A DNA stretch of 64,000 nt from Devosia sp. (GTDB lineage: Bacteria; Pseudomonadota; Alphaproteobacteria; Rhizobiales; Devosiaceae). Below the pieces are notes generated by a model. The model was not told where the DNA came from, made no database searches, and worked only from the letters and a program-made list of their open reading frames with translations. Location: the NCBI GenBank assembly GCA_016713105.1, contig JADJPS010000020.1:62278-126277 (forward strand). Reading direction: 5' to 3'. The translations under genes and the position numbers were made by a program. Below, piece after piece: positions 1 through 64,000 of this stretch; positions within the stretch are counted from its first letter, which is position 1, and every line of letters starts with the position of its first letter.

Positions 1-779
1 GTGCGCACCGTGCCGGTCAGCTTCACCATGCGCGGGATGATGTTGAACGCCTCGCCAGCCTGCAGCATGGTGACGCTCAGCACCGCCGACTTCATCGGGT
101 CGATGTCGCGCGACACGATCGAATGCAGCGCCGTGATCATGTGCGCCGCGATCAGCACCGGGTCGACCGTGTTGTGCGGAATCGCGGCATGCCCGCCTTC
201 GCCCTCGATGACGATGTCGAACGCATCGCTCGCCGCCATGATGCCACCGACGCGCACGCCGAAATGCCCGGCGGGCGTCCCGGGCATGTTGTGCAGCCCG
301 TAGACCTCCTCGATCCCGAAGCGCTCCATCAGCCCATCCTCGAGCATGGCCTTGCCACCCGCCCCGCCTTCCTCGGCCGGCTGGAAGATCAGCACGGCCC
401 GGCCGGTGAAATTGCGGGTCTCCGCGAGGTATCTGGCGGCGCCCAGCAGCATCGCCGTGTGCCCATCGTGCCCGCAAGCGTGCATGCGCCCCGGCGTTGC
501 ACTGCAGTACGGCTTGCCGGTCTTCTCGGTGATCGGCAGCGCGTCCATGTCCGCCCTGAGCCCGATCGTCCGGCCCGGCCCGTGCCCGTTGATCACCCCC
601 ACCACCCCGGTGCGTCCGACCTCCGTTACCACCTCGTCGACGCCGAAGCCCCTCAGCAGATCGGCAACCTTACCGGCCGTGCGGTGGACGTCGTACTGCA
701 GTTCGGGGTGGGTGTGGAAATCGCGTCGCCATTCGGCGACCTGGTCGGCGAATTCGGCAATGGCATTGATGACGGGCAT
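1..779 (-). CDS. M20 family amidohydrolase (hippurate hydrolase-like), runs off the left edge
   Basis: Manual minus-strand translation from ATG at 779: MPVINAIAEFADQVAEWRRDFHTHPEL...GLRADMDALP...MHACGHDGH...FQPAEEGG. Absent from the ORF track because it has no stop in the window. Confidence 0.92.
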   Translation of the reverse strand, partial: MPVINAIAEFADQVAEWRRDFHTHPELQYDVHRTAGKVADLLRGFGVDEVVTEVGRTGVVGVINGHGPGRTIGLRADMDALPITEKTGKPYCSATPGRMHACGHDGHTAMLLGAARYLAETRNFTGRAVLIFQPAEEGGAGGKAMLEDGLMERFGIEEVYGLHNMPGTPAGHFGVRVGGIMAASDAFDIVIEGEGGHAAIPHNTVDPVLIAAHMITALHSIVSRDIDPMKSAVLSVTMLQAGEAFNIIPRMVKLTGTVR

Positions 780-986
780 AATGAACCTGACGTTCGCAAG
801 CCGCTACTGTGCCCGCTCCGGGGCAGGGGGGTCAACCCGCCGAAGGGCGGAGTCTGCGGCTCAGTTCATATTCCGGATGCCGACTGCGGCGGCCGGCCTG
901 TGACGGCCGGTGTCGCGCCCAGCACGCGCCTCGTCGCCTCCTGTCGGCGACCTGCGAGAGGTGGTGCTGGCGGGCGACCTGCAGGC

Positions 987-2294
987 TCAGCGCGTGTTGT
1001 GCAGCATGCCCTGAAAGGCGCGGTAACTGCCCTTTGGCGTGCGGACCTGCGTCGCGTAGTCGACATGCACGATGCCGAAGCGCGAAGTATAACCTTCCGC
1101 CCACTCGTAGTTGTCGAGCAGCGACCAGGCGAAGAAGCCGCGGACATCGGCGCCCTGCGCCTGGGCGTTGGCGACCGCCCGCAGGTGGTCGTCATAGAAC
1201 TTCACCCGGCGCGCGTCGTCGGTTTCGCTCATGCCGGTTTCGGTGACGTAGAGTGGCACCCTGGTGTATTCGCGGCTGACGCGAACGAGGAGATCCTCAA
1301 GGCCCTTGGGGTGGATCTCCCAGCCCAGGTCGGACGTTTCGAGATCGCCCGCGATGCGCCGGCCGCCGAACAGTCCGGCGTCGCGGTCGCCGGCGTATAT
1401 ACCGCGGGTGTAGTAGTTGATCCCCAGCCAGTCGAGCGGGCGGGAGACGGTCTCCATATCCTTCTCGAAGCCCTCCGGCAGCCAGGGCGCCAGCGCCGTG
1501 GTGAGTTCCACCGGATAGACGCCCTTGAACACGCCGCCGAGGTACCAGCGGTTGAACAGCGCATCGCCGATGTTTTCGGCGTCGAGATCCTCGGGCTTGC
1601 CAGAGGCCGGCTCGGTCTTTTCGAGGTTGAGCACGATGCCGAGATTCTTGGCGCCCTCGCCGCGGAGGGCGTCGATGGCCGTGCCATGCGCCAGCAACAC
1701 GTGATGCATGGCACGTGCGGCGGCGCGCAGGTCGCGATAGCCGGGGGCATGGATGCCGAGGAAGTGGCTGAGGAAGGCGACGCACCAGGGCTCGTTGATG
1801 GTGGCAGTGGCGGCGAGCCGATCGCCGAAGCGGTTTCCGACCAAGGCGGCGTACTCGGCGAACCAGCCGGCAATGTCGCGATTCATCCAGCCGCCCCGGT
1901 CCATGAGCGCACTTGGCAGGTCCCAGTGGTAGAGGGTCGCGAACGGCTTGAGGCCGCGCTCGAGCATGCCGTCTATCAGCCGGTCGTAGAAGTCGAGCCC
2001 CTTCTGGTTCACAGCGCCGATGCCTTCGGGGATGAGGCGCGGCCAGGCCAACGAGAAGCGGTAGGCATCGAAGCCGCCGTCGCGGATGAGGTCGAGGTCC
2101 TCGGGCCAGCGATTGTAGTGGTCGCAGGCGACCGCGCCATCATGCCGGTGCTTCACGTTGCCGGGGGTGGCGGCGAAAGTGTCCCAGATGCAGGTGCCGC
2201 GGCCATCGGTCTGTCCGCCCTCGATCTGGTAGGCGGCGGTTGCGGTGCCGAAGGTGAAGTTCGGCCCGAGGTCCTGGCGCTCGATGGAAAACAA
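987..2294 (-). CDS. GH1 beta-glucosidase
   Basis: ATAAYQIEG, YRFSLAWPR, TLYHWDLP, TINEP (acid/base), YVTETG (nucleophile region), DNYEWAEG. Confidence 0.95.
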   Translation of the reverse strand: MFSIERQDLGPNFTFGTATAAYQIEGGQTDGRGTCIWDTFAATPGNVKHRHDGAVACDHYNRWPEDLDLIRDGGFDAYRFSLAWPRLIPEGIGAVNQKGLDFYDRLIDGMLERGLKPFATLYHWDLPSALMDRGGWMNRDIAGWFAEYAALVGNRFGDRLAATATINEPWCVAFLSHFLGIHAPGYRDLRAAARAMHHVLLAHGTAIDALRGEGAKNLGIVLNLEKTEPASGKPEDLDAENIGDALFNRWYLGGVFKGVYPVELTTALAPWLPEGFEKDMETVSRPLDWLGINYYTRGIYAGDRDAGLFGGRRIAGDLETSDLGWEIHPKGLEDLLVRVSREYTRVPLYVTETGMSETDDARRVKFYDDHLRAVANAQAQGADVRGFFAWSLLDNYEWAEGYTSRFGIVHVDYATQVRTPKGSYRAFQGMLHNTR

Positions 2295-2372
2295 CGACGT
2301 ACCTCCTCAACTGGCGCGTTCGCGCACGTGATTGATCGACCAGACGTGCGGGATTTGACGTCCCCGAGGTCA

Positions 2373-2388
2373 ATGTAATCGATTGCAT
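2373..2388. promoter_or_regulatory. LacI-family operator-like palindrome upstream of the beta-glucosidase
   Basis: ATGTAATCGATTGCAT, palindrome with one mismatched pair and central CG, matches TGnAAnCGnTTnCA, about 80 nt upstream of the start. Confidence 0.65.
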
Positions 2389-2468
2389 AGCAGCGGATGG
2401 GACGTGTGTCACCCCTCCGCCCCTTCCTGCAAGGGCAGGAATGCAAGCGAAATCGGATGTGGGCGACG

Positions 2469-3548
2469 CTAGGGTCTGACCGCGGGCTGGGCGGCGAGGA
2501 GCCGCTTCGCGATGGTCCGGAAGGGCAGGGCCTCGGCGCTATCGGGGTTGGTTGCTACTACCGGCCGGCCGGCATCGGAGGTTTCGCGGATCTGCATGAC
2601 CAGGGGAATCTCGCCCAGGAACGGGATGCCGAGATTGTCGGCCGCCGCATGGGCGCCGCCATGGCCGAAAATATCGTAGCGCCTGCCGGTATCGGGGGCG
2701 AGGAAGTAACTCATGTTCTCGACGATGCCGAGGATCGGCACTTCGGTCCTGAGGAACATGTCCATCGCCTTGGTGGCGTCGATCAGCGCCAGGTCCTGGG
2801 GGGTGGAGATGATGACCGCGCCAAGCAGCGGCACCTGCTGGACCAGCGAGATCTGGATGTCGCCGGTGCCGGGCGGCAGATCGACCACCAGCACGTCGAG
2901 CCCGCCCCAGTCGGTTTCGCGCAGCAACTGGCGGAGCGCTGAGGTGGCCATCGGGCCGCGCCAGACCACGGCCTGACCAGGGGTGAGCATCGAGCCGATC
3001 GACATGGCCTTGAGGCCGAAGGCCTGATGGGGGGAGAAGATGCCGTCTTCGCGCACGGCGGGCTTGCCCTCGAGGCCGAGGAGCTTGGGGATCGAGGGCC
3101 CGTAGAGATCGGCATCGAGGATACCGGTGCGAAGGCCCTCAGCGGCGAAGGCCAGCGCCAGGTTGACGGCGACGGTCGACTTGCCGACGCCGCCCTTGCC
3201 CGACCCGACCGCGACGATGTGGCGGATGCCGGGCACGGCCTCGCGCGGCGCCGGACCGGGGCGGTTCTGCGCCTTGGCCTGGCCGGTAGCGGCCTGATTG
3301 CGGTCGGAGGTCAGCGACACCATGACCTTGCGGCCCTCCGAGACCTTCTCGGCAGCAGCCTGCGCGGCGGTGCGGGCAGGCGCGAAGGCAGTCTCCATGC
3401 CATGGGCGACCGAGATGGCGAAGGCGACCGCGCCCTGTGTCACGATGATCTCGCTCAGCCCGCCGTAGTCGGCGAGATTGCCCCCGCCGGGGATGGTGAC
3501 GGAGCGCAAGGCGTTGCGGACAGCGTTGGCGATCAGTTCATTGGCCAT
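2469..3548 (-). CDS. mrp: Mrp/NBP35 (ApbC) Fe-S cluster carrier ATPase
   Basis: GSGKGGVGKST, DADLYGPS, VWRGPM, DLPPGTGD, ENMSYF. Start taken at MANELIA. Confidence 0.93.
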   Translation of the reverse strand: MANELIANAVRNALRSVTIPGGGNLADYGGLSEIIVTQGAVAFAISVAHGMETAFAPARTAAQAAAEKVSEGRKVMVSLTSDRNQAATGQAKAQNRPGPAPREAVPGIRHIVAVGSGKGGVGKSTVAVNLALAFAAEGLRTGILDADLYGPSIPKLLGLEGKPAVREDGIFSPHQAFGLKAMSIGSMLTPGQAVVWRGPMATSALRQLLRETDWGGLDVLVVDLPPGTGDIQISLVQQVPLLGAVIISTPQDLALIDATKAMDMFLRTEVPILGIVENMSYFLAPDTGRRYDIFGHGGAHAAADNLGIPFLGEIPLVMQIRETSDAGRPVVATNPDSAEALPFRTIAKRLLAAQPAVRP

Positions 3549-3579
3549 TGTGCGATTCCCGCGCCGCCAAACCCACGGT

Positions 3580-3674
3580 GTCATTCCGGCGCAGGCCGGA
3601 ATCCAGCGCTCTCAGCGCACTCCGCGATGGCGGCGAAATCTCAGGATGGGCCCCGGCCTGCGCCGGGGCGATAC
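3580..3674. repeat. Rhizobial intergenic palindromic repeat pair (GTCATTCCGGCGCAGGCCGGAATCC ... CCCCGGCCTGCGCCGGGG)
   Basis: Two inverted GC-rich hairpin units between tal and mrp. Confidence 0.75.
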
Positions 3675-3699
3675 CGTGCTGGTGGTGGGTACAGAGCCC

Positions 3700-4353
3700 T
3701 CAGAGGATCGACTGGCCTGTGGACTTCCAGTCCTTGACGAACTGCTCGAGGCCCGACTTGGTCAGCGGGTGGTCGGCGAGCTTGTAGATCACGGTCGGCG
3801 GGATGGTAGCGACGTCGGCGCCGGCGAGGGCGGCCTCGGTCACGTGGTTGGCCGAGCGGATCGAGGCGGCAAGGATCTCGGTCGAGAAGGCGTAGTTGTC
3901 GTAGATCTGGCGGATATCGCGGATCAGCTGCATGCCCTCGAGGTTGATGTCGTCGAGCCGGCCGATGAACGGCGAGACGAAGGTGGCGCCGGCCTTGGCC
4001 GCGAGCAGCGCCTGGTTGGCCGAAAAGCAGAGAGTCACGTTGGTCTTGATGCCATTGGACGAGAAGTGCTTGGTGGCCTTCAGCCCGTCGATGGTCAGCG
4101 GCAGCTTGATCACGACATTCTCGGCGATCTTCGCCAGGTGCTCGCCTTCGGCGACCATGCCGGCGTAGTCGGTAGCGGCGACTTCGGCAGAGACCGGGCC
4201 GGGAACGATCGAGCAGATCTCCTTGATGACTTCCTTGAAGTCGCGGCCGGACTTGGCAACGAGCGAGGGATTGGTCGTCACCCCGTCGAGCAGGCCGGTT
4301 TCGTGGAGATCGCGGATATCCTTGATCTCGGCGGTATCGACGAAGAACTTCAT
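3700..4353 (-). CDS. tal: Transaldolase (short FSA/TalC-type)
   Basis: MKFFVDTA...GVTTNPSL...VVIKLP...TNVTLCFS...[11 protein letters not shown]. Confidence 0.93.
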
Positions 4354-4436
4354 GGCGTTCCCCTCCGGGAGAGTGGTGTGCTGTTGTCTAGGTATGCCGA
4401 TTGTGGCGCGTCGCAAGGGCGCGCCGCAAGTCGTGT

Positions 4437-5621
4437 TCAGCGGATGGCGGCGAGCAGCTTGTCGGCGAGTTCGCCCACGCGGTCCTCCGGGATGCCGGCG
4501 ACGTTGATACGGCTGTCGTTGATCATGTAGATCGCATCGTCGAGCTTGAGCTTGGTGACCACCGCCTCGGGCAGGCCGAGCAGCGAGAACATGCCCGAGT
4601 GCTGGGCGATGAAGTCGAAGTCCTTGCTGTTGGAGCGCTGCCGGATGGCGTCGGCGAGCTTGACGCGGAGTCGTTTCATGCGCTCGCGCATCTCGGTGAG
4701 TTCGGCCTCCCACTCGGCGCGCAGGTCCTTGTCCTCGAGGATGACCCGGACGACTTCGGCGCCGTGGTCGGGGGTCTGGCTGATGGTGCCGCGGATGATG
4801 TTCTGCATCTGCGATGACACCACGTCCGCCGTCTCGCTGTCGCGGGCGATGGCGATGGCGACGCCGGCGCGCTCGCGATAGAGGCCGAAGTTCTTCGACG
4901 CCGAAAACGCAATCATGCATTCGGGAACGCTGGTCGCCACCTTGCGCACACCATATGCATCGGCCTCGATGCCGTCGCCAAAGCCGAGATAGGCGAGATC
5001 GACCAGTGGGAAGGCGCCGGTGCGCCTGAGGCTCTCGACCACGCGGTCCCATTGGGCGGGCGTGAGGTTGGCGCCCGTGGGATTGTGGCAGCAGCCATGC
5101 AGCAGAATGGTGTCGTTGCTGTTCAGCCCGTCGATGACCTTGATCATGGCGTCGAAATCGACGGCGCGGCTTCGCGGGTCGAAATACGGGTAGTAGTGGA
5201 CCTCGAGCCCAGCGTTCTCGGCGAGCGGAATGTGGTTGGGCCAGGTCGGATCGGAAATGAAGATGCGACCGCCGGGACGGGCCCGGCCGAGCACGTGCAT
5301 CAGGATCATCAGCGCGCCGGTTCCTCCGGCGCCGTTGACGCAGCGGATGCGCGAGGCCTCGACCGTGTTGGCGAGCGCCAGGTCGACGATCGCGGCCGAG
5401 AATTCCTTGTTGCCGACCACGCCCTTGTAGGTCTTGGTCCTCGCCCCGTCGAGAATGCGCTGCTCGGCCTTCTTGACCGCCGACATGATCGGCGTGTTGT
5501 TGCCCGGGTCCTTGTAGACGCCGACACCGAGGTCGATCTTGCCGGTGCGCGGATCGGCGGCGTACTCGGCCATGAGGACGAAAATCTTGTCGAGCGTGGC
5601 CTTCTTGAGCGTCTCAAACAT
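4437..5621 (-). CDS. Aromatic amino acid / aspartate aminotransferase (class I)
   Basis: [44 protein letters not shown]. Start taken at MFETLKK. Confidence 0.93.
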
Positions 5622-5675
5622 CTTGGGTTTCCGGGGAAGAGCAGGCGGGGGAGTTATAGGCAGGCTGGGGGGAAT

Positions 5676-5688
5676 TGCAACCGGTGCA
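5676..5688. promoter_or_regulatory. Possible LacI-family operator upstream of the alpha-glucosidase
   Basis: TGCAACCGGTGCA, one base short of the perfect palindrome TGCAACCGGTTGCA. Confidence 0.35.
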
Positions 5689-5851
5689 GAGCCGAACCCT
5701 CCCGGCTCAGAGACGGCGATTTCTGCGCTGCGCCCCAATCGGATCGAGTAGCGGGTTCAACGCCCACCACCTGCATTCGCCTGCCGATTGACACCCGGCC
5801 TGCCGGCGCGCATCACCGGGCCAGTCCCCTTTGCCCGAGAGGAGCCCGCTC

Positions 5852-7546
5852 GTGAGCCTCGTTCCGCCCAATGTATCCGTTGCCCCGATGACCGAGCAGA
5901 AGTCGACGCCGACCCAGCCGGTCGACAAGGACTGGTGGCGGGGTGCCGTCATCTACCAGATCTACCCACGCTCGTTTCAGGACCACAACGGCGACGGCGT
6001 CGGCGATCTCGTCGGCATCACCGAGCGGCTCGACTATGTCGCCGATCTCGGGGTCGACGCCATCTGGCTCAGCCCCTTCTTCACGTCGCCGATGAAGGAT
6101 TTCGGCTACGACGTCTCCAACTACCGCGACGTCGATCCGATCTTCGGCACCATCGGCGATTTCGACCGGCTGCTGGAAAAGGCCCATTCGCGCGGCCTCA
6201 GGGTGATCATCGACCAGGTGATCTCGCACTCCTCCGACAGGCACCCCTGGTTCCAGGAGAGCCGGCAGTCCCGCACCAACCCCAAGCACGACTGGTATGT
6301 CTGGGCCGACCCGAACCCGGACGGCACGCCGCCGAACAACTGGCTCTCGATCTTCGGCGGTTCCGCCTGGACCTGGGACAGCCGGCGCATGCAGTACTAC
6401 ATGCACAACTTCCTCGCCTCCCAGCCTGACCTCAACTTCCACAACCCGGAGGTGCAGGACGCCGTGCTGGGCGCCATGCGCTTCTGGCTCGAGCGCGGCG
6501 TCGACGGCTTCCGGCTCGACACGGTGAACTTCTACTTCTGCTCCGAAGGGCTCGAATCCAATCCGGTGGTCCGTCCCGAGGACTTCAACGCCTCGACTGC
6601 TCCAGCGGTGAATCCCTACAATTTCCAGGAGCATGTCTACGACAAGAGCCGTCCGGAAAACCTCGCCTTCCTGACTCGCATCCGTGCCCTGATCGATGAG
6701 TATCCCGGCACCACCAGCGTCGGCGAGATCGGCTACAGCCAGCACCAGCTCGAAATCATGGCGCAGTACACGTCGGGCGAGGACCGGCTGCACATGGCTT
6801 ACACCTTCGACTACCTGGGCGGCGCCTTCAACTCCCGTCACTTCCGCACGTCGATCGACCTCGCAGAACAGGACGCGCCGGACGGCTGGATATGCCTTGC
6901 CTTCTCCAACCACGACGTCGTCCGGCACCTGAGCCGCTGGGGCGCCCACAACCACAAGGAGGCCTTTGCCCGGCTCGCCTCCACCATGCTGCTGACCATG
7001 CGAGGCTCGGTTTGCCTCTACCAGGGCGAGGAACTGGGTCTGACCGAGGCCGAGCTCGCCTTCGAGGATCTGGTCGATCCCTACGGCATCGAGTTCTGGC
7101 CCGAGTTCAAGGGTCGCGACGGCTGCCGCACCCCGATGGTCTGGCAGGCAGCGGCGCATCTGGGTGGCTTCACCACCGCGCAGAAGGCCTGGCTGCCGGT
7201 TCCAGCCGATCACCTGCTGCGGGCCGTTGACCAGCAGGAAAAGCAGAACGACTCGCTGCTGCACCACTATCGGGCGACGCTGAACTTCCGTCGCCAGCAT
7301 CCGGCACTGGCCAAGGGCGCCATCGAAACCCTCGACGCACCCGACGGTGTCCTGATGTTCCGCCGCAGCGGGGCAGGGGAAACCCTGCTGTGCGTGTACA
7401 ACATGACCGAGGGGCCGAAATCGGTGCAATTGCCCGCCGGCATCGCCGTGCGATCCGCCGATGCGCCGGGTTCAGTCGTCGGGCCGGTCGACGGGGTTGT
7501 CGCCCTGCCGCCTTTCGGGGCCTTTGTCGGCATCGTCGCCGGCTGA
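5852..7546 (+). CDS. aglA: GH13 alpha-glucosidase (AglA-like)
   Basis: YQIYPRSFQD, DFGYDVS, DQVISH, DGFRLDTVN, SNHD, YQGEELG, GRDGCRTPM. GTG start follows a GAGGAG RBS. Confidence 0.92.
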   Translation: MSLVPPNVSVAPMTEQKSTPTQPVDKDWWRGAVIYQIYPRSFQDHNGDGVGDLVGITERLDYVADLGVDAIWLSPFFTSPMKDFGYDVSNYRDVDPIFGTIGDFDRLLEKAHSRGLRVIIDQVISHSSDRHPWFQESRQSRTNPKHDWYVWADPNPDGTPPNNWLSIFGGSAWTWDSRRMQYYMHNFLASQPDLNFHNPEVQDAVLGAMRFWLERGVDGFRLDTVNFYFCSEGLESNPVVRPEDFNASTAPAVNPYNFQEHVYDKSRPENLAFLTRIRALIDEYPGTTSVGEIGYSQHQLEIMAQYTSGEDRLHMAYTFDYLGGAFNSRHFRTSIDLAEQDAPDGWICLAFSNHDVVRHLSRWGAHNHKEAFARLASTMLLTMRGSVCLYQGEELGLTEAELAFEDLVDPYGIEFWPEFKGRDGCRTPMVWQAAAHLGGFTTAQKAWLPVPADHLLRAVDQQEKQNDSLLHHYRATLNFRRQHPALAKGAIETLDAPDGVLMFRRSGAGETLLCVYNMTEGPKSVQLPAGIAVRSADAPGSVVGPVDGVVALPPFGAFVGIVAG

Positions 7547-9499
7547 CTCCGCCGGCACCGGGACTGTCACCGAGTCGTTGTGCCCCGCTGCGGGCAGGGC
7601 CTGCCGGGTCGTCTCGATCTTGTGCGCCGGCAGCGAGATGAGCTGCGGGGCCGGCGGCAGCAGCCTGCCGGGTGGCGCGATGACCAGGGGCTCGGTCGGA
7701 ATGGCGGGGTCGGGGAGGGACGGCGGGTCGGCCGCCACCTCGGCGACCATCGCTGTCGCGGGCAATTCGGGCTGAGGCTCCGCGGGAGGGCCCGGGGGAG
7801 GTGCAACCGTAGCCGCGTCGGCCGGAGGCGGTGCCGCGACCGGCAGCGGCGTGACCTCGAGGGGCAGCGGTTCAGGGTCGGGATCGGGCATGGCGGCTGC
7901 CGCTGGCACGGGCACTGGCAAGGGGGCCTCGAGCAGGACGACCGGCGGATCGGCGGCGGTCTCAGCCACCGGAGGCAGAGCGGCCTCCGGCTCTGGCGGG
8001 CTTGGCTCTGCAGGGGTCGGCACCGTTGCAGGGGCAGGAGGGACTGGCTCGCCGGCATCGGGCCTAGCCACTGCCACCAGTCCGGGCGCCGGTGCGACCG
8101 GCTGCGGCACGTCGGGCCGACGCCCCGGGTAGCGAGGGGCGACGAGGCGTCGCGTTTCCGCCTGTTCCGGTGTCTCCGCCAGTTGGGCCGGCGCGCCGCC
8201 CTCGATGATGTGCCCTTGCTCCAGAACCAGGATGCGATCGCAGATCGTGCCGAGTACTTCGATGTCCCGGCTTGCAGCCAGCACCGTCAGGCCGTTGTCG
8301 GCGCGCACCCGGTTGAGCAGCACCAGGAACTCCACCCGCTCCGCCGCATCGAGCCGCAGCGTCGGTTCGTCGAGTACAATCAGTTGCGGTCGCGACGCCA
8401 GCGCCCGGGCCAGCGCCAGCCGCTGCAACTCCATTGCGCCGAAGGCGTCGGGCCTGCGTCCGAGGACAGAGGGATCGAGCCCCACGGACCGCACCCCCTC
8501 GACCAGTCGATCGGCCTGCTCGTCGACGAGCAACTGCTGCTCGACCCGCAGCGGTTCCGTCAGCGAGAGCCCTACGGCCAGCGCCGGGTTGAAGGCCAGG
8601 TGCGGATCAGGGAAGACCATGGCAATGGCGGACCGGCGCTCGGCGGGCAGGTCGTCCCCATGATAGGCGTCGCCATCGAACCGCAACTCTCCCGCGCTGC
8701 ACCGCCCCAGCCCCGCCGCGAGCCGTAGCAGTACCGACTTGCCACTGCCAGCGCCGCCGAGCAGCCCCACGGCCTCGCCTCGCCGCACCAAGAAACTGGT
8801 CGGCGCCACCACCACCGGTGGCGGCAGACGATCGAACGGAGACCAGCCTCGATCCCGGAAGCGCTGTTCCACTGCGTCGAACTCGAGCAGCGGCTCCCCG
8901 ATCGGGGGGGGCATCGTCGCCCTTGTCCGCGGCTGGTAGGCGCCCAGCAGCTCTCGCGTCCGCGCGTGCCGCGCCCGCTCGGCGAGGGTCTCTGCCGTCC
9001 CGGTCTCGACCGGGCGGGTGCCGTCGAAAACGATGATGCTGTCGGCGAATGCCATGGCGAGGCGCATGTCGCCGGTCAGCAGCAGCACCCCGAACCCCTG
9101 TTCCCGCTGCGCATCGAGGATCGCTTCCGCCAACTCCCGGTGCGCCGTGCCGGCGAGCCCGTGCAAGGGATCGTCGCAGATCAGCAACTGCGGTGTGCGC
9201 TCGAGCAGCGACGCGAGTCCGGCAACCCCGTCCCCGGCACCAAGCAGCCCGATGCGGCCGCGGAACCGCGCCAGTTCGGACTCCCCTGTCGGATAGCTGA
9301 CGCCGTCGAGTGTCAGCGTTCCGGTGCGTACGGCGCTTCCTATGCTCAGCCCCGCCAGCTCCAGCGCCAGCGCCCGCATCGCACCGTCCTGTGCTCCCAC
9401 GATCGCCGTGCGGCCGCCCGACAGGCTCAGGCTCAGCCCCTCGATCATTGATCGGCCGCCGCGGAAGATTCCCAGGTTGTCGACCTCAAGCCGTGCCAT
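7472..9499 (-). CDS. DppD/F-like double ABC ATPase with degenerate motifs and a Pro/Ala-rich C-terminal tail
   Basis: NBD1 lacks a recognisable Walker A (GAQDGAMR). NBD2 has GGAGSGKS and LIVLDEPT, but FGAME replaces LSGGQ and ASRD replaces the H-loop. Confidence 0.8.
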   Translation of the reverse strand: MARLEVDNLGIFRGGRSMIEGLSLSLSGGRTAIVGAQDGAMRALALELAGLSIGSAVRTGTLTLDGVSYPTGESELARFRGRIGLLGAGDGVAGLASLLERTPQLLICDDPLHGLAGTAHRELAEAILDAQREQGFGVLLLTGDMRLAMAFADSIIVFDGTRPVETGTAETLAERARHARTRELLGAYQPRTRATMPPPIGEPLLEFDAVEQRFRDRGWSPFDRLPPPVVVAPTSFLVRRGEAVGLLGGAGSGKSVLLRLAAGLGRCSAGELRFDGDAYHGDDLPAERRSAIAMVFPDPHLAFNPALAVGLSLTEPLRVEQQLLVDEQADRLVEGVRSVGLDPSVLGRRPDAFGAMELQRLALARALASRPQLIVLDEPTLRLDAAERVEFLVLLNRVRADNGLTVLAASRDIEVLGTICDRILVLEQGHIIEGGAPAQLAETPEQAETRRLVAPRYPGRRPDVPQPVAPAPGLVAVARPDAGEPVPPAPATVPTPAEPSPPEPEAALPPVAETAADPPVVLLEAPLPVPVPAAAAMPDPDPEPLPLEVTPLPVAAPPPADAATVAPPPGPPAEPQPELPATAMVAEVAADPPSLPDPAIPTEPLVIAPPGRLLPPAPQLISLPAHKIETTRQALPAAGHNDSVTVPVPAESAGDDADKGPERRQGDNPVDRPDD

Positions 9500-10301
9500 C
9501 GATCCCCCGCCTCAGTCCCCGCGCCACCAGTTGCAGCGCGAGGATCAGCGATACGATCGTCACCCCCGGCGCGATGGCCAGCAACGGACGGATCTGCATG
9601 AAGCCCTGCGTATCCCGCAGCATCACTCCCAGCCCGGTCCCACTCATGCCGGCAGCAAGGCCGAGGAACCCCAGGCTCGCTTCAACCAGGATCGCGACCG
9701 CGAACAGCTCGAGCCCGAGTGCCGCCACCACAGGCAGCAGGGCGGGCAGCACATGACGCTGCATCGCCGAGAGGGCGTTGAGCCCGGCGATGCGTGCCGC
9801 TGCCACGTAGTCGCGGCGCAGCAGCATGGCGACGGGGGCCCGTGCCGCCAGTCCGGCAGCGACCGCCCCAGGCAGAGCCACCGACAGGATGGCCGTTCCG
9901 GGACCTGCGCTGCCCAGCGCGGTAAGCAGCATGGCGACGATCAGTGCCGGCGCCAGCAGCAGTCCTGAGACCCGGCCAGGCGATGGGCCGGCGCCGAACC
10001 TGGCGGCCATAAGTGCTCCGGCTGGCACTCCGACGAGCAGTGCGATCAGCGTTCCAAACCCGGCCACGGCCAGGCTGGACAGCGCGGCCGTCATCAGCAG
10101 CGAGACCACGTCGCGGCCGGCCTGGTCGGTGCCCAGCAGGTGCAGCCCGCCCGGTTCGGCCAGTGGCGTCAGCGGCGGACCGGCGAGCGGAAACGGCACC
10201 CAGACCAGCGAGGTCAGGGCCAGGACGGCAAGCAGCAGGCCGACTCCGCCCCCGGCCACCAGTCCCCAGCGAATGCCGGGCAGGTCGGGGCGGGCGATCA
10301 T
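9486..10301 (-). CDS. DppC/OppC-like ABC permease
   Basis: HLLGTDQAGRDVVS, EAA-loop-like DYVAAARIAG...RHVLP, multiple TM segments. Confidence 0.85.
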   Translation of the reverse strand: MIARPDLPGIRWGLVAGGGVGLLLAVLALTSLVWVPFPLAGPPLTPLAEPGGLHLLGTDQAGRDVVSLLMTAALSSLAVAGFGTLIALLVGVPAGALMAARFGAGPSPGRVSGLLLAPALIVAMLLTALGSAGPGTAILSVALPGAVAAGLAARAPVAMLLRRDYVAAARIAGLNALSAMQRHVLPALLPVVAALGLELFAVAILVEASLGFLGLAAGMSGTGLGVMLRDTQGFMQIRPLLAIAPGVTIVSLILALQLVARGLRRGIDGTA

Positions 10302-11115
10302 GCGGCCTCCCGAAGCCGCCGCTGCAGCAGCATTTGGCTCAGGCGCAGCAGAGTATCGCCCAGCAGCGCCAGCGCGAGGAGCGTGAACAGCGCCACGGCG
10401 AAGAGCGGCAGGTCGTGCTGCAGCGCCGCGCCCAGCGTCAGCCGTCCGAGGCCGGGCAGATAGAACAATGTCTCGACCAGCACCGAGCCGATCCAGACCG
10501 CCACGAACACCTGGCCGAGCAGGGCCGGAAGCGTGGAACGCAGTCGCGTCATCGCCAGCCTTCGCCGCGCCAGCGCGGCCGTCATCCCAGCGCTGCGCAG
10601 CCGCTGGATCGCCCCCGGTGCGCCAGCATCGGCTTCCCTCAGCAACAGCCGGGCAAACTGCCCTCCACCCGGTATGCCGATGGCCAGCGCGGGCAGCAGC
10701 AGCGACCCCAGGGCCGCGGCCGGGTTGCTCTGCCAGGGCACGAAGCCGCTCGCTGGCAACAGCTTCAGGCCACCGGCCACGCCCAGGATCAGCAGCAGGC
10801 CGGCCCAGAACGCCGGCATCGCGGCAAGCAGCGCCGCCGGGGCACGCATCGGTACCGCGGCGTCAGCTGCTGCCAGGCCCAGGCCGGTCGCGACGGAGAT
10901 CAGGAAGGCCAGCAGAGCCAGTGGCAACGTCACCGCCAGGCGTTCCAGCACCAGCGGGCCGATCGCTGCATCGGCTCCCGCCGGTCGCGCGCCGCCCAGC
11001 AGGCCGCCGATGAACCCGGGAGATTGCGCCGACGCCAGAACGTCGATGAGCAGCCAAAGCAGCAGGGCCGCAGCCGACAGCCCGCCGAGAAGTCCACCGC
11101 CAGCCGAAACAGCAA
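10298..11115 (-). CDS. DppB/OppB-like ABC permease, highly diverged, probable 1-nt frameshift near 11097
   Basis: TLPLALLA, MPAFWAGLLL, VLVETLFYLPGLGRL...HDLP. Adding one G near 11097 gives the N-terminus MLFRLAGGLLGGLSAAALLLW. Confidence 0.7.
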
Positions 11116-11224
11116 AGCACTCGCGGGCGGCGGGCCGCTCCTAGCCGATGGGGTGCTGGCCTGCGGCATGCCAACGCTCGAGCCTGTGTCGATCGAAAAG
11201 GGTGGAACAACCGCTAAAGCATAG

Positions 11225-11239
11225 TCAAAGAATGGTTAA
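11225..11239. promoter_or_regulatory. CtrA box-like site upstream of the Dpp-like operon
   Basis: Minus strand TTAACCATTCTTTGA, i.e. TTAA-N7-TTGA containing the TTAACCAT half-site. Confidence 0.55.
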
Positions 11240-11252
11240 TTTCAAATGTAGA

Positions 11253-12913
11253 TCAACCGCTCCGCCGGTCGCTGAAGCGGGTGGCGAGGATCACCGGCAG
11301 AACGCCCACCAGCACGATGCCGAGTGCCGGAAGGGCGGCCTCGGTGAACAGGCTGACATTGGCCCGGGCATAGACCATGGTGGCGAGGGTCTCGACGCCC
11401 AGCGGCCGCAACAGCAGCGTCGCCGGCAGTTCCTTGACGATCTCGACAAAGACCAGCGTGGCTGCCGACAGCAGCGCCGGCGACAGGCTCGGCAGGTCGA
11501 CGCGCAGCAGCAGCCGCCAGCCAGTGACCCCAAGCACCCGACCGGCGTCGATCATCTGGTCGCCCCGCCGCCGCATGGCTGCGTCCAGTGTCGTGTGCGA
11601 CACGGCAAGGAACCGGATGGCGTAGACATAGAGCAGGGCCGCCACCGAGCCGGACAGAATCAGTCCCGGTCGCCAGTCGAGCAGCGCTATGCTGGCGCGG
11701 TTGAGCCACAGATCGGCCTGTCCCAATGGCTGGAGCAGGCCCAGGGCCAGGACCGTGCCCGGAACGGCATAGCCGAGCGTCGCGATGCGAATTGCCGCAT
11801 GCGCCGGGCGGGATCCTCTCGCGTTGCCCACCTTGGCCGCGAACAGCCCGATGCCGATGGTCACCAGGGCCCCGGCCGCGGCGAGGAAGACGGTCGTCAC
11901 ACCGGCGCCCGTCGCGGCCTGCACGGCGTTCGGTCCCAGGTTGCGCAGGGCCAGCACCGTCAGTTCGCCAACCGGCACGCCAAAGCCCCCTGCCAGCAGC
12001 ACGGTGCAGAACAGGCTGGCAGCGACCGCGTGCCGGCCGGCCAGCGTTTCCCGCGGCGGGGCCACGCGGCTGTCGCGGTGCAGTTGGTAGACGCGGCCGC
12101 GCCGCGCCCATTGCTCGATGAGGATCAGTGCCGCAACGATCAGCACGATGGTCACCGCCAGTTGCGCCGCACCGCCGAAATTGCCGCGGTTGATCCAGGT
12201 CGAGTAGATTACCGCGGTCAGGCTGTTGACGCCGAAATACTGCACCGCGCCGAGGTCGTTCAGCACCTCCATCATGGCGAGCGTGATGCCGGCGACCAAG
12301 GCCGGGCGACTAAGCGGCAGGATGATGGTGAAGAAGGTGCGTCCGCCGCTTGCGCCCAGGGTGCGAGATGCCGCGCCCACCGAGCCCGACTGCATCAGGA
12401 AGAAGGTGCGGCAGGCGACATAGACATAAGGGTAGAGCACCAGCGACAGCACCAGCGCCGCGCCGGCCGGACTCTTGATCTGGGGGAACCAGTAGTCGCG
12501 GATCGTTGCGGCGCCGATCAGCGCCCTGAGCGCCTGCTGCACCGGTCCGGTGAAATCGAGGAACTCCACATAGCTGTAGGCGGCAAGGTAGGTCGGCACC
12601 GCGAGGGGAAGGATCAGGGCCCAGTCGAAGAGCCGTCGTCCGGGGAAGTCGAAATGCGTGGTCAGCCACGCGGCCACCAGCCCCAGAGCCCCGTCGTCAC
12701 CCCGACCCATGCCATCAGGGTGGCGGTCTCCCGCAGTGCTGTCGGCAGCATGGTGGCGCCGAGTCCGCCACCGGCATCTGTCGCCCCGAACGCGCTGAGC
12801 CCGAGCCACAGGATCGGCAGCCCCATCAGCAACACCAGCACGATGGCAGAAACCGGCGGGAGGCTGGGCCCGCCGGTTCGCTTGGTCTGTCTGGCTGCCG
12901 TTGCGCCGCTGAT
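11253..12913 (-). CDS. fbpB: Fe(III) ABC transporter permease (FbpB-like), 1-nt frameshift near 12692, start uncertain
   Basis: AWLTTHFDFPGRRLFDWALILPLAVPTYLAAYSY, LYPYVY, VKELPATLLLRP. The upstream frame rejoins if a G is added to the GGGG run. Confidence 0.85.
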
Positions 12914-12935
12914 GGGCCCGTACTCCCTGTGGGCG

Positions 12936-13976
12936 CTAGTTCTGCGCCCCTTCGTTGAACCGGAGCTCGTCGACCAGCGCCGCTGCTTCCGCTCGATGCG
13001 CCGCGACTTCGGTCAGCGACACCCTGGAGGGGTTGAGCTTGCCCCAGCTCAGCACCAGTTCGGCCGGCTCGACCCCGGCCACAGCCGGATACTCGTAGTT
13101 GCCGTTGGCGTAAAGCCGCTGCGCCTCATCGGAGAGCAGGAAGGCGATCAGCGCATTGGCGTTCTCGGGATGCGGGGCGTACCTAGCGATGAAGGCGCCG
13201 GCCGCATTGACCTGCGTACCCTCGCCATCGGCGTCCGGATAGATGATCCTGGCCGAGGCCGCCCACTGCTTCTGCTCGGGCTCTGCTTCGTTGTTCAGCA
13301 TCAGCCCCATGTAGTAGGTGTTCGAGATCGACAGGTCGCAGCTGCCCTCGAGAATGGCCTTGACGCCGGCGCGGTCGTTGCCGCTGGGGGCATAGGCCAT
13401 GTTGTCGCGCACCGCCGTCAGCCACTCGCGGGTCTTGTCGAGTCCCCACAGCGCGATGCGGTTGGCGATCAGGCCGATATTGTAGACATGGTCACCCGGG
13501 CGCGTGCACAGGCGCCCCTTCCATTCCGGCTTGGCGATATCCTCGTAGCCCAGCGCCGTTTCGGCCACGCGGTCCTTGCTCACGTAGAACACGCGGGCCC
13601 TGAGCGACAGCGCCGCCCAGGCGCCGTCGGCATCGCGGAATTCCGGTGCCAGTCGCTCGGTGAGCGCCGGCGTGGTGATTGGCTGCGTCAGGCCCTGTTC
13701 CTTGGCACCGACCAGATTTCCCACGTCCACCGTGAGCACGAGGTCGACCGGCGACAGCTCGCCTTCGGCCGCGACGCGTTCGAGCAGGCCGTCGCCCGCG
13801 AACAGCACGTTGGTCTTGATTCCGGTCTCGGCCGTGAACTTGTCGAGCAGCGGCTGGATGAGGCCCGGCTCGCGGTACGAATAGACGTTGACTTCGCCGC
13901 TCTGGGCGAGGGTCGGTGTCGCAACAAGGGCCAGCAGCAGGGCGCTGAGTGCGGTCTTGACGTTCATTTGCGGCAT
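12936..13976 (-). CDS. fbpA: Fe(III) ABC transporter substrate-binding protein (FbpA/FutA-like)
   Basis: Signal peptide, EVNVYSYRE, SLRARVFY, GNDRAGVKAI, ISNTYYMG, NYEYP. Confidence 0.92.
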   Translation of the reverse strand: MPQMNVKTALSALLLALVATPTLAQSGEVNVYSYREPGLIQPLLDKFTAETGIKTNVLFAGDGLLERVAAEGELSPVDLVLTVDVGNLVGAKEQGLTQPITTPALTERLAPEFRDADGAWAALSLRARVFYVSKDRVAETALGYEDIAKPEWKGRLCTRPGDHVYNIGLIANRIALWGLDKTREWLTAVRDNMAYAPSGNDRAGVKAILEGSCDLSISNTYYMGLMLNNEAEPEQKQWAASARIIYPDADGEGTQVNAAGAFIARYAPHPENANALIAFLLSDEAQRLYANGNYEYPAVAGVEPAELVLSWGKLNPSRVSLTEVAAHRAEAAALVDELRFNEGAQN

Positions 13977-14028
13977 CTCCTGAAATGGCGGAGTCTCGCT
14001 CCACGCATGGGCCGCGTTCTGCTATTTC

Positions 14029-14043
14029 TGACCATTGAAGTCA
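14029..14043. promoter_or_regulatory. RirA/IRO-like iron box upstream of fbpA
   Basis: TGACCATTGAAGTCA = TGA-N9-TCA (TGAC-N7-GTCA) with AT-rich flanks, about 55 nt upstream of the start. Confidence 0.5.
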
Positions 14044-14171
14044 ACAAACGGGGCGGTGACAGCTCGGTGGCGCCGCAGCAGCATCTGGAAACGTTCCAGA
14101 CAAGGCAGGATTCCTGTAGTTCCTGCAACGGTCTACCCGGCGCATTCATGCGCCCGACCTGCGACAATCTG

Positions 14172-17126
14172 CTACGTCTTGACCAGATCGGACGGTATGA
14201 CCAGCGAGAACAGCGTCCCCTGTCCGGCGACCGGGTCGACGCTCAGCGATAGCGCATTCACGGCCAGCAGCGATCGCGTCAGCGCCAGCCCGACGCTGGA
14301 GCGAACCGGCGCCAGGGTCTCGCCATCGCGGCCGATGCCATCCCGGAACACCACGAAGCGCTCGCCCAGGTCGCTGCGGCGTTCCCCGGTGTCGCGCACG
14401 TTGACGACGACGGCCCCGCTGTCTTCCAGCTGTGCCGACAGGATCATCGTGCCGCCGCCCGGCGTCTGGTCGATGGCGCTCGCCAGCAGGTTCAGGATGG
14501 CCTGCGTCAGCGAGGCCCGGTCGGCGGTGATGTGCGGCAGGCGCTCGGATACGGCACTGCGGACGAGCACGCGCGCCGCCGCCGCCTGGCTTTTCACGCG
14601 CAACAGGCAGGTATCGAGCAACGCGCCCAGTTCGATATCGTCTGCCTGCGCCTCGTAGCGCCCTTCGCGCAGCCGGGCATAGTCGTCGAGTTCGTCCACC
14701 AGCGTGGCGATCTCGATGCCGGCAGTCTTGATGTCCCGGGCGTACTCGGCCTGTCGCTGCGCCTCGGGCGAACCGCTGGCGGCGCCGTGGATCAGGTCGG
14801 CAAAGCCGATGATGCTGTTGAGCGGGCGCCGTACGCCCCGGCTGATCCGCACCAGCATCGAGGGTTCGACGTCGTCGGTGGCCATGGCCGGAGCGGGTGG
14901 CGCGGCAACAGGGGGGCTCGCTGCGAGCTTGCGCAGCGTGCCGAAATAACCTGCCACCACACCGGCCTGTCCCTCGGCGAACAGCACCAGCTGGGTGCCG
15001 TCGCTTCGGCCGCGAAACACGATTGCCGGTCGCGCCGTTTCGGCGAAGCGAGCGGGTCGCTCCAGAAAGCGCTTGAGCTCGACGATTTCCTCGGGTTCGA
15101 CCAGCCCCGCCAGCGGGTGGCCGATCAGTTCGTCCTCGGTTCTGCCCAGGAGGATCCGGCCATGCAGCGACACCGCGGTGATCGTGCCGCTGCGATCGGC
15201 GGCGACGAAGCCCTCGTCGGAGGCCTCGGCGTGCAGTTCGGCGAAGGCGCGCACCGCCGCCTCGTGTCCGCCGCGCCGCTCGGCCATGCTTGCCGACAGC
15301 ATCAGGGCCGGCCGGCCATGCCAGTTGATCGATTGCAGCCGCGCATTGACCGGGGCGAGGCTGCCGTCGCGGCGCACCAGTTGCGTTACTGGGCCAGCCC
15401 CGCCGGAATCCTCGGCCGGAAAGATCGCCGTAAGGCCCGCCGCCCTGAGGCTCTCGATGCTGTCGTAGCCGGTCAGTTCGGTGAGGGCCCGGTTGGCGAA
15501 CAGCACCTGCTGGTCGCGGAAGACCATGATGCCCAGTGGCAGGCGGTTGAGGATGAAGGTCTCGCCGGCAAGGCTGATCAGGGCGCCGTCCGGCGACGAG
15601 GCCGGCGTGATGTCGACCTCCGCCGCCGGGGGCGGGGCGCTGCCGCCGACGCGGTCGCTCAGGATGCGGCTCAGTTCATCGAAATTGTAGCGGGAGACCC
15701 GCTCCACGGTCTCGGCGTCGGGCGTCGCCGGCATGCGCTGGGACTCGTCACCGCTGCTCGCGGTGCTTGCGATCGGTTCGAAGCCACGGCCGATGACCCG
15801 CCAGGTGGTGACCGTGGCCGCCACCGCGTCGTCCGCAGCGGCAGCGACGGTTGCCGCGGGTTCGGTCTCGGCGGCGGCGATCAGTTCGGCAATATGGTCG
15901 ATCTCGGGCTCGGGGACCGCCATGGTCGGTTCCGTCCCGGCCGACAGGTCTGCGGCTGTGACGACCTCGGCTTCCTCGGCCGGCAGGGCGGGTTCCGGCG
16001 GCGCGTCAAGGGCCGGTGTCTCCTCTGCCGCTTCCGGCGCGGCAGGCTCTGTCATGGCCTCGAGTCCGGGCAGCCCCGCGGCCGCATCGACCTCGTCAAC
16101 GGGCACGTCCGGCAACTCGGGGACAGTGTCCTCGGGCGCGGGAAGCAACGTCTCGGGCGGGGCCACGAAGATCGTCTCGGGAACCTCCGGAGGCGGACCG
16201 GCAAAGGTCGCGTCGCGCTCCACCAGCGTGCCGAACAGACCGTCGTCATCGGCTAGCCGGTCGAACAGGGACGACAGTGTCCCCGGTGGCGGGGTCCGAT
16301 CGAGGATCGGCTCGACCCACAGTTCGCTGCCCGGCGCCGGCGTGGTGGCCGGCGGCGGCAGGTCGGGCGGCAGGCCGATCGGGAGCAGGGGCTCCGCAAC
16401 CGGTTGGGCGGCGACCGGACGTGACAGTTCCTCGAGGCCCTCCTCGGAGCGCACCTCGGCGATGCCGGACTCGAGCGCGGGAACCGCCGGCTCGGCTGGC
16501 TCGAACAGCAGCAGCATGGCGTCCTGGGGACTGGCCCGGAAGCGGGTAAGCAGCACCCGCTCCCCGGCCAGTTCGGCCATGCCGCTGTCGCCATCGAGCG
16601 CTGGCAGCCCCTCGCTCTCGATGATCGGGGCGAACCGGGTCAGGGCGCGCGCCGATCCCGCGGCGATCTGGCTGTCATCGCTGACCAGCAGATACTCCGC
16701 CCCGGGCGGGAACAGCCGCGTCGACAGGGTGTCGGCCCGCCCCGGTTCCATGGCCTCGAGCAGTTCGGGTTCCAGCGGGTCCACGCCGACGATCAGCATT
16801 GCCGTGCTGCCATCATCGAGTTCGAGCGGCGTGCAGGTGCAGGTGGTCGAGATCGGGCGATCGCCGGCAAGGAACTGGATGCGGCTCAGGCTGGAACGGC
16901 CCAGCGAACCGAGCCGGATCAGGCGGGCAATCTGGCCGCGGATCGGCACGGCCTCGGGCGCTAGCTTGACCCCGCGCTTCTTCATCTTGCCATGGAAGAA
17001 CCGTGCCGCATCGTTGCGCCACAGCGGCATTTCGCCATCCTGCGACCACAGCCAGGTGGGACGGGCATCCGCCCAATGCACCAGCACCCGTCGGGCTGTC
17101 GGCGATTTGATCCAGTCTGCGTGCAC
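14172..17126 (-). CDS. PdhS/CbrA-like PAS-domain histidine kinase homolog with degenerate catalytic motifs
   Basis: N-terminal PTWLWSQDG..LWRN, long Pro/Glu/Ala linker, PAS regions (FANRALTELTGY), H-box ISRGVRRPLNSIIGF, HATPase-like NLLASAIDQT/DTGE/SVGLAL. Confidence 0.8.
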   Translation of the reverse strand: MHADWIKSPTARRVLVHWADARPTWLWSQDGEMPLWRNDAARFFHGKMKKRGVKLAPEAVPIRGQIARLIRLGSLGRSSLSRIQFLAGDRPISTTCTCTPLELDDGSTAMLIVGVDPLEPELLEAMEPGRADTLSTRLFPPGAEYLLVSDDSQIAAGSARALTRFAPIIESEGLPALDGDSGMAELAGERVLLTRFRASPQDAMLLLFEPAEPAVPALESGIAEVRSEEGLEELSRPVAAQPVAEPLLPIGLPPDLPPPATTPAPGSELWVEPILDRTPPPGTLSSLFDRLADDDGLFGTLVERDATFAGPPPEVPETIFVAPPETLLPAPEDTVPELPDVPVDEVDAAAGLPGLEAMTEPAAPEAAEETPALDAPPEPALPAEEAEVVTAADLSAGTEPTMAVPEPEIDHIAELIAAAETEPAATVAAAADDAVAATVTTWRVIGRGFEPIASTASSGDESQRMPATPDAETVERVSRYNFDELSRILSDRVGGSAPPPAAEVDITPASSPDGALISLAGETFILNRLPLGIMVFRDQQVLFANRALTELTGYDSIESLRAAGLTAIFPAEDSGGAGPVTQLVRRDGSLAPVNARLQSINWHGRPALMLSASMAERRGGHEAAVRAFAELHAEASDEGFVAADRSGTITAVSLHGRILLGRTEDELIGHPLAGLVEPEEIVELKRFLERPARFAETARPAIVFRGRSDGTQLVLFAEGQAGVVAGYFGTLRKLAASPPVAAPPAPAMATDDVEPSMLVRISRGVRRPLNSIIGFADLIHGAASGSPEAQRQAEYARDIKTAGIEIATLVDELDDYARLREGRYEAQADDIELGALLDTCLLRVKSQAAAARVLVRSAVSERLPHITADRASLTQAILNLLASAIDQTPGGGTMILSAQLEDSGAVVVNVRDTGERRSDLGERFVVFRDGIGRDGETLAPVRSSVGLALTRSLLAVNALSLSVDPVAGQGTLFSLVIPSDLVKT

Positions 17127-17175
17127 GCGCTACACTTTCCGGTCGTGCCGTTTTGGCACAGGCCGCACTCGATAC

Positions 17176-17190
17176 TTAACACTCTCTAAA
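17176..17190. promoter_or_regulatory. CtrA box-like site upstream of the PdhS-like gene
   Basis: TTAACACTCTCTAAA (TTAA-N7-TAAA); a second half-site TTAACCAT lies on the minus strand at 17252-17259. Confidence 0.45.
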
Positions 17191-17340
17191 TATCGTGGCC
17201 CGGCAATGGGGTCCACAACAAGGCGAGCCCGTTTCCGCCATTCGCGGCCCATGGTTAAGTGCGGCGTCTGCGGCAGTCGCGCCGGAAAATCCACCCTTGC
17301 CAGCCGGCGCTTCTGAAACTATGGTCCGCCCGCTTCCAGG

Positions 17341-17417
17341 GCCGCCTTAGCTCAGTTGGTTAGAGCACTAGATTGTGGATCTAGGGGTCTCCCGTTCGAA
17401 CCGGGAAGGCGGTACCA
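17341..17417 (+). tRNA. tRNA-His (GTG)
   Basis: GCCGCCT/AGGCGGT acceptor stem, D arm AGCTCAGTTGGTTAGAGC, anticodon arm CTAGA-TTGTGGA-TCTAG, GTTCGAA T loop, discriminator A then encoded CCA. Confidence 0.97.
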
Positions 17418-17696
17418 TTTTCCCTGCACCTGATGCCGGCACGAGTGCGGCGGCTTCGCCCGCGTGCTGCCACAGATCGGTCACGTTGCTGAACGGGCCT
17501 GTCCCTCGGATCGTCCCGCGATGGCTGAACGATGCCTGTAGACTCGGGCAGACGGACGTTCAGCCCGGCCCGGCTATCGTTGCGCCGCCTGTTGCCGCTA
17601 ACGGGAAATTGACCGGCCCTGCCTTATCCTGGTCGCAACCGGCTGCACGATGGAGCGTTGCTGGACCGGCGAGCGCGGATGGCGAGGATCACAGGA

Positions 17697-17936
17697 ATGG
17701 AACGGCGCGACAGACCCACCGGATACAGGACAACCCATCGGCTGCATCTGGTATCGGGTGCGGCGCGCCTGCGCGATGCGCATCCTGCCGATCGCGATGC
17801 GCACCTTGCCGATATCGCCCCCATGCACGCCCCCGAAGCCCCGATGGCGGTGACCTTCGAGGGCCTGACCCCCGCGCAGCAGGCAGCGGCAATCGCCGCC
17901 TTCCCCGGTGGCCGCCGCTTCGTGCTGGCGGGGTGA
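17697..17936 (+). CDS. Small hypothetical protein (79 aa)
   Basis: CAGGA RBS-like sequence just before ATG; coding-like codon usage; ends AVTFEGLTPAQQAAAIAAFPGGRRFVLAG. Confidence 0.5.
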   Translation: MERRDRPTGYRTTHRLHLVSGAARLRDAHPADRDAHLADIAPMHAPEAPMAVTFEGLTPAQQAAAIAAFPGGRRFVLAG

Positions 17937-17981
17937 TCCGCAGCGCCTCGTGCCGGAGGTCGCCGGCGGGGTGAATGCCGG

Positions 17982-19779
17982 CTACTTCGATAGCCGCAGA
18001 TCGGTGATGTTCTGGCCGATCTCCTGGAAGGTGTCGATCAGGCTGCCGCCGCTGTCCGGAAAGAAGGCCTTGCTGTCGTCGCTGGCGCAATCGGTCAGCA
18101 GGACCTCTTCGTCGCTGTCTTCGTCGATGTTGTAGCCGATCGTGTAGACGACGATGTCCTTGTCCTTCATGGCCTCGCACAGCGCCGCCGCCTGGACGGC
18201 CGTATCGTCGGGTGCGTCGCAGTCGATGATGCCGGTCCTGACGCCGTTGCAGTACTGTCGGTTGTAGACGCCGTCGGTCATGATGATGGCGACCTTGAGC
18301 AGGTTGGGCTCATCGTAGTCGGCTGGGACGTTCTCGGCGTCGGGCCACAGGTAGCCGAACTCGGGCGACAGCATGTACCAGGCCCAGGCGGTGCCCAGAT
18401 GGCCGGCCGTCGAGCCGTGATCGTCCATGTCGTCGGACTCGTCGTAGAGGACGTCGGTATCCGAGGTCAGGGGCGTGATGTCCTGGTCGATGTCGCAAAC
18501 GCCGTTGCTTTCGTAGTTCGCCCCGAGCAGCGTCGTCGTCGGCGGATCTTCAGTGTAGGTATTGGTGGCCCGCTCCGTCACGCAGTCGGTGATCTGGTAG
18601 GTCCGCCAGTCGCCGTCGTCGTCCTCGAAATAGTAGTACTCGCACAGGTACTCGGTGCAGTAGGCCTTGCCGCCGGTCGCCCGCGGGTCGGTCGAACTGG
18701 TGGAGGTCACCCCGTCGAGCGAGAAGGTATCGGCGGTCCGCGAGGTGACGGTGTAGGTCTCGCCGTTATAGGACGAGTTGCTGGTCCCGACGATGTGGAC
18801 GTGGTCACCGGTCGCAAAGCCATGGCCGGTCGCCGTCACGACGACTTCGCAGCTGGTGATCAGGCACTTTCGGGCCTTGTCGCTGGAACTCGTGCTGTAG
18901 GAGTTGTAGCTGGAGCTGTTGACGTTGACCCCGGCCGTCGTCTGCAACGAGAAGGTAGTGGATGTCTTGTACACGACCTTGAAGTACTTGTTGTTGACCT
19001 GCCACATGCCGCTGATATTGGCGAGGTAGATGACGTCGCCCGTCGCGAAGCCGTGGCTGCTGGAGGTGGTCACGACGGCGGGATTGGCCTTGGTGATGCC
19101 GCTGACATTGACCTGGCTCGCCATCCACCTGAGGTTGGTGAGCGTCTTGCCCGCCGGCACCGAGCCGCGAATCTCGTCGGCGAGGTCGCCTACGTTCACC
19201 GCCTCCGACCATGGGATGATCGCCATCTTGGAGTAGGTCGGCTCCTGCTCCTCCTGCACCACGAGATCGATCAGTTCTTCGAGCGCATCCTGCAGGTCAT
19301 CGATGTCGTACTTCATCGAACCGGTGTTATCGAGCGCCACCGCCACCTCGAGGTCGACCGAGCCCCGCGTCGCCTCCGCCGAGATGGCGGCCGAGACCGT
19401 CGGGATGCCGATCAGGTGCATGAAGGCCATCGGGACGGTGACCGAGCCGGCGAGCAGCAGGGTGCCGCTGTCGGTGTCCGGCGTGGCGGCGGTGATCGCC
19501 ACCTCGGTGTCGGACATCGCCAGCCGTTCCTCGACCAGCGCTTCCGCAGAGGCCATCAGCTCGTCTTCGGTCGGATCATCGTAGATGGTCGGCAGCAGGC
19601 CGAGCGCCGCGGAGTCGAGCGCCTGCTGCGCGCGCGTCCGCGCCTGCTCGATCTGGGTATAGTCGACCACTGCGCCCGCGAAGGTGATCAGCACCAGCGC
19701 CATTAACGCAAACAGCACGGCGAAGACGCCGCGTTCGTCCGAATGGAAGCGCTTGAAGAGCTTGATGAAAACCGCGCAT
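17982..19779 (-). CDS. TadG-like pseudopilin with vWA domain and two inserted HGFxxGD repeats, probable extra T near 19770
   Basis: Removing one T gives MRGFIKLFKRFHSDERGVFAVLFAL (pilin-like ERG/hydrophobic N-terminus); MIDAS ALDNTGSM and IMTDG. Confidence 0.85.
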
Positions 19780-19829
19780 GACGCCCGAGTCCAGAGGAAT
19801 CCGGGCGCCAGTTTCGCCGAAATTCCTAA

Positions 19830-20459
19830 CTAAAGCACAATCACCTTGGCGCCAATTTTCACCCGCGCGTAGAGGTCTTCGACGTCGTCATTGACCATCC
19901 GGATGCAGCCCGAGGAGACGTCCTGGCCGATCGACCAGGGCTCGTTGGTGCCGTGGATGCGATAGAGCGTCGAGCCGATATAGATGGCCCGCGCGCCCAG
20001 CGGGTTGTTGGGTCCGCCGGGCATGTAGTCGGGCAGCCCGGGCTTGCGCCGTTTCATTTCCTCGGGCGGGGTCCAGCCCGGCCACTCGCGCTTGTTGGAC
20101 ACGCGATGCGTGCCGCTCCACTCAAAGCCGTCGCGCGCCGTGCCGATGCCGTAGCGCAGCGCCCTGCCGCTGCCGAGCACCAGGTAGAGGTATTTCTGCC
20201 CGGTCACCACGACGATCGTACCCGGCTGCTGGTCGGTGTCGTAGGGCACCACCTGCCGCATGAAACGGGCGTCGAGGCGGACCTTGCCGGTCTTGAGCTG
20301 CAGCGCATTGCGCGGCTTGCCGCTGGTCGTCGACATGCCCGGCGGCGGCTCGAACAGGAACCGGGCGGCCTGTGCCGTCTCGGCAAGCAAGGACGTGCTC
20401 AGCATGAGGGCGCCACCGAGCAGCAGGGTGCGATAGGAACGCAACATCACAACACTCAC
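19830..20459 (-). CDS. L,D-transpeptidase (YkuD/ErfK family)
   Basis: ALRYGIGT, WPGWTPP, PNNPLGARAIY, YRIHGTNEPWSIGQDVSSGCIRM. Confidence 0.93.
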   Translation of the reverse strand: MSVVMLRSYRTLLLGGALMLSTSLLAETAQAARFLFEPPPGMSTTSGKPRNALQLKTGKVRLDARFMRQVVPYDTDQQPGTIVVVTGQKYLYLVLGSGRALRYGIGTARDGFEWSGTHRVSNKREWPGWTPPEEMKRRKPGLPDYMPGGPNNPLGARAIYIGSTLYRIHGTNEPWSIGQDVSSGCIRMVNDDVEDLYARVKIGAKVIVL

Positions 20460-20611
20460 AGATCAAGGCCCGCGACTGACGGGCGATACGCGAATATTGA
20501 ATAAAATGCCCAACGTACAGTGAAGTGATGTGGTTAAGCAGCGGTGTGCCGTCTTGGTTAACTCCGCGTTATTTGGGCGGCCGAGCCGTTCCACGGAGGG
20601 GGAGCGGCGAT

Positions 20612-20920
20612 GTGGCACCGACGAGTTCAGCCAGGAGGCCTCTCGTCAGAACGGAGAGAACGACGAGGGGGGACCCCAAGGACCCCGCGAGCCGGATCGA
20701 AAGCAACGGCCTTGAGCAGGTTCACGAGCCCTACATAAAGCACCTTGAGGGACCGCTCTGGGAAATGCGCATGAAGGGTCGCGATGGCATCGCCAGGGCG
20801 GCTTATGTATCGGCGGTTGGACGGCGTGTTGTGGTCGTTCGGGTCTTTGCGAAAAAGACGCAGAAGACGCCCCGCCGTGAAATCGAACTGGCCCTGAAAA
20901 GGGCGAAGGAGGTCAAATGA
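20612..20920 (+). CDS. RelE/HigB-type toxin (phage Gp49-like), N-terminus atypical and start uncertain
   Basis: IESNGLEQVHEPYIKHLEGPLWEMRMKGRDGIARAAY...VFAKKTQKTPRREIELALKR; stop overlaps the antitoxin start (ATGA). Confidence 0.75.
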   Translation: MAPTSSARRPLVRTERTTRGDPKDPASRIESNGLEQVHEPYIKHLEGPLWEMRMKGRDGIARAAYVSAVGRRVVVVRVFAKKTQKTPRREIELALKRAKEVK

Positions 20921-21231
20921 CTCGCAAGACTATCCCCGTCGAAGAGGCGGCAAAGGAGTGGTTCAAGGACCCTGAATTCAGAACCGCTTACGATGAACTC
21001 GAAGAGGAGTTTGCCCTTGCGGGCGCACTCATTGAAGCACGCGCCGCGGCCGATATGACTCAGCAGGATGTTGCTGAGGCAATGGGTACAACCCAGGCAG
21101 TTGTTGCGCGCCTCGAAAGCGGACGCGGCATGCCATCAACACGCACGCTCAAGCGTTTCGCCACGGCAACGCGTACACGCCTTCGGATCAGCTTCGAGCC
21201 CGATGAACCGAACACTCCTGCTGGCCAGTAG
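20917..21231 (+). CDS. XRE-family HTH antitoxin (HigA-like)
   Basis: ARAAADMTQQDVAEAMGTTQAVVARLESGRGMPSTRTLKRFA; coupled to the toxin. Confidence 0.9.
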   Translation: MTRKTIPVEEAAKEWFKDPEFRTAYDELEEEFALAGALIEARAAADMTQQDVAEAMGTTQAVVARLESGRGMPSTRTLKRFATATRTRLRISFEPDEPNTPAGQ

Positions 21232-21302
21232 CAAAGCACCATCAGTGCGCCCCTTCGAGGGTCAAGCTGCCCCTCATCGCAGTGACCTTCTTCAGCGCTG
21301 GA

Positions 21303-21749
21303 CTAAAGGAAGATCCTGGCCTGGGCATCCCCGGACACCGCATCGGGCGGCAGGTCCCAGCCGTGCGGCAGCAGCCGCCCCAGCACGCTGCCCACCTGCG
21401 CGGCGGTGAACGGCTTGGTCAGCACCTCGGTGCTGCCCAGTTGCCGCGCCCGCGCGATCGTCTCGCGGTTGGGATAGGCCGTCATCACGATCACCGGCGC
21501 CGCGCCGTTGGCCCCGAAGCGGGGATCGCGCATCACCTGCAGCAGCGCCGCCCCGTTCATCTCGGGCATGTACCAGTCGAGCAGCACCACGTCGTAGCGA
21601 TTGGCCAGCAGCGAGCCGACCGCCATGGCGCCGCCGTCGACCTCGACAATGTTGGTGAGCCCCAGCTTGCGCAGGGTTGCGGAAGCCGCCGCCCGCGCAT
21701 AGGCATTGTCGTCAACGATCAGCGCCGACAGCTTGTCCGGAACGATCAC
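21303..21749 (-). CDS. Single-domain response regulator (CheY-like)
   Basis: LIVDD, VLLDWYMPEMNG, VMTA, VLTKPF. Confidence 0.92.
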   Translation of the reverse strand: MIVPDKLSALIVDDNAYARAAASATLRKLGLTNIVEVDGGAMAVGSLLANRYDVVLLDWYMPEMNGAALLQVMRDPRFGANGAAPVIVMTAYPNRETIARARQLGSTEVLTKPFTAAQVGSVLGRLLPHGWDLPPDAVSGDAQARIFL

Positions 21750-21806
21750 TGGCTTCAGCCCCCCGCCGAATCGCCGCGTCGCGCAACTATTGACGGTGAC
21801 CTTTCG

Positions 21807-22429
21807 ATGTCAACTTCGGACCAACAGATCCGCTGCAGCTGGGCCGGCAGCGACCCGCTCTACGTGCACTATCACGATCGGGAATGGGGGCGGCCGGTCA
21901 CCGATGATGCGCGCCTGTTCGAGAAGCTGTGCCTCGAGGGCTTCCAGTCGGGTCTCGCCTGGATCACCATCCTCAGGAAGCGCGATAATTTCCGCGCCGC
22001 CTTCCAGGGCTTCGATATCGCCGTTGTCGCCGCCATGGGCGAGGCCGACATCGAGCGGCTGCTGGCGATGCCGGCATCGTCCGGCACCGCGGCAAGATCG
22101 CCTCGACCATCAACAACGCGCAACGCACACTCGAGATCCAGCGCGAGTTCGGCTCGCTTGCCGCCTATATCTGGAGTTTCGAGCCTGACGGCGGCGGCAC
22201 CGACACGGCGCCCGGTCCGATCCCCTCCGAGACGGACGCCTCGCGCGCCCTCAGCAAGGACCTGCGCCGGCGCGGCTTCAGCTTCGTCGGCCCGACCACG
22301 TGCTACGCCTTCATGCAGGCCATGGGCCTCGTCAACGATCACGCGGAGGCGTGCTGCTGCCGCGCCGGGGTCGAGGCCGAACGCGCCGCGCTTTCGCGCC
22401 CGGCGGGGCCGATGGCCGATAGGCGATAG
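21807..22429 (+). CDS. tag: DNA-3-methyladenine glycosylase I, 1-nt frameshift near 22069
   Basis: RCSWA..DPLY..YHDREWG, LEGFQSGLAWITILRKR; after the shift GIVRHRGKIAS...GFSFVGPTTCYAFMQAMGLVNDH. Confidence 0.9.
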
Positions 22430-22436
22430 CCCCGGC

Positions 22437-22577
22437 TCAGGGGCGGTAGAGCAGCAGCATCAGCAGCGCCAGCCGCGAGAGCGGGGGCAACCCCTCGTCG
22501 CGGCTTTCCCTTCGTGGCGCCCGGCGCGGCCGCTGGGGCTGGCGAGGGGCGGCAGTATCGTCTCCTGGCAATGGCAT
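22437..22577 (-). CDS. 46-aa small protein with Arg/Pro-rich N-part and hydrophobic C-end
   Basis: MPLPGDDTAAPRQPQRPRRAPRRESRDEGLPPLSRLALLMLLLYRP; preceded by the same SD-hairpin-AUG element as the two upstream genes. Confidence 0.55.
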   Translation of the reverse strand: MPLPGDDTAAPRQPQRPRRAPRRESRDEGLPPLSRLALLMLLLYRP

Positions 22578-22686
22578 GGTCGGTCCGGCGCTTCGGGCGT
22601 CCGGCTCCCTGGGATGATCGGAAGTTTGATGGCAAGGTCAGGACCCGCCCCGGCGGTGCGGTGCGGGTCCTGCGAGGCAGGCGCGG

Positions 22687-22909
22687 TCAGCGCCCGATAT
22701 CGGGCGGCAGCCCGATATCCCTGAGCAGGTGCGGCGACAGCTGGGCCGCACTGCCGGCCCGGTAGGGCCGCAGCGTGCGCCGCAGCAGCGCGTTCGCCCG
22801 CCGCTTGAGCAGGTACAGTCGGATGAGCGCGAGGAGTCCGCGGCGGATCTCGTGCTCGCTGAGTTTCGAAGGCCCGCGTCATCTCGCGGTCCCTGAAGAT
22901 CAGAATCAT
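22687..22909 (-). CDS. DUF1127-like small protein 2, probable extra A at 22864-22866
   Basis: Removing one A gives MILIFRDREMTRAFELSEHEIRRGLLALIRLYLLKRRANALLRRTLRPYRAGSAAQLSPHLLRDIGLPPDIGR (73 aa); LSPHLLRDIGL is the DUF1127 core motif. Confidence 0.7.
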
Positions 22910-22976
22910 GGCCGTGTCCGGGAATCTCCCGGTCCTCTGGCGATTGGGGCGGAACCTGCGGCAGGCGGACGGCCGC

Positions 22977-23216
22977 CTACCGGTAGTCCCAGTGACATCG
23001 GGGCTCCAGCACCTCGGGCATCAGCCCCAGGTCGCGCCGCAGGTGCGCGGGGACGGGCGGAGAGCCGCGGGAGCGGTGGTGGCGCGTCTCCCGCGCCGGC
23101 CGGGCGTTGGCCAGCATCGTCACGATGGCCGAGACCACGGCACCGGCGATGCCGGCATGGGCGTGCGAAGCACGGTTCACCCGTGCCGGCGCACGGGCGT
23201 CGAGATTGAGAGTCAT
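22977..23216 (-). CDS. DUF1127-like small protein 1 (79 aa)
   Basis: MTLNLDARAP...Arg-rich segment...PAHLRRDLGLMP. Confidence 0.7.
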   Translation of the reverse strand: MTLNLDARAPARVNRASHAHAGIAGAVVSAIVTMLANARPARETRHHRSRGSPPVPAHLRRDLGLMPEVLEPRCHWDYR

Positions 23217-23345
23217 GGTATCGTCCGGACACCTGTCGCGGGTCCGGTCCTCTGTTGTCGGAAGGCGGGATGGCAACAGGCTTCGGGCGCAGGACGCACG
23301 AAGGCGAAGCCGGTCAGGTCAGGTCGTGAGGCCAGGAGGGGCTGG

Positions 23346-23366
23346 AAGAAGACCCGCAAGCGGGTC
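23346..23366 (-). terminator. Putative attenuator terminator after the leader ORF
   Basis: Minus strand GACCCGC-TT-GCGGGTC followed by TTCTT, starting 8 nt after the leader stop. Confidence 0.55.
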
Positions 23367-23374
23367 GGCGCGCA

Positions 23375-23437
23375 TCAGGCGCGACGAAGTCCAGCACTGC
23401 AGACGCCGGGACCGGAGACGTGAACGAATTTGATCAT
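23375..23437 (-). CDS. 20-aa leader peptide (uORF) MIKFVHVSGPGVCSAGLRRA
   Basis: Strong GGGAGG SD 7 nt before ATG; follows a predicted promoter; followed by competing hairpins. Confidence 0.65.
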   Translation of the reverse strand: MIKFVHVSGPGVCSAGLRRA

Positions 23438-23475
23438 TGGTTCGCCTCCCTTGCCGTTGGCGTTGAACAGGGGTG

Positions 23476-23536
23476 CTGATAGCCCGACTCGCGCGCCGTG
23501 CCAACCCCGCATGCGACAGCCTGCCGCAGCTCATGC
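23476..23536 (-). promoter_or_regulatory. Sigma70-type promoter with upstream inverted repeat for the leader/DUF1127 operon
   Basis: -35 TTGGCA (23499-23504), 17 nt spacer, -10 TATCAG (23476-23481); GCATG-N18-CATGC at 23509-23536. Confidence 0.45.
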
Positions 23537-23636
23537 GTCAGTGTTGCCGCTTCGACACAGGTCACTTCCTTGAGTCGCAGGGGGCTTTCCGTTAGGAACC
23601 AGCCACAGATTCCGCGCACGAACCAGCAAGCAGACA

Positions 23637-25127
23637 ATGACCGACAAGAAGAAGCTCATCGCGCCGCGACTGCCGCGCGGCTTCGAAGATCGTCTGCCCG
23701 TCGACATCGCCGCCATCGACCGGATGGTGGCGAAGATCCGCCAGGTCTACGAGCGCTACGGCTTCGACCCGGTCGAGACGCCGCTGTTCGAGTATACCGA
23801 GACGCTCGGCAAGTTCCTGCCCGATACCGATCGGCCCAATGCGGGCGTGTTTTCGCTGCAGGACGACGACGAACATTGGCTGAGCCTGCGCTACGACCTC
23901 ACCGCGCCGCTCGCCCGGCATTTTGCCGAGCACTTCGACAAGCTGCCCAAGCCCTATCGCAGCTATCGGGCCGGCTATGTCTTCCGCAACGAGAAGCCCG
24001 GTCCGGGGCGGTTCCGCCAGTTCATGCAGTTCGACGCCGACACGGTCGGGGCCGCCGGCCCCGAGGCCGATGCCGAGATGTGCATGATGATGGCCGACAC
24101 CATGGATGCGCTCGGCCTCGCCGGCAAGTACGTGGTCAAGGTGAACAGTCGCAAGGTGCTGGACGGGGTGCTCGAGAGCGTCCGGCTCGCCGCCGATCCT
24201 GCCCGCAGCCTCGTGGTGCTGCGCGCCATCGACAAGCTGGACCGGCTCGGCACCGAAGGCGTGGCCCAGCTGCTCGGGCCGGGGCGCCGGGACGAGAGCG
24301 GCGACTTCACCGCCGGCGCCCACCTGACGCCCGAGGATGTGGCGAAGGTGCTGCGCTACGTGCGCGCTGAGGACGAGGGCGACCCGCTGTTCGTGCGGCT
24401 GTCCGGGCTCGTGGCCGGCACCACCCGCGGCACCCAGGGTGTCGAGGAGCTGAGGGCCATGGAGGCGCTGTTCCTTGCCGGCGGCTATGGCCCCGATCGC
24501 ATCCGCATCGACTCCTCGGTGGTGCGCGGGCTCGAATACTACACCGGCCCCGTGTTCGAGATCGAACTCACCTTCGCGGTGCAGAACGAGAAGGGCCAGG
24601 ACGTGGTGTTCGGCTCGGTGGGCGGTGGCGGCCGCTATGATGGTCTGGTGTCGCGCTTCCGGTCCGAGCCGGTGCCGGCAACCGGCTTCTCGATCGGCGT
24701 GTCGCGCCTTGCCAATGCGCTCAAGCTCACCGGCAACATGCCATCGAGCGAGCCGGTGGGCCCGGTCGTGGTGCTCGTGCTCGACAAGGACCAGACCCCC
24801 CGCTACCAGCAGATCACCGCGCGCCTGCGCAACGCCGGCATCCGGGCCGAGATGTTCATGGGCGCGAGCAGGAATTTCGGCAAGCAGGTGGCCTATGCCG
24901 ACAAGCGCAACGCCCCGGCGGTGATCATCGAGGGCAGCGACGAGCGGGCGCGCGGCGTCGTGCAGATCAAGGACCTCATCGCCGGCAAGGAGGCGGCTCG
25001 CGCCATCACCGACAATGCCGAGTGGAAGGCGGAGCGTCCCGGCCAGTTCGAGTGCGCCGATGCCGAGATCGTCGGCCGGATCGCGGCGCTGCCGGCCGTC
25101 CGCGCCTATCTGGACGACGGCAAGTGA
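23637..25127 (+). CDS. hisS: Histidine--tRNA ligase
   Basis: [57 protein letters not shown]. Confidence 0.97.
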
Positions 25128-26209
25128 AGACAGCGTCCGAGCGCTATGCGGCACTGGTGCGGCTGGTCGAGTCACGGACCGTGACGCGCGCCGAGCCGCC
25201 GCTGCTGCTGCCGGCCGCACCCTATTTCGACCTCGCCGGCGAGGAGTTCGGCCGCAACCTGCTGCTGACGACCACCAATAACGGCGTCGAGTACTGCCTC
25301 AGGCCCGACTTCACCCTGCCCATCGCCCAGCAATATCTCGAGGAGGGGCTGATCGGGGTGCCGTCGGCCTTCACCTATCTCGGCCCGATCTTCCGCCAGC
25401 TCGCCTCGACGCCGGTGGAGTTCGAGCAGGCCGGCCTCGAACTGCTGGGGCAGGCCGAGTCCGATCAGGCCCTCGACCAGGTCCTGACCTTCGCCCGCTG
25501 GGCCCTCGCGATCTACGACATCACCGCGCCCAATGTCCGGTTCGGCGGGGTCGGGCTGTTCGAGGCCTTCCTCGAGGCGGCCAATGTGCCGCCGGCCTGG
25601 CGCAGCCGCATCCGGCACCGTTTCGGCCATCCCGAGGCCCTGCAGCGGCTGATGGAACGCCTCGCCAACCCCGAGGAGCGGGTCACCGCGCCCGCCCCCG
25701 ACAGCCGCGATACCGTCATCGAGATCGTCACCGACGCCATGCTCTCGGGCGGTCTCAGCCTGATCGGCAGCCGCACCCCCGAGGAGATCGCCGACCGCTA
25801 TCTCGAGAAGCAGGCGCTGGACGCCGCACCGGTTCCCGCCGAGACGGTGGCGCTGCTGCAGGACTATCTCTCGGTTGCCGAGAGCGCCGAGTCGGCCTTC
25901 GTCCGGATCAGTTCGCTCTGCCACGAGGCCGGCTTCGATTTCGACGAGCCGCTGGGCCAGGTGCGCAACCATGCCGCGGCGCTGGCGGCGCTGTCGCCCA
26001 GTGCCGATGTCATCTTCGATGCCAGCTTCTCCCCGCGCCTCGACTACTATACCGGCATCGTCTTCGAGATGACCGGCAGCGATGGCGAGGTTCTCGCCTC
26101 GGGAGGCGAGTACGGCCGCATGCTGGAGCGCCTGGGAGCGCCCGAGCCGGTCAGCGCCTCCGGCTGCGCGCTGTGGGTCGATCGGCTGGAGCGGGAGGCG
26201 AACCTGTGA
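25124..26209 (+). CDS. hisZ: ATP phosphoribosyltransferase regulatory subunit
   Basis: [37 protein letters not shown]; GTG overlaps the hisS stop. Confidence 0.92.
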
Positions 26210-26940
26210 GCACGGTACCCGGTGGCCTCACCCTCGCAGTCCCCTCCAAGGGCCGTCTCGAGGAACTGACGCGCAAGACCTTCTCGTCCTCGCGCCTCAC
26301 CATCGCGCGCCCGGGCGGCGCCCGCTCCTACATCGGCTCGATCAAGAACCAGCCGCAGGTGACCGTCCGCTTCTACCCGGCCGCCGAGATCGCCCGCGAG
26401 TTGATCCTGGGCGGCGTCGACATCGGGGTCACCGGGACCGACCTGATCCACGAGGCGTCCGAAAACGGCGAGGAGAACGTGCTGTTCGTCCGCGGCCTCG
26501 GCTTCGGCGAGGCCGACGTGGTGGTGGCGGTACCCGATTCGTGGATCGACGTGCAGCAGATGAGCGACCTCGCCGACGTCGCCTCCGACTTCCGGGCCCG
26601 GCACGGCCGCTGGCTGCGCGTCGCCACCAAGTACGTCAACCTCACCCGCCGCCAGTTCGCCAAGTACGGCATCGCCGAATACCGCATCGTCGAGAGCGCC
26701 GGCGCCACCGAGGCGGCACCGGCCGCAGGGTCCGCCGACCTCATCGTCGACATCACCTCCAGCGGCTCGACGCTGCAGGCCAACCAGCTCCGCATCCTCG
26801 AGGACGGGCTGATCATGAAGTCCGAGGCCAATCTCATCGTCTCGCGCACCGCCGACTGGACCCCTCTCAGGAAGGCCCAGCTCGAGGCGCTGCTGTCGAT
26901 CATGGGCGGCGTTCCGCCCGGCATCTCGACGCTGCTGTAG
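26206..26940 (+). CDS. hisG: ATP phosphoribosyltransferase (short form)
   Basis: LAVPSKGRL, DIGVTGTD, LGFGEADVVVA, RVATKY, GATE...ADLIVDITSSGSTLQANQL. Confidence 0.95.
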   Translation: MSTVPGGLTLAVPSKGRLEELTRKTFSSSRLTIARPGGARSYIGSIKNQPQVTVRFYPAAEIARELILGGVDIGVTGTDLIHEASENGEENVLFVRGLGFGEADVVVAVPDSWIDVQQMSDLADVASDFRARHGRWLRVATKYVNLTRRQFAKYGIAEYRIVESAGATEAAPAAGSADLIVDITSSGSTLQANQLRILEDGLIMKSEANLIVSRTADWTPLRKAQLEALLSIMGGVPPGISTLL

Positions 26941-26952
26941 CCGCGAGGCCCC

Positions 26953-27705
26953 GTGGAACTCGAGCTGACGACGCTGGTCGCCCTGGGGGTGGTGGGGATG
27001 CTGGCCGGCTTCGTCGATGCCATCGCCGGTGGCGGCGGGTTGATCGCCGTGCCGGCGCTGCTCTCGGCGGGGCTGCCGCCGGTCGTCGCGTTCGGCACCA
27101 ACAAGGTGCAGTCGGTGATCGGCACCGCCATGGCGGCGTTCACCTACTGGCGCGGCGGCTACGTCTCGCTGCCGCCGCTGGCGCCGGGGGTAGTCCTGAC
27201 CTTCCTCGGCGCCTTCCTCGGCGCCCTGGTGGTCAAGTCCATCGATACGACCATCCTGTCTGTTGCCGTGCCGGCGGCGCTCATCCTCATCGCCGCCTAC
27301 TTCTCCCTGGCGCCCCGGCTCAGCGACGCCGACCGCCACGCCCGCCTGTCCTTCTCGGCCTTCGTGCCGGTGATGGGCTTCGGCATCGGCTTTTACGACG
27401 GCATCTTCGGGCCGGGGACCGGGTCCTTCCTGACCATGGGCTTCGTGACGCTGTTCGGGCTGGGACTGACCCGGGCGGCAGGGCACACCAAGGTCCTCAA
27501 CCTCGTCTCGAACCTGGGGGCGCTGGCCCTGTTCATCCCGTCGGGCGACGTGGTGTGGAGCGCCGCCATCGCCATGGCGATCGGTCAGCTCGCCGGCGGC
27601 TATCTGGGCGCGAGGATCGGCATCCGCTTCGGCGCGCGCCTGATCCGGCCGCTGGTGGTGATCGTCTCGATCATCCTGGCGCTGCGCCTGCTGGTGTTTC
27701 GCTAG
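26953..27705 (+). CDS. TSUP (TauE/SafE, YfcA-like) family transporter
   Basis: AGFVDAIAGGGGLI, GTNKVQS, GFYDGIFGPGTGSF. Confidence 0.92.
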   Translation: MELELTTLVALGVVGMLAGFVDAIAGGGGLIAVPALLSAGLPPVVAFGTNKVQSVIGTAMAAFTYWRGGYVSLPPLAPGVVLTFLGAFLGALVVKSIDTTILSVAVPAALILIAAYFSLAPRLSDADRHARLSFSAFVPVMGFGIGFYDGIFGPGTGSFLTMGFVTLFGLGLTRAAGHTKVLNLVSNLGALALFIPSGDVVWSAAIAMAIGQLAGGYLGARIGIRFGARLIRPLVVIVSIILALRLLVFR

Positions 27706-27910
27706 CCGGATCCTCCCAGTCGGTCACCCTGCCGGAAAGCCGCGTGCGCACCTGGGCCCCGAGGCGCTGCCGCTGCGCGGCGCTCGTGGCGGGCCAGCCG
27801 ACATAGTACTCGGTCGAAAGAAAGCTCAGGAATGCGTCGCGCAGCTGCGGGTCGGACCGCCAGTGGCCGGCCCGGGCGAAGGCCTCGTGCAGCACCCGAC
27901 ACCTGGTCAT
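27671..27910 (-). CDS. Hypothetical protein (79 aa)
   Basis: High-GC3 codon usage; LRDAFLSFLSTEYYVGWPA; overlaps the TSUP 3' end by 35 nt. Confidence 0.45.
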   Translation of the reverse strand: MTRCRVLHEAFARAGHWRSDPQLRDAFLSFLSTEYYVGWPATSAAQRQRLGAQVRTRLSGRVTDWEDPASETPAGAAPG

Positions 27911-27957
27911 GCCCCGCTTGTCGCCAAGCCGCTCGAGGCTGGCAAGCGGGCAAACGA

Positions 27958-27982
27958 AAGGGCGGCCCAGCGGACCGCCCTC
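27958..27982 (-). terminator. Probable intrinsic terminator downstream of groESL
   Basis: Minus strand AGGGCGGTCC-GCTG-GGCCGCCCT followed by TTCGTTT. Confidence 0.55.
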
Positions 27983-28048
27983 CCGTTCGTGACCTCTGGA
28001 GAGGTCGGATGTCGCTGGCGAGACCGGAAGGCAAGGTGGGCGAGTGCG

Positions 28049-28096
28049 CCCCCTCCACCAGCTTCGCTGGTCCCCCCCCCGCTACGCGGGGGAGGA
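28049..28096. repeat. Rhizobial REP/RIME-like double-hairpin repeat
   Basis: CCCCTCCACCAGCTTCGCTGGTCCCCC...CGCTACGCGGGGGAGG. Confidence 0.7.
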
Positions 28097-28253
28097 TAGA
28101 CAAGCAGCCCATGCCGCCATTTCGGGCCGGCTTGACCGGCCCGAACACCCTGAGTGATGGGCGGCTTTGTGGACCTAGAAGTCCATGCAGCCGCTTCGGG
28201 CCGGCTTGGCCGGCCCGAACACCCTTGGTGATGGGCGGCTCGGATGGACTTCC

Positions 28254-28254
<1 letters not shown>
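28097..28254. repeat. Two tandem structured units (46-nt core, 74-nt offset) directly after the groEL stop
   Basis: Core TTCGGGCCGGCTTG(A/G)CCGGCCCGAACACCCT..GTGATGGGCGGCT at 28121-28166 and 28195-28240. Confidence 0.85.
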
Positions 28255-29909
<1,655 letters not shown>

Positions 29910-29949
29910 TTACGGGTTTGAAATGGGGGAACCGGTGAGGCGAAAAGCC

Positions 29950-30240
29950 TTACGCAGTGATCACGCCCATGATGTCGGACTCTTTCATGATCAGGAGATC
30001 CTGACCGTTGAGCTTGACTTCGGTGCCGCTCCACTTGCCGAACAGGATGCGGTCGCCTTCCTTGACGTCGAGCGCGACAACCTTGCCGCTCTCATCACGG
30101 GCGCCGGGGCCCACCGAGACGATCACGCCCTCGGAGGGCTTTTCCTTGGCAGTGTCGGGGATGATGATGCCGCCAGCGGACTTCTCTTCGCTGTCGACGC
30201 GCCGGACGACCACGCGGTCGTGCAGGGGACGGAAAGCCAT
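29950..30240 (-). CDS. groES: Co-chaperonin GroES
   Basis: [12 protein letters not shown]...[13 protein letters not shown]...LIMKESDI. Confidence 0.99.
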
Positions 30241-30274
30241 TTTTACTCCTATCAGCCTTTTGATTTCGCGCCTG

Positions 30275-30301
30275 TTAGCACTCACTGTCGAGGAGTGCCA
30301 A
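30275..30301. promoter_or_regulatory. CIRCE element (HrcA operator)
   Basis: TTAGCACTC-ACTGTCGAG-GAGTGCCAA versus consensus TTAGCACTC-N9-GAGTGCTAA. Confidence 0.92.
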
Positions 30302-30314
30302 CCGGCTGATCGGC

Positions 30315-30344
30315 GATATAGGAAGCCGCCCCGCGGGTGTCAAG
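30315..30344 (-). promoter_or_regulatory. RpoH (sigma32)-type promoter of groESL
   Basis: Minus strand CTTGAC-N16-CCTATATC, matching the alphaproteobacterial heat-shock consensus. Confidence 0.75.
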
Positions 30345-30494
30345 CCGCCCCACGCGCCCGGGTGCGCCGCTCGGGTCGCCCCGGGCGCTCCCGGCACCGC
30401 CGACGCCGGCAGAAACGTGGACCGGCAGCATTGGCAAGTTGCATTGCCCTGACGCCCGGCGTACCAGACGGCGAGACGAGAAAGGGAAGCAGTC

Positions 30495-31642
30495 GTGTCG
30501 GTCGTCCAGTTCGAGAACTATCGGCAGAACCCCTCGCCCTGGGTTGCCCCGCAACTGGCCGTGATCGTGCCCAGCTACAACGAGCGCGACAATGTCGCGC
30601 TGCTGTACGAGAAGGTGGGCGCCGCACTGAGCGGGGTGCCGTTCGAATTCATCGTGGTCGACGACAATTCCCCGGATGGCACGTCCGAGGTAGTGCGCGG
30701 CATGGCGCAGCACCATCCCAACGTGCGCGGCATCCGGCGCATCGGCCGCCGGGGACTGAGTTCGGCCGTGATCGAAGGCATCATGGCGAGTTCCGCCCCC
30801 TATTTTGCCGTGATCGATGCCGACCTGCAGCATGACGAGGCGATCCTGCCGCAGATGCTGGCCAAGGCCATGGCCGGCGACGACATTGTCGTGGGCACGC
30901 GCTATTCGGGAGACGGCAGCGCGGGGCAGGGGCTGTCCCGGGCCCGCGAGGCCGGCAGCCGCTTTGCCACGAGGCTCTCGAGCCTGCTCACCGGCCAGTC
31001 GCTCAGCGATCCGATGAGCGGCTTCTTCCTGATGCGCCGCGAGATCTTCGATCAGGTGGTGCAGACCCTCAGCGAGGACGGCTTCAAGATCCTGCTCGAC
31101 ATCATCGTGTCGGCCGGGCGCTTCCACGCGCTCAATGGCAAGGCGCTGAAGATCGGCGAGGTGCCCTACACCTTCCGGCCGCGCCATGCGGGCGAGAGCA
31201 AGATGAGCCCGATCATCGTCGTGCAGTTTCTCGGGCTGCTGGTCTCCAAGCTGACCCGCGGCCTGTTGCCGACCAGCTTCCTGCTGTTCGGCCTCGTCGG
31301 GGGGCTCGGCGTGATCGTCCACATGGGGACGCTCTGGATCACCCACGAGCGGCTGGGCTTCAACTTCTTCTGGGCCCAGACGGCGGCGGTGATCGTCGCC
31401 ATGACCTTCAACTTCATGCTCAACAACGAGCTGACCTACGCCAGCAAGAAGCTGAGGGCTGGCGCTACCTCACCGGCCTGCTGACCTTTTATGCGGTCTG
31501 CTCGATCGGTGCCCTGGCCAATGTCTCGGTGGCGAGCTGGATCTATGCCTTCGACGGCTCGTTCTATCTCGCCGGCCTGCTGGGCGTCCTGATGAGCGTC
31601 GTCTTCAACTACTCGGTAACAAGGGTCTTCACATGGCGGTAG
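30495..31642 (+). CDS. GT2 polyprenol-phosphate glycosyltransferase fused to a GtrA domain, 1-nt frameshift near 31458
   Basis: VIVPSYNERDN, VDDNSPDGT, VIDADLQHD, SDPMSGFF, GESKM; adding a G in AGGG restores LRGWRYLTGLL...VFNYSVTRVFTWR. Confidence 0.88.
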
Positions 31643-31812
31643 AACTCGAGATCAAGCTGCGCCGCACCGGCGGTGTCGGCACCAACGCCAAGTGGGACTG
31701 GTCGCTGGTCGACGCCGCCGGCACCGTGGTCAAGAAGGGCACGGCCTGGGGCGAGGAGGCGAAGGCCTTCGCCACCGCCAGGAAGGCGCGCGATCACCTG
31801 AAGAAGGGCTAG
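31633..31812 (+). CDS. 59-aa small protein (below the ORF-track cutoff)
   Basis: MAVELEIKLRRTGGVGTNAKWDWSLVDAAGTVVKKGTAWGEEAKAFATARKARDHLKKG; very high GC3; ATG overlaps the end of the GT gene. Confidence 0.75.
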   Translation: MAVELEIKLRRTGGVGTNAKWDWSLVDAAGTVVKKGTAWGEEAKAFATARKARDHLKKG

Positions 31813-32106
31813 AATAGGTCCTCGGACCCGTCCTCTGGCCACTTCCTTGCGCCGTGGATGACACGCAGAATGATCAGGCGCTCCTGGTCAACGGCGTAGA
31901 TCAGGATGAACGGCGTGCCGGGGACCAGCAGTTCGCGGGTTCCCTCCAAGCGACCGGGGCGACCGCTCTGGGGAAAGCGCCAATTGCATCTCGGCGGCCC
32001 CGAACTTCTCGTCGTTGGTGACGGCGGCAGTGAAGTTATCGGCGGCAATGTGGCTGAAGATGTCGTCGCGATCGCGACCGGCGTACCGCGACCAGCCGAT
32101 CCTCAC
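31809..32106 (-). CDS. RelE/ParE-family toxin, frameshift near 31975
   Basis: MRIGWSRYAGRDRDDIFSHIAADN joined to FPQSGRPGRLEGTRELLVPGTPFILIY...LRVIHGARKWP. Confidence 0.82.
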
Positions 32107-32413
32107 GCTTTGCCATCCCAAGGCGCCTCGGGCTTGAGCCCGGCACGCCGCTTGGCGAAGTAGGCTTCAACTTCCTCTCCTGAAATGTCGGGCCGCGGAT
32201 CATCCAGCGCTTCCTGCACCTTCGCCCGGAACCAGGCATCGTAAGCCTCGTCGGGGTCAGCAGTTCCATCGGCAGGGCCCCCTCATTGGCGGTGCGGGTG
32301 AGGAGGATGCGGACCGCGTCCGATACCGTCAGGCCGGATTTCGCCAGGACTTTGCTGGCCCTATCGCGGATTTCGGGATCGATGCGGGTCTGTACGAGCG
32401 CGTTGCCGGCCAT
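32103..32413 (-). CDS. RelB/DinJ-family antitoxin, 1-nt frameshift near 32255
   Basis: LVQTRIDPEIRDRASKVLAKSGLTVSDAVRILLTRTANEGALP; adding a C gives DEAYDAWFRAKVQEALDD; stop overlaps the toxin GTG. Confidence 0.85.
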
Positions 32414-32436
32414 TTCGGGACTCCTGAGGGCATCTT

Positions 32437-32464
32437 CCGAAGTAATGCATCTGCATTACTTCGG
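32437..32464. promoter_or_regulatory. Perfect 13-bp inverted repeat, likely TA operator (may also terminate the upstream gene)
   Basis: CCGAAGTAATGCA-TC-TGCATTACTTCGG just upstream of the antitoxin RBS. Confidence 0.7.
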
Positions 32465-32470
32465 GAAGCC

Positions 32471-33891
32471 TCAGGCGGCGCCGCGCTTGCCGTCCATTTC
32501 GGCCCAGGCCTGGCGCTTGCGGTAGATGGTCGAGGGGCTGAGCTCCAGCGCCGCTGCGGCGAGCGCGATGTTCCCGGAAAAGCTCTGGATCGCGTCTTCG
32601 ATGATGCGCTGTTCCTGCTGCCACATCGGCAGGATCGCCGAGCGGCGGGCGGGCCCGACAATGGGGCCCCGAGAGCGGGTGCGATCCGGTCGAGATCGGC
32701 CTGCTGCACCATCTGCGCGGTGATTTCTCCACCGTCGAACAGCACCACGATGCGGCGGACCAGATCCTCAAGCTGGCGGACGTTCCCGGGCCAGTCGCGG
32801 GTCGACAGCAGGCCGAGCGCATCGGCGGAGAAGCCGTCGAACGCCTTGTGCTCCTCACGCTGGTAATGCGCGAGAAAATGCCGGACCAGCACCGCGATGT
32901 CGGCAGGACGCTGGCGCAGCGGCGGCAGGTGGATCGGCAGCACGTGCAGCCGGTAGAACAGCTCCTCGCGCAGCTTGCGTTCCGCAATCAGCTGCATCGG
33001 GTTGCAGGCGGTGGCGCAGATCACCCGCACGTCGACCCGGCGCGGCGCCGTCTCGCCCAGCCGGACGATGCTGCCCGACTGCAGGAAGCGCAACAGCCTG
33101 AGCTGGACGCTGAGGTCGAGCTCGCCCAGCTCGTCGATGTAGAGCGTGCCGCCATCGGCCAGTTCGGCAGCGCCCTTCAGATCCTCCGGGGCGCCGCTCA
33201 GCGCGCCGCGCGCGATGCCGAACAGTTCGCCCTCCATGCGGTCGCGCTGGACCGACCGGCAGGCGAGTGTCACGAAGCGCCGCGCGGCCCGCGTCCCGCG
33301 CTGGTGCAGGGCCCGGGCGCACAGGTCCTTGCCGGTTCCGGTCTCGCCGGTGATGAACACCGGCGCCTCCGAGGCGGCACTGCGCTCGATCTGCTCGCAC
33401 ACCACCTGCATCTGGCTCGATGCACCCACCAGCCCGGTCACCGCCGGACCCCGCCGGCTGCCGGCCTCGAGCCCCATGGCGCGCGGCTTGCCATGGCGTT
33501 CGGCCAGTTCTCGGACATGCGCGACGAAGGCGTGCCCCGAGAGCGGGCGCGCCAGGCAGTCGTGCGCCCCGCCGCGCATCGCCGCCATGGCGGACGAGAC
33601 CGAGGCGCCGTCCGACAGTGCGACGATCAGGGCGCCGGCCGCGAGGCGCGCCAGCCGCGCCACCGCATCGGCGATGTCGCCCGACAGGTCATCCAGGCTC
33701 GGCAGGTGCACCACCAGGACGTCGAAGTGCCCGGCGCGCAGGCGTTCCGCGGCCTCGCGTCCGCAGCGGGCCGGCATGATCGAGGGCGGCGCGAGCAGTG
33801 CCCCCTCGATGCTCAGGCCGAGCGCATGCGCCGCCGTCGTGTCGCGATCGACGAGCAGGATGCGCGCGGCCTCGGCGCCGGGCTGTGACAT
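32471..33891 (-). CDS. LuxO-like bacterial enhancer-binding protein with pseudo-receiver, frameshift near 32660
   Basis: GETGTGKD, LYIDE, ELFYRL, WPGNVRQL; C-terminal ILPMWQQEQRIIEDA...LSPSTIYRKRQAW; GALSGA in place of GAFTGA. Confidence 0.85.
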
Positions 33892-34087
33892 GAGCAGGGT
33901 CCTTGCAGGCAAACGTGGTCAAGCCAGTGTTGACGATCAGGGTAAACAAACGGTTCTGATCGCCATGTGTTGACGAGCCCGGCGAGCGAAGCTGTGCGCA
34001 GCCGGACCTGCGCCTTTCGGCTTACCCGCCCCGATGCTATGACAGGCGGCATCGAATCCCGTTTCCGGGCAGGGGCGCCGTGCGCAC

Positions 34088-35314
34088 GTGCAAGGGCTTG
34101 TGTACATCTTCATCGCTCTTGCCGCGCTCGGCGTGGCGGGCGCAGCCTATTTCGGGCTGACCTTCTCGCCCATCGAAGCGGCGGTGACGGCGCTCGCCTT
34201 CGGCTCGGTGGCCGTCATGCTGGTGGAGCGCAAGCTCAGGCAGCGCTCGGAGGCCCGGCTCGAAAAGGCGGTGGAGGACCTGGCCCGGCTGCTCTCCACC
34301 GACGCCAAGGCCGGCCAGGTGCTCAGCCAGCGCGTCAACGCCATCGCCGACACCAATGTCGGCAGCCGGCTGGAGGCGATCGAAGCCGACATCTCGGTGC
34401 TCGGGACGGTGACGCGCCAGCTGGCCGAGGCCCTCGCCGAGTTCGAGCAGGCGCAGCGCCAGAGCCGGATGCCCGACGCCGAACCGGCGACCGACCCGCT
34501 GCCGCCCGAGGAGGACGATACCCTGGTCGAACCGCTGGTGCCGCTCGTCGAGCTGCGCGCCGGTCTGGATGCCAACCGGCTCGTTTTCCACATCGAACCC
34601 ATCGTGCTGCTGCCGCAGCACCGGCCGCAGGCCTACGACCTGGCGCCGCGGCTGATGCGCGACGAGGGCGGGCTTGCCTCCGCCCCCGATTTCCTGCCGC
34701 GGCGCGGCGGCGAGGACCTGGTCCGGCGGATCGAGTCCCTGGCGCTCGACGAGGCCGTGGTGGTGGCCCGGCGCGCCCGCACCGCCGGCCAGCCGATCCG
34801 GCTGTTCCTGCCGCTGAGCCGTGCCACCCTGCTGGATCGGCACGCGACCGACCAGCTGCTCGCCGTCCTCAACGCCAATCAGGCCATCGCGACGTCGCTC
34901 GGCTTCGTCCTCGGGCAGGCCGAATGGCAGGCCCTCGGCGCCGGCGAGAGGCGCCAGCTGTTCGAGTTCCACAAGCTCGGCGCCTCCTTCTCGCTCGCCG
35001 AGGCGGCCTCGCTCAGGCTCGACTTCGCCGAACTCGAGGGCATGGGCTTTGTCTCGGTGCGCTTCGACGCCGCCCGCTTCCTGCGCCGGCCGGAGAGCTA
35101 TTCGGACCTGCACACCGCCGACATCGCGCCCTACGTCAAGCGCTTCGACCTCGAACTGTGCGCCACCGGCGTTCTCGACGAACAGCAGCTGTTGAGCCTG
35201 TTCGAGGATGGCATTGTGCTGGTACAGGGTCCGCATGTCGGCCGGCCCGGCCCCATTCGCGCCGATCTCGTCGTCGAGCGGCGAGCGGAACCGGCCCGGC
35301 GGGTCGAAGCCTGA
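34088..35314 (+). CDS. Membrane-anchored degenerate EAL-domain protein (TipF-like)
   Basis: Two N-terminal TMs, coiled coil, FHIEPIVLLPQHRPQAYDLAPRL (no EAL Glu), VLVQG. Confidence 0.75.
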   Translation: MQGLVYIFIALAALGVAGAAYFGLTFSPIEAAVTALAFGSVAVMLVERKLRQRSEARLEKAVEDLARLLSTDAKAGQVLSQRVNAIADTNVGSRLEAIEADISVLGTVTRQLAEALAEFEQAQRQSRMPDAEPATDPLPPEEDDTLVEPLVPLVELRAGLDANRLVFHIEPIVLLPQHRPQAYDLAPRLMRDEGGLASAPDFLPRRGGEDLVRRIESLALDEAVVVARRARTAGQPIRLFLPLSRATLLDRHATDQLLAVLNANQAIATSLGFVLGQAEWQALGAGERRQLFEFHKLGASFSLAEAASLRLDFAELEGMGFVSVRFDAARFLRRPESYSDLHTADIAPYVKRFDLELCATGVLDEQQLLSLFEDGIVLVQGPHVGRPGPIRADLVVERRAEPARRVEA

Positions 35315-35334
35315 GTCCAGCAAAGAGGTTACCG

Positions 35335-36189
35335 ATGCAGCCGCTCCCCGGCCTGAGCGCCTTGTCCGGCCGCTACGATGCGGTGCTGAGCGACGTCTGG
35401 GGCGTCGTCCACAACGGTGTCGCCGCCCATGCCACCGCAGTCGAGGCGCTGGTGAGCTTCCGTGCCGCCGGGGGGCAGGTGGTGCTGATCACCAACGCGC
35501 CGCGCCCCGCCCCGCCGCTCGTCGCCATGCTCGACCGGCTTGGCGTGCCGCGTTCCGCCTTCGATGCGATCGTCTCGTCCGGCGACGTGACGCGCTCGAT
35601 GCTCGAGCCCTACCGCGGCAAGGTGGTGCACTATGTCGGCCCACCCGGCGTGAACGACAGCCTGTTCGACGGGCTCGACATCACGCTGGGCCGGGCCGAG
35701 GAGGCACGCGCCGTGGTGGTCACCGACCTCGACCACGACGACGATACGCCCGAACTCTACAACGAGCGGATCGGCCTGTGGCTCAGCCGCAACCTGCCGC
35801 TGATCGCCGCCAATCCCGATCGCATCGTCGAGCACGGCGACCGGCTGATCTATTGCGGCGGCGCCATCGCCGACCTGTACGAGGCGCGCGGCGGCATGGT
35901 GCGCATGGCCGGCAAGCCCTACCGGCCGATCTACCAGGAGGCGCTGCGCCTCGCCGAGGCCGCCGCCGGCCGGCCGCTCGAGCGCAGCCGCATCCTCGCC
36001 ATCGGCGATTCGGTCAGGACCGACGCGATCGGGGCGGCGGGGGCCGGGCTCGACCTGCTCTTCGTCACCGGCTCGATCCATGCCGCCGAACTCGACGCCT
36101 TCGGCCGGCCCGATCCCGAGGCGATCACCGGGCTGGTGGCGCCGAGCGGGGCGACGCTCGCCGGGTTCATGCCGCGGCTGGGCTGGTAG
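35335..36189 (+). CDS. HAD-superfamily class IIA hydrolase (TIGR01459-like)
   Basis: LSDVWGVVHNG, ITNAPRP, ANPD, MAGKPY, AIGDSVRTD. Confidence 0.92.
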   Translation: MQPLPGLSALSGRYDAVLSDVWGVVHNGVAAHATAVEALVSFRAAGGQVVLITNAPRPAPPLVAMLDRLGVPRSAFDAIVSSGDVTRSMLEPYRGKVVHYVGPPGVNDSLFDGLDITLGRAEEARAVVVTDLDHDDDTPELYNERIGLWLSRNLPLIAANPDRIVEHGDRLIYCGGAIADLYEARGGMVRMAGKPYRPIYQEALRLAEAAAGRPLERSRILAIGDSVRTDAIGAAGAGLDLLFVTGSIHAAELDAFGRPDPEAITGLVAPSGATLAGFMPRLGW

Positions 36190-36281
36190 CGCGGGGGGCT
36201 GCACGAAGGGGGCCGCATGGCAGCCCAGACTTTGGCCGCCTTGCAACCCAACCGGTTTCTTGCCATATCGCCCTCACTCTC

Positions 36282-37271
36282 ATGACGGGTACGATATTGT
36301 CCGGCTTCATCAGGCTAAGCGGGCTCGACCACGTCCCAGACGCCCTCAAGGGCGCCATGGTCGCGATCGGCAATTTCGACGGCTGCCACCGCGGCCATCA
36401 GCACGTGTTCCGGGCGCTCAAGGCGCGGGCGGCGGCGCTCGGCGTGCCGGCGCTGGTCCTGACCTTCGAGCCGCACCCGCGCGACGTCTTCGCCCCCGAG
36501 CCGTTCATGTTCCGGCTGACCCATGCCGACCTCAAGGCACGGATCGCCGAGGCACTCGGTCTCGACGGCATCGTGGTGATGCCGTTCTCGCGCGGCTTCT
36601 CGCAGATCGAAGCCGAGGATTTCGTCACCCGCTTCCTCGTCGGCGCGCTCGCCGTGCGCGGCGTCGAGGTCGGCGGCGACTTCCATTTCGGCTACCAGCG
36701 CAAGGGCACGCCGGATTTCCTCAGGGAGGCCGGGCGCCGCCACGGCTTCGAAGTCGGCATTCTCGACATGCTCGACGAGGGCGACGAGCACATCTCGTCC
36801 TCGCGCATCCGCGCGCTGCTCGCCGAGGGCAACGTGGCGGGCGCCGCGCAACTGCTCGGCTATCACTGGTTCGTCTCGGGCGAGGTGGTCCACGGCGACC
36901 AGCGTGGCCGCGAATTGGGCTTTCCGACCGCCAATATCGCCGCGCCCACCGGCTTCGGCCTCCAGCAGGGCATCTACGCGGTGCGGGCGCGGCTCGGCGG
37001 CCGCCTGCTCGACGGCGTGGCGAGCCATGGCAAGCCGATGTTCAACAACGAGCGCCCGCCCTTCGAGACCTGGATCTTCGATTTCGACGAGGACATCTAC
37101 GGCGAAACGCTGGAGGTGGCGCTGCTCGGCCATGTGCGCGGCCAGGTGAAGTTCTCGAGCCTCGACGAGCTGATCGCGGCGGTGAACAACGATGCCGGCG
37201 AGGCCCGCCGCCAGTTGCAGGCGGCACTGCCGGTCTCCGAGCTGGACCGGGCGCTGGGGTTCTTCCGCTAG
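36282..37271 (+). CDS. ribF: Bifunctional riboflavin kinase / FAD synthetase
   Basis: [34 protein letters not shown]. Confidence 0.96.
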
Positions 37272-37356
37272 CGCGCCGCCACGGCCCCCGCCGAATTCTC
37301 CCTTTCACCCGGCCGCCCCGCTTGCTAAAAGCCCGCAGCTTTCAGGGTACCTTGTG

Positions 37357-40310
37357 ATGAACGATACTGCGACCAGCGGCGCCGAGACCGACTATTCCGC
37401 GACGCTTTTCCTGCCCGAGACCCAGTTTCCGATGCGCGCCGGCCTGCCCGAGCGCGAGCCGGCCTGGCTCAAGCGCTGGGAAGACATGGACATCTATGCC
37501 CGCCAGCGGGCCGCCGGGGCGGACAAGCCCAAGTTCACGCTGCATGACGGCCCGCCCTATGCCAATGGCAATATTCATATCGGGCACGCGCTCAACAAGA
37601 TCCTCAAGGACCTGGTTTCCCGCTCCAAGACCATGCTGGGCTACAATTCGGCCTATGTGCCGGGCTGGGACTGCCATGGCCTGCCCATCGAGTGGAAGGT
37701 CGAGGAACAGTACCGAGCCAAGGGCAAGAACAAGGACGATGTCGCCATCAACGAGTTCCGCGGTGAGTGCCGCACGTTCGCGCAGTACTGGGTGGACACC
37801 CAGCGCGAGGAATTCAAGCGGCGGGGCGTCATCGGCGACTGGGCCAACCCCTACCTGACGATGAGCTTCGACGCCGAAGCGCAGATCGCCCGCGAACTGC
37901 ACAAGATCGCGGTATCGGGCCAGCTCTATCGCGGCTCCAAGCCGGTGATGTGGAGCGTGGTGGAGCGCACGGCGCTGGCCGAGGCCGAGATCGAGTACGC
38001 GGACTACGAGAGCGACACGATCTGGGTGAAGTTCCCGATCGCAAACTGCGGTGGCGGGAGCCGCGCTCAGCAGCGCGTGCGTCGTAATCTGGACGACCAC
38101 GCCTTGGACAATCCCGGCAAATCGCGGGATCTCCTTCTCCTCACGTATCGAATATGGCCTCTATGAGGTGACCAACTCACCAGAAGGCAATTGGACAAGG
38201 CGGGGCGAAAGACTTGTCCTGGCCGACAAGCTTGCCGCCGATGTCCTTCGAAAGCCAAGGTCGAGGCTATCGGCGAGCTTTGAGCGGTCGCGAGTTGGCG
38301 CAGTTGATGTGCCACCACCCCCTCCGCGGCCTCGGCGGCGGCTACGACTTCCCCGTCCCGCTCCTCGACGGCGAGCACGTCACCGATGATGCCGGCACCG
38401 GTTTCGTCCACACCGCGCCGGGCCATGGCCTCGACGATTTCGGCATCTGGATGGATTCCGGCCGCCTGCTCGCCGAACGCGGCATCGATACCGCGATCCC
38501 GTTCATGGTCGACGACGCCGGCTTCTACACCGCCGCCGCCCCCGGCTTCGAGGGTGCGCGGGTCATCGACGATACCGGCAAGAAGGGCGATGCCAATAAC
38601 CGCGTCATCGCGGCACTGGCCGAGCGCGGCATGATGGTGGCGCGCGGGCGGGTGAAGCCCCAGTACCCGCATTCCTGGCGCTCCAAAAAGCCCATCATGT
38701 ACCGCAACACGCCGCAATGGTTCGTCTACATGGACCGCCGATTGCGGGGCACCCAAAGGGGGGGGCCCGATACGCTGCGCACCCGCGCGCTCACTGCCAT
38801 CGACGCGACGACCTTCTACCCCGCCGCCGGGCAGAACCGGCTGCGCTCGATGATCGCCGAGCGGCCGGACTGGGTGCTTTCCCGCCAGCGCGCCTGGGGC
38901 GTGCCGATCGCGGTGTTCTACAACGAGAAGACCGACACCATCCTCAAGGACGAGACGGTCAACCACCGCATCGGGCAGGCCTTCGAGGAAGAGGGCGCCG
39001 ACGCCTGGTTCAAGCCGGACGCGAAGGGGCGTTTCCTCGCGGGTGCGATGCATGAGGGCAAGCCCGTCGATCCCGCCGAGTGGCAGAAGATCGATGACAT
39101 CCTCGATGTGTGGTTCGAAAGCGGCACCACGCATAGCTGGGTGCTGCGCAACCCGCAGAAATGGCCGGACCTGCAGTTCCCGGCCGGCATGTATCTCGAG
39201 GGCAGTGACCAGCACCGCGGCTGGTTCCATTCCTCGCTGCTCGAAAGCTGCGCGACCAACGGCTTTGCGCCCTATGCGAGCGTCCTGACGCATGGCTTCA
39301 CCCTCGACGGCGAGGGCAAGAAGATGTCGAAGTCGCTGGGCAACACCGTCGCCCCGCAGGACGTCATCAAGCAGTACGGCGCCGACATCCTCCGCCTCTG
39401 GGTGGCGCAGTCGGACTATTCGGACGATTTGAGGATCGGCAAGGAGATCATCAACTCCACCGTCGACAGCTATCGCAAGCTGCGCAATTCCATCCGCTGG
39501 CTGATCGGCAACCTCGCCCATTCGAGGCCCGACGAGACCGTCGAGCATCGCGACATGCCCGAACTCGAGCGGCTGATCCTCAACCGGCTCAAGGAACTCG
39601 ACGGGCTGGTGCGCGAGGCCTACGAGAGCTACGACTACAAGCGCGTGGTCGCGGCGCTGTCGAACTTCATGAACATCGACCTCAGCGCCTTCTACTTCGA
39701 TATCCGCAAGGATGCGCTCTACTGCGACCCGCTCTCCTCGGTGCGACGGAAGGCGAGCCTCACCGTGCTCGATCATGTGTTCGGGGCGCTCACCGCCTGG
39801 CTCGCGCCGATCCTGGTGTTCACCATGGAAGAGGCCTGGCTCGAGCGGTACCCGGGCGCCGAGTCCTCGGTGCACCTGCGCGAGTTTCCGGTGCTGCCGC
39901 AGGACTGGCTGGACCCCGAACTGGCGGCGAAGTGGGAGCGGGTGCGCGAGGTGCGCAAGGTCGTCACCGGCGCGCTCGAGATCGAGCGCCGCAATAAGGT
40001 GATCGGCGCCTCGATGGAGGCGGCGCCGCGCGTCTACGTCGGCGCGGCCGAACTGCTGGCGGCGCTTGAGGGGGTGGATTTCGCCGAGGTCTGCATCACC
40101 TCCGACATCGACCTGGTCGAGGGCGGCGCCCCGGCCGATGCGGCTGCCTTCACGCTGCCCGAGGTGCCAGGCGTGGCGGTGGTGTTCAAGAAGGCCGATG
40201 GCCGGCAATGCGCCCGCTCGCGCCGCTTCTTTGCCGAAAGCGAGATGGAGGGCGAGGTGTCGAAGCGCGACGCGCAGGCGCTGCGGGAACGCAAGGCGGC
40301 GGGGCGATAG
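37357..40310 (+). CDS. ileS: Isoleucine--tRNA ligase, with frameshifts between about 38050 and 38290
   Basis: [71 protein letters not shown]. Confidence 0.96.
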
Positions 40311-40326
40311 GGCCGGTGCAGGTGGC

Positions 40327-40440
40327 CACCCCCCTCCCATCCTCCCCCACAAGGGGGGAGGTGTCTGCCGGTGAGCTTTGCGCGATCGGGTCCCAGCCTC
40401 CCTTCACCTCCCCCCTTGTGGGGGAGGCCGGGAGGGGGGA
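40327..40440. repeat. Rhizobial RIME-like inverted repeat pair
   Basis: CCCCCTCCC..CCTCCCCCACAAGGGGGGAGG and its reverse complement about 45 nt downstream. Confidence 0.8.
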
Positions 40441-40452
40441 CGCGGAGCCACG

Positions 40453-40929
40453 ATGACCCGCCTCCACCTCGTTCCCTCGCTGCTCGCCGGTCTCGCCGCC
40501 TTCGCCCTCGATCGCGGGCACAAGCTGCTGCAGGTCGACTTCTCCGGCTGGCGCGGCGGAGAGATCGTGCGGGTGACGGACTTCTTCGACTACGTGCTGG
40601 TGTGGAACACCGGGGTGTCCTACGGCCTGCTCGGCGACCTGCCGGTCTGGGTGCTGGGGCTCGTTGCCGCCGCGGCGATCCTCGCGCTCGGCATCTGGTG
40701 GTGGCGCACCGGGGAAGCGCTGATCCGCTTCGGGCTGATGCTGGTGATCGGCGGGGCGCTCTCCAATGCGCTCGACCGGCTGCTTTACGGCGCCGTTGCC
40801 GATTTCTTTCACTTTCACTGGCAGGATTGGTCGTTCTACATCTTCAACGTCGCCGACATGGCGATCACCGCCGGGGTGTTGCTGCTGGTCCTCGACATGG
40901 TCGGGATCGGGCGCCGCAAGCCGGCCTGA
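40453..40929 (+). CDS. lspA: Lipoprotein signal peptidase
   Basis: VWNTGVSYG, GGALSNALDR, GAVADF, FNVAD. Confidence 0.95.
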   Translation: MTRLHLVPSLLAGLAAFALDRGHKLLQVDFSGWRGGEIVRVTDFFDYVLVWNTGVSYGLLGDLPVWVLGLVAAAAILALGIWWWRTGEALIRFGLMLVIGGALSNALDRLLYGAVADFFHFHWQDWSFYIFNVADMAITAGVLLLVLDMVGIGRRKPA

Positions 40930-41019
40930 TCGCAAAGGCGCCTCAATCTGGCCTTACGGGCCATCATGCACTATAAGGCCACGCGGGCAGTGCGCGGCCC
41001 GGGGAACAAGGGAAGTCTC

Positions 41020-41655
41020 ATGTCGAGTGTAGGATTGGGGCGGCGGCCCAGTTTGCGAGCCGTGACGCGTGCCGGTCTGGTGTCTCTCGGCCTGCTGACG
41101 AGCCTCGGTCTTGCGGCCTGCACCACCACCGAGGGCACCAATGCCTTCACCGACGTCGGCACTTTCGAGCGCGAGGTGATGTCGGAGACGCTCAAGGGCA
41201 TGGGCATGCTCGAGCGCGAGAAGAAGGACGAGAACGCCAACCTGCGCGGCCCGCTCGTGCTGCCCAAGGACAGCGCCGTGCTGCCGGCGCCGGCCGATGC
41301 CAAGTCCGATTCGGTCGCGGCGCTGCTGCCCGAGGATTCGTCCAAGGTCAGGCTCGATACGTCCGGACTCAGCGAGGCGGACATCAAGCGCCTGCGCAAC
41401 GCGCGCGTCGTCGACCTGCGCACCCTCGATGGTCGCCCGCTGACCGACGAGGAAGCGCGCAAGCTCACCGCCCGCATGACCGCCGCCAAGCTCAAGAGCG
41501 GTCCGCGCCCGCTCTACCTGCCGCCCGAGGAGTATTTCACCACCGTCAAGGGCCAGGACCTCGTCTGCCTCGCGCCCAACGGCGAACTGGTGCCGCTCAC
41601 CGACAAATCCTGCCCGCCGGAAATCCGCAAGGTGCTCTCGGCGCAGGCCAACTGA
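41020..41655 (+). CDS. Putative lipoprotein of unknown function
   Basis: Signal peptide with lipobox LAAC; RGPLVLP and YLPPEEY motifs. Confidence 0.8.
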   Translation: MSSVGLGRRPSLRAVTRAGLVSLGLLTSLGLAACTTTEGTNAFTDVGTFEREVMSETLKGMGMLEREKKDENANLRGPLVLPKDSAVLPAPADAKSDSVAALLPEDSSKVRLDTSGLSEADIKRLRNARVVDLRTLDGRPLTDEEARKLTARMTAAKLKSGPRPLYLPPEEYFTTVKGQDLVCLAPNGELVPLTDKSCPPEIRKVLSAQAN

Positions 41656-41706
41656 CCTCAACTCGAAAGATGCGCCGCCCGTAACGGGTCCCGCAGGAGT
41701 TCACCG

Positions 41707-43581
41707 ATGCCCGATTCTTCCGCCCTCTCCGCGGCCGGCGACCGCTTGGCCAAGGTCATCGCCCGTTCCGGCCTGTGCTCGCGGCGCGATGCCGAAGGCT
41801 GGATCAAGGACGGCCGGGTCACCGTCAACGGCAAAAAGGTGCTGACCCCGGCCTTCAACGTCGGCGAAGCCGACAAGATCAAGGTCGACGGGGAACCGCT
41901 GGCGGCGCGGCAGGGCACGCGCGTCTGGCTCTATCACAAGCCGGCCGGGCTGGTGGTCACCGAGAAGGACCCCGAGGGGCGGCCGACGATCTTCGAGGCG
42001 CTCGACGAGAAGGGCCTGCCGCGCGTCGTCTCGATCGGCCGGCTCGACATCAATACCGAGGGCCTGCTGCTGGTCACCAACGATGGCGGCCTCAAGCGGG
42101 TGCTCGAACTTCCGGCGACCGGCTGGCTGCGCCGCTACCGCGTGCGCGCCTTCGGCGCCGTGGCCCAGCAGCAGCTCGACACGCTCAAGGACGGCATCGA
42201 GATCGAAGGCATCAAGTACGGCCCGATCGAGGCGATCCTCGAACGCACCCAGGGCGCCAATTCCTGGCTGGTGCTGGGGCTGCGCGAGGGCAAGAACCGC
42301 GAGGTCAAGAACGTGCTCGGCGCCCTCGGCCTGCAGGTCAACCGGCTGATCCGCGTCAGCTACGGGCCGTTCCAGCTCGGCGACCTGGCCGAGGGCGAGG
42401 TCGAGGTGGTGGCGGCCCGGGTGCTCAAGGAGCAGCTCGGCAAGCGGCTCGCGGCCGAGGCCAACACCGATTTCGACAGCGACATGCCCGAGGTCGCGGT
42501 GCACAAGAAGCGTGCCGCCAACCCGAACCTCAGGGCTGCCGCGCCCGGCAAGGCGCCGGCCAAGGCCTCGCCGCGCAACGACATGGCCCACCGCTTCCGC
42601 TTCGAGGACGACGATACCGAGGCCGCGGCGCTGGCCGCCCGCGCCGAGCGACCGCGCACCGACCGGCCGGGCGGACGCTTCCCGGTGACGCCGCGCCCCG
42701 CCAAGTCCCCGCGTCCGGAGCCCGAGACCATCACCCGCACCATCCACCACGAGGATGGCAGCGAGGAGACGATCACCGTCAAGGCGCCCCGCGCCCCGCG
42801 CGCTGAGGCGCGCTGGGACCCCGAGGACAGCTCGGCCCGCAATTTCGGCCGCCCCGACCCCGGCGATCGTCCGGACCGCAAGCCGCGCGCTGCCGACGAC
42901 GCGGAGCGCCCCCGCCGGAGTTTCGACGACAAGCCCCGTCAGGGCGGCAAGCCCCGACCCGGCGGAAAATCGTTCGGGGACAAGCCGTTCGCGAGCAAGC
43001 CGTTCGGCGACAAGCCGCGTCGTCCGCGGCCCGACGGCGATGACCGACCCAAGCGTCCCTACGGCGACCGGCCGCAGGGCAGCCGCCCGCCGCGCGATGC
43101 GGCCGACCGACCGTCCCGACCCTATGGCGACAAGCCCCGTGCGGCCCGTCCGACCGGCGACGGCGCCGCGCGCCCCAGCCGCTCGTATGGCGACAACAAG
43201 CCGTACGGGGCCCGTCCGCCCCGCGATGCCGGCGATCGGCCGCCACGCGCCCACGATGGCAAGAAGCCCTATGCGCCCCGCGATGCCGGCGATCGCCCGG
43301 CGCGGAGCTTCGGCGGCAAGCCGGGCACTTTCGGTGACAAGAAGCCCTATGGGGACAAGAAGCCCTATGGCACCCGGCCACCGCGCCCGGATGGGGATCG
43401 TCCGACCCGTTCCCGGCCCGCTTCCGGCGACAAGCCCGGCGGCGCCCGCTCCGGCAAGCCCTTCGCCGGCAAACCCTCTGCTGGCAAGCCCTTCGCCGGC
43501 AGGCCTGGCGGTGCGCGGCCCGGCGGCAGCGCCCGTCCCGCCGGCGACAAGCCGCGCGGGCCGAGGAAGCCGCGGCCCTAG
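41707..43581 (+). CDS. rluB: rRNA pseudouridine synthase (RluB-like) with long low-complexity C-tail
   Basis: S4 domain AKVIARSGLCSRRDAE, YHKPAG, GRLDINTEGLLL, EGKNREV, LIRVSYGP. Confidence 0.9.
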   Translation: MPDSSALSAAGDRLAKVIARSGLCSRRDAEGWIKDGRVTVNGKKVLTPAFNVGEADKIKVDGEPLAARQGTRVWLYHKPAGLVVTEKDPEGRPTIFEALDEKGLPRVVSIGRLDINTEGLLLVTNDGGLKRVLELPATGWLRRYRVRAFGAVAQQQLDTLKDGIEIEGIKYGPIEAILERTQGANSWLVLGLREGKNREVKNVLGALGLQVNRLIRVSYGPFQLGDLAEGEVEVVAARVLKEQLGKRLAAEANTDFDSDMPEVAVHKKRAANPNLRAAAPGKAPAKASPRNDMAHRFRFEDDDTEAAALAARAERPRTDRPGGRFPVTPRPAKSPRPEPETITRTIHHEDGSEETITVKAPRAPRAEARWDPEDSSARNFGRPDPGDRPDRKPRAADDAERPRRSFDDKPRQGGKPRPGGKSFGDKPFASKPFGDKPRRPRPDGDDRPKRPYGDRPQGSRPPRDAADRPSRPYGDKPRAARPTGDGAARPSRSYGDNKPYGARPPRDAGDRPPRAHDGKKPYAPRDAGDRPARSFGGKPGTFGDKKPYGDKKPYGTRPPRPDGDRPTRSRPASGDKPGGARSGKPFAGKPSAGKPFAGRPGGARPGGSARPAGDKPRGPRKPRP

Positions 43582-43584
43582 CCG

Positions 43585-44139
43585 ATGCGCATCATTTCCG
43601 GCAGGTTCCGCGGCAAGGCGCTGCTCCCGCCGTCCGACGCGGGCATCAGGCCGACGGCGGACCGGACGCGCGAGGCGGTGTTCAACATCCTCGCGAGCCG
43701 CATCGGCGTGCATCTCGATGGCGTGAAGGTGCTCGACCTGTTCGCCGGCACCGGCGCGCTCGGCCTCGAGGCGCTGTCGCGCGGTGCCGCCAGCGTCGTC
43801 TTCGTCGACACCGGTGCCGAGGCGCGCGGCCTGATCCGCGACCACATCGAAGCCTTCGGAGCCGGCGGCGTGGCCAAGCTGCTGCGCCGGGACGCTACCG
43901 ATCTCGGTCCCGCCGGCACGCTCGGTCCGTTCGACCTGGTGTTCCTCGATCCGCCCTACGGCCAGGGCCTCGGCGAACGCGCACTCGCGTCCCTGAAGGC
44001 CGGCAACTGGCTCGGCAAGGACGCCACCATCGTCCTCGAGGAGAGCAGCGACATCGAACTCGACCTGCCCGAAGGCTTCGAGCTGGACGACCGTCGCGAC
44101 TACGGCGCCGCGGCGGTGCATTTCATCCGGCAGGGGTGA
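43585..44139 (+). CDS. rsmD: 16S rRNA m2G966 methyltransferase
   Basis: MRIISGRFRG, RPTADRTREAVFN, LDLFAGTGALGLEALSRG, FLDPPY. Confidence 0.95.
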   Translation: MRIISGRFRGKALLPPSDAGIRPTADRTREAVFNILASRIGVHLDGVKVLDLFAGTGALGLEALSRGAASVVFVDTGAEARGLIRDHIEAFGAGGVAKLLRRDATDLGPAGTLGPFDLVFLDPPYGQGLGERALASLKAGNWLGKDATIVLEESSDIELDLPEGFELDDRRDYGAAAVHFIRQG

Positions 44140-44165
44140 TACGAGGTCCGGTCTCGCCGGCCCGA

Positions 44166-45959
44166 CTACCGCGTCCGCCCGAACAGCCGCTCGATATCCG
44201 CCTTCTTCAATTCCACATAGGTCGGGCGGCCGTGGATGCACTGGCCGGAGTGCGGCGTTGCCTCCATCTCGCGCAGCAGGGCGTTCATCTCCTCGACCCT
44301 GAGGCGCCGGCCCGAGCGCACCGAGCCGTGGCAGGCCATGCGGCCGATGATCGCCTCGAGCCGGTCGCTGAGCGCCGCCGTCGAGTCCCACTCGGCGAGG
44401 CCGTCGGCGAGGTCCCGGACCAGCCCCTCGATATCGGCCTGACCGAGCAGCGCCGGCGTTTCGCGCACCGCGACGGCGCGCCGGCCGAAGCGCTCGACCA
44501 CCAGCCCGAGCCGCTCGAGCACCGGGGCCGCGGCCTCGAGCCGCGCGCAGTCGTCCTCCGGCAGTTCGAGCACCACCGGGATGAGCTGCAGCTGGCTCGG
44601 TACCGGACCCGAGGCGAGCTGGGCCTTGAAGCGCTCGTAGACCAGCCGTTCGTGCGCGGCGTGCTGATCGACCAGCAGCAGGCTGTCCCCGCTCTGCGCC
44701 ACGATGAAGTTGTCGAACATCTGTGCCCGCGCGGTGCCGAGCGGGTAGTCGACCGGCGTGTCCGCGGCAGGCATGGAGGCATCGTAGCGGGCGCTCGGTT
44801 CGGCGAAGCCGGAAAGGCGCGACATGTCCGGCCCGGCGGCGCGCCACGAGGTCGGAGCCGCACTCCCGGAACCGTCGCGGCGGACCCCGGCCGGCGCCGG
44901 TTCCGCCGCCTCGGGCACCCTGAAGGCCGAGACCACACCCTCGGCGACGCTTGACGCGGCGCGATAGCCCGCCGCCGCCAGTGCCTCGCCGATGGCGCGG
45001 ATCACCGCGCCACGCACCGCCCCGGGATCGCGGAATCTGAGCTCCGCCTTGGCCGGATGGACATTGACGTCGACCTCCGCCGGGTCGATGGCGAGGAACA
45101 GCGCGATCACCGGGAAGCGGTCACGGAACACGAAATCGGCATAGGCGGCGCGCACAGCCGAGACCAGCACCCGGTCCCGCACCGAGCGACCGTTGACATA
45201 GAAGTACTGGCCCAGCGAATTGGCCCGCGAGAAGGTCGGCAGCCCGGCGAGGCCGGTGACCACGATGCCGTGGCGAACGGTGGCAAGCTGCACCGCGTTG
45301 TCGCCGAAATCGGCGCCCATCACCGCCGCGACGCGGGCCCGGAGCGCTCCGTCGCCGGTCTCGGCCGGCCAGTTCGAGGCGGTCCGGTCGGCCCCCTCGA
45401 GCCCGAACTGCACCTGCGGATTGGCCATCGCGAGGCGCCTCACCGCGTCGGTGATCGCCGCTGCCTCGGCCCGTTCGCTCTTCAGGAACTTCCGGCGCGC
45501 CGGAACCCGGCCGAACAGGTCGCGCACCTCGACCACGGTCCCCCGGTTCATGGCGAGGGGCGCAACGCGCCCGCGCTGTCCATAGCTGACCTCGAGCGCG
45601 AGCCCGGTCGCCGCCACGGCCTGTCGCGTCGCGATCCTCAGGTCTGCCACCGAACCGATGGACGCCAGCGCCTCGCCGCGGAACCCGAGCGTGCGGATGT
45701 CGTCGAGCCCTTCGTCGGGGAGCTTCGAGGTGGCATGCCGTTCGACCGAGAGCCTGAGATCGGCCTCGTCCATCCCCGTCCCGTCATCCTCGACGCGGAT
45801 GAGCGCGATACCGCCCCCGGCCGTCGTCACCCGGATGCGGCCGGCCCCGGCGTCGATGGCGTTCTCGATGAGCTCCTTGACCACGCTCGCCGGCCGCTCC
45901 ACCACTTCGCCCGCGGCGATGCGGTTGATCAGGTCCTCGGGCAGCTGGCGGATGGGCAC
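44166..45959 (-). CDS. mutL: DNA mismatch repair endonuclease MutL
   Basis: IAAGEVVERPASVVKELIENAIDAG, HATSK, GFRGEALASI, DQHAAHER, ACHGSVRSG, CIHGRPT; GTG start after AAGGAG. Confidence 0.97.
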   Translation of the reverse strand: MPIRQLPEDLINRIAAGEVVERPASVVKELIENAIDAGAGRIRVTTAGGGIALIRVEDDGTGMDEADLRLSVERHATSKLPDEGLDDIRTLGFRGEALASIGSVADLRIATRQAVAATGLALEVSYGQRGRVAPLAMNRGTVVEVRDLFGRVPARRKFLKSERAEAAAITDAVRRLAMANPQVQFGLEGADRTASNWPAETGDGALRARVAAVMGADFGDNAVQLATVRHGIVVTGLAGLPTFSRANSLGQYFYVNGRSVRDRVLVSAVRAAYADFVFRDRFPVIALFLAIDPAEVDVNVHPAKAELRFRDPGAVRGAVIRAIGEALAAAGYRAASSVAEGVVSAFRVPEAAEPAPAGVRRDGSGSAAPTSWRAAGPDMSRLSGFAEPSARYDASMPAADTPVDYPLGTARAQMFDNFIVAQSGDSLLLVDQHAAHERLVYERFKAQLASGPVPSQLQLIPVVLELPEDDCARLEAAAPVLERLGLVVERFGRRAVAVRETPALLGQADIEGLVRDLADGLAEWDSTAALSDRLEAIIGRMACHGSVRSGRRLRVEEMNALLREMEATPHSGQCIHGRPTYVELKKADIERLFGRTR

Positions 45960-46051
45960 GGGCGAATCTCCTTGCCCCATATGTAGGCGATCGCGCCGAC
46001 GCTGCCGACCCGCGGTTGACTTGCCGCACAGTTTCGGTTGATGCGTGACCC

Positions 46052-46888
46052 ATGTACCTGCACCTGGCCGAGTTCTTCGCCCGCCCCGAGCCGTTCTCGC
46101 GCTACACCACGCGGCGGCTGTGGACCGATCCGCATATGGCGCGGCAGATGCTGGCGGCCCATCCCGATCCCGACCACGACCTGGCCTCGCGCCGTCCCGC
46201 GACCATCGGCAGCTTCGTGTCCTGGCTCGACCGGCGGATCGGGCTTGCGGGCCGCCGCGTGCTCGACCTCGGCTGCGGTCCGGGCCTCTATTGCGAGCGC
46301 ATGGCGCTGCGGGGCGCACGCGTCACCGGGCTCGACTTTTCCGCCCATTCCCTGGCCCATGCCCGGCAGAGCGCCGCGACGCAGGGCCTCGCCATCGCCT
46401 ATCGCGAGGCCGACTATCTCGCCGACCCGCTGCCCGGTCCGGTCGACCTCGTCAGCCTGATCTACGGCGACTTCTGCGCCTTGTCGCCGGATCGCCGCCG
46501 GCTGTTGCTCGGGCGGATCGCCGACATCCTCGCGCCCGGTGGGCGCCTGGTCCTCGATCTGTTCAGCCTCGGCCAGTTCGACGCCCTGCGCGAGGCGGAG
46601 GCCTTCACCCACCATCGCGACGGCGGCTTCTGGGCCCCGGGCGACCACTTCGTGTTCAGCGCGAGCTTCCTCTATCCGGAGGCGTCGATCGGCCTCGAGC
46701 GCTATCTCGTGGTCCGGCCCGAGGAGACCTTCGAGATCTGCAACTGGATGCAGTACTACACCCCGCAATCACTTGCCGCGGAACTGGCCGCCGCCGGGTT
46801 CCGGGCGTCCGAGGCGCTCGATTTCGTCACCGGCGCGCCGTGGCAACCTGCCGCCTCGGCCTTCGCCGTGATCGCGGAACGGAGCTGA
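46052..46888 (+). CDS. Class I SAM-dependent methyltransferase
   Basis: VLDLGCGPGLY, VTGLDFS, LAPGGRLVLD. Confidence 0.88.
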   Translation: MYLHLAEFFARPEPFSRYTTRRLWTDPHMARQMLAAHPDPDHDLASRRPATIGSFVSWLDRRIGLAGRRVLDLGCGPGLYCERMALRGARVTGLDFSAHSLAHARQSAATQGLAIAYREADYLADPLPGPVDLVSLIYGDFCALSPDRRRLLLGRIADILAPGGRLVLDLFSLGQFDALREAEAFTHHRDGGFWAPGDHFVFSASFLYPEASIGLERYLVVRPEETFEICNWMQYYTPQSLAAELAAAGFRASEALDFVTGAPWQPAASAFAVIAERS

Positions 46889-46892
46889 GCCG

Positions 46893-47333
46893 ATGCCAAC
46901 TCCGATGGAACTCGCCCTCGGCCTCGCCGAAGCCGCCGAGGCGGCGGGCGAGGCGCCGGTCGGTGCGGTCATCGTCGAAGGCGACACCGTGCTCGCCGCC
47001 GAGCGCAACCGCATGCGCGAGCTGAACGACCCCACGGCGCATGCCGAATTCCTCGCCATCCGGGCCGCGCTCGCGGCCCGTGGTACCGGCCGGCTCGACG
47101 GCTGCGACCTCTACGTGACGCTCGAGCCCTGCCCCATGTGCGCCGGGGCCATCGCCCATGCGCGCGTGCGGCGGCTCTACTATGCGGCCGGGGACCCGAA
47201 GGCGGGAGCGGTCGACAATGGCGTGCGGCTGTTCGCGAGCCCGCAATGCCACCATCGGCCGGAGGTGATCGCCGGGCTCGGCGAGCGGCGGGCGGCGGAA
47301 TTGCTGAAGCGGTTCTTCGCCCGGCTGCGCTGA
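46893..47333 (+). CDS. tadA: tRNA-specific adenosine deaminase / nucleoside deaminase
   Basis: EAPVGAVIV, DPTAHAE, YVTLEPCPMCAGA, DPKAG. Confidence 0.9.
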   Translation: MPTPMELALGLAEAAEAAGEAPVGAVIVEGDTVLAAERNRMRELNDPTAHAEFLAIRAALAARGTGRLDGCDLYVTLEPCPMCAGAIAHARVRRLYYAAGDPKAGAVDNGVRLFASPQCHHRPEVIAGLGERRAAELLKRFFARLR

Positions 47334-47346
47334 GCCGGGCGTGCCC

Positions 47347-48216
47347 TCAGCGGTCCTCGGCGCGGTGGGTGCCTTCCCGGTGGCGGACGAAGTTCTCGAT
47401 GCGACGTTCCAGCGAGCGCTTGAAGCTGTCCTTGTCGCGCTCGACATGGGCGATGATCTCACGCACCCGCCAGAACTCGAGCGCGCCGAACGGACCCAGG
47501 TGCGGCCGCACGTAGACGTCGGGCGGATAGGCCGCCATCATGTGCGCGGTCAGCGAATGCATCATGATCTGGGCCGAGCCGAACCAGACGTCGATCATCG
47601 AGTGGTTGGTCTTGCCCAGCTGCTCGGACGGGTCGCCGTTGACGTCGATGCCGACGAGGATGTCGGTGTCGGCGGATGCCTGGTCGAGGGGCAGGGGGTT
47701 CACCACGCCGCCATCGACGAGGAGGTGGTTGGCGAAGGGAACCGGCTTGAACAGGCTGGGGATGGCGATCGAGCCGGCGATCGCGTCGCGCAGCGGTCCG
47801 GTGCCGAACACGGTCTGGTGCCAGGACTGGAAATCGGTGGCGACCACATAGAGCGGGACCTTCAGGTCCTTGAAGTCATGCGGGAACGGCTCGGGCAGGA
47901 AGGCATCGACCACCTTGCGTGCATCGAGCGGTCCGTTGAAGCCGCCCTGGAAGAAGCTGCCGATGTTCCTGACCTGCGCCCCCCACAGCCGGCCGGCGAT
48001 GATCCGCATGGTGCCGAGCACCGCGAAGGAGTGCTCGCGCAGTTCCGCCCCGCTCATGCCATTGGCCCAGCCCGAGCCGATCAGCGCGCCGATCGAGGTG
48101 CCGGCGATGACGCTGGGCCTGAGGCCGAGTTCGTCCATCGCCTCGATATAGGGGATGTGGGTGAGCCCGCGCGCCGATCCGCCACCCAGTGCCACCCCGA
48201 TCCGCGGGTCCGACAC
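47347..48216 (-). CDS. Patatin-like phospholipase (start 48216 or 48264)
   Basis: LGGGSARG, AGTSIG (GxSxG), LVDGG. Confidence 0.9.
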   Translation of the reverse strand: MSDPRIGVALGGGSARGLTHIPYIEAMDELGLRPSVIAGTSIGALIGSGWANGMSGAELREHSFAVLGTMRIIAGRLWGAQVRNIGSFFQGGFNGPLDARKVVDAFLPEPFPHDFKDLKVPLYVVATDFQSWHQTVFGTGPLRDAIAGSIAIPSLFKPVPFANHLLVDGGVVNPLPLDQASADTDILVGIDVNGDPSEQLGKTNHSMIDVWFGSAQIMMHSLTAHMMAAYPPDVYVRPHLGPFGALEFWRVREIIAHVERDKDSFKRSLERRIENFVRHREGTHRAEDR

Positions 48217-48366
48217 CTGGCGGCCGTGGCCGCTCGACGAACTCGCCGCGCAGTTTCCGGACAATTTCCTGCCCCTCGCCGCTGCAGCGGCGTCGGTGCG
48301 ACCGGCGCTGTCGGTTCCTGGGTCATGCTGACCATCTAGGCTACGCCTGCCGGGTTTATAAGAGGT

Positions 48367-49641
48367 TCAGCCCCTTTCGCGCTCCACCGCGCGCCAGCCG
48401 ATGTCGCGCCGGCAGAACCCTTCCGGCCAGTCGATGCGGTCGACGGCCGCGTAGGCGCGGGCCTGCGCCTCGGTCACGGTCGCACCGAGCGCGGTGACGT
48501 TCAGCACCCGTCCGCCATTGGCGAGGAGCCGGCCGCCGACCCGCATCGTGCCGGCGTGAAAGACCATGAGGTCGGGCCCGTCGAGCCCATCGGCGCCGAC
48601 GATCTCGCTGCCGCGGCCGGGATCGACGGGATAGCCGCGCGTCGCCAGGACGACCGTCAGCGCCGCGTCGTCGCCGAACTCGGGCCGGTAGCCGGCGAGC
48701 TGGCCGCGCGCCGTGCGTTCGAGCATCTCGAGCGCATCGGACTTGAGCCGCAGCATCAGTACCTGGCATTCGGGATCGCCGAAGCGCACATTGTACTCGA
48801 TCAGCTTGGGACCGCTGCTGGTCACCATGATTCCGGCGTAGAGCACGCCGGTGAACGGGGTGCCGCGCTCCGCCATGCGGCGGATCGAGGGGCCGATGAT
48901 CTCGTTCTCGACCCGGGCGGTCAGCTCCGGGGTCATCACCGGAGCCGGGGAATAGGCGCCCATCCCGCCGGTATTGGGACCGCGGTCGCCGTCCCACACC
49001 CGCTTGTGATCCTGCGCGCTGGGCAGCATCACCACGTTCTCGCCGTCGCTGAGGGCGAAGATCGAGGCTTCCTCGCCCTCGAGATACTCCTCGATCACGA
49101 CGCGCGAGCCGGAGGCGCCGAACGCCCCCGAAAAGCAGTCGCGCACCGCGTCCTCGGCCTCGGCGAGGGTCATCGCCACGGTGACGCCCTTGCCGGCGGC
49201 CAATCCGTCCGCCTTGATGACGATCGGCGCTCCCCTCTCGCGCACGAAGGCGAGGGCTGGGACCTCCGCCTCGAAGCGGCCATAGGCCGCCGTCGGCACC
49301 CCGGCCTCGTCGCACAGCGCCTTGGTGAACGCCTTCGACCCCTCAAGCTGTGCCGCTGCCCGCGACGGGCCGAAGCACAGCAGTCCGGCCGCGCGCACGT
49401 CGTCGCCGAGCCCGGCCACCGCCGGCGCGTCCGGTCCGATGACGACGAAGTCGACGGCCTTGCGCCGGGCAAAGTCGATCACGGCCTGATGGTCGGTAAT
49501 GTCGCAGATGACGTTTTCGGCGAATGCGGCGGTGCCGCCATTGCCGGGCATCACGAACAGCTTGTCGCAGCGCTCCGATCTGGCGATGGCCCAGGCCAGC
49601 GCGTGCTCGCGGCCACCCGATCCGATCACCAGAATGCGCAT
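48367..49641 (-). CDS. purD: Phosphoribosylamine--glycine ligase
   Basis: [55 protein letters not shown]. Confidence 0.97.
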
Positions 49642-49767
49642 GGGATACCGCCCGACGTTGCAGTGCCTTCTGCCGCAAGCGCAGAAGGCGATCCGCCGCG
49701 CGTTTAGCACTTGCCTCATTTCCCGCCACCCTTGACGGACTCGGCCCTTCTCCCGCACCTGTTGGTC

Positions 49768-51306
49768 ATGCCCGCCCCGCTGACCAACGCCGCCGAGTTC
49801 ACCGTCTCCGAGATCGCCCAGGCGGTGAAGCGCACCGTCGAGGACGAGTTCGGCCATGTCCGCGTGCGCGGCGAGATCTCGGGGTTCAGGGGACAGCATT
49901 CCTCCGGCCACGCCTACTTCACGCTCAAGGACGAGAATGCCGCGATCGATGCGGTGATCTGGAAAGGCACCTGGCCGCGGCTGATCTTCAAGCCGGAGGA
50001 GGGGCTCGAGGTCATCGCCACGGGACGGCTCACCACGTTTCCCAAGTCGTCCAAGTACCAGATCGTCATCGAGCAGATCGAGCCGGCCGGCGCCGGTGCG
50101 CTCATGGCGCTGCTCGAGGAGCGGCGCAAGAAGCTTGCCGCCGAGGGCCTGTTCGCCGCCGAGCGCAAGCGCGCGCTGCCCTACCTGCCGCGCATCATCG
50201 GCGTCGTCACCTCCCCGACCGGCGCGGTGATTCGCGACATCCTGCACCGCATCGCCGACCGCTTCCCGAGCCATGTCCTCGTCTGGCCGGTGCGGGTGCA
50301 GGGCGATACGGCCGCCGCCGAGGTGACCGCCGCCATCACCGGCTTCAATGCGTTCCGGCCCGATGGCGCCATTCCGCGCCCCGACCTGCTGATCGTGGCC
50401 CGCGGCGGCGGCTCGATCGAAGACCTCTGGGGGTTCAACGAGGAGATCGTCGTCCGGGCCGTCGCCGCGAGCCGCATCCCGGTGATCACCGCCGTCGGGC
50501 ACGAGACCGACACCACGCTGGTCGACCATGCTTCGGACCACCGCGCCCCGACGCCGACCGCGGCGGCCGAGGCGGCCGTGCCGGTGCGCGGCGAGCTCAT
50601 CGGCTATGTCGACGACCTGGGGGGGCGCCAGCGGCAGGCGGCGCGGCGCCTCTCCGGCCAGGCGCGGGATCGGCTGCGCGCCGCTGCGGCCGGGCTGCCA
50701 CGCCCGCTCGACCTGCTCGCCTCGGCGCGACAGCGGCTGGATGTCGCCGCGCTGAAGCTGTCGGCCGCCCTCAGCCATGCCGGGCAGATCAAGCGCATCG
50801 CGTTCGGCCGCCATGCCGGCAAGCTTGCGCCGATCCTCCTGGTTCAGCGCGCCCGCGTTCTCGGCACCCGGCTCGACGATCTGGCGCGGCGGGCCGACAC
50901 GGCTGCATCGCGCGTCGCCGAACGCAAGCGGGCCGGGCTGGCCGCGATCCGGCTCACGCCCACGGCGCTGCGCAGCGATATCCGGCATGCCCGGGCGAAG
51001 CTGACGCCGGTGCTCCAACGGCTCGATCCGGCCGCGCGGCGCATCCTCGAGCAGCGCACGCAACGCCTGCTGTCGGCCGCCAAGCTGCTCGAATCGGTGA
51101 GCTACCGGAATGTGCTGGCCCGCGGCTTTGCCGTCGTCACCGACGCGGAAGGCCGGATCGTGCGTCAGACGGTGCAGGTGAAGCCGGGGGACCAGGTGGC
51201 GCTGATGCTGAGCGACGGTACGCTCCCGGCGCTCATCGGCGATGGGCCGGTGCCCCGCCGGAAACCCCGGCCCAGGTCGCCCGACGAGCAGGAGAGCCTG
51301 TTCTAG
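49768..51306 (+). CDS. xseA: Exodeoxyribonuclease VII large subunit
   Basis: [63 protein letters not shown]. Confidence 0.96.
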
Positions 51307-51325
51307 GTCGGTCTGTGGCGAGAGT

Positions 51326-51381
51326 GGCCCCGGCGGGACCTCGTCCTTCGACAGGCTCACGATGAGGTCTGCCGGGGCCGG
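51326..51381. repeat. Intergenic palindrome containing a CCTTCGACAGGCTCA(C)GATGAGG-type repeat; likely bidirectional terminator
   Basis: GGCCCCGGCGG-GACCTCGTC ... GATGAGGTC-TGCCGGGGCC between convergent genes. Confidence 0.6.
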
Positions 51382-51408
51382 CAAGCGTCAAGGACGAGGT
51401 CTGCGGAC

Positions 51409-52340
51409 CTAGAGGTCGTTGGCCTCGACCATGATCATCCTGACGGCCTTGTTGTCGACGATGCCGCACCAGACATTGCCGCCGACCTTGCGGATGGCGC
51501 AGCCCGGGCTGGCATTGGCGATGGCCACCGGCAGGTTCTTCCACTCGCTGAAGCTGCCGTGCCAGCTCTTCACCCACAGGCGCTTGCCCGGCCCGTTGAC
51601 GAAGAGATGGAGCGTATCGCCGTTCTTGCCGGTGACCACCGGCGAGGCCGTGCCCGATACCTGGCCGCCCCAGTCGTCGACGAGAATGTCGCTGCCCGAG
51701 GTGCGCGTGAGGTCCGAGTACTGCACGGCGCTGCCGCCCGAGGTGTCGTAGCAGTGGGCGCCAATGACGAGGATATCGGTGCAGCTGACGGTGCCGCCGA
51801 CCTTGACCTCGAGGTTCTGCCAATCGCTCCAGTCGTCCCCATCGAAGGCGTTGCGGAAGAGCAGGTTCTGCGGACCGGAAACGAAGGCGTTGAGCATCAG
51901 CGTGCCATCCTCGTCCTGGTTCCGCGCGATGCCCGGCGCGCCGGTCGCGAAGCCGCCGAGATCTCCCAGTCGCTCCAGGTGAATGCCTTGGCGTTGTGGC
52001 GGATGTGGAAGACGTTGCTGTTCGGGCCGACGGCGACGCAGTCGATGATGGTGCCGCTCGTCGCGACGCAGGCCGGGTCCGACTTGAGGACGAGATCGCC
52101 GATCGGCGCCCAGCCGGTCCAGCCGCCCCCCTGGCCGTCGCCGACCTGGGCGTACATGTGCCCGTCCGTGCCGCGCACGAATACCGCGACGGCGTCCTTG
52201 CCGCCGGGCTTGTACCAGACGACGCTGGGCGTACCGAGCGCGGAGCCGCCCAGTTCGTAGGTCTCGACGGCACCGGCCGCGACGACGCCTGCGGTCATCG
52301 CGCCGGCGAACGCTGCGGCGAAAAGCATTGATCTGTTCAT
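51409..52340 (-). CDS. Secreted beta-propeller, PLL/fucose-lectin-like, 1-nt frameshift near 51960
   Basis: Signal peptide; blades FVRGTDGHMY..WTGW, AVGPNSNVF..WSDWEDLGG, FVSGPQNLLF..WSDW, FVNGPGKRLW..SEW. Confidence 0.7.
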
Positions 52341-52516
52341 TGGCCCCTCGGCTTGCTGTGCGCGAGGCGTCACGATCGCGCCCCGCAATTGCCACCGTGG
52401 CGCCCCGAGGCTGAACCGGGGCGGTGCGCCGCGTTCAGACTGGCGTCAGGTGACGCGGACCTTTGCAAAGCTGGCGATCTGGGCCTATATCCTGAGCACC
52501 CACACAAGGCGCCCGG

Positions 52517-52741
52517 ATGAACATTTTCGACAAGACATTTTCGCCGTCCGAGGCCGAGGTTCGTTACCTTGATGCCGACTATGTGGTTGTAAGGCCAGGT
52601 AGTTTCGTTCGTTGTGCGATTACTGGCACAGCCATCCCGCTGGACGAACTCACCTACTGGAACGTCGATCGCCAGGAAGCCTATGCCACTGCCGATGCCG
52701 CGCACGAGGCCTTCAGGCGCCACGGCCTGACGGGCGGCTAG
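52517..52741 (+). CDS. DUF2093 family protein
   Basis: EAEVRYLDADY.VVRPGSFVRCAITG..IPLDELTYWNVDRQEAY. Confidence 0.88.
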   Translation: MNIFDKTFSPSEAEVRYLDADYVVVRPGSFVRCAITGTAIPLDELTYWNVDRQEAYATADAAHEAFRRHGLTGG

Positions 52742-52744
52742 GAC

Positions 52745-53725
52745 ATGGCGGAACCCGGCCCGCGCCGGCCCGGCCCGCTCAAGCGCCTGCGATATCTGCT
52801 CGAGGCGGGCGTGTTGCTCGGCCTGCTGCGCCTGATCCGCCGCATCGACGTCGATCGCGCCTCCGACCTGGCGGGGCGCCTCGGTCGCTGGTCCTACCGC
52901 CTGCTCGACCGGCCCGGCACCGTGGCCAATATCCGCATCGCCTTTCCGGATGCCGATGCGAACCGCGTGGAGCAACTGCTGCGCGGCATGGGCGAGAATT
53001 TCGGCCGGACGCTTGCCGAGTCGGCCCACCTCGACAAGTTCATGACCGAGCCGGGGCGCGCCCGGTTCCGCTTCGAGGGCCTCGAGCATCTCGAGGCTGC
53101 CCGGGCCCGGCGGCGCCCGATGCTCTTTGTTTCCGGTCACTTCGGCAATTTCGAACTGGCGTTCGTCGCGCTCCACCACCTGGGCGTCAGGACAGCCGCC
53201 GTGACCCGGCGGCCGAACAACCCCTACGTCGCCGACTGGTTCGCGGAGAACCGTGCCCGGCTGGGGTTCGACGACCAGCTGCCCAAGGGGGCCGAGGGCA
53301 CAAGGCAGATGGCCGCAATGTTCCGCCGTGGCGGCAATGTCGGCATGCTGGTCGACCAGCACCTCGCCCAGGGCGTGCCGGCGCCGCTCTTCGGCAAACC
53401 GGCAATGACCGTGCACAGCCCGGCCATTCTCGCCATCGATCTCGACCTGACAGTGGTGCCATTCGCCGTCCGTCGCGACACGGGCGTGCACTTCACGGTC
53501 GTCTTCCAACCCTCGATCCTGCCACCGCGGAGCGGTAACGCGGGGCGCGACGTTCTCGAGATGACCACTGCGCTCAACGCCTTTGTCGAGGCGGAGGTGC
53601 GGGCGCGACCCGGCGACTGGCTGTGGATGCACCGCCGCTGGAAGCCGGTCCCCGACCTGTCGCGCCGGGCCCAGCGCATTCTCGCCGAGGCGGGTGCCGA
53701 GGTCGGCGAGACCGGTGTGCAATAG
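52745..53725 (+). CDS. Lipid A late acyltransferase (LpxL/HtrB family)
   Basis: N-terminal TM, VSGHFGNFE (HxxxxE), RRPNNP, MLVDQ, WLWMHRRWK. Confidence 0.92.
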   Translation: MAEPGPRRPGPLKRLRYLLEAGVLLGLLRLIRRIDVDRASDLAGRLGRWSYRLLDRPGTVANIRIAFPDADANRVEQLLRGMGENFGRTLAESAHLDKFMTEPGRARFRFEGLEHLEAARARRRPMLFVSGHFGNFELAFVALHHLGVRTAAVTRRPNNPYVADWFAENRARLGFDDQLPKGAEGTRQMAAMFRRGGNVGMLVDQHLAQGVPAPLFGKPAMTVHSPAILAIDLDLTVVPFAVRRDTGVHFTVVFQPSILPPRSGNAGRDVLEMTTALNAFVEAEVRARPGDWLWMHRRWKPVPDLSRRAQRILAEAGAEVGETGVQ

Positions 53726-53732
53726 TCGTCGG

Positions 53733-54707
53733 ATGACGGAACAGGTCGACACCGAGGGCTACCGGTTCGAGCCGTCGCAACTGGCGGTGACCGGGCGCCG
53801 TCCCGGCATCAGCGCCTTCATGCGCATCCGCGACGGCGCCTTCTCGCTCGAGGCGGCGATTCGCAGCCATATCGGGCACTTCGACGAGATCGTCGCGGTC
53901 CACAACCGCTGCACCGACCAGACGCCGGACATCCTCGAGCGCCTGGTGCAGGAGTACGGGCCGCGCCTGCGCGTTTTCCACTACCTGCCGCCGGTGTTCC
54001 CGCCGGGGAGCGATGGGCATCGCCGGGAGCCGGCAAGTGCACCGCGCAGCCTCGTCAACTACTACAACTTCGCGCTCACCCGGACGCGCTTCAGCCATGT
54101 GACCAAGCTCGACGACGACCACGTCGCGATGGCCGAGGGCCTCTCCCGACTGGTGGCCGACGTGCGGGCCGGCCGGCGGGCGCAGCGGGAGCTGGCGTGC
54201 TTTTCCGGCCTCAACCTCGCGCGCGACGAGGGCGGGCAACTCGGCATCCTGCAGCACGAGCCGTTTGCGGGCAGCGGCGACCACTGGGTCCTTCCGGTCG
54301 GACCGGACACCTATTTCGTGCATGACCGCCGCTTCGAGGTGCTCCGGCATCGCGGACTGCCGCGGCGCTTCCACGGCTTTGCCTACTGGCACCTGAAGCA
54401 CCTCAAGCCGGAGTTCGGCTTCTCCAACTACGATCTCGCCAGCAATCCGCACAGCCGCTATGCCAAACGGCTCGAGGCGCTGCGGGCCGCGCACGCCGTC
54501 ATCGACCTGCCCGAACTGGCCCGTACCGCGCTGGCGCGGCTGCCGCTGGCGGCCCGGCTGGCACGCCTCGGCCTGCCCGTCCCCGACCGCGACCGCCTGA
54601 TCGCCGAGCGGGCGCAGGACCTGGCGACGCGATTCTCGGACACCTCGCTGGCGCAGCTCGCCGCGGGCGACCGCCACCTCCGGCCATTCCTCGGTCAGTC
54701 CGGATAG
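53733..54707 (+). CDS. Glycosyltransferase, CgtA-like (GT-A fold)
   Basis: GISAFMRIRDG..SLEAAIRS..FDEIVAVHNRCTDQT, SLVNYYNF, VTKLDDD. Confidence 0.7.
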   Translation: MTEQVDTEGYRFEPSQLAVTGRRPGISAFMRIRDGAFSLEAAIRSHIGHFDEIVAVHNRCTDQTPDILERLVQEYGPRLRVFHYLPPVFPPGSDGHRREPASAPRSLVNYYNFALTRTRFSHVTKLDDDHVAMAEGLSRLVADVRAGRRAQRELACFSGLNLARDEGGQLGILQHEPFAGSGDHWVLPVGPDTYFVHDRRFEVLRHRGLPRRFHGFAYWHLKHLKPEFGFSNYDLASNPHSRYAKRLEALRAAHAVIDLPELARTALARLPLAARLARLGLPVPDRDRLIAERAQDLATRFSDTSLAQLAAGDRHLRPFLGQSG

Positions 54708-55471
54708 CGCGCGAACAGTTCGGCGAGGATCGAGCCCCGGGGCGGTTCCGTGGCCTTGAGGTGATGCAGCTTCTCGTTCCACAGGTGGAGGGTGAGGGTG
54801 TCTGCGGTGACGATGTCGTCGAGCCGCAGCGTCGGATCGTAGAGGCGTTCGGCGGCGCGCGGGTGGAGCGGGTAGAACACCTCGGTCGGCCGGGCGGCGG
54901 CCGCCAGCCCGTGACGAACGGCCAGCGCCGTCATCCCCTTGGGCCCGAACGTGCCGCGGGGCAGGTCCCTGGGCGCCACCCGCCGGCCGAGCAGGGTCCT
55001 CACCCTTGCTGCCGGCGCCCGGTGGAACGGCACCCAGGGCGGTGCACGTCCGCTCTCGAAAGCCGCCAGGGCATCGGCGAGGACCGGCGAGTCCGGCGCC
55101 AGGCGGAGCACCGCATTGTTGATGTAGTCGGCCGATTCCCAGCCGGCGACGAAACCGCCATCGAGCTCGAAGGGGCGGAGGCAGACGACGTCGGTGTCGA
55201 CCCACAGCCCCGCCGATTTCCGCATCAGGAGCAGCCGGAAATAGTCCGCGAACAGCGTCAGTGCCGGTGGCGAGCCGGCGATGCGCGCGAGCTCGGACCG
55301 GTCGGCGACCGCGCCGGCATCCCGCAGCTCGACGCCGGGTGGCAGGTTGCCGATCTCGCCAAAGGCGTACAGGGCGACCGGATGGCCGTGGGCGACGAAC
55401 GAGGCGAGGCACATCCGCTCCATCCGTCCCAGCGCCGATCCGACCCACAGGGTCACGATCCGGCTGGTCAC
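54695..55471 (-). CDS. DXD-motif glycosyltransferase (GT32/capsular synthesis-like)
   Basis: TLWVG..LGRMERMCLASF, LFADYFR, GLWVDTDVVCL, LHLWN. Confidence 0.85.
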   Translation of the reverse strand: MTSRIVTLWVGSALGRMERMCLASFVAHGHPVALYAFGEIGNLPPGVELRDAGAVADRSELARIAGSPPALTLFADYFRLLLMRKSAGLWVDTDVVCLRPFELDGGFVAGWESADYINNAVLRLAPDSPVLADALAAFESGRAPPWVPFHRAPAARVRTLLGRRVAPRDLPRGTFGPKGMTALAVRHGLAAAARPTEVFYPLHPRAAERLYDPTLRLDDIVTADTLTLHLWNEKLHHLKATEPPRGSILAELFARYPD

Positions 55472-55561
55472 GCCACCGACCGGCAACAAGGCAGGGGAGT
55501 CATTCCGATTTCGTCCGATCCGTGGTCTAAGCTGAGCCACATCGATAGGGCGCTTCCCGAC

Positions 55562-57055
55562 TTGCAGCAAGCCAGACCCAGTTCTCCCGCCGGTTTCACT
55601 GACCTTGCCCTTGCCGTGGTGGCGATCGCCTTTGCGGTGCGGGTCACGGTTGCGGCCCTCGTCGGCCTTGACGGCGACGAGGCCTACTACGCGATGTGGT
55701 CCGTCTGGCTGGCGCCGGGCTATCTCGACCATCCGCCCGGGATTGCCCTTTTCATCGCGGCGGGACGGCTGGTGCTGTCGGACACCTATCTCGGCGTCCG
55801 GCTGTTCGCGCTGCTGGCGTCGCTGGGGACGGTGATCGCCCTCTACCGGATCGCGAGGCTGCTGCTGCCGCAGCCGTCCGCACCCGCCCTCGTCGTCATC
55901 TGGTACAGCCTCACACTCACCGCCGGCATCAGCTTCGTCGCCACCCCGGATGCGCCCTCGACGCTGTTCTGGACGCTGTCGATCTGGGCGGCCGCCGAGG
56001 CGATGCACCGCCGGCGCCCCGGCTGGTGGCTGGCCGTCGGCCTGTTCGCCGGCCTCGGGCTCGTTTCCAAGTACACCAATGCCTGGCTGGGCATCGGCCT
56101 GCTGCTGTTTCTGGTCGCTACCCCGACCGGACGGGCCGAACTGCGCCGCTGGCAGCCCTGGGCCGGCGGACTGCTGGCGCTGGCGGCCTTCTCGCCGGTG
56201 ATCTGGTGGAATGCCGAGCGGGACTGGCGCTCCTTCCTGTTTCAAGGGATGCGAGTGGTCTCGGTCGAGGACCAGTCGGGGCGCTCGATCCTCGAGTCGA
56301 TCGCCGGGCAGTTCCTGGTCGCTGGCCCGATCCTCGTCGTGGCGCTGGCGCTGGGCCTCGGCTGGTATGCGCTCCGCGGTCGCCGGGCCTTGCCGGGCCT
56401 GGCGCTGCCGGTGCTGACGACGCTGCCGCTGCTCGCCTATTTCGCCGTCCACAGCCTGCACGCCAAGGTCGAGGCGAACTGGCTGCAGCCGGTGCTCCCG
56501 GCGATGACGCTGATCGGCGTCGGCTGGCTGCTGGCGGCCGTGCGCCGCCGCTGGCTGCGGGTCACGCTGCTGGTGGGGCAGGCGGTGTTCGGGCTGCTGC
56601 TGGTCGGCTTCGTTTCCATCCAGGCGCTGCTGCACCCGTTCGACCTCAGGGAGCTGGACCGGACCCGCTACCTGCGCGGCTGGGCCGAGCTATCTGTGTC
56701 CGTGCGGCAGATGGCCGACGCGGTCGACGCCAAGGCCATCTACACCCTGGGCCAGTACCAGCTGACGGGCGAACTGTTCTTTCACGGGCGGGCCGCCGGC
56801 GACCCGCGTCCCGTGCGGGATGTCGGGCAGGCGATCCGCTACGAGTTCATCCCGGCGACCGAGCGCCTGCCGCACCTCTTCCCGGCCGTGCTGGTGGTGC
56901 CGTCCGGGCGTGCCCCCGGTGCGACCGTGCGCGGCGATCACTTCACCGGCTCGCGCCTGCTCGGCACGCTGCTGCGCGGCGCGCCCGGCGACACCCCCGA
57001 ATCGTACGCGGTCTACCTGGTCGAGGGCGCCGGCCCGGCACTCCCCGGCGAATAG
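55562..57055 (+). CDS. GT39/ArnT-like integral membrane glycosyltransferase
   Basis: DEAYYAMW, GYLDHPPG, TPDAP, GLVSKYT, FSPVIWWN; TTG start inferred. Confidence 0.87.
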   Translation: MQQARPSSPAGFTDLALAVVAIAFAVRVTVAALVGLDGDEAYYAMWSVWLAPGYLDHPPGIALFIAAGRLVLSDTYLGVRLFALLASLGTVIALYRIARLLLPQPSAPALVVIWYSLTLTAGISFVATPDAPSTLFWTLSIWAAAEAMHRRRPGWWLAVGLFAGLGLVSKYTNAWLGIGLLLFLVATPTGRAELRRWQPWAGGLLALAAFSPVIWWNAERDWRSFLFQGMRVVSVEDQSGRSILESIAGQFLVAGPILVVALALGLGWYALRGRRALPGLALPVLTTLPLLAYFAVHSLHAKVEANWLQPVLPAMTLIGVGWLLAAVRRRWLRVTLLVGQAVFGLLLVGFVSIQALLHPFDLRELDRTRYLRGWAELSVSVRQMADAVDAKAIYTLGQYQLTGELFFHGRAAGDPRPVRDVGQAIRYEFIPATERLPHLFPAVLVVPSGRAPGATVRGDHFTGSRLLGTLLRGAPGDTPESYAVYLVEGAGPALPGE

Positions 57056-58278
57056 GGCGGAGCCGGGTCGCGCACGAAGGCCACGAACACCATGGTCATC
57101 ATCGCATACTGCACCGTGTGGAATTCGAAGCCGAGCATGATGCTGGCCAATTGGAACACTGCGAATCCCACGACGAGCACCGCTGCGAAATACAGTCGGC
57201 TGACGAACTGGGAATCCCTGGGCGTTGCCAGCACGGCGAGGATGGGCGCGATCGTCAGCGCGACGAAAGCCGCGATGCCGAAAACGCCGGCGCCGACGGC
57301 GAAACTCATTGGCCCGTTATGCAACTGGCGGAAGCCAGTCATCATCTCGACCTCGTCGGGGGGGACATGAGGGTAGACCGCCTTCACCATGTCGCCCCAG
57401 CCATGTCCAAAGAGAGGTGACTCAAGGAATGCGCCGAGGCCGCCCGAGAGCATCAGCAGCCGCTGCCGGGTGGACTCATCGATCTGTTGGCCGGCCAGCA
57501 CCCGCCCGGCCGAATCAAAGGCACTGATGGCGCGCTCGAAGCCGAAGAAGTACGCGGCGGCGGCCAGCAGGGCGACGACCGCGACCGCAACGGCGCCAGC
57601 AAGGAGGATCTGACCCTTGCGCCGCGCCGTCGCCAGGGCAAAGCCGAACGCGACGAGCGCCAGCGCCGGTGCGCCCAATAGAGCGCCGCGGGTGCCGCTG
57701 AGAAGAACGGCGCCGATGGCGAGGATTGGTCCGAGCAGGAACGGCCAGCGCCGATGGGCCCCTGGCGCAAAACAGCCCACGAGCGCCAGAAACCCCAGGA
57801 TCATCGAGGTGTGGGCATAGTCGTGGGCTCCCATCAGAGGTTGGCCGACGCGCGTGTAGCCGAGGAGGATCACCTGGACGACGGCGACAAGCCCGGCAAT
57901 GATCACGCCGGTGAGGGATAGCCGGGCAACGATCAGCGCGCCATCGGGCCGGGCGGTTCGCTCGAGTTGCCAGCGGAAAGGAATGGCGATGAGGAACGGT
58001 GCGAAGTTGAGGATGTAGAGCGGGTCGCGCCACTCGTCGCTGGAGGCAAGCAGTGCAACTGCCAGGGTGATCACTGAACCAAGGAAGATGGTGTCAACAG
58101 GACTGCGGCTTGCAAGGCGTTGCGCCTGCCGGATGCTCGGAGTCAACAGCGCGAGAAGGGCGGCGAGGAGCACGAAGTAGGTGGTGAGCCGACCGACGGC
58201 GCAGACCAGCGCAAAAAGCAGGCCGATTGCAGCATAGCCCGCCACCCGGACGTAGTTCGGTACTGCCTCGTCAGGCAT
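57013..58278 (-). CDS. O-antigen ligase (WaaL/Wzy_C-like) family membrane protein
   Basis: Many TMs, [27 protein letters not shown]. Confidence 0.8.
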
Positions 58279-59131
58279 CCCGGGGGTTCCCCGTCAAGCG
58301 CGACCTGGCGATCGCATCCAGCTGGATGAGTTCGCGCAGCAGGCCCTCGAGCGCGTCGCGCGGGATCATGTTGGCGCCGTCCGAGGGGGCATTGTCCGGG
58401 TCCTCGTGGGTCTCGATGAAGACCCCCGCCACCCCCACGGCCACCGCCGCGCGGGCGAGCACGGGCGCATACTGGCGCTGTCCGCCCGATGACTCGCCGC
58501 GCCCGCCGGGCTGCTGCACGGAGTGGGTAGCATCGAAGATCACCGGCTTGCCGGTTTCCGCCATGATCGGCAGGCTGCGCATGTCGACCACCAGCGTGTT
58601 GTAGCCGAAGCTGGTGCCGCGCTCGGTGAGCAGGACCCCCGAGGCGCCGGCCCGGTCGAGCTTGTCGGCGACGTTCTTCATGTCCCAGGGGGCAAGGAAC
58701 TGCCCCTTCTTGACGTTGACGATCCGTCCGGTCTCGGCGGCCGCGACCAGGAGGTCGGTCTGGCGGCTGAGAAAGGCCGGGATCTGCAGAATATCGACCA
58801 CCTCGGCGGCGATGGCGCATTGCTCGCGCTCGTGCACGTCGGTGGTCACCGGCAGTCCGGTCTGGCGCTTGATCGCCTCGAAGATCGGCAGCGCCTCATC
58901 GAGCGTAGTGCCCCTGAAGCTCCTGGCGCTGGTGCGGTTGGCCTTGTCGAAGGACGACTTGTAGATCACCGCAACGCCGAGACGTTCGCCCAGTTCCGCC
59001 AAGAACCCGGCACTCCGCAGTGCATGGTCGCGGCTTTCGATCACGCAGGGGCCGAGGATGAAGGCCAGCCGGTTGGCGCCGCCGATCCGGATCTCCCGGC
59101 CGCCGGGTGTACTCAGCTTAACTTCCTGCAT
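58271..59131 (-). CDS. kdsA: KDO 8-phosphate synthase
   Basis: [53 protein letters not shown]. Confidence 0.97.
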
Positions 59132-59149
59132 TTCACGAACTCTCACTCT

Positions 59150-59767
59150 CTAGTCCGGCCGCCGGCCCCAGTCCAGCAACCGAATACGCCTGTCACAGTC
59201 AAGTTCTATCAAGGCATAACTTGCGGTGCGAAGCTTGTAGTTGCCGATCTTGTCCACTGATTTTGAGTCAAAGGCCAGCAATGCAAAGCGTGCCGCGCCG
59301 TTACTGGTGACGAGCAGGATCGCGTCGTCGGGATGCTCGGCGCACAGGCTCGCCGCGAAGTCGCGCCAGCCCGGCAGCCGCCAGTCGGCGCCGGCGTTCC
59401 AGCCATCGGGAGCGATCCCCTTCTCGTCCCAGAGCGCGATGGCGGAACCGCCGATGCGGGCGACGACCTCGTCCTCCGTCCGGTTCTCGTCGGGGCCATG
59501 ATCGATCTCGGTGAGCAGCGTCAGGGTCTCGAGCAGAGGCGGATGCACCTGGCGGGCAAGGATCGCCTCGGCCGTCGATCGGGTGCGTCGCAGCGGGCTG
59601 CTGAAGGCCCGCGCGAAGGCGACCCGGCCCGCGAAGTGCTGCCCGAGCGCCTCGGCCTGGGCCACGCCGGTCGTTGTCAGCGGCAGGTCGGTGGCGGCGC
59701 CGATCCGCCGCGGCGTCTCTCCGGCTTCGAAGGTGTTGCCGTGACGCACGATATAGAGCCGCGTCAC
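59150..59767 (-). CDS. Histidine phosphatase superfamily protein (candidate KDO 8-phosphate phosphatase)
   Basis: YIVRHGNT, SSPLRRT, LTEIDHG; GTG start overlaps the kdsB stop. Confidence 0.88.
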   Translation of the reverse strand: MTRLYIVRHGNTFEAGETPRRIGAATDLPLTTTGVAQAEALGQHFAGRVAFARAFSSPLRRTRSTAEAILARQVHPPLLETLTLLTEIDHGPDENRTEDEVVARIGGSAIALWDEKGIAPDGWNAGADWRLPGWRDFAASLCAEHPDDAILLVTSNGAARFALLAFDSKSVDKIGNYKLRTASYALIELDCDRRIRLLDWGRRPD

Positions 59768-60588
59768 GTTCGCCTCGGCCAGTCGATGAACGGATCGCCG
59801 TGCTCGGCGATCAGCCGCTCGGCGCGCGCGACGTCGGCAGGGCTGTCGATGCCGCTCATGGTGATGCGGGCCGGCGCCACCGCGACCGCCCGGACGCTGA
59901 GCCCGATCTCGATCAGCCGCAACTGCTCGAGGCCCTCGAGTTGCTCGTAGGCCGATGGCGGGGTCGCCTCGAACGCCGCGAGCGCCGCCGGCCGGTAGCA
60001 GTAGAGCCCGATATGCTGCAGCACCGGGGAGAGTGCGGTCTGCTGGCGCAGGGCGTCCTCGTTGCGGATGAAGGGAAGGATTGCCTTCGAGAACCAGAGG
60101 GCGCGCCCGTCTGCCGCGCGGATGCAGGTGGTGCCGCTGGCGGGCGCGGCGAGCTTGTGGGCGCGCAGCGCATCGAGACGGGCCCAGTCCAGCTGCACGA
60201 CCGGCGTCGTGACATCGGCGCCGCTGGCGCGGGCCGCGGCAAGCATCTCGACGATGTGCTCCGGCGCCGTGAACGGCGCATCGCCCTGCAGGTTGACCAC
60301 GAGGTCGTAGCTGCGGCCAGTTGCCCGCATCGCCGCGAGCGTCCGCCCCGAACCCGAGGTGATGGCGGGACTGGTGAGCACCGTATCGAGCCCCCAGCCG
60401 CTCGCCGCCGCGACGATCCGCGCGTCGTCGGTGGCGACGACGATGTCGACCCCCCCGGTACGGCCCGCGGCCTGGTGCGCAACCGCTGCGACCCGCTCGA
60501 GCAGGGCCCGGCCGCCGACGGGGTGCAGCGGCTTGCCGGGGAGGCGGGTCGAGCCGTAGCGCGCCGGGATGACGATCAGGTCCGTCAC
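59764..60588 (-). CDS. kdsB: CMP-KDO synthetase
   Basis: VIPARYGSTRLPGKPL, VVATDD, VNLQGD, LWFSK, QHIGLY, EGLEQLR. Confidence 0.95.
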   Translation of the reverse strand: MTDLIVIPARYGSTRLPGKPLHPVGGRALLERVAAVAHQAAGRTGGVDIVVATDDARIVAAASGWGLDTVLTSPAITSGSGRTLAAMRATGRSYDLVVNLQGDAPFTAPEHIVEMLAAARASGADVTTPVVQLDWARLDALRAHKLAAPASGTTCIRAADGRALWFSKAILPFIRNEDALRQQTALSPVLQHIGLYCYRPAALAAFEATPPSAYEQLEGLEQLRLIEIGLSVRAVAVAPARITMSGIDSPADVARAERLIAEHGDPFIDWPRRT

Positions 60589-60589
60589 C

Positions 60590-61584
60590 TCAGGCGAGAC
60601 CGACACGCAGGCAGTCGTGCAGATGGACGATGCCGACCGGCCGCCCGCCGTCTGCCGCGAAGATCGCGGTGATCCTCGGCGCGACGTCGGTCATCCGGCG
60701 CAGCGCCTCGCTCAGCAGCGCCCCGGCCTCGATGGTGCGCGGTGCGCGCGTCATGACCGCGGCCGCGGTCTCCTCGAGCAGCCGTTCCGCCATGTGACGG
60801 CGCAGGTCGCCATCGGTGATGATGCCGACAAGGACGCCATCGGCATCGACGACACCCGTGCAGCCGAAGCCCTTGGACGTCATCTCGAGAATGGCGCTGC
60901 CGACGCTGGTCTCGAGCGATACCAGCGGCAGCCGATCGCCCGCATGCATGACCTCGCCGACGGTCAGCAGCGCGCTGCCGAGCGTGCCGCCCGGGTGGAA
61001 GACGTGAAAATCCGCCGCCCCGAAGCCGCGCCGTCGGAGCAGCACGACTGCCAGTGCATCGCCGAGCGCCGCCATCATGGTGGTCGAGGTCGTGGGGGCC
61101 GAGGTGATACCGCAGGCCTCGTCGACGGCCGGCAGGCGCAGCACGAAGCGGGCGGCCCGGCCGAGGCGCGCGTGTCGGCATTCTGCGTGACCAGCACCAG
61201 CGGGATGTCGAACCGCACGCAGTAATTGGTGAGGTCCTCGAGTTCGCGGGTCTCGCCGGATTTCGAGAACATCAGCACCACGTCGCTGGAGGTGATCATC
61301 CCCAGATCGCCGTGGCTCGCATCGGCGCCGTGGACGAACTGGGCCGGCGTTCCGGTCGAGGCGAGCGTTGCCGCAACTTTGCGCGCGATATGCGCGCTCT
61401 TGCCCACGCCGGTGAGCACGACACGGCCGGCGGCCTGCTGGATCAGTTCGACCGCGGCGGCGAAGCTGCCGTCCAGGGCCGCGGCAAGCGCCTCGAGACC
61501 CGCCGCCTCGAGCCGGATGGCGGCGCGGGCCTCATCGAGGACGAGGCTCCGCAGGCTGGCATCGATGACAGGAGACTGGCGCAC
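60590..61584 (-). CDS. kpsF: Arabinose 5-phosphate isomerase (KpsF/GutQ/KdsD), frameshift near 61170
   Basis: TGVGKSAHIARKVAATLASTG, ASHGDLG, SKSGET; after the shift APTTSTT, FHPGGTLG and two CBS domains. Confidence 0.92.
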
Positions 61585-61696
61585 CGGGCTGGAGTAGCAG
61601 CAATCGAGAAGCCCCCGCAAGCGTGCTGGCCGGCGTTGAGTTCCGCGCCGCGACCCGCTAGTCAGGCGCACCTCCCTCGATCCGGGACGCCGCGGC

Positions 61697-62953
61697 GTGA
61701 AGCGCACAACGACAGTCGGCTGGCGAGCCTACGGCGCCCTCGTGCGGGTGCTTTCGGCCGTGCACTACGGGGTGCTGTCGCCGCTCTCGGCCAGCGACGA
61801 GGGCGGCTGGCAATGGCTGCGCCGACGGCTGACGGCGGTGCCACCGCCTGCCGCGGCCGGCCGGAGAGTGTGGATTCACGCCGTGTCGGCCGGCGAATCC
61901 AAGGTTGCCGAACTGCTGCGCCGACACCTGCTGGCCGAGGCGCCGGAGCTGTCGGTCGTTCTTTCCGCCACGACCTACTCGGGCTTCGCGCGGGTCAGCC
62001 GGATCGCCGGCGAGGCGGCGAGCTTCGTCATGCCGCTCGATACCCTAGCCGCGCAGCGCAGCCTGTTCGCGACCCTGCGTCCCGACCTGCTGGTGCTGGT
62101 CGAATCCGAGTTCTGGCCGGCGCAGTTCGCGGCCGCCGCCGAGGCCGGCGTGCCGGTGGTGGTGGTCAACGCCACGATGTCGGAACGCTCGTTCGCCCGG
62201 CATCGCCGCTTCCCGCTGGTGGCGCGGCGCACGCTGCTGCAGGCCCGGCGGATCCTTGCCCAGGACGAGCCCACGCTGCAGCGCTATCTGGCGCTGGGCG
62301 TGCCGGCCGAGCGGCTGGCGATCAGTGGCAACCTGAAGCTCGCGCCCACCGGCGCCGTCACCGCGCCCCGCGTCGATGCCGCGCCCACCGTTGTGTTCGG
62401 CAACATCCACGAGGCCGAACTCGCGGCGCTCGCCCCGGCAGTCCAGACGCTGCGCCGGCAGCGACCGGAGGTGCGACTGGTGCTGGTGCCGCGCTATCCG
62501 GGCAAGCTGAGTGCGGCGACCCTGACAGCGGCGTTCGGCACCGAACTGGTGCGGGTGACGGATGCCGCCGAGGCCGTGGCGGGGCCACTCGTCTGGGTCG
62601 ACCGGATGGGTGCCCTGGCGGGCCTGTATGCGACGGCGACGGCCGGAGTCGTCTGCGGCACCTTTGCCCCGATCGGCGGCCACGACCTGGCGGAACCCCT
62701 GCACATGGGGGCGGCGAGCCTGTACGGTCCGCACGTCGAGCGCCAGCGGGCCCTCGACGTCGCCCTGCAGGCCATCGGGTGTGCGCGGCAGGTGCGGAAT
62801 GCCGACGACCTCGTCGCGACGCTCGGCGAGGTGCTGGACCGGCGCGAGGACCGCGAGGCGATGGTGGGTCGCTTCCGCGCGCTCTCCGAGGAGGCCGGCG
62901 TCCGGCTGGCCGAGATCGCCGGGGATCTGGTTCGCCTCCTGCCGCCTCAGTAG
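61697..62953 (+). CDS. waaA: KDO transferase
   Basis: WIHAVSAGE, SATTYSG, LVLVESEFWP, VNATMSERS, GNLK, LVPRYP, GGHDLAEP. Confidence 0.92.
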   Translation: MKRTTTVGWRAYGALVRVLSAVHYGVLSPLSASDEGGWQWLRRRLTAVPPPAAAGRRVWIHAVSAGESKVAELLRRHLLAEAPELSVVLSATTYSGFARVSRIAGEAASFVMPLDTLAAQRSLFATLRPDLLVLVESEFWPAQFAAAAEAGVPVVVVNATMSERSFARHRRFPLVARRTLLQARRILAQDEPTLQRYLALGVPAERLAISGNLKLAPTGAVTAPRVDAAPTVVFGNIHEAELAALAPAVQTLRRQRPEVRLVLVPRYPGKLSAATLTAAFGTELVRVTDAAEAVAGPLVWVDRMGALAGLYATATAGVVCGTFAPIGGHDLAEPLHMGAASLYGPHVERQRALDVALQAIGCARQVRNADDLVATLGEVLDRREDREAMVGRFRALSEEAGVRLAEIAGDLVRLLPPQ

Positions 62954-64000
62954 ACCGGGCGGAAGTTCTCGCCCCAGTAGAGGCGATAGCGTCCCAGTTC
63001 GCGACCGAACCGCACGATCGGGATCTCCTTGTAGAGCGTGACCGTCTCGAACTGCGCGTCGATGACCTCGCGCTGGCGCTCGTCGTGCAGCACGACGAGG
63101 GCGTCCTGCCCGACATGCGCCCTGGTGTCGAACCAGTAGTGGAACTCGCTGCGCGCCGGGTTCACCGCCGCGACGTCCTTGTCGTCGAGAGCAAAGCCGA
63201 CCGTGCTCGCATACTCCCACTTGGAGGTGGCGATGAAATCGGGCTTGAGATCGTCGATGGCGGCCCGGATCGGCAGCTCGATCTCGTTCCAGCCATAGTA
63301 GCGCGTGCGGGTCGGATCGGGACGGTCGAGCAGCAGGATGACCGGGAAGATCGATGAGGAGATCACGTAGAGCACCGAAATCAAGGTGCCGAACAGGGTG
63401 TGCCCCCAGAACAGCAGGCGCGAGCGCATCGCCTTGCCGAGGAACGGCAGCAGCAGCACATAGGCGCTGACATTCCACCAGAAGAACAGCTGCTGGGTCA
63501 GGGCGACGGTGAGGAAGACCAGGCTCGAGACCCAGAAGAACCAGCTGCCCAGTCCCCACGCGGTGCGCTCGAACGGTGCGGAGGGGCGGCTGAGGACGAA
63601 CCGGACCAGGCCCCACATCATGAACGGGGAGGTGGTCAGCGCGGTCTGCATCAGGAATTCGACGATGTGGATCCAGGTGAAGGCCCGCAGGAAGCCTGCA
63701 TCGTGCCGATCCACCAGGTGGAATTCGAACGAGGCGAAGCCGTTCTGGATGTTCCAGATCAGAATCGGCGAGGCCACCGCGATGGCGAGCAGCGCCGCCG
63801 CATAGAGGTGGGGATTCGCCAGCAGCCGCCGCAGCCTGGGGCTGGCGACGATGTAGAGGCCGAGCGCCACGCCGTAGAGCAGCGTGTTGTACTTGGCGAG
63901 CGCGGCAACGCCCATGAACAGGGCGCCGAGATAGAGGTCGCCGAGCCAGGCCTTCCCCTCCGCCCGCACCGCCATCAGGTAGCGGATGAGGAAATGCGCG
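62947..64000 (-). CDS. Second GT39/ArnT-like glycosyltransferase, starts beyond the right edge
   Basis: AALAKYN, ASPILIWN..GFASFEFH, WNVSAY, multiple TMs. Confidence 0.82.
   Translation of the reverse strand, partial: AHFLIRYLMAVRAEGKAWLGDLYLGALFMGVAALAKYNTLLYGVALGLYIVASPRLRRLLANPHLYAAALLAIAVASPILIWNIQNGFASFEFHLVDRHDAGFLRAFTWIHIVEFLMQTALTTSPFMMWGLVRFVLSRPSAPFERTAWGLGSWFFWVSSLVFLTVALTQQLFFWWNVSAYVLLLPFLGKAMRSRLLFWGHTLFGTLISVLYVISSSIFPVILLLDRPDPTRTRYYGWNEIELPIRAAIDDLKPDFIATSKWEYASTVGFALDDKDVAAVNPARSEFHYWFDTRAHVGQDALVVLHDERQREVIDAQFETVTLYKEIPIVRFGRELGRYRLYWGENFRPVY

Follow-up and report, generated by a model that had tools for sequence, protein, structure and literature searches.

[quoted passage not shown]

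Introduction

Three consecutive small genes of a Devosia sp. raise the question of how a ribosome could initiate on them when their Shine-Dalgarno (SD) sequences lie so far from the start codons. The window, which is the whole stretch of DNA analyzed here, comprises 64,000 nucleotides of contig JADJPS010000020.1 (positions 62,278 to 126,277). On its minus strand, each of the three start codons is preceded by an SD sequence, then by a hairpin of 15 to 23 nt closed by CCGG, and then by a spacer of 7 to 8 nt. The linear distance from the end of the SD sequence to ATG is 31 nt for g1, 23 nt for g2, and 27 nt for g3. These elements and distances had been proposed by an initial annotation. Its coordinates were correct to the base, its distances were confirmed, and the isolated hairpins folded as described. 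The features of the locus, in the order of transcription, are as follows.

23375..23437, minus strand: g0, a conserved upstream open reading frame of 20 codons (MIKFVHVSGPGVCSAGLRRA) in an operon-leader context
23341..23366, minus strand: terminator-like hairpin GACCCGC-TT-GCGGGTC followed by TTCTTCC, just 3' of g0
23248..23253, minus strand: SD sequence of g1, AGAGGA, which can pair with the 16S rRNA 3' tail ...CCUCCUUUCU, as read from the 16S 3' end
23225..23247, minus strand: hairpin of g1, CCGGACCCGCGACAGGTGTCCGG, -13.3 kcal/mol as an isolated fold
23217..23224, minus strand: spacer of g1, ACGATACC (8 nt), with ATG at 23216
22977..23216, minus strand: g1 coding sequence, 79 amino acids (MTLNLDAR...HLRRDLGLMPEVLEPRCHWDYR)
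22933..22938, minus strand: SD sequence of g2, AGAGGA
22918..22932, minus strand: hairpin of g2, CCGGGAGATTCCCGG, -8.8 kcal/mol as an isolated fold
22910..22917, minus strand: spacer of g2, ACACGGCC (8 nt), with ATG at 22909
22687..22909, minus strand: g2 coding sequence (73 amino acids in intact orthologs), broken in this assembly
22605..22610, minus strand: SD sequence of g3, AGGGAG
22585..22604, minus strand: hairpin of g3, CCGGACGCCCGAAGCGCCGG, -9.7 kcal/mol as an isolated fold
22578..22584, minus strand: spacer of g3, ACCGACC (7 nt), with ATG at 22577
22437..22577, minus strand: g3 coding sequence, 46 amino acids, with an Arg/Pro-rich N terminus and the hydrophobic tail LALLMLLLYRP

Results

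Products of the small genes and the operon leader

The g1 protein matched no Pfam or NCBIfam family and was found to be a remote paralog of g2 (hhalign, 96.7%, E = 3.6e-10). The g2 gene is out of frame in this assembly due to an extra T at 22862, as judged against two close orthologs. Its tail, LSPHLLRDIGLPPDIGR, ends at 22687 and gave a sub-threshold match to DUF1127 (Pfam PF06568); the scores for g2 were 16.9, 15.5, and 13.2 bits against a gathering cutoff of 23.3. The g1 and g3 proteins showed no match to PF06568, and family searches with g3 gave no family match. The initial annotation had described the products as DUF1127-like. The description can be kept only loosely, as a weak resemblance: the best score of g2 was 16.9 bits, and g1, although homologous to g2, and g3 match no family. 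In the leader, g0 has an ordinary SD sequence (GGGAGG, 7 nt before ATG), and its peptide is kept in eight loci with synonymous changes. The terminator-like stem after g0 covaries between loci and was not called by a strict terminator scan.

A constant spacer and a variable hairpin

The elements were compared across a set of 101 distinct examples from 69 loci. The hairpin varied from 14 to 31 nt and the linear distance between the SD sequence and ATG from 22 to 40 nt, while the spacer was restricted to 7 to 10 nt and measured 8 or 9 nt in 87 of the 101 elements. Among the 31 distinct elements of g1, the spacer was 8 to 10 nt. The SD sequence directly adjoined the stem in all elements, and an SD-like word occurred inside the spacer in just two of them. 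In ordinary genes of this genome, GGA lies 7 to 8 nt and GGAG 6 to 7 nt before ATG. Thus, the spacer after the hairpin equals the normal SD-to-ATG spacing of the genome or exceeds it by about 1 nt. The proposal that the SD sequence is linearly too far from AUG and is brought by a conserved hairpin to the usual spacing, here 7 to 10 nt, is supported by these comparisons. The AC..CC motif ascribed to the spacer was not general; the first base was A in 77 of the 101 elements, and only 46 began with AC.

The start codons are supported by orthologs, in which the N termini are conserved from ATG onward. We also considered that the stretch between the SD sequence and ATG might be coding and rejected this, because its length differs between orthologs by non-multiples of 3. 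Stop codons are present 38 and 76 nt 5' of the SD sequence. The g2 gene of five Devosia genomes has neither hairpin nor spacer, and the same GAGGGA is located 3 to 6 nt from ATG.

Evidence for a selected RNA stem

When folded in isolation, the hairpins formed the closure and had energies of -6.2 to -19.5 kcal/mol. Most stems had 6 to 10 GC-rich pairs (mean, -11.9 kcal/mol), and those of g2 were modest (-6 to -11 kcal/mol). Shuffling the interior lowered the stability of each of the 62 distinct hairpins tested (mean z = -1.6). Dinucleotide-shuffle z-scores for the three single sites with short flanks were weak (-1.3, -0.5, and -0.1); the structural support comes from the comparison between genomes rather than from the folding energies of the three copies.

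The closing four pairs were CCGG/CCGG in 99 of the 101 elements, and the inner pairs drifted freely. In one locus of another genus, the closure was CCAG...CTGG, a double compensatory change. Orthologous g1 hairpins kept the CCGG closure and differed in inner helices and loops, and g3 hairpins of orthologs and tandem paralogs kept CCGG and CGC/GCG with free loops. A bulged U (GCG-U-CCGG) was kept in many g1 and g3 elements. The fifth pair of the g2 hairpin is G-C in the window and A-U in G022 and G065. The inner stems contained 27 G-U pairs, which fit RNA pairing and not DNA pairing. At the g1 SD sequence, CAGAGGA was identical in seven of eight aligned Devosia loci.

Covariation was also measured in the elements located 5' of an ABC-B exporter gene (the ABC set, described below). 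Their covariation score was 0.142, compared with 0.067 ± 0.013 in shuffles, and none of 500 shuffles reached 0.142. The fifth pair of this set was AU in 15 sequences, CG in 7, and UG in 3. At the small-gene sites, pair counts on the alignment fitted to the covariance model R2 gave next to no covariation, as there is very little variation in the clamp and CGC/GCG. The structural case therefore rests on the inner helices, the ABC set, and the alignment-free shuffles. Hairpins of unequal length were not alignable by MAFFT, and RNAalifold on a MAFFT-type alignment recovered just the outer stem and the fifth pair.

In 89 of the 101 elements, the bases on either side of the stem could not pair, which leaves the SD sequence free. 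In the other 12, they could add one pair, taking the last base of the SD sequence. The fold of the 5' regions, which the initial annotation had named as a check, gave a clear result for the isolated hairpins and an ambiguous one in longer context. When the folded segment included 70 nt 5' of the hairpin and 40 nt 3' of ATG, the closing pairs were predicted in, on average, about 62% of the ensemble, and the mean probability of an unpaired SD sequence was about 0.4; predictions of this kind are noisy at 67% G+C. Altogether, the comparison between genomes indicates that the hairpin is under selection, and it upholds the initial view that stems are kept while loops vary freely.

Occurrence in this genome and in relatives

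Five g2 sites were the basis of a first covariance model, R1, which depended too much on sequence and hardly detected g3. We therefore used R2, which covers the SD sequence, hairpin, spacer, and ATG. Against the 4.68-Mb genome, R2 recovered only the three operon sites (E = 2.7e-7, 3.5e-4, and 3.6e-4), and the next match had an E value of 0.37. The three-site pattern is not due to chance. A covariance-model search of related genomes had been suggested as a check by the initial annotation. Of 64 Devosia genomes, 47 had the same sites at orthologous positions, as did four further genera of Devosiaceae.

The element had initially been regarded as a feature of a small-protein operon; it is not confined to this context. 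Of 30 Devosia genomes, 29 had the same module 5' of the ABC-B exporter gene, which is unrelated to the small genes. Outside Devosia, where this gene was sampled by looking up four named homologs, the module was present in three Phyllobacteriaceae and in one genome of another family. Thus, as a new finding, the CCGG-hairpin module precedes an ABC-B exporter gene in at least three families of Hyphomicrobiales. At both the exporter locus and the small-gene locus, a short upstream open reading frame is followed by a terminator-like hairpin.

In this genome, the module occupies two loci, namely, the small-gene operon with its three sites and the exporter gene with one. A dispersed intergenic repeat of the REP or MITE-like type was rejected because just these sites were found in 4.68 Mb. 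A loose CCGG...CCGG pattern gave 83 matches genome-wide, nearly all of which were judged by eye, on reading the list, to be non-hairpins or internal codons; the top covariance-model matches were checked individually. When the genome was scanned for any SD sequence followed by any stable hairpin, no enrichment was observed at spacers of 7 to 10 nt, and hairpin-split initiation is therefore not a general mode in this genome. Rfam 15 returned nothing relevant for the region of the window or for five ABC-gene leaders, even at E values up to 10 or 1.

Discussion

A probable hairpin-split initiation region

We propose that the element is probably a hairpin-split, or accommodated, translation initiation region. 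Because the spacer of 7 to 10 nt corresponds to the normal SD-to-ATG spacing, looping out of the hairpin is the most likely arrangement, by analogy with genes 38 and 25 of phage T4. The SD sequence would be single-stranded on the mRNA, immediately 5' of a stable GC-clamped hairpin, and the folded hairpin would be looped out of the mRNA path on the 30S subunit. This would leave just the spacer between the SD-anti-SD duplex and the start codon, and g1, g2, g3, and the ABC-B exporter gene could each be initiated from its own SD sequence despite the linear distance of 22 to 40 nt. We infer that the ribosome uses the element by looping out in this manner and that efficient initiation requires the hairpin, which would thus be more than a tolerated insert.

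The initial annotation had pointed to phage T4 genes as a precedent, and the appropriate ones are genes 38 and 25, in which a hairpin was experimentally proven to shorten the SD-to-AUG distance from 22 to 5 nt and from 27 to 11 nt, respectively (PMC3014915). These split initiation regions were described by Nivinskas et al. (1999) and Malys and Nivinskas (2009), as reviewed in PMC3014915. As in the T4 genes, where a distance of 22 to 27 nt is reduced to 5 to 11 nt, the SD sequence of the Devosia elements is far from AUG, an intervening hairpin restores the spacing, the SD sequence does not take part in the stem, and members of a clade share the hairpin whereas more distant ones lack it. In contrast to the T4 genes, the present genes, with their putative split initiation regions, are chromosomal genes of Alphaproteobacteria belonging to at least four gene families (g1, g2, and g3 with their paralogs, and the ABC-B exporter), a near-invariant CCGG/CCGG clamp adjoins the SD sequence, and the exporter-gene module extends across at least three families of Hyphomicrobiales.

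Alternative explanations

Geometry by itself accounts neither for the near-invariant closure (99 of 101 elements) nor for the restriction of the module to two loci in this genome. Such constancy of the CCGG closure is a hint that something reads it in a sequence-specific manner. One tentative possibility, which we consider unlikely although it can coexist with the split geometry, is that the hairpin is a translational operator, on whose CCGG-clamped helix next to the SD sequence a trans-acting factor acts to lower or raise initiation. An RNA-binding protein dedicated to this task might be the factor, possibly one of the Arg-rich g1 and g2 proteins; the initial annotation had named the DUF1127-like products as candidate binders. 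The operator would define a small posttranscriptional regulon of g1, g2, g3, and the ABC-B exporter. The constancy of the closure while the inner pairs covary, the bulged U, the limitation to two loci, and the short upstream open reading frame with a terminator-like hairpin at both fit such an operator, as does a report that the DUF1127 protein CcaF1 binds RNA (PMC8034643). However, the bulge is not universal, since g2 elements have none and some g1 and g3 elements carry it in the other arm; g2 lacks the hairpin in five genomes; and the DUF1127 assignment is sub-threshold. The ABC-gene module also occurs in Phyllobacteriaceae, whose loci were surveyed for the exporter gene. Because the module also lies 5' of the exporter gene, a feedback loop purely internal to the operon is not the simplest reading. 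A broader version, to which we give rather little weight, would be that the CCGG-clamped SD-hairpin is a sequence-specific signal of a small Hyphomicrobiales regulon comprising DUF1127-like proteins, hydrophobic-tailed partner peptides, and the ABC-B exporter. Each locus would stand behind its short upstream open reading frame and terminator-like hairpin, and a dedicated factor, possibly the g1 and g2 proteins, or a special ribosome contact would read the signal.

A conditional switch, as the initial annotation had proposed, in which initiation occurs only with the folded stem and is turned off by melting through temperature, an upstream ribosome, or a helicase, seems improbable. An unfolded stem would leave the SD sequence at its full linear distance from AUG, and the modest g2 stems might allow melting, but most stems would not melt at physiological temperatures. 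The alignments contain no conserved competing partner for either arm and no conserved alternative structure sequestering the SD sequence, which is itself outside the stem, and the upstream stop codons are too distant for the stem to be opened by a ribosome terminating there. Polycistronic operons of small genes are often processed, and the A/C-rich, unstructured spacers could support SD-independent binding. The hairpin may be a tolerated element with another role in the RNA, such as processing, stability, or a barrier to Rho, or the upstream SD sequence may be unused. This seems improbable as well, given that the SD sequence adjoins the stem in every element and the spacer is held to the canonical range; in addition, no U-tract follows the stem, hence it is no intrinsic terminator, and the stems are too short for RNase III. 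For the same reason, an intrinsic terminator was rejected as an identity of the hairpin, and the terminator scan found none on this strand. The CCGG...CCGG sequence is a perfect inverted repeat at the DNA level, and a site for a dimeric transcription factor would be conceivable on that ground. We regard this as hardly credible because the half-sites are separated by 6 to 23 bp, the inner arms carry compensatory substitutions, the G-U pairs would be A-C on the other strand, and the position is locked to the SD sequence and ATG, inside the operon as well.

Comparison with other leader systems

ROSE thermometers of Hyphomicrobiales and fourU thermometers pair the SD sequence and/or AUG inside the hairpin. 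The Devosia elements resemble ROSE in being short 5' hairpins of small genes in the same bacterial order. Unlike in ROSE and fourU, the SD sequence and AUG are outside the stem, and the flanks usually cannot extend it. An RNA thermometer was therefore rejected: the SD sequence is 5' of the stem, AUG is 7 to 10 nt 3' of it, and the flanks are unpairable in most elements.

For Sinorhizobium meliloti, PMC12218461 describes attenuation of a DUF1127 gene that depends on an upstream open reading frame and controls transcription read-through. Both cases involve a small gene of Hyphomicrobiales and a leader with an upstream open reading frame, translated and within a long leader in S. meliloti and represented here by g0 and the terminator-like hairpin before g1. 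The passages of that source dealing with SD sequences, hairpins, and stem-loops mention no hairpin between the SD sequence and AUG of the main gene. The Devosia module, by comparison, occupies the very site of initiation and is found before internal genes as well.

Implications

So far, split ribosome-binding sites have passed for an oddity of two genes of phage T4. In the present case, four families of chromosomal genes in a free-living bacterial lineage have this layout as a fixed feature. If hairpin-split initiation is true, gene finders and ribosome-binding-site calculators that demand an SD sequence about 5 to 12 nt from the start would misjudge such genes, and small proteins would be most exposed. 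Hairpins of 14 to 31 nt with a constant spacer, hairpin-less alleles, and an invariant clamp make up a natural series for studying how the 30S subunit accommodates a structured insert, and the same series is suited to asking whether the clamp is read by a factor. If the reading as a sequence-specific signal is true, it would tie the expression of these genes to the translation state.

Element upstream of three small genes

The minus strand of window positions 22000-23700 was read, and element coordinates were verified by script. The three neighbouring small genes g1, g2 and g3 are preceded by an identical four-part layout of a Shine-Dalgarno sequence (SD), a CCGG-closed hairpin (the clamp), a short spacer and ATG. 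The sequence letters and coordinates of the initial annotation proved exact.

Elements and coding sequences in the window
g1 element, minus strand: SD AGAGGA 23253-23248; hairpin CCGGACCCGCGACAGGTGTCCGG 23247-23225; spacer ACGATACC 23224-23217; ATG 23216
g2 element, minus strand: SD AGAGGA 22938-22933; hairpin CCGGGAGATTCCCGG 22932-22918; spacer ACACGGCC 22917-22910; ATG 22909
g3 element, minus strand: SD AGGGAG 22610-22605; hairpin CCGGACGCCCGAAGCGCCGG 22604-22585; spacer ACCGACC 22584-22578; ATG 22577
g1 coding sequence, 22977-23216, minus strand, 79 aa
g3 coding sequence, 22437-22577, minus strand, 46 aa

In the folding check suggested initially, the isolated hairpins did fold (-13.3, -8.8, and -9.7 kcal/mol for g1, g2, and g3), but shuffle z-scores with short flanks were weak (-1.3, -0.5, and -0.1, respectively). 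The three copies in the window are insufficient to make the case by themselves. Rfam contained no family matching the window region or the leaders of the exporter gene described below.

Small genes and their products

The g2 gene starts at 22909 and then changes frame, with a DUF1127-like tail (LSPHLLRDIGLPPDIGR) in the +1 frame. Alignment with the two closest orthologs showed that a single extra T at window 22862 (minus strand) puts g2 out of frame, which may come from an indel in the assembly or make g2 a pseudogene. The convergent tag gene (3-methyladenine DNA glycosylase I, about 21806-22429, plus strand), approximately 800 nt from the g2 break, is likewise split across two frames, with a break near 22065-22075 between ...ERLLA and DAGIVRHRGKI..., and is intact in the same two close relatives that have an unbroken g2. 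Because the tag break is a second indel within 800 nt, sporadic indel errors of the present assembly are suspected in both genes rather than decay. The description of the products as DUF1127-like held for g2 only as a sub-threshold Pfam match (16.9 bits versus a cut-off of 23.3); g1 and g3 had no Pfam match, and none of the three matched NCBIfam. Profile-profile comparison identified g1 and g2 as remote paralogs (probability 96.7%, E = 3.6e-10).

In several genomes g3 occurs as two or three tandem paralogs, every one behind an element of its own; such amplification is seen at loci L003, L013, L023, L040, and L044. Two g3 subtypes (MFLFKRPG...GLELMALFMSR and MFFPRKLG...LELMALLLIR) both have their own SD-hairpin module. 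In divergent Devosiaceae (loci L057, L058, L064, and L076), some g1-like proteins of 84-89 aa close with a hydrophobic tail (ILTYLRLK, LLAMIWLKR) resembling the g3 C-terminus (LALLMLLLYRP, LELMALFMSR), which suggests a gene fusion and would imply a functional tie between g1 and g3.

Conservation in Devosiaceae

The initial annotation had staked its proposal on conservation at orthologous loci, and the element is present in the Devosia orthologs, which retain SD, CCGG closure and short spacer while loop sequence and length vary, as had been described for the window copies. Ten of the 12 g1 relatives in named records belong to Devosia (Devosiaceae, Hyphomicrobiales); the other two are metagenome-assembled genomes (MAGs) labelled only Proteobacteria or Alphaproteobacteria. 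The proteins of 13 Devosia loci show N-terminal conservation that starts at the proposed ATG. The SD-to-ATG stretch is not coding, because its length differences between loci are not multiples of three.

A covariance model of SD, hairpin, spacer, and ATG (R2) was searched against the source assembly (4.68 Mb, 23 contigs) and found only the three operon sites (E = 2.7e-7, 3.5e-4, and 3.6e-4), with the next-best match at E = 0.37. R2 matched 47 of 64 Devosia genomes at one to four sites per genome, counts that show breadth and not significance because genomes from a single genus cannot count as independent. Multiple sites within a genome were nearly always clustered on the same contig and strand; the fourth match in G060 sits on a different contig. 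Four further Devosiaceae genera also matched. Divergent Devosia have a single g1-like gene (66-88 aa) behind GGGAG-CCGGCGC-loop-GCG-U-CCGG, 8-10 nt, and ATG. At one locus of another genus CCAG...CTGG replaces CCGG...CCGG, two compensating substitutions in a clamp that is otherwise invariant. Among 150 genomes sampled from the rest of the order, R2 gave three matches, only one of which stands before a homolog of the ABC exporter gene treated below.

Exporter gene as a second locus

The covariance-model search, proposed in the initial annotation, thus returned matches in the genus and the family but also led to a gene unlike the small genes: two family-level matches precede an ABC-B exporter gene. 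Its ortholog was retrieved from 30 Devosia genomes.

Own-genome exporter ortholog: contig 17, about 108300-110331, plus strand, ATG 108526, 602 aa; start region GGGA-CCGGTCAGGCGCAATGCGCCGCCGG-ATGCAATCG-ATG

In 29 of the 30 orthologs, GGGA or GAGGA is followed by a CCGG-clamped hairpin of 21-31 nt, 7-10 nt, and ATG; one element (G043) has ACGG in place of the 5' CCGG. Lineages have wholly different inner helices (GGCGC/GCGCC, GCUGC/GCAGC, AGGC/GCCU, UGCC/GGCA, and others). The sole ortholog without a recognisable SD 5' of the hairpin (L099 in G071, ...caatcaCCGGAGCGGCGTTATCGCCGGatcggaccATG) may be an exception to the rule or may use a different start. A divergent TetR-like gene and a palindrome (ACTGACTGGTCAGT) lie upstream of the own-genome exporter. 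Outside Devosiaceae, the layout was found in three Phyllobacteriaceae, namely Neoaquamicrobium sediminum (CCGGAG...CUCCGG), Kumtagia ephedrae (CCGGACG-CUU-CGUCCGG), and a Mesorhizobium MAG, and in one 8 Mb genome from a different family again.

Evidence for selection on RNA structure

All 62 distinct hairpins tested were more stable than their interior-shuffled versions (mean z, -1.6), a consistent tendency rather than 62 independent tests because the sequences are related. In the model-fitted alignment of exporter leaders, paired cells reached 76.8% versus 70.9% in shuffles and the covariation score was 0.142 versus 0.067 +/- 0.013, and neither value was reached in 500 shuffles. Double changes occurred at 5 of 10 pairs; at the fifth pair, 15 sequences have AU, 7 have CG, and 3 have UG. 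The modelled pairs of the small-gene set show so little variation that they are barely informative in either direction. The anatomy of the module is evolutionarily constrained. A DNA-level inverted-repeat operator was disfavoured by 27 G-U pairs in the inner stems of 101 distinct elements and by the variable distance between the CCGG arms.

Proposed looped-out geometry

Hairpin length in these 101 elements, which come from 69 loci, ranges over 14-31 nt, and SD and ATG are 22-40 nt apart in linear sequence. Nine elements have a post-stem spacer of 7 nt, 49 of 8 nt, 38 of 9 nt, and 5 of 10 nt, and only two spacers contain an SD-like word. Ordinary spacing, measured on 6783 first-ATG long ORFs of the own genome, peaks at 7-8 nt before ATG for GGA and 6-7 nt for GGAG. 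The post-stem spacer therefore matches ordinary spacing or exceeds it by one base, as though the hairpin added no length, which supports the original argument that the linear distance is too long and shrinks once the hairpin folds (to 7-10 nt, versus 6-8 nt in ordinary genes). The bases flanking the stem, one on each side, cannot pair in 89 of 101 elements, and the SD is thus kept free. AGAGGA, GGGA, and AAGGAG can all pair with the 16S 3' end (...GGAUCACCUCCUUUCU) under standard pairing rules.

The g2 allele of five Devosia genomes is devoid of hairpin and spacer and places the same GAGGGA 3-6 nt from ATG. A distinctive g2 N-terminus (MITLLRD or MIAIIRD) is common to these five, and the hairpin is retained in genomes to either side of them; a single loss would be the simplest reading.

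Mechanism, upstream ORFs and known parallels

The best-supported reading, which we consider probable, is a split or accommodated initiation region of the phage T4 gene 38/25 type. In those genes the hairpin cuts a distance of 22 nt to 5 and one of 27 nt to 11, and translation falls when the stem is mutated (PMC3014915), confirming the T4 precedent invoked initially for bringing a distant SD close. Ribosomes in Devosia would share this mechanism, initiating through the looped-out hairpin; speculatively, the SD duplex might stack coaxially on the abutting clamp. If the hairpin were a passive spacer, any stable clamp would be expected to do, and geometry leaves the constancy of CCGG unexplained: in 99 of 101 elements, drawn from four gene families and from at least three families of bacteria, the four closing pairs read CCGG/CCGG, whereas those directly inside drift. 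The module is also rare in the genome, which the geometric reading does not explain either; an own-genome scan for stable hairpins of any kind downstream of any SD gave no excess at 7-10 nt spacers. On contig 18, a 309-codon ORF (ATG about 155980, plus strand) is preceded by CAAGGAG, GGGGCGGCGCGCCGCCCC, and 8 nt, possibly a split ribosome-binding site with a different clamp.

At both module loci, a terminator-like hairpin follows a short upstream ORF (uORF) whose SD is strong and of the ordinary kind.

g0 (MIKFVHVSGPGVCSAGLRRA), window 23375-23437, minus strand: ORF of 20 codons 5' of g1, peptide conserved in 8 Devosia loci
Terminator-like hairpin 3' of g0, window 23341-23366, minus strand: covarying stem, then a T-rich run

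Stem variants of the latter are GACCCGC/GCGGGTC, GACCCC/GGGGTC, and GGCCCC/GGGGCC, and TTGGC...N16...TATCAG is conserved upstream. The exporter uORF (15-18 codons, about 150-220 nt upstream; MLMHKRPRPMGQMRH, MTAFRPRLAGFTSGLHR, MMHITKRPRPFGDFALR) carries an RPRP or RPRL motif and is followed by terminator-like hairpins. The invariant clamp, the rarity of the module, and this uORF arrangement at both loci leave room for a sequence-specific reader of the clamp, a protein or a ribosome contact, which is compatible with the split-site geometry and which we regard as rather unlikely. The hairpin as an on/off switch of translation, as first proposed, has nothing but plausibility in its favour and appears highly improbable; autoregulation by the encoded proteins is likewise plausible but unsupported.

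Together, g0 and its hairpin resemble an attenuator that would place the g1-g3 operon under uORF control. A uORF-dependent attenuator has been published for a Sinorhizobium meliloti DUF1127 gene (PMC12218461) and is a useful parallel for g0; the passages searched of that paper make no mention of a split ribosome-binding site. The Devosia module differs from T4 in its chromosomal setting in Alphaproteobacteria, its invariant clamp and its recurrence at several gene families. Relative to the literature covered on split or accommodated ribosome-binding sites (the T4 work and, by title, a standby-site study and papers citing T4), these features and the order-level conservation of the exporter module appear to be new.

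Follow-up and report, generated by a model that had tools for sequence, protein, structure and literature searches.

Locus layout

The sequence analysed here, referred to as the window, is a 64,000-nt stretch of a Devosia sp. genome (GCA_016713105.1, contig JADJPS010000020.1, positions 62,278–126,277 of the forward strand). It carries a gene for a 79-aa DUF1127-like protein and a second paralog of that gene. The 79-aa gene is separated from the divergent hisS by a 420-nt intergenic region, in which we describe a putative promoter, a 20-codon upstream ORF (uORF), two structured regions and a C-rich leader (Table 1).

Table 1. Features of the small-protein locus; positions are those of the window
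Feature	Position	Strand	Remarks
hisS	23637-25127	+	divergent from the small-protein gene
Putative sigma-70-type promoter of the leader	23476..23504	-	TTGGCA 23504-23499, 16-17 nt spacer, CTATCAG 23482-23476
Predicted 5' hairpin over the ribosome-binding site	23403..23463	-	same topology predicted in 18/18 orthologs
uORF Shine-Dalgarno GGGAGG	23450-23445	-	7 nt before ATG 23437
20-codon uORF	23375..23437	-	ATG 23437, TGA 23377-23375, peptide MIKFVHVSGPGVCSAGLRRA
Predicted three-way junction P1/P2/P3	23341..23395	-	per-sequence folds and covariance model
P1	GCUGGA 23395-23390 with UCCAGC 23346-23341	-	5' arm in codons 15-17
P2	23383-23379 with 23373-23369	-	stop codon in loop
P3, GC hairpin	GACCCG 23366-23361 with CGGGUC 23356-23351	-	6 bp, CUUG tetraloop
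C-rich, G-poor leader, candidate Rho-loading region	23251..23340	-	C-over-G skew
Hairpin-split ribosome-binding site of the main gene	23214..23253	-	AGAGGA 23253-23248, CCGGAC 23247-23242, loop, GUCCGG 23230-23225, ATG 23216-23214; invariant or covarying in all Devosia orthologs
Main gene, 79-aa DUF1127-like protein	22977..23216	-	ATG 23216-23214; core HLRRDLGL...HWDYR
Second paralog of the 79-aa gene	about 22696-22809		

Within the putative promoter, TTGGC and TA are invariant among 17 orthologs. The counterpart in Sinorhizobium meliloti, TTGCCG-N17-AAGGAT, lies ahead of a mapped start site (locus sequence and PMC12218461), and we infer that transcription of the Devosia leader starts near 23470, about 33 nt before the uORF. 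An in-frame ATG further upstream, at 23512, would give a 45-aa ORF; it was rejected as the start, having no ribosome-binding site, and the DNA upstream of 23437 is conserved as promoter-like sequence. A search of positions 22000–24500 against Rfam (E up to 10) returned nothing relevant. A rho gene was found in the same genome.

The module has hisS as its neighbour in all Devosiaceae loci examined, and not in Sinorhizobium or Phyllobacterium, where the same combination of uORF and gene sits on a megaplasmid. Since hisS is absent beside these plasmid modules, the uORF belongs with the small-protein gene. The initial annotation, made from the window alone, had pointed to hisS as the divergent neighbour; the observation stands, and a functional link is rejected on grounds of conservation.

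Conservation of the uORF

The uORF and its ribosome-binding site, annotated initially as GGGAGG, 7 nt and an ATG opening a 20-aa frame at 23437-23375, are present exactly as described. The intergenic DNA that forms the leader occurs in part of the genus Devosia, and the uORF is kept in 18 distinct Devosia orthologs with a length of 20 codons (21 in two), each with a GGAGG-type ribosome-binding site 6–9 nt before the start codon. The stop is constant in position and variable in codon (TGA in seven, TAG in five, TAA in four). The consensus of the peptide is M-x-x-F-[IV]-H-V-[ST]-G-P-G-x3-A-G-[LM]-x-R-A, in which Gly9, Pro10, Gly11, Gly16 and Ala20 are invariant or nearly so, and synonymous changes are found among orthologs at codons 4, 5, 7, 8, 9 and 10. 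The ortholog of Devosia sp. ZB163 (locus L065), for example, encodes MTMFVHVSGPGIRPAGLALA. The genome under study has a single copy.

The peptide had no match in Pfam or NCBIfam. A scan for the peptide pattern in 400 genomes of the order gave one chance-like match, the start of a 69-codon frame lacking a ribosome-binding site. When the scan was extended to all species genomes, the small ORF was found to be confined to Devosia or Devosia-like genomes and metagenome bins; the other matches lay inside large proteins of Planctomycetota or actinobacteria, apart from a 14-codon frame without a ribosome-binding site that looks like chance. By its conservation, which goes far beyond chance, the 20-codon frame is judged to be a real, translated leader ORF.

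Outside the subclade that shares the peptide, other Devosia species keep the length, ribosome-binding site and spacing of the uORF with unrelated peptides. The other Devosiaceae genera likewise have uORFs of 20–29 codons, encoding unrelated peptides, at 210–243 nt from the start of the homologous gene. The distance from uORF start to main start is 221 nt in the window, 216–231 nt in the Devosia subclade (285 nt in one ortholog) and 249 nt in S. meliloti.

The sensing of single His or Cys codons, which had been suggested for this leader, is not borne out by the orthologs. Three of them have Phe in place of His6, with a His at position 3 instead, and one that is entirely without His has Cys at position 6; Cys13 occurs in two orthologs only, the one in the window and that of one relative. 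As had been noted at the outset, the peptide contains no run of a single residue, and tandem regulatory codons are also lacking.

Homology with the S. meliloti sORF26 leader

A leader of this kind has been described by Kothe et al. (2025, RNA Biol 22:1-16; PMC12218461) for duf1127_1 on pSymB of S. meliloti 2011. Transcription starts there 279 nt before the gene and 30 nt before sORF26, a 29-aa uORF, and the leader represses the gene through premature termination between uORF and gene; no intrinsic terminator was found and Rho was proposed (PMC12218461). Attenuation needs the uORF to be translated and is abolished by synonymous, G-enriching changes in codons 3–10, while the 45 nt after the uORF stop constitute a second required element, deletion of which de-represses the gene (PMC12218461). 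When no ribosome is bound, the first element is masked by a hairpin of the ribosome-binding site with the first ten codons, and tetracycline and chloramphenicol induce the gene (PMC12218461). The comparison with Devosia used the sORF26 peptide as given in the PMC10117765 supplement and the pSymB locus sequence (NC_020560).

The two leaders are alike in most of their layout. In both, the start site (mapped in S. meliloti, predicted in Devosia) lies about 30 nt before a short uORF in a long leader, and the uORF is preceded by the ribosome-binding-site context AGAGGAGGCGU, which is also found in Phyllobacterium and many Devosiaceae. A predicted hairpin joins the ribosome-binding site with the first 10–12 codons, the early codons are G-poor and C-rich, and a C-rich leader follows. 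The leader ends in a split ribosome-binding site before a small Arg-rich protein with an RRD[IL]GL core, and the spacing from uORF to main start is similar (249 nt in S. meliloti, 221 nt in Devosia). The differences are that the uORF has 29 codons in S. meliloti and 20 in Devosia, with peptides that align loosely; that the element past the stop is unstructured and C-rich in S. meliloti, whereas Devosia has covarying hairpins there, with a closing stem that uses codons 15–17; that the Devosia protein falls below the Pfam DUF1127 threshold; and that the Devosia locus is chromosomal and lies beside hisS. From these features taken together, the whole leader layout is considered homologous to the S. 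meliloti sORF26-duf1127_1 leader. The earlier proposal that the Devosia leader senses ribosome speed comes close to what was reported for this homologous system (PMC12218461).

C-rich leader and main gene

The leader between the junction and the main gene contains 40 C and 20 G in 90 nt, which places its C-over-G skew at the 99.6th percentile among 90-nt windows of the stretch analysed. Pooled over 16 orthologs, the composition is 42% C and 20% G. Within this region CCUGACCUGACCGG is conserved (23323-23310), and the motif CUGAC-N-UGACCGG in mid-leader is common to Devosia and S. meliloti. In the latter it lies at the site of the mapped 3' ends, where a CUGACGUGACCGG motif is found (PMC12218461, section 9).

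The homologous genes in other Devosiaceae, in S. meliloti and in Phyllobacterium are likewise preceded by the split ribosome-binding site, in the pattern of a Shine-Dalgarno sequence, a hairpin closed by CCGG or CCUGG, 7–9 nt and an AUG. It resembles known split or 'accommodated' ribosome-binding sites in that the main Shine-Dalgarno and AUG are parted by a small CCGG-closed hairpin. Those sites concern initiation at the main gene, whereas the present finding concerns the upstream uORF and the junction.

Orthologs of the main gene were present in all loci read except three: L031, where no start site was matched, L006, which reaches the contig end, and L008, where the start was not resolved. 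Neither the 79-aa protein nor its Devosia orthologs matched Pfam or NCBIfam, and S. meliloti DUF1127_1 alone reaches Pfam DUF1127. A profile comparison of the Devosia protein with DUF1127_1 nevertheless gave 65% probability and an E value of 6e-5 over 25 core columns, and the two share the core RRD[IL]GLP...WD. A profile of the 79-aa protein, searched against 90 of the order's genomes (E up to 1e-4), found nothing outside the genome under study, probably due to the shortness and divergence of the protein. The breadth of the module across Rhizobiales is accordingly that of the Devosiaceae plus plasmid records of Sinorhizobium and Phyllobacterium.

These observations bear on whether leader and main gene form one unit. 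The uORF could instead be an independent small gene, or part of a dual-function sRNA, such that the 20-aa peptide or an RNA of about 130 nt has a role of its own, the junction provides a stable 3' end and transcription of the DUF1127-like genes is separate. The uORF's strong ribosome-binding site would fit this, a structure of this kind would suit an exonuclease-resistant 3' end, and S. meliloti accumulates a small RNA containing the uORF as well as abundant uORF fusion protein (PMC12218461, sections 6 and 10). However, a scan of the window found no promoter-like site in the stretch that separates junction and main gene, the distance to the main gene is kept from genus to genus and between families, uORF and gene travel as a unit, and conservation of the peptide ends at one subclade. 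We consider separate function unlikely.

A 5' hairpin and the conservation of the peptide

The predicted 5' hairpin has three tiers. In the genome under study, ACGCC of the 5'UTR pairs with GGCGU in codons 11–12, the Shine-Dalgarno sequence GGAGGCG pairs with CGUCUCC in codons 6–8, and the AUG region pairs with codons 4–5. Across orthologs, the 5'UTR block ACGCCA(G) pairs with codons 10–12, the Shine-Dalgarno sequence with codons 6–8 and the AUG region with codons 4–5 in all 18 predicted folds, and the same three-tier topology appears in the predicted fold of the S. meliloti leader. The stability of the hairpin relative to shuffled sequences is modest, with z-scores from -0.3 to -2.6, and its pairs are almost invariant, so that it lies beyond the reach of a covariation test. 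Plain MAFFT alignments, whether of the entire leader or of its 5' part, gave only weak consensus structures with RNAalifold, because hairpins of differing sequence and shifted Shine-Dalgarno positions were misaligned; the structures described here were instead taken from per-sequence folds and a covariance-model alignment.

At the wobble positions of uORF codons 4–12, G is avoided relative to the codon usage of neighbouring genes. The Pro codon CCT is used in 14 of 16 uORF orthologs (6% in neighbouring genes) and the Gly codon GGT in 9 of 16 (7%), whereas GTG for Val and CCG for Pro, which make up 61 and 50% respectively in neighbouring genes, never occur in the uORF orthologs. Pooled over codons 2–14, the uORFs are 35% C and 19% G. 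The invariant codons are those complementary to the Shine-Dalgarno sequence, the AUG and the 5'UTR. Some four-fold degenerate codons show no variation (GGC at codon 11 and GCC at codon 20), and fixation is also seen for rare codons that end in T. Three orthologs have another N-terminus (MIHSMF...); in these the spacer between Shine-Dalgarno and AUG differs too, and the hairpin is kept.

The layout is kept with unrelated peptides in other Devosiaceae, which suggests that RNA pairing, rather than any function of the peptide, accounts for most of the apparent peptide conservation. Mean entropy over codons 2–11 is higher at third positions than at positions 1 and 2, and some purifying selection on the peptide may act within the subclade. 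A peptide function is unnecessary to explain the conservation pattern.

An arrest peptide of the TnaC or SpeFL type would be the main alternative at the level of the peptide. The block F-[IV]-H-V-[ST]-G-P-G, 9–16 residues from the C-terminal Ala, would then stall the ribosome at the stop codon on binding a ligand and thereby mask the RNA behind it. In its favour are a fixed length of 20 residues, five invariant or nearly invariant residues, several changes that are synonymous or conservative, and a conserved block that would sit at the constriction of the exit tunnel when Ala20 is in the P site. Against it, conservation falls precisely on the codons that pair with the Shine-Dalgarno sequence, the AUG and the 5'UTR, the bias at wobble positions indicates selection at the nucleotide level, and the architecture is kept with unrelated peptides in other Devosiaceae and in S. 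meliloti. Ligand-dependent arrest is very unlikely in view of these patterns.

The leader can also be compared with E. coli tnaC-tnaAB, where a ribosome that stalls on the uORF stop codon relieves Rho-dependent attenuation. Both leaders have a uORF of 20–24 codons with a C-rich region behind the stop, and in both, termination in the leader would be set by the behaviour of the ribosome on the uORF. TnaC acts via its peptide and free tryptophan, whereas the Devosia peptide lacks conservation between genera, and in the homologous system it is RNA sequence that counts. The logic predicted for Devosia is also the opposite, with normal translation leading to termination.

A covarying three-way junction around the uORF stop

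The end of the uORF and the sequence that follows it are predicted to fold into a three-way junction of helices P1, P2 and P3. When each ortholog was folded from codon 15 onward, this junction was the minimum-energy fold in 16–17 of 18, and the stop codon lay inside or adjoining the loop of P2. Each helix is represented by 11–13 distinct pairs of arms. The wobble base of Ala15 (GCU or GCC) remains paired with its partner throughout, as U-A in nine cases, C-G in five, G-C in one and U-G in one, with no mismatches.

A covariance model built from five sequences found nine further orthologs, giving 14 in total. On the resulting alignment, pairing is 100% in P1 and P3, with five pairs doubly changed. 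The covariation score of the junction was 0.29, compared with 0.16 ± 0.02 for shuffles (0 of 500 reached the observed value) and at most 0.078 for controls in which the pairing partner was slid. The alignment was fitted to the model and hence favours structure; the slid controls and the independent folds of each sequence argue that the covariation effect is real nonetheless. With a single register imposed, P2 is only 75% paired, as the register differs from genome to genome.

P2 and P3 are also found in other Devosiaceae genera, and P1 was seen only in Devosia. At the position of P3, S. meliloti has only a 4-bp hairpin. The first 35 nt past the Devosia uORF stop are occupied by hairpins, and the C-rich stretch begins after the 55-nt structured junction. 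From comparison of the orthologs with the published leader, the covarying three-way junction is regarded as a new feature, not present in the S. meliloti model.

Only 5–12 nt separate the stop codon from P3, so a ribosome positioned at the stop would reach onto the first bases of the 5' arm of P3, and this overlap leaves room for a different, ribosome-operated logic. The junction might be a switch that S. meliloti lacks, dismantled by a ribosome on codons 15–20 and rebuilt upon its release, so as to decide between termination (at the hairpin or by Rho loading) and read-through, with a logic that may be inverted. We put this forward tentatively and as unlikely on balance.

P3 as a possible terminator and the alternative fold

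The GC hairpin had been annotated as a terminator with a 7-bp stem. The hairpin is present; its stem has 6 bp with a CUUG loop, since with 7 bp the loop would be reduced to 2 nt, which is impossible. The tail that follows is UUCUUCC, and a terminator scan of the window made no call here because only four of the next eight bases are T. The tails of the orthologs have 1–5 U in the first 6–8 bases (CUUUUU in one and almost none in others), and most orthologs, like other genera, have a poor U-tract. Canonical terminators of hairpin plus U-tract show no enrichment in this part of the genome. On these features P3, a conserved and covarying hairpin, is a candidate terminator, neither established nor dismissed.

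The pairing proposed initially between GUCGCGC, in the last uORF codons, and GCGCCGAC just past the stop also exists, with 7 bp and one bulge of 1 nt. For nascent RNA that reaches up to the hairpin, an alternative fold including this pairing is favoured in the genome under study (-45.9 against -43.5 kcal/mol), and the probability of P3 is 0.06. For the closest relative the alternative is marginal (-38.2 against -37.7 kcal/mol; P3 probability 0.23), and in the other 15 orthologs tested it loses, with P3 probabilities of 0.74–1.0. The mutually exclusive arrangement thus described this genome and, marginally, its closest relative, and does not extend to the remaining orthologs. The alternative fold wins while the 3' arm of P1 is still unmade. 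After 14 further nucleotides have been transcribed, all four orthologs checked, including the one in the window, fold best into the junction with P3.

The leader had on this basis been read as an intrinsic attenuator similar to trpL, in which the last uORF codons take the 5' arm of P3 and the position of the ribosome sets the fold. What it shares with trpL, hisL and pheL is a GC hairpin behind a short leader ORF; the fold preferred by the nascent RNA of this genome is in favour, as is a tail with four U in its first five bases. The reading is improbable in the light of the orthologs, however: the fold competition is limited to this genome and, weakly, its closest relative, the codons involved (Cys13 and Ser14) are not conserved, the U-tract is generally poor, the peptide has no run of regulatory codons, and P2 and P3 coexist in a 131-nt fold of the same sequence, after the 14 additional bases and in almost every ortholog when folded locally. 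Unlike the classical amino-acid attenuators, Devosia has no conserved antiterminator. The earlier reading was broadly right, in that the leader ORF very probably governs the downstream genes and would read translation, and wrong in the mechanism.

Proposed mechanism

The interpretation we favour, at a probability of roughly 0.6, is that the region forms the leader of a small DUF1127-like operon, in which the uORF would report the state of translation as in the homologous sORF26 leader of S. meliloti. The leader very probably controls the downstream small-protein genes by premature termination of transcription.

Under this interpretation, transcription would start about 33 nt upstream of the uORF, and normal loading and passage of ribosomes over the uORF would open the hairpin between the 5'UTR, Shine-Dalgarno and AUG on one side and codons 4–12 on the other. 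Once a ribosome has passed, the G-poor codons and the C-rich leader beyond the junction would lie exposed, and transcription would stop within the leader, probably through Rho and possibly aided by P3. If initiation or early elongation is slowed, the stalled ribosome would cover the first element and RNA polymerase would read into the DUF1127-like genes. In the absence of any ribosome, the hairpin would cover that element, with read-through into the same genes as the predicted result.

The genus-specific junction would fold only without a ribosome on codons 15–20. Speculatively, it may either bring the two C-rich halves next to each other or cap the 3' end of a short attenuated RNA. Because Devosia has covarying hairpins past the stop where S. 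meliloti has an unstructured element, the Devosia logic could differ from that of S. meliloti, or could even be inverted.

Implications for DUF1127 gene control

DUF1127 proteins are widespread small, Arg-rich proteins of Alpha- and Gammaproteobacteria that have been linked to RNA turnover and stress. To our knowledge, the S. meliloti leader is the only control element of a DUF1127 gene to have been dissected, and it was presented as a single case. Judging from the loci compared here, a layout of the S. meliloti type is also kept across Devosiaceae and in Phyllobacterium. Natural sequence variation is now available against which the published model can be tested, in the form of pairings that are kept and codons that avoid G, and the structured junction lies outside that model. 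The uORF also offers a caution for small-protein discovery, in that pairing of the RNA with its own ribosome-binding site can make a peptide look conserved. The Devosia element is a structurally elaborated relative of the system published in 2025.

A shared motif and hairpins at the DUF1127 and DUF1127-like loci

The mid-leader motif CUGAC-N-UGACCGG was found to be common to Devosia, other Devosiaceae, Sinorhizobium meliloti and Phyllobacterium. In S. meliloti, mapped 3' ends of the leader cluster at transcript positions 170–190 (Kothe et al. 2025, PMC12218461), and it is at this cluster that the motif is located.

Directly before the mapped 3' ends, the S. meliloti pSymB duf1127_1 locus (L068) carries a small hairpin composed of CGCC, AUUU and GGCG, with AUCCCC and then five U residues behind it. 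This hairpin lies within the segment whose deletion de-represses duf1127_1, and the sole terminator candidate tested for that leader was another hairpin (PMC12218461). The Phyllobacterium counterpart consists of UGCC, GUUU and GGCA, followed by UUUU.

Past the end of the Devosia 79-aa DUF1127-like gene lies a GC hairpin (GGCGG, CCGU, CCGCC) that has no U-tract, in line with our impression that hairpins at gene ends in this genome often lack U-runs. A second DUF1127-like paralog is located further downstream.

Coordinates of features around the leader and hisS
Feature	Window position	L068 position	Strand	Remark
Second DUF1127-like paralog	22696–22809		minus	E 8.8e-8 against the family profile
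Gene-end GC hairpin	22950–22976			
CUGAC-N-UGACCGG	23310–23323	1040–1053		
S. meliloti hairpin		1016–1039		
Palindrome	23512–23528			8 nt upstream of putative leader -35
Conserved DNA	23540–23617			hisS start to palindrome
hisS	23637–25127		plus	
HisZ-like paralog	25022–26209			After hisS; named from reading ORF translation only
hisG	26173–26940			After HisZ-like ORF; named from reading ORF translation only

Divergent region and the hisS side

Upstream of the putative leader promoter is a palindrome with perfect arms, TGCG-N-CAG-N-CTG-N-CGCA, which is kept in the alignment of Devosia orthologs carrying the leader. It is a possible operator, at which a dimeric regulator would control both divergent promoters, those of hisS and of the leader. 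In the same alignment, the DNA between palindrome and hisS start was more conserved than the 20-codon leader uORF itself, with the conserved blocks CCGGAATCTG, GGTTCCTAACGGAAAG, GACTCAAGGAA, CTGTGTC and GCAACA. An Rfam search of this region gave no match, and no obvious Shine–Dalgarno sequence was seen for hisS. The conserved DNA is a candidate for the hisS promoter, a 5'UTR or binding sites.

On the hisS side, the gene order is hisS, the HisZ-like ORF and hisG. If the names read from the translations are correct, this arrangement places the histidyl-tRNA synthetase gene at the head of step one of histidine synthesis.

Follow-up and report, generated by a model that had tools for sequence, protein, structure and literature searches.

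CMP-Kdo is made in four enzymatic steps, carried out by arabinose-5-phosphate isomerase (KpsF/KdsD), KDO 8-phosphate (KDO8P) synthase (KdsA), a KDO8P phosphatase, and CMP-Kdo synthetase (KdsB) (PMC5615194). KdsC, the E. coli phosphatase, is dispensable (as cited in PMC5615194), and the lack of KdsC in divergent bacteria, including Rickettsia, has been described in print as an open pathway hole (PMC5615194). KdsC (YrbI, HAD-IIIA, TIGR01670, EC 3.1.3.45) has a Rossmann-like HAD fold with an aspartate nucleophile and Mg2+, and acts between KdsA and KdsB. The phosphatase step yields free Kdo, on which KdsB then acts. The kdsC gene lies among Kdo genes, usually with kdsD and lptC.

Enzymes of the histidine-phosphatase superfamily, which need no metal, carry out the steps of HAD phosphatases in other pathways. 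PspA/PspB, the phosphoserine phosphatase of Hydrogenobacter thermophilus (PDB 4ij5), is a dPGM-like histidine phosphatase that does what the HAD enzyme SerB does elsewhere. The mycobacterial glucosyl-3-phosphoglycerate phosphatase GpgP (Rv2419c, PDB 4pz9) acts on a sugar-acid phosphate and is dedicated to a single biosynthetic pathway. Like PspA, it replaces a HAD phosphatase. The generic branch-1 enzymes of the superfamily (PhoE/YhfR, CobC, GpmB, TIGAR) share the PF00300 domain, the RHG motif, a second arginine, and a glutamate proton donor with the protein described here.

We found a histidine phosphatase encoded among the Kdo genes of a Devosia sp. that is probably a KDO8P phosphatase, non-orthologous to KdsC and replacing it. 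It would catalyze the same reaction at the same place in the pathway, and its gene, like kdsC, lies among Kdo genes. However, the two proteins have no sequence similarity: KdsC uses an aspartate in a HAD fold, whereas this protein has the alpha/beta histidine-phosphatase fold with a histidine nucleophile, and its gene lies behind kdsB. We refer to the protein and its relatives as the SNG family, after a motif described below.

The gene is in a window of 64,000 nucleotides, which is the whole stretch of DNA that we analyzed. Coordinates of the Kdo module and the profile matches of its genes are in Table 1.

Table 1. Genes of the Kdo module in the window.
Feature	Position	Strand	Basis
Wzy_C / O-antigen-ligase-like membrane protein (waaL-like)	57013..58278	-	PF04932, 63 bits
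kdsA, KDO8P synthase	58271..59146 (alternative ATG start 59131)	-	NF003543, 408.3 bits; TIGR01362, 396.4 bits; both above cut-offs
SNG-type histidine phosphatase (P0001), candidate KDO8P phosphatase	59150..59767	-	205 aa; His_Phos_1, 101.5 bits
kdsB, CMP-Kdo synthetase	59764..60606 (alternative start 60588)	-	NF003952, 224.7 bits (cut-off 193); PF02348
kpsF/kdsD, arabinose-5-phosphate isomerase	60590..61707	-	SIS and CBS parts; frameshift near 61178
waaA, Kdo transferase	61697..62953	+	PF04413, 156 bits; NF004388/NF004389, ~184 bits, below cut-offs

The genes of the module are closely packed. The order is kpsF-kdsB-phosphatase-kdsA-waaL-like, with waaA divergent from kpsF. The phosphatase open reading frame starts with GTG and overlaps the end of kdsB by 4 nt. 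The gap between the phosphatase gene and kdsA is 3 or 18 nt, depending on the choice of kdsA start, and the end of kdsA overlaps the waaL-like gene by 8 nt. With the kdsB start at 60588, kpsF and kdsB are separated by 1 nt. An initial annotation of this DNA had described the same co-oriented genes, junction sizes, and divergent waaA, and we saw them again in the open reading frames and profile matches. GC content is flat (65-73%) across 44-64 kb of the window and so gives no compositional signal for a foreign island.

kpsF, which the initial annotation had listed in the module, is not intact in this assembly. The SIS part reads in the frame of 61075-61707, and the CBS part reads in that of 60590-61144. 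The gene is split between the two by a surplus of 2 bases near 61178, as judged against two close relatives (L047 and L048) whose KpsF is 87-91% identical. This split copy is the only kpsF in the genome.

The phosphatase is a clear member of the histidine-phosphatase superfamily. It matched Pfam His_Phos_1 (PF00300) over residues 4-193, far above the cut-off of 21.7 bits. No specific NCBIfam model (June 2026) matched; the best were CobC, PspA, GpmB, and SixA, all far below their cut-offs (for example, 44 bits to the PspA model NF045917, with a cut-off of 350). There was no match to any HAD profile in Pfam or NCBIfam, and the protein is thus not a member of the KdsC/YrbI HAD-IIIA family. Relatives at 53-99% identity carry only the names "phosphoglycerate mutase," "PhoE," and "histidine phosphatase family protein."

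The predicted structure agrees with the profile match. An AlphaFold (AF2) model (pLDDT 94.8, pTM 0.91) has the dPGM-like alpha/beta fold, and the nearest solved folds found with Foldseek were GpgP Rv2419c, PspA, TIGAR, PhoE, and CobC, with TM of about 0.8 and 20-25% identity. GpgP was one of the top-ranked structures (E 7.6e-15, TM 0.81, 24% identity), and PspA had a TM of about 0.82 and 22-23% identity. Both have substrates other than KDO8P, and GpgP has a different genomic context. PspA retains the second catalytic histidine of the superfamily and GpgP has the canonical histidine pair, whereas the Devosia protein has S-N-G instead.

The nucleophile, both arginines, and the glutamate of the active site are strictly conserved. 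In an alignment of 34 sequences, which came from some 30 genera of Alphaproteobacteria, the invariant residues were R8, H9, G10, F13, G23, D27, P29, L59, R61, E87, G91, W113, P120, S155, and G157; N11, T12, N156 (kept in 32/34), R160, T181, W123, and W200 were nearly invariant. R8, H9, and G10 form the RHG nucleophile motif, R61 is the second arginine of the phosphate pocket, and E87 is the acidic proton donor. The RHG motif and the sequence VTSNG (residues 153-157), which had been noted before, are both present in the open reading frame. VTSNG stands where the superfamily has its second conserved histidine, which this protein lacks.

The earlier reading of VTSNG placed an asparagine in the position of the missing histidine. 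We find that Ser155 most likely aligns there, and that Asn156 takes the place of the glycine that follows. This assignment is suggested by the spacing to the conserved arginine, by the alignment with paralogues, and by the boundary between strand and helix in the model, in which residues 149-154 are predicted as strand, 155 as coil, and 156 onward as helix. At the aligned place, three paralogues from the same genome have A-H-G-N-S-L-R, A-H-G-G-I-L-R, and G-H-N-P, and the phosphatase subfamily has (T/S)-S-N-G-x-x-R. We also considered H90 as a stand-in for the missing histidine and rejected it; H90 is confined to the Devosia-like clade, and most members have tyrosine there.

The suggestion that VTSNG marks a distinct subfamily was borne out, since S-N-G is found throughout the clade that is linked to kdsB. 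The motifs of this subfamily are RHGNTF, E-x-D-Y/H-G, and (T/S)-S-N-G-x-x-R-F/Y; generic branch-1 enzymes lack them, and linkage to kdsB is exclusive to the SNG family. Searching 1.84 billion representative proteins with a profile gave 334 clusters at E <= 1e-30. When a phylum-wide sample of genomes was scored with the family profile, all matches of at least 94 bits had both SNG and kds neighbors, and matches of 64 bits or less had neither. This clean gap in scores sets the SNG family sharply apart from generic His_Phos_1 proteins.

We found that the phosphatase gene is linked to kdsB far beyond chance. Conservation of the neighborhood had been proposed as a check on the initial annotation, and the linkage proved very strong, outlasting changes in the order of the other genes. 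The phosphatase gene lies between kdsB and kdsA in all 12 members of the genus that carry it. Using the family motifs, we collected 80 named loci from Devosia, Novosphingobium, Sphingomonas, Erythrobacter, Altererythrobacter, Henriciella, Hyphomonas, and other genera. The phosphatase gene was immediately downstream of kdsB in 77 of these (Devosia, Sphingomonadales, and Hyphomonadaceae), and at least one kds gene adjoined it in 79. Gene order was kpsF-kdsB-phosphatase-kdsA in Devosia, kpsF-kdsB-phosphatase with a divergent kdsA in Sphingomonadales, and kdsA-phosphatase-kpsF or kpsF-phosphatase in Hyphomonadaceae.

The linkage extends to distant relatives. We sampled 401 alphaproteobacterial genomes from about 209 families, and 36 carried the SNG family. 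Leaving out the genome of the window gave 35 loci from about 30 genera, with proteins 26-46% identical to that in the window. kdsB was alongside the phosphatase gene in 34/35: it was directly upstream in 32 loci, separated by one gene, for a kinase, in 2, and in reverse order in 1, and 1 locus was cut by a contig end. kdsA was often distant in these carriers, indicating that what is conserved is the pair of kdsB and the phosphatase gene; kpsF and the genes for Kdo acceptors also move. In the phylum-wide sample, kdsB was upstream of the phosphatase gene in 5/6 new loci, and the phosphatase gene followed kdsB in one genome from outside the Alphaproteobacteria. Altogether, the linkage recurs in more than 110 loci of many genera. 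We measured the spacing between the kdsB stop and the start of the phosphatase gene in 116 pairs: the median was about 0, and the value was -4 in 31 pairs, -1 in 11, and within 30 nt in 93.

In Erythrobacter sp. NAP1, a Capsule_synth (KpsC/KpsS-type) gene and a GT1 gene come after kdsB and the phosphatase gene. In Devosia, the module holds waaA and a ligase-like gene, which points to lipid A as the acceptor. With acceptors that differ in this way, the common link would be the supply of CMP-Kdo and not one glycoconjugate or a core decoration. In one lineage (L134 and L150), a gene for a Zeta_toxin/AAA_33-type P-loop kinase is inserted between kdsB and the phosphatase gene, with overlapping ends. 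The inserted kinase hints at other phospho-chemistry and is unexplained by a simple KDO8P phosphatase model. We also found one fusion of KdsB to His_Phos_1 (P0270, 530 aa). It is a singleton in a 4-kb assembly that could be a read-through artefact, and we count it as a hint only.

We are nearly certain that the gene has a functional connection to KdsB and to the synthesis of CMP-Kdo.

There was no kdsC homolog in the genome that contains the window (95.5% complete). The best match to TIGR01670 was only 22 bits (cut-off 106.95), inside a frame of 841 aa, the size of a P-type ATPase. Likewise, no KdsC exceeded the cut-off in 101 Devosiaceae genomes. Because the module includes kpsF, kdsA, kdsB, and waaA and the genome is without KdsC, the phosphatase step has no other candidate. 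This agrees with the initial annotation, which had singled out the phosphatase step as the only one in the pathway that lacked an assigned gene.

We found that the SNG family and KdsC rarely occur together, although this by itself carries little weight. None of the 36 carriers in the class-wide sample had a KdsC-like gene. In five further carriers, one had such a gene, leaving 40/41 carriers without one. The match in that genome is in a 416-aa frame of the PseF/NeuA-like cytidylyltransferase-HAD fusion type. Several of the matches to KdsC are C-terminal domains of cytidylyltransferase fusions of 384-416 aa, and one of three that we examined scores higher on the model for KDN-9-phosphate phosphatase than on that for KdsC. 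The anti-correlation with kdsC that had been proposed as a check is visible in the counts, yet it is near what chance would give: KdsC-like genes are rare in the whole class (20/401 genomes, 10 over the cut-off), and the observed overlap of 0 compares with about 1.8 genomes expected by chance.

The phosphatase occurs together with the Kdo genes. KdsA was present in all 36 carriers of the class-wide sample. Conversely, five members of the genus without the phosphatase (92-99% complete) were also without KdsA, KdsB, and WaaA, indicating that the phosphatase is gained and lost along with the Kdo module as a unit. Genomes of 0.9-1.6 Mb have kept it. The gene is under purifying selection, which is looser than that on its neighbors; dN/dS in comparisons with two relatives was 0.28-0.33 for the phosphatase, 0.17-0.18 for kdsB, and 0.10-0.17 for kdsA.

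A separate observation concerns lipid A in this family. LpxC was present in 100/101 Devosiaceae genomes and KdsA in 14/101. From these counts, most Devosiaceae appear to produce lipid A while lacking a Kdo pathway altogether. We found nothing on Devosiaceae lipid A without Kdo in the papers searched.

The SNG family accounts for part of the Alphaproteobacteria. It was found in about 10% of the sampled genera (30/308), and about 300 of 354 KdsA-positive Alphaproteobacteria had neither KdsC nor the SNG family. In these bacteria, Kdo synthesis evidently runs without a dedicated, recognizable phosphatase, or yet another one exists. In five complete genomes with neither enzyme, the gene after kdsB was pheA (prephenate dehydratase).

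That KDO8P is the substrate is the simplest reading of these results, since a phosphatase predicted to be active is coupled to kdsB across deep divergence, is found only where Kdo is made, and occurs in genomes that lack KdsC. An alternative is that the enzyme works in Kdo or envelope-sugar metabolism on another intermediate. This could be the product of a kinase, a phosphorylated CMP-sugar or Kdo derivative, or arabinose 5-phosphate, with the enzyme acting as a flux valve, and the KDO8P step would then fall to unspecific phosphatases, as it presumably does in most Alphaproteobacteria. The operon variant with a kinase (L134 and L150) is consistent with this alternative, as are the atypical active site and the roughly 300 KdsA-positive genomes that manage without a recognizable KDO8P phosphatase. 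However, we consider it unlikely. The kinase is in only 2 of about 120 loci, and every other lineage links the phosphatase to kdsB, whose product consumes free Kdo. Furthermore, KDO8P is the only phosphorylated intermediate that lies between KdsA and KdsB in the canonical pathway, and the phosphatase is lost along with KdsA, KdsB, and WaaA.

The loss of the second catalytic histidine throughout the SNG family might also indicate that the protein is a weakened or inactive fold, able to bind KDO8P, Kdo, or KdsB, with a regulatory or scaffolding role toward KdsB in place of the pathway phosphatase activity. The tight translational coupling, which suggests production at 1:1 with KdsB, would suit such a role. 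In contrast, the invariance of Arg8, His9, Arg61, and Glu87 across the 34 aligned sequences is not expected of a pseudoenzyme, and the conservation of Ser155 and Asn156 suggests that they stand in functionally for the histidine within the phosphate pocket. We regard a regulatory or scaffolding role of this kind as improbable. Less probable still, and in our view very unlikely, is a general housekeeping phosphatase or mutase similar to PhoE, GpmB, or CobC that is found with kdsB merely by descent. The public names of its relatives ("phosphoglycerate mutase" or "PhoE") and the weak matches to the NCBIfam models for CobC, PspA, and GpmB point in that direction, but those scores are all far below the cut-offs. 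A housekeeping role is also difficult to reconcile with linkage to kdsB that lasts to 26-46% identity through rearrangement of all other neighbors, with generic His_Phos_1 matches (64 bits or less) that have neither the SNG motif nor kds neighbors, or with the disappearance of the phosphatase together with the Kdo module.

If the protein is a KDO8P phosphatase, as we favor, then it would act in the cytoplasm, removing the 8-phosphate from the product of KdsA and giving free Kdo to KdsB, with which it would be produced from overlapping reading frames. We infer the roles of single residues from the superfamily. His9 would attack the phosphate to form a phospho-histidine intermediate. The phosphate would be held by Arg8, Arg61, Asn11, and the family-specific pair Ser155-Asn156, which stands where the second histidine usually is. 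Glu87 would donate a proton to the leaving C8 hydroxyl, and water would then free the phosphate from the phospho-histidine. The nucleophile, both arginines, and the glutamate are invariant, and we predict that the enzyme is active. The activity could be low or altered because the second catalytic histidine is missing.

On balance, we lean toward a somewhat broader proposal: that the subfamily with Ser-Asn in place of the second catalytic histidine serves about 10% of the alphaproteobacterial genera in our sample as their dedicated KDO8P phosphatase. It would be produced 1:1 with KdsB and might pass Kdo directly to this enzyme. The lineages concerned include Sphingomonadales, Hyphomonadaceae, some Devosia, and several bacteria with very small genomes. 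KdsB may also be a physical partner of the protein.

A full-text literature search, for which most subscription journals were out of reach, found no published KDO8P phosphatase of the histidine-phosphatase type. By analogy to PspA in place of SerB and to GpgP, the SNG protein would add a new functional variant to an established superfamily. The substitution of Ser-Asn for histidine offers a natural active-site variant for mechanistic study.

CMP-Kdo synthesis is a core pathway of the Gram-negative envelope and a drug-target pathway. For most Alphaproteobacteria, including those with pheA after kdsB, the KdsC hole stays, so the question is narrowed and not closed. In defined lineages, the SNG family now provides a concrete, cloneable candidate to fill it. 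If the assignment is correct, EC 3.1.3.45 would have its first enzyme that is not of the HAD type, another HAD phosphatase would prove to have been displaced by a histidine phosphatase, and thousands of annotations as "phosphoglycerate mutase" or "PhoE" would be corrected.

We found that several alphaproteobacterial matches to KdsC, the usual HAD-type KDO8P phosphatase, were C-terminal domains of PseF/NeuA-like cytidylyltransferase fusions of 384-416 aa. One of the three fusions examined scored better with the KDN-9-phosphate phosphatase model than with the KdsC model. Based on these matches, true KdsC is probably even rarer in Alphaproteobacteria than counted. A recognizable KDO8P phosphatase was absent from approximately 300 of the 354 KdsA-positive genomes in the Alphaproteobacteria sample. 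A gene for prephenate dehydratase (PF00800) came after kdsB in each of five complete genomes of the class that lack both KdsC and the SNG phosphatase.

In two loci (L134 and L150; genomes G118 and G430), a Zeta_toxin/AAA_33-type P-loop kinase of 211 aa was encoded between kdsB and the SNG phosphatase, and the ends of the genes overlap. A 530-aa protein from a metagenome assembly (P0270) combines a KdsB-type cytidylyltransferase domain (residues 35-262) with the SNG phosphatase (from residue 312). Because its cluster is a singleton and its contig is 4 kb, P0270 may be a genuine fusion or a read-through artifact.

A frameshift divides kpsF in the window. The gene has two additional bases relative to the loci of two close relatives (L047 and L048), and the SIS domain is in a different frame from the CBS domains. 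A search of the genome found a single copy of KpsF, the frameshifted one. Either the assembly is in error at the frameshift, or arabinose-5-phosphate isomerase has truly been inactivated.

Judging from the PMT_2 genes on either side, the Kdo module of the window is part of a wider envelope-glycan region. In Sphingomonadales, as at the locus of Erythrobacter sp. NAP1, genes for a Capsule_synth protein of 557 aa (KpsC/KpsS-type) and for a GT1 protein follow the kpsF-kdsB-phosphatase unit. This arrangement suggests a Kdo-containing glycoconjugate independent of WaaA.

Locations of features in the window and in compared loci
Feature	Location	Strand	Remark
PMT_2 (ArnT-like GT-C glycosyltransferase)	window 54761-57055	+	one side of Kdo module
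PMT_2 (ArnT-like GT-C glycosyltransferase)	window 62947-63975	-	other side of Kdo module
kpsF frameshift	window 61150-61200	-	
kpsF-kdsB-phosphatase, Capsule_synth, GT1	L075:2084-7451		
kdsB-kinase-SNG phosphatase	L134:3547-5615		
kdsB then PF00800	L170-L174		G164, G110, G148, G106, G113
'KdsC' match	L162:1061-2212		
'KdsC' match	L164:2332-3531		
'KdsC' match	L165:2252-3475		
'KdsC' match	G767:C9:101943-102389		

LpxC was present in 100 of 101 Devosiaceae genomes (G001-G100 represent the family of the window), and KdsA in 14 of 101. Five genus-mates, 92-99% complete (G017, G041, G048, G090 and G093), retained LpxC and were missing KdsA, KdsB, WaaA and the SNG phosphatase. A literature search found no paper on lipid A without a Kdo pathway in Devosiaceae. 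The LpxC and KdsA counts, together with these five genomes, suggest that the majority of Devosiaceae make lipid A without any recognizable Kdo pathway.
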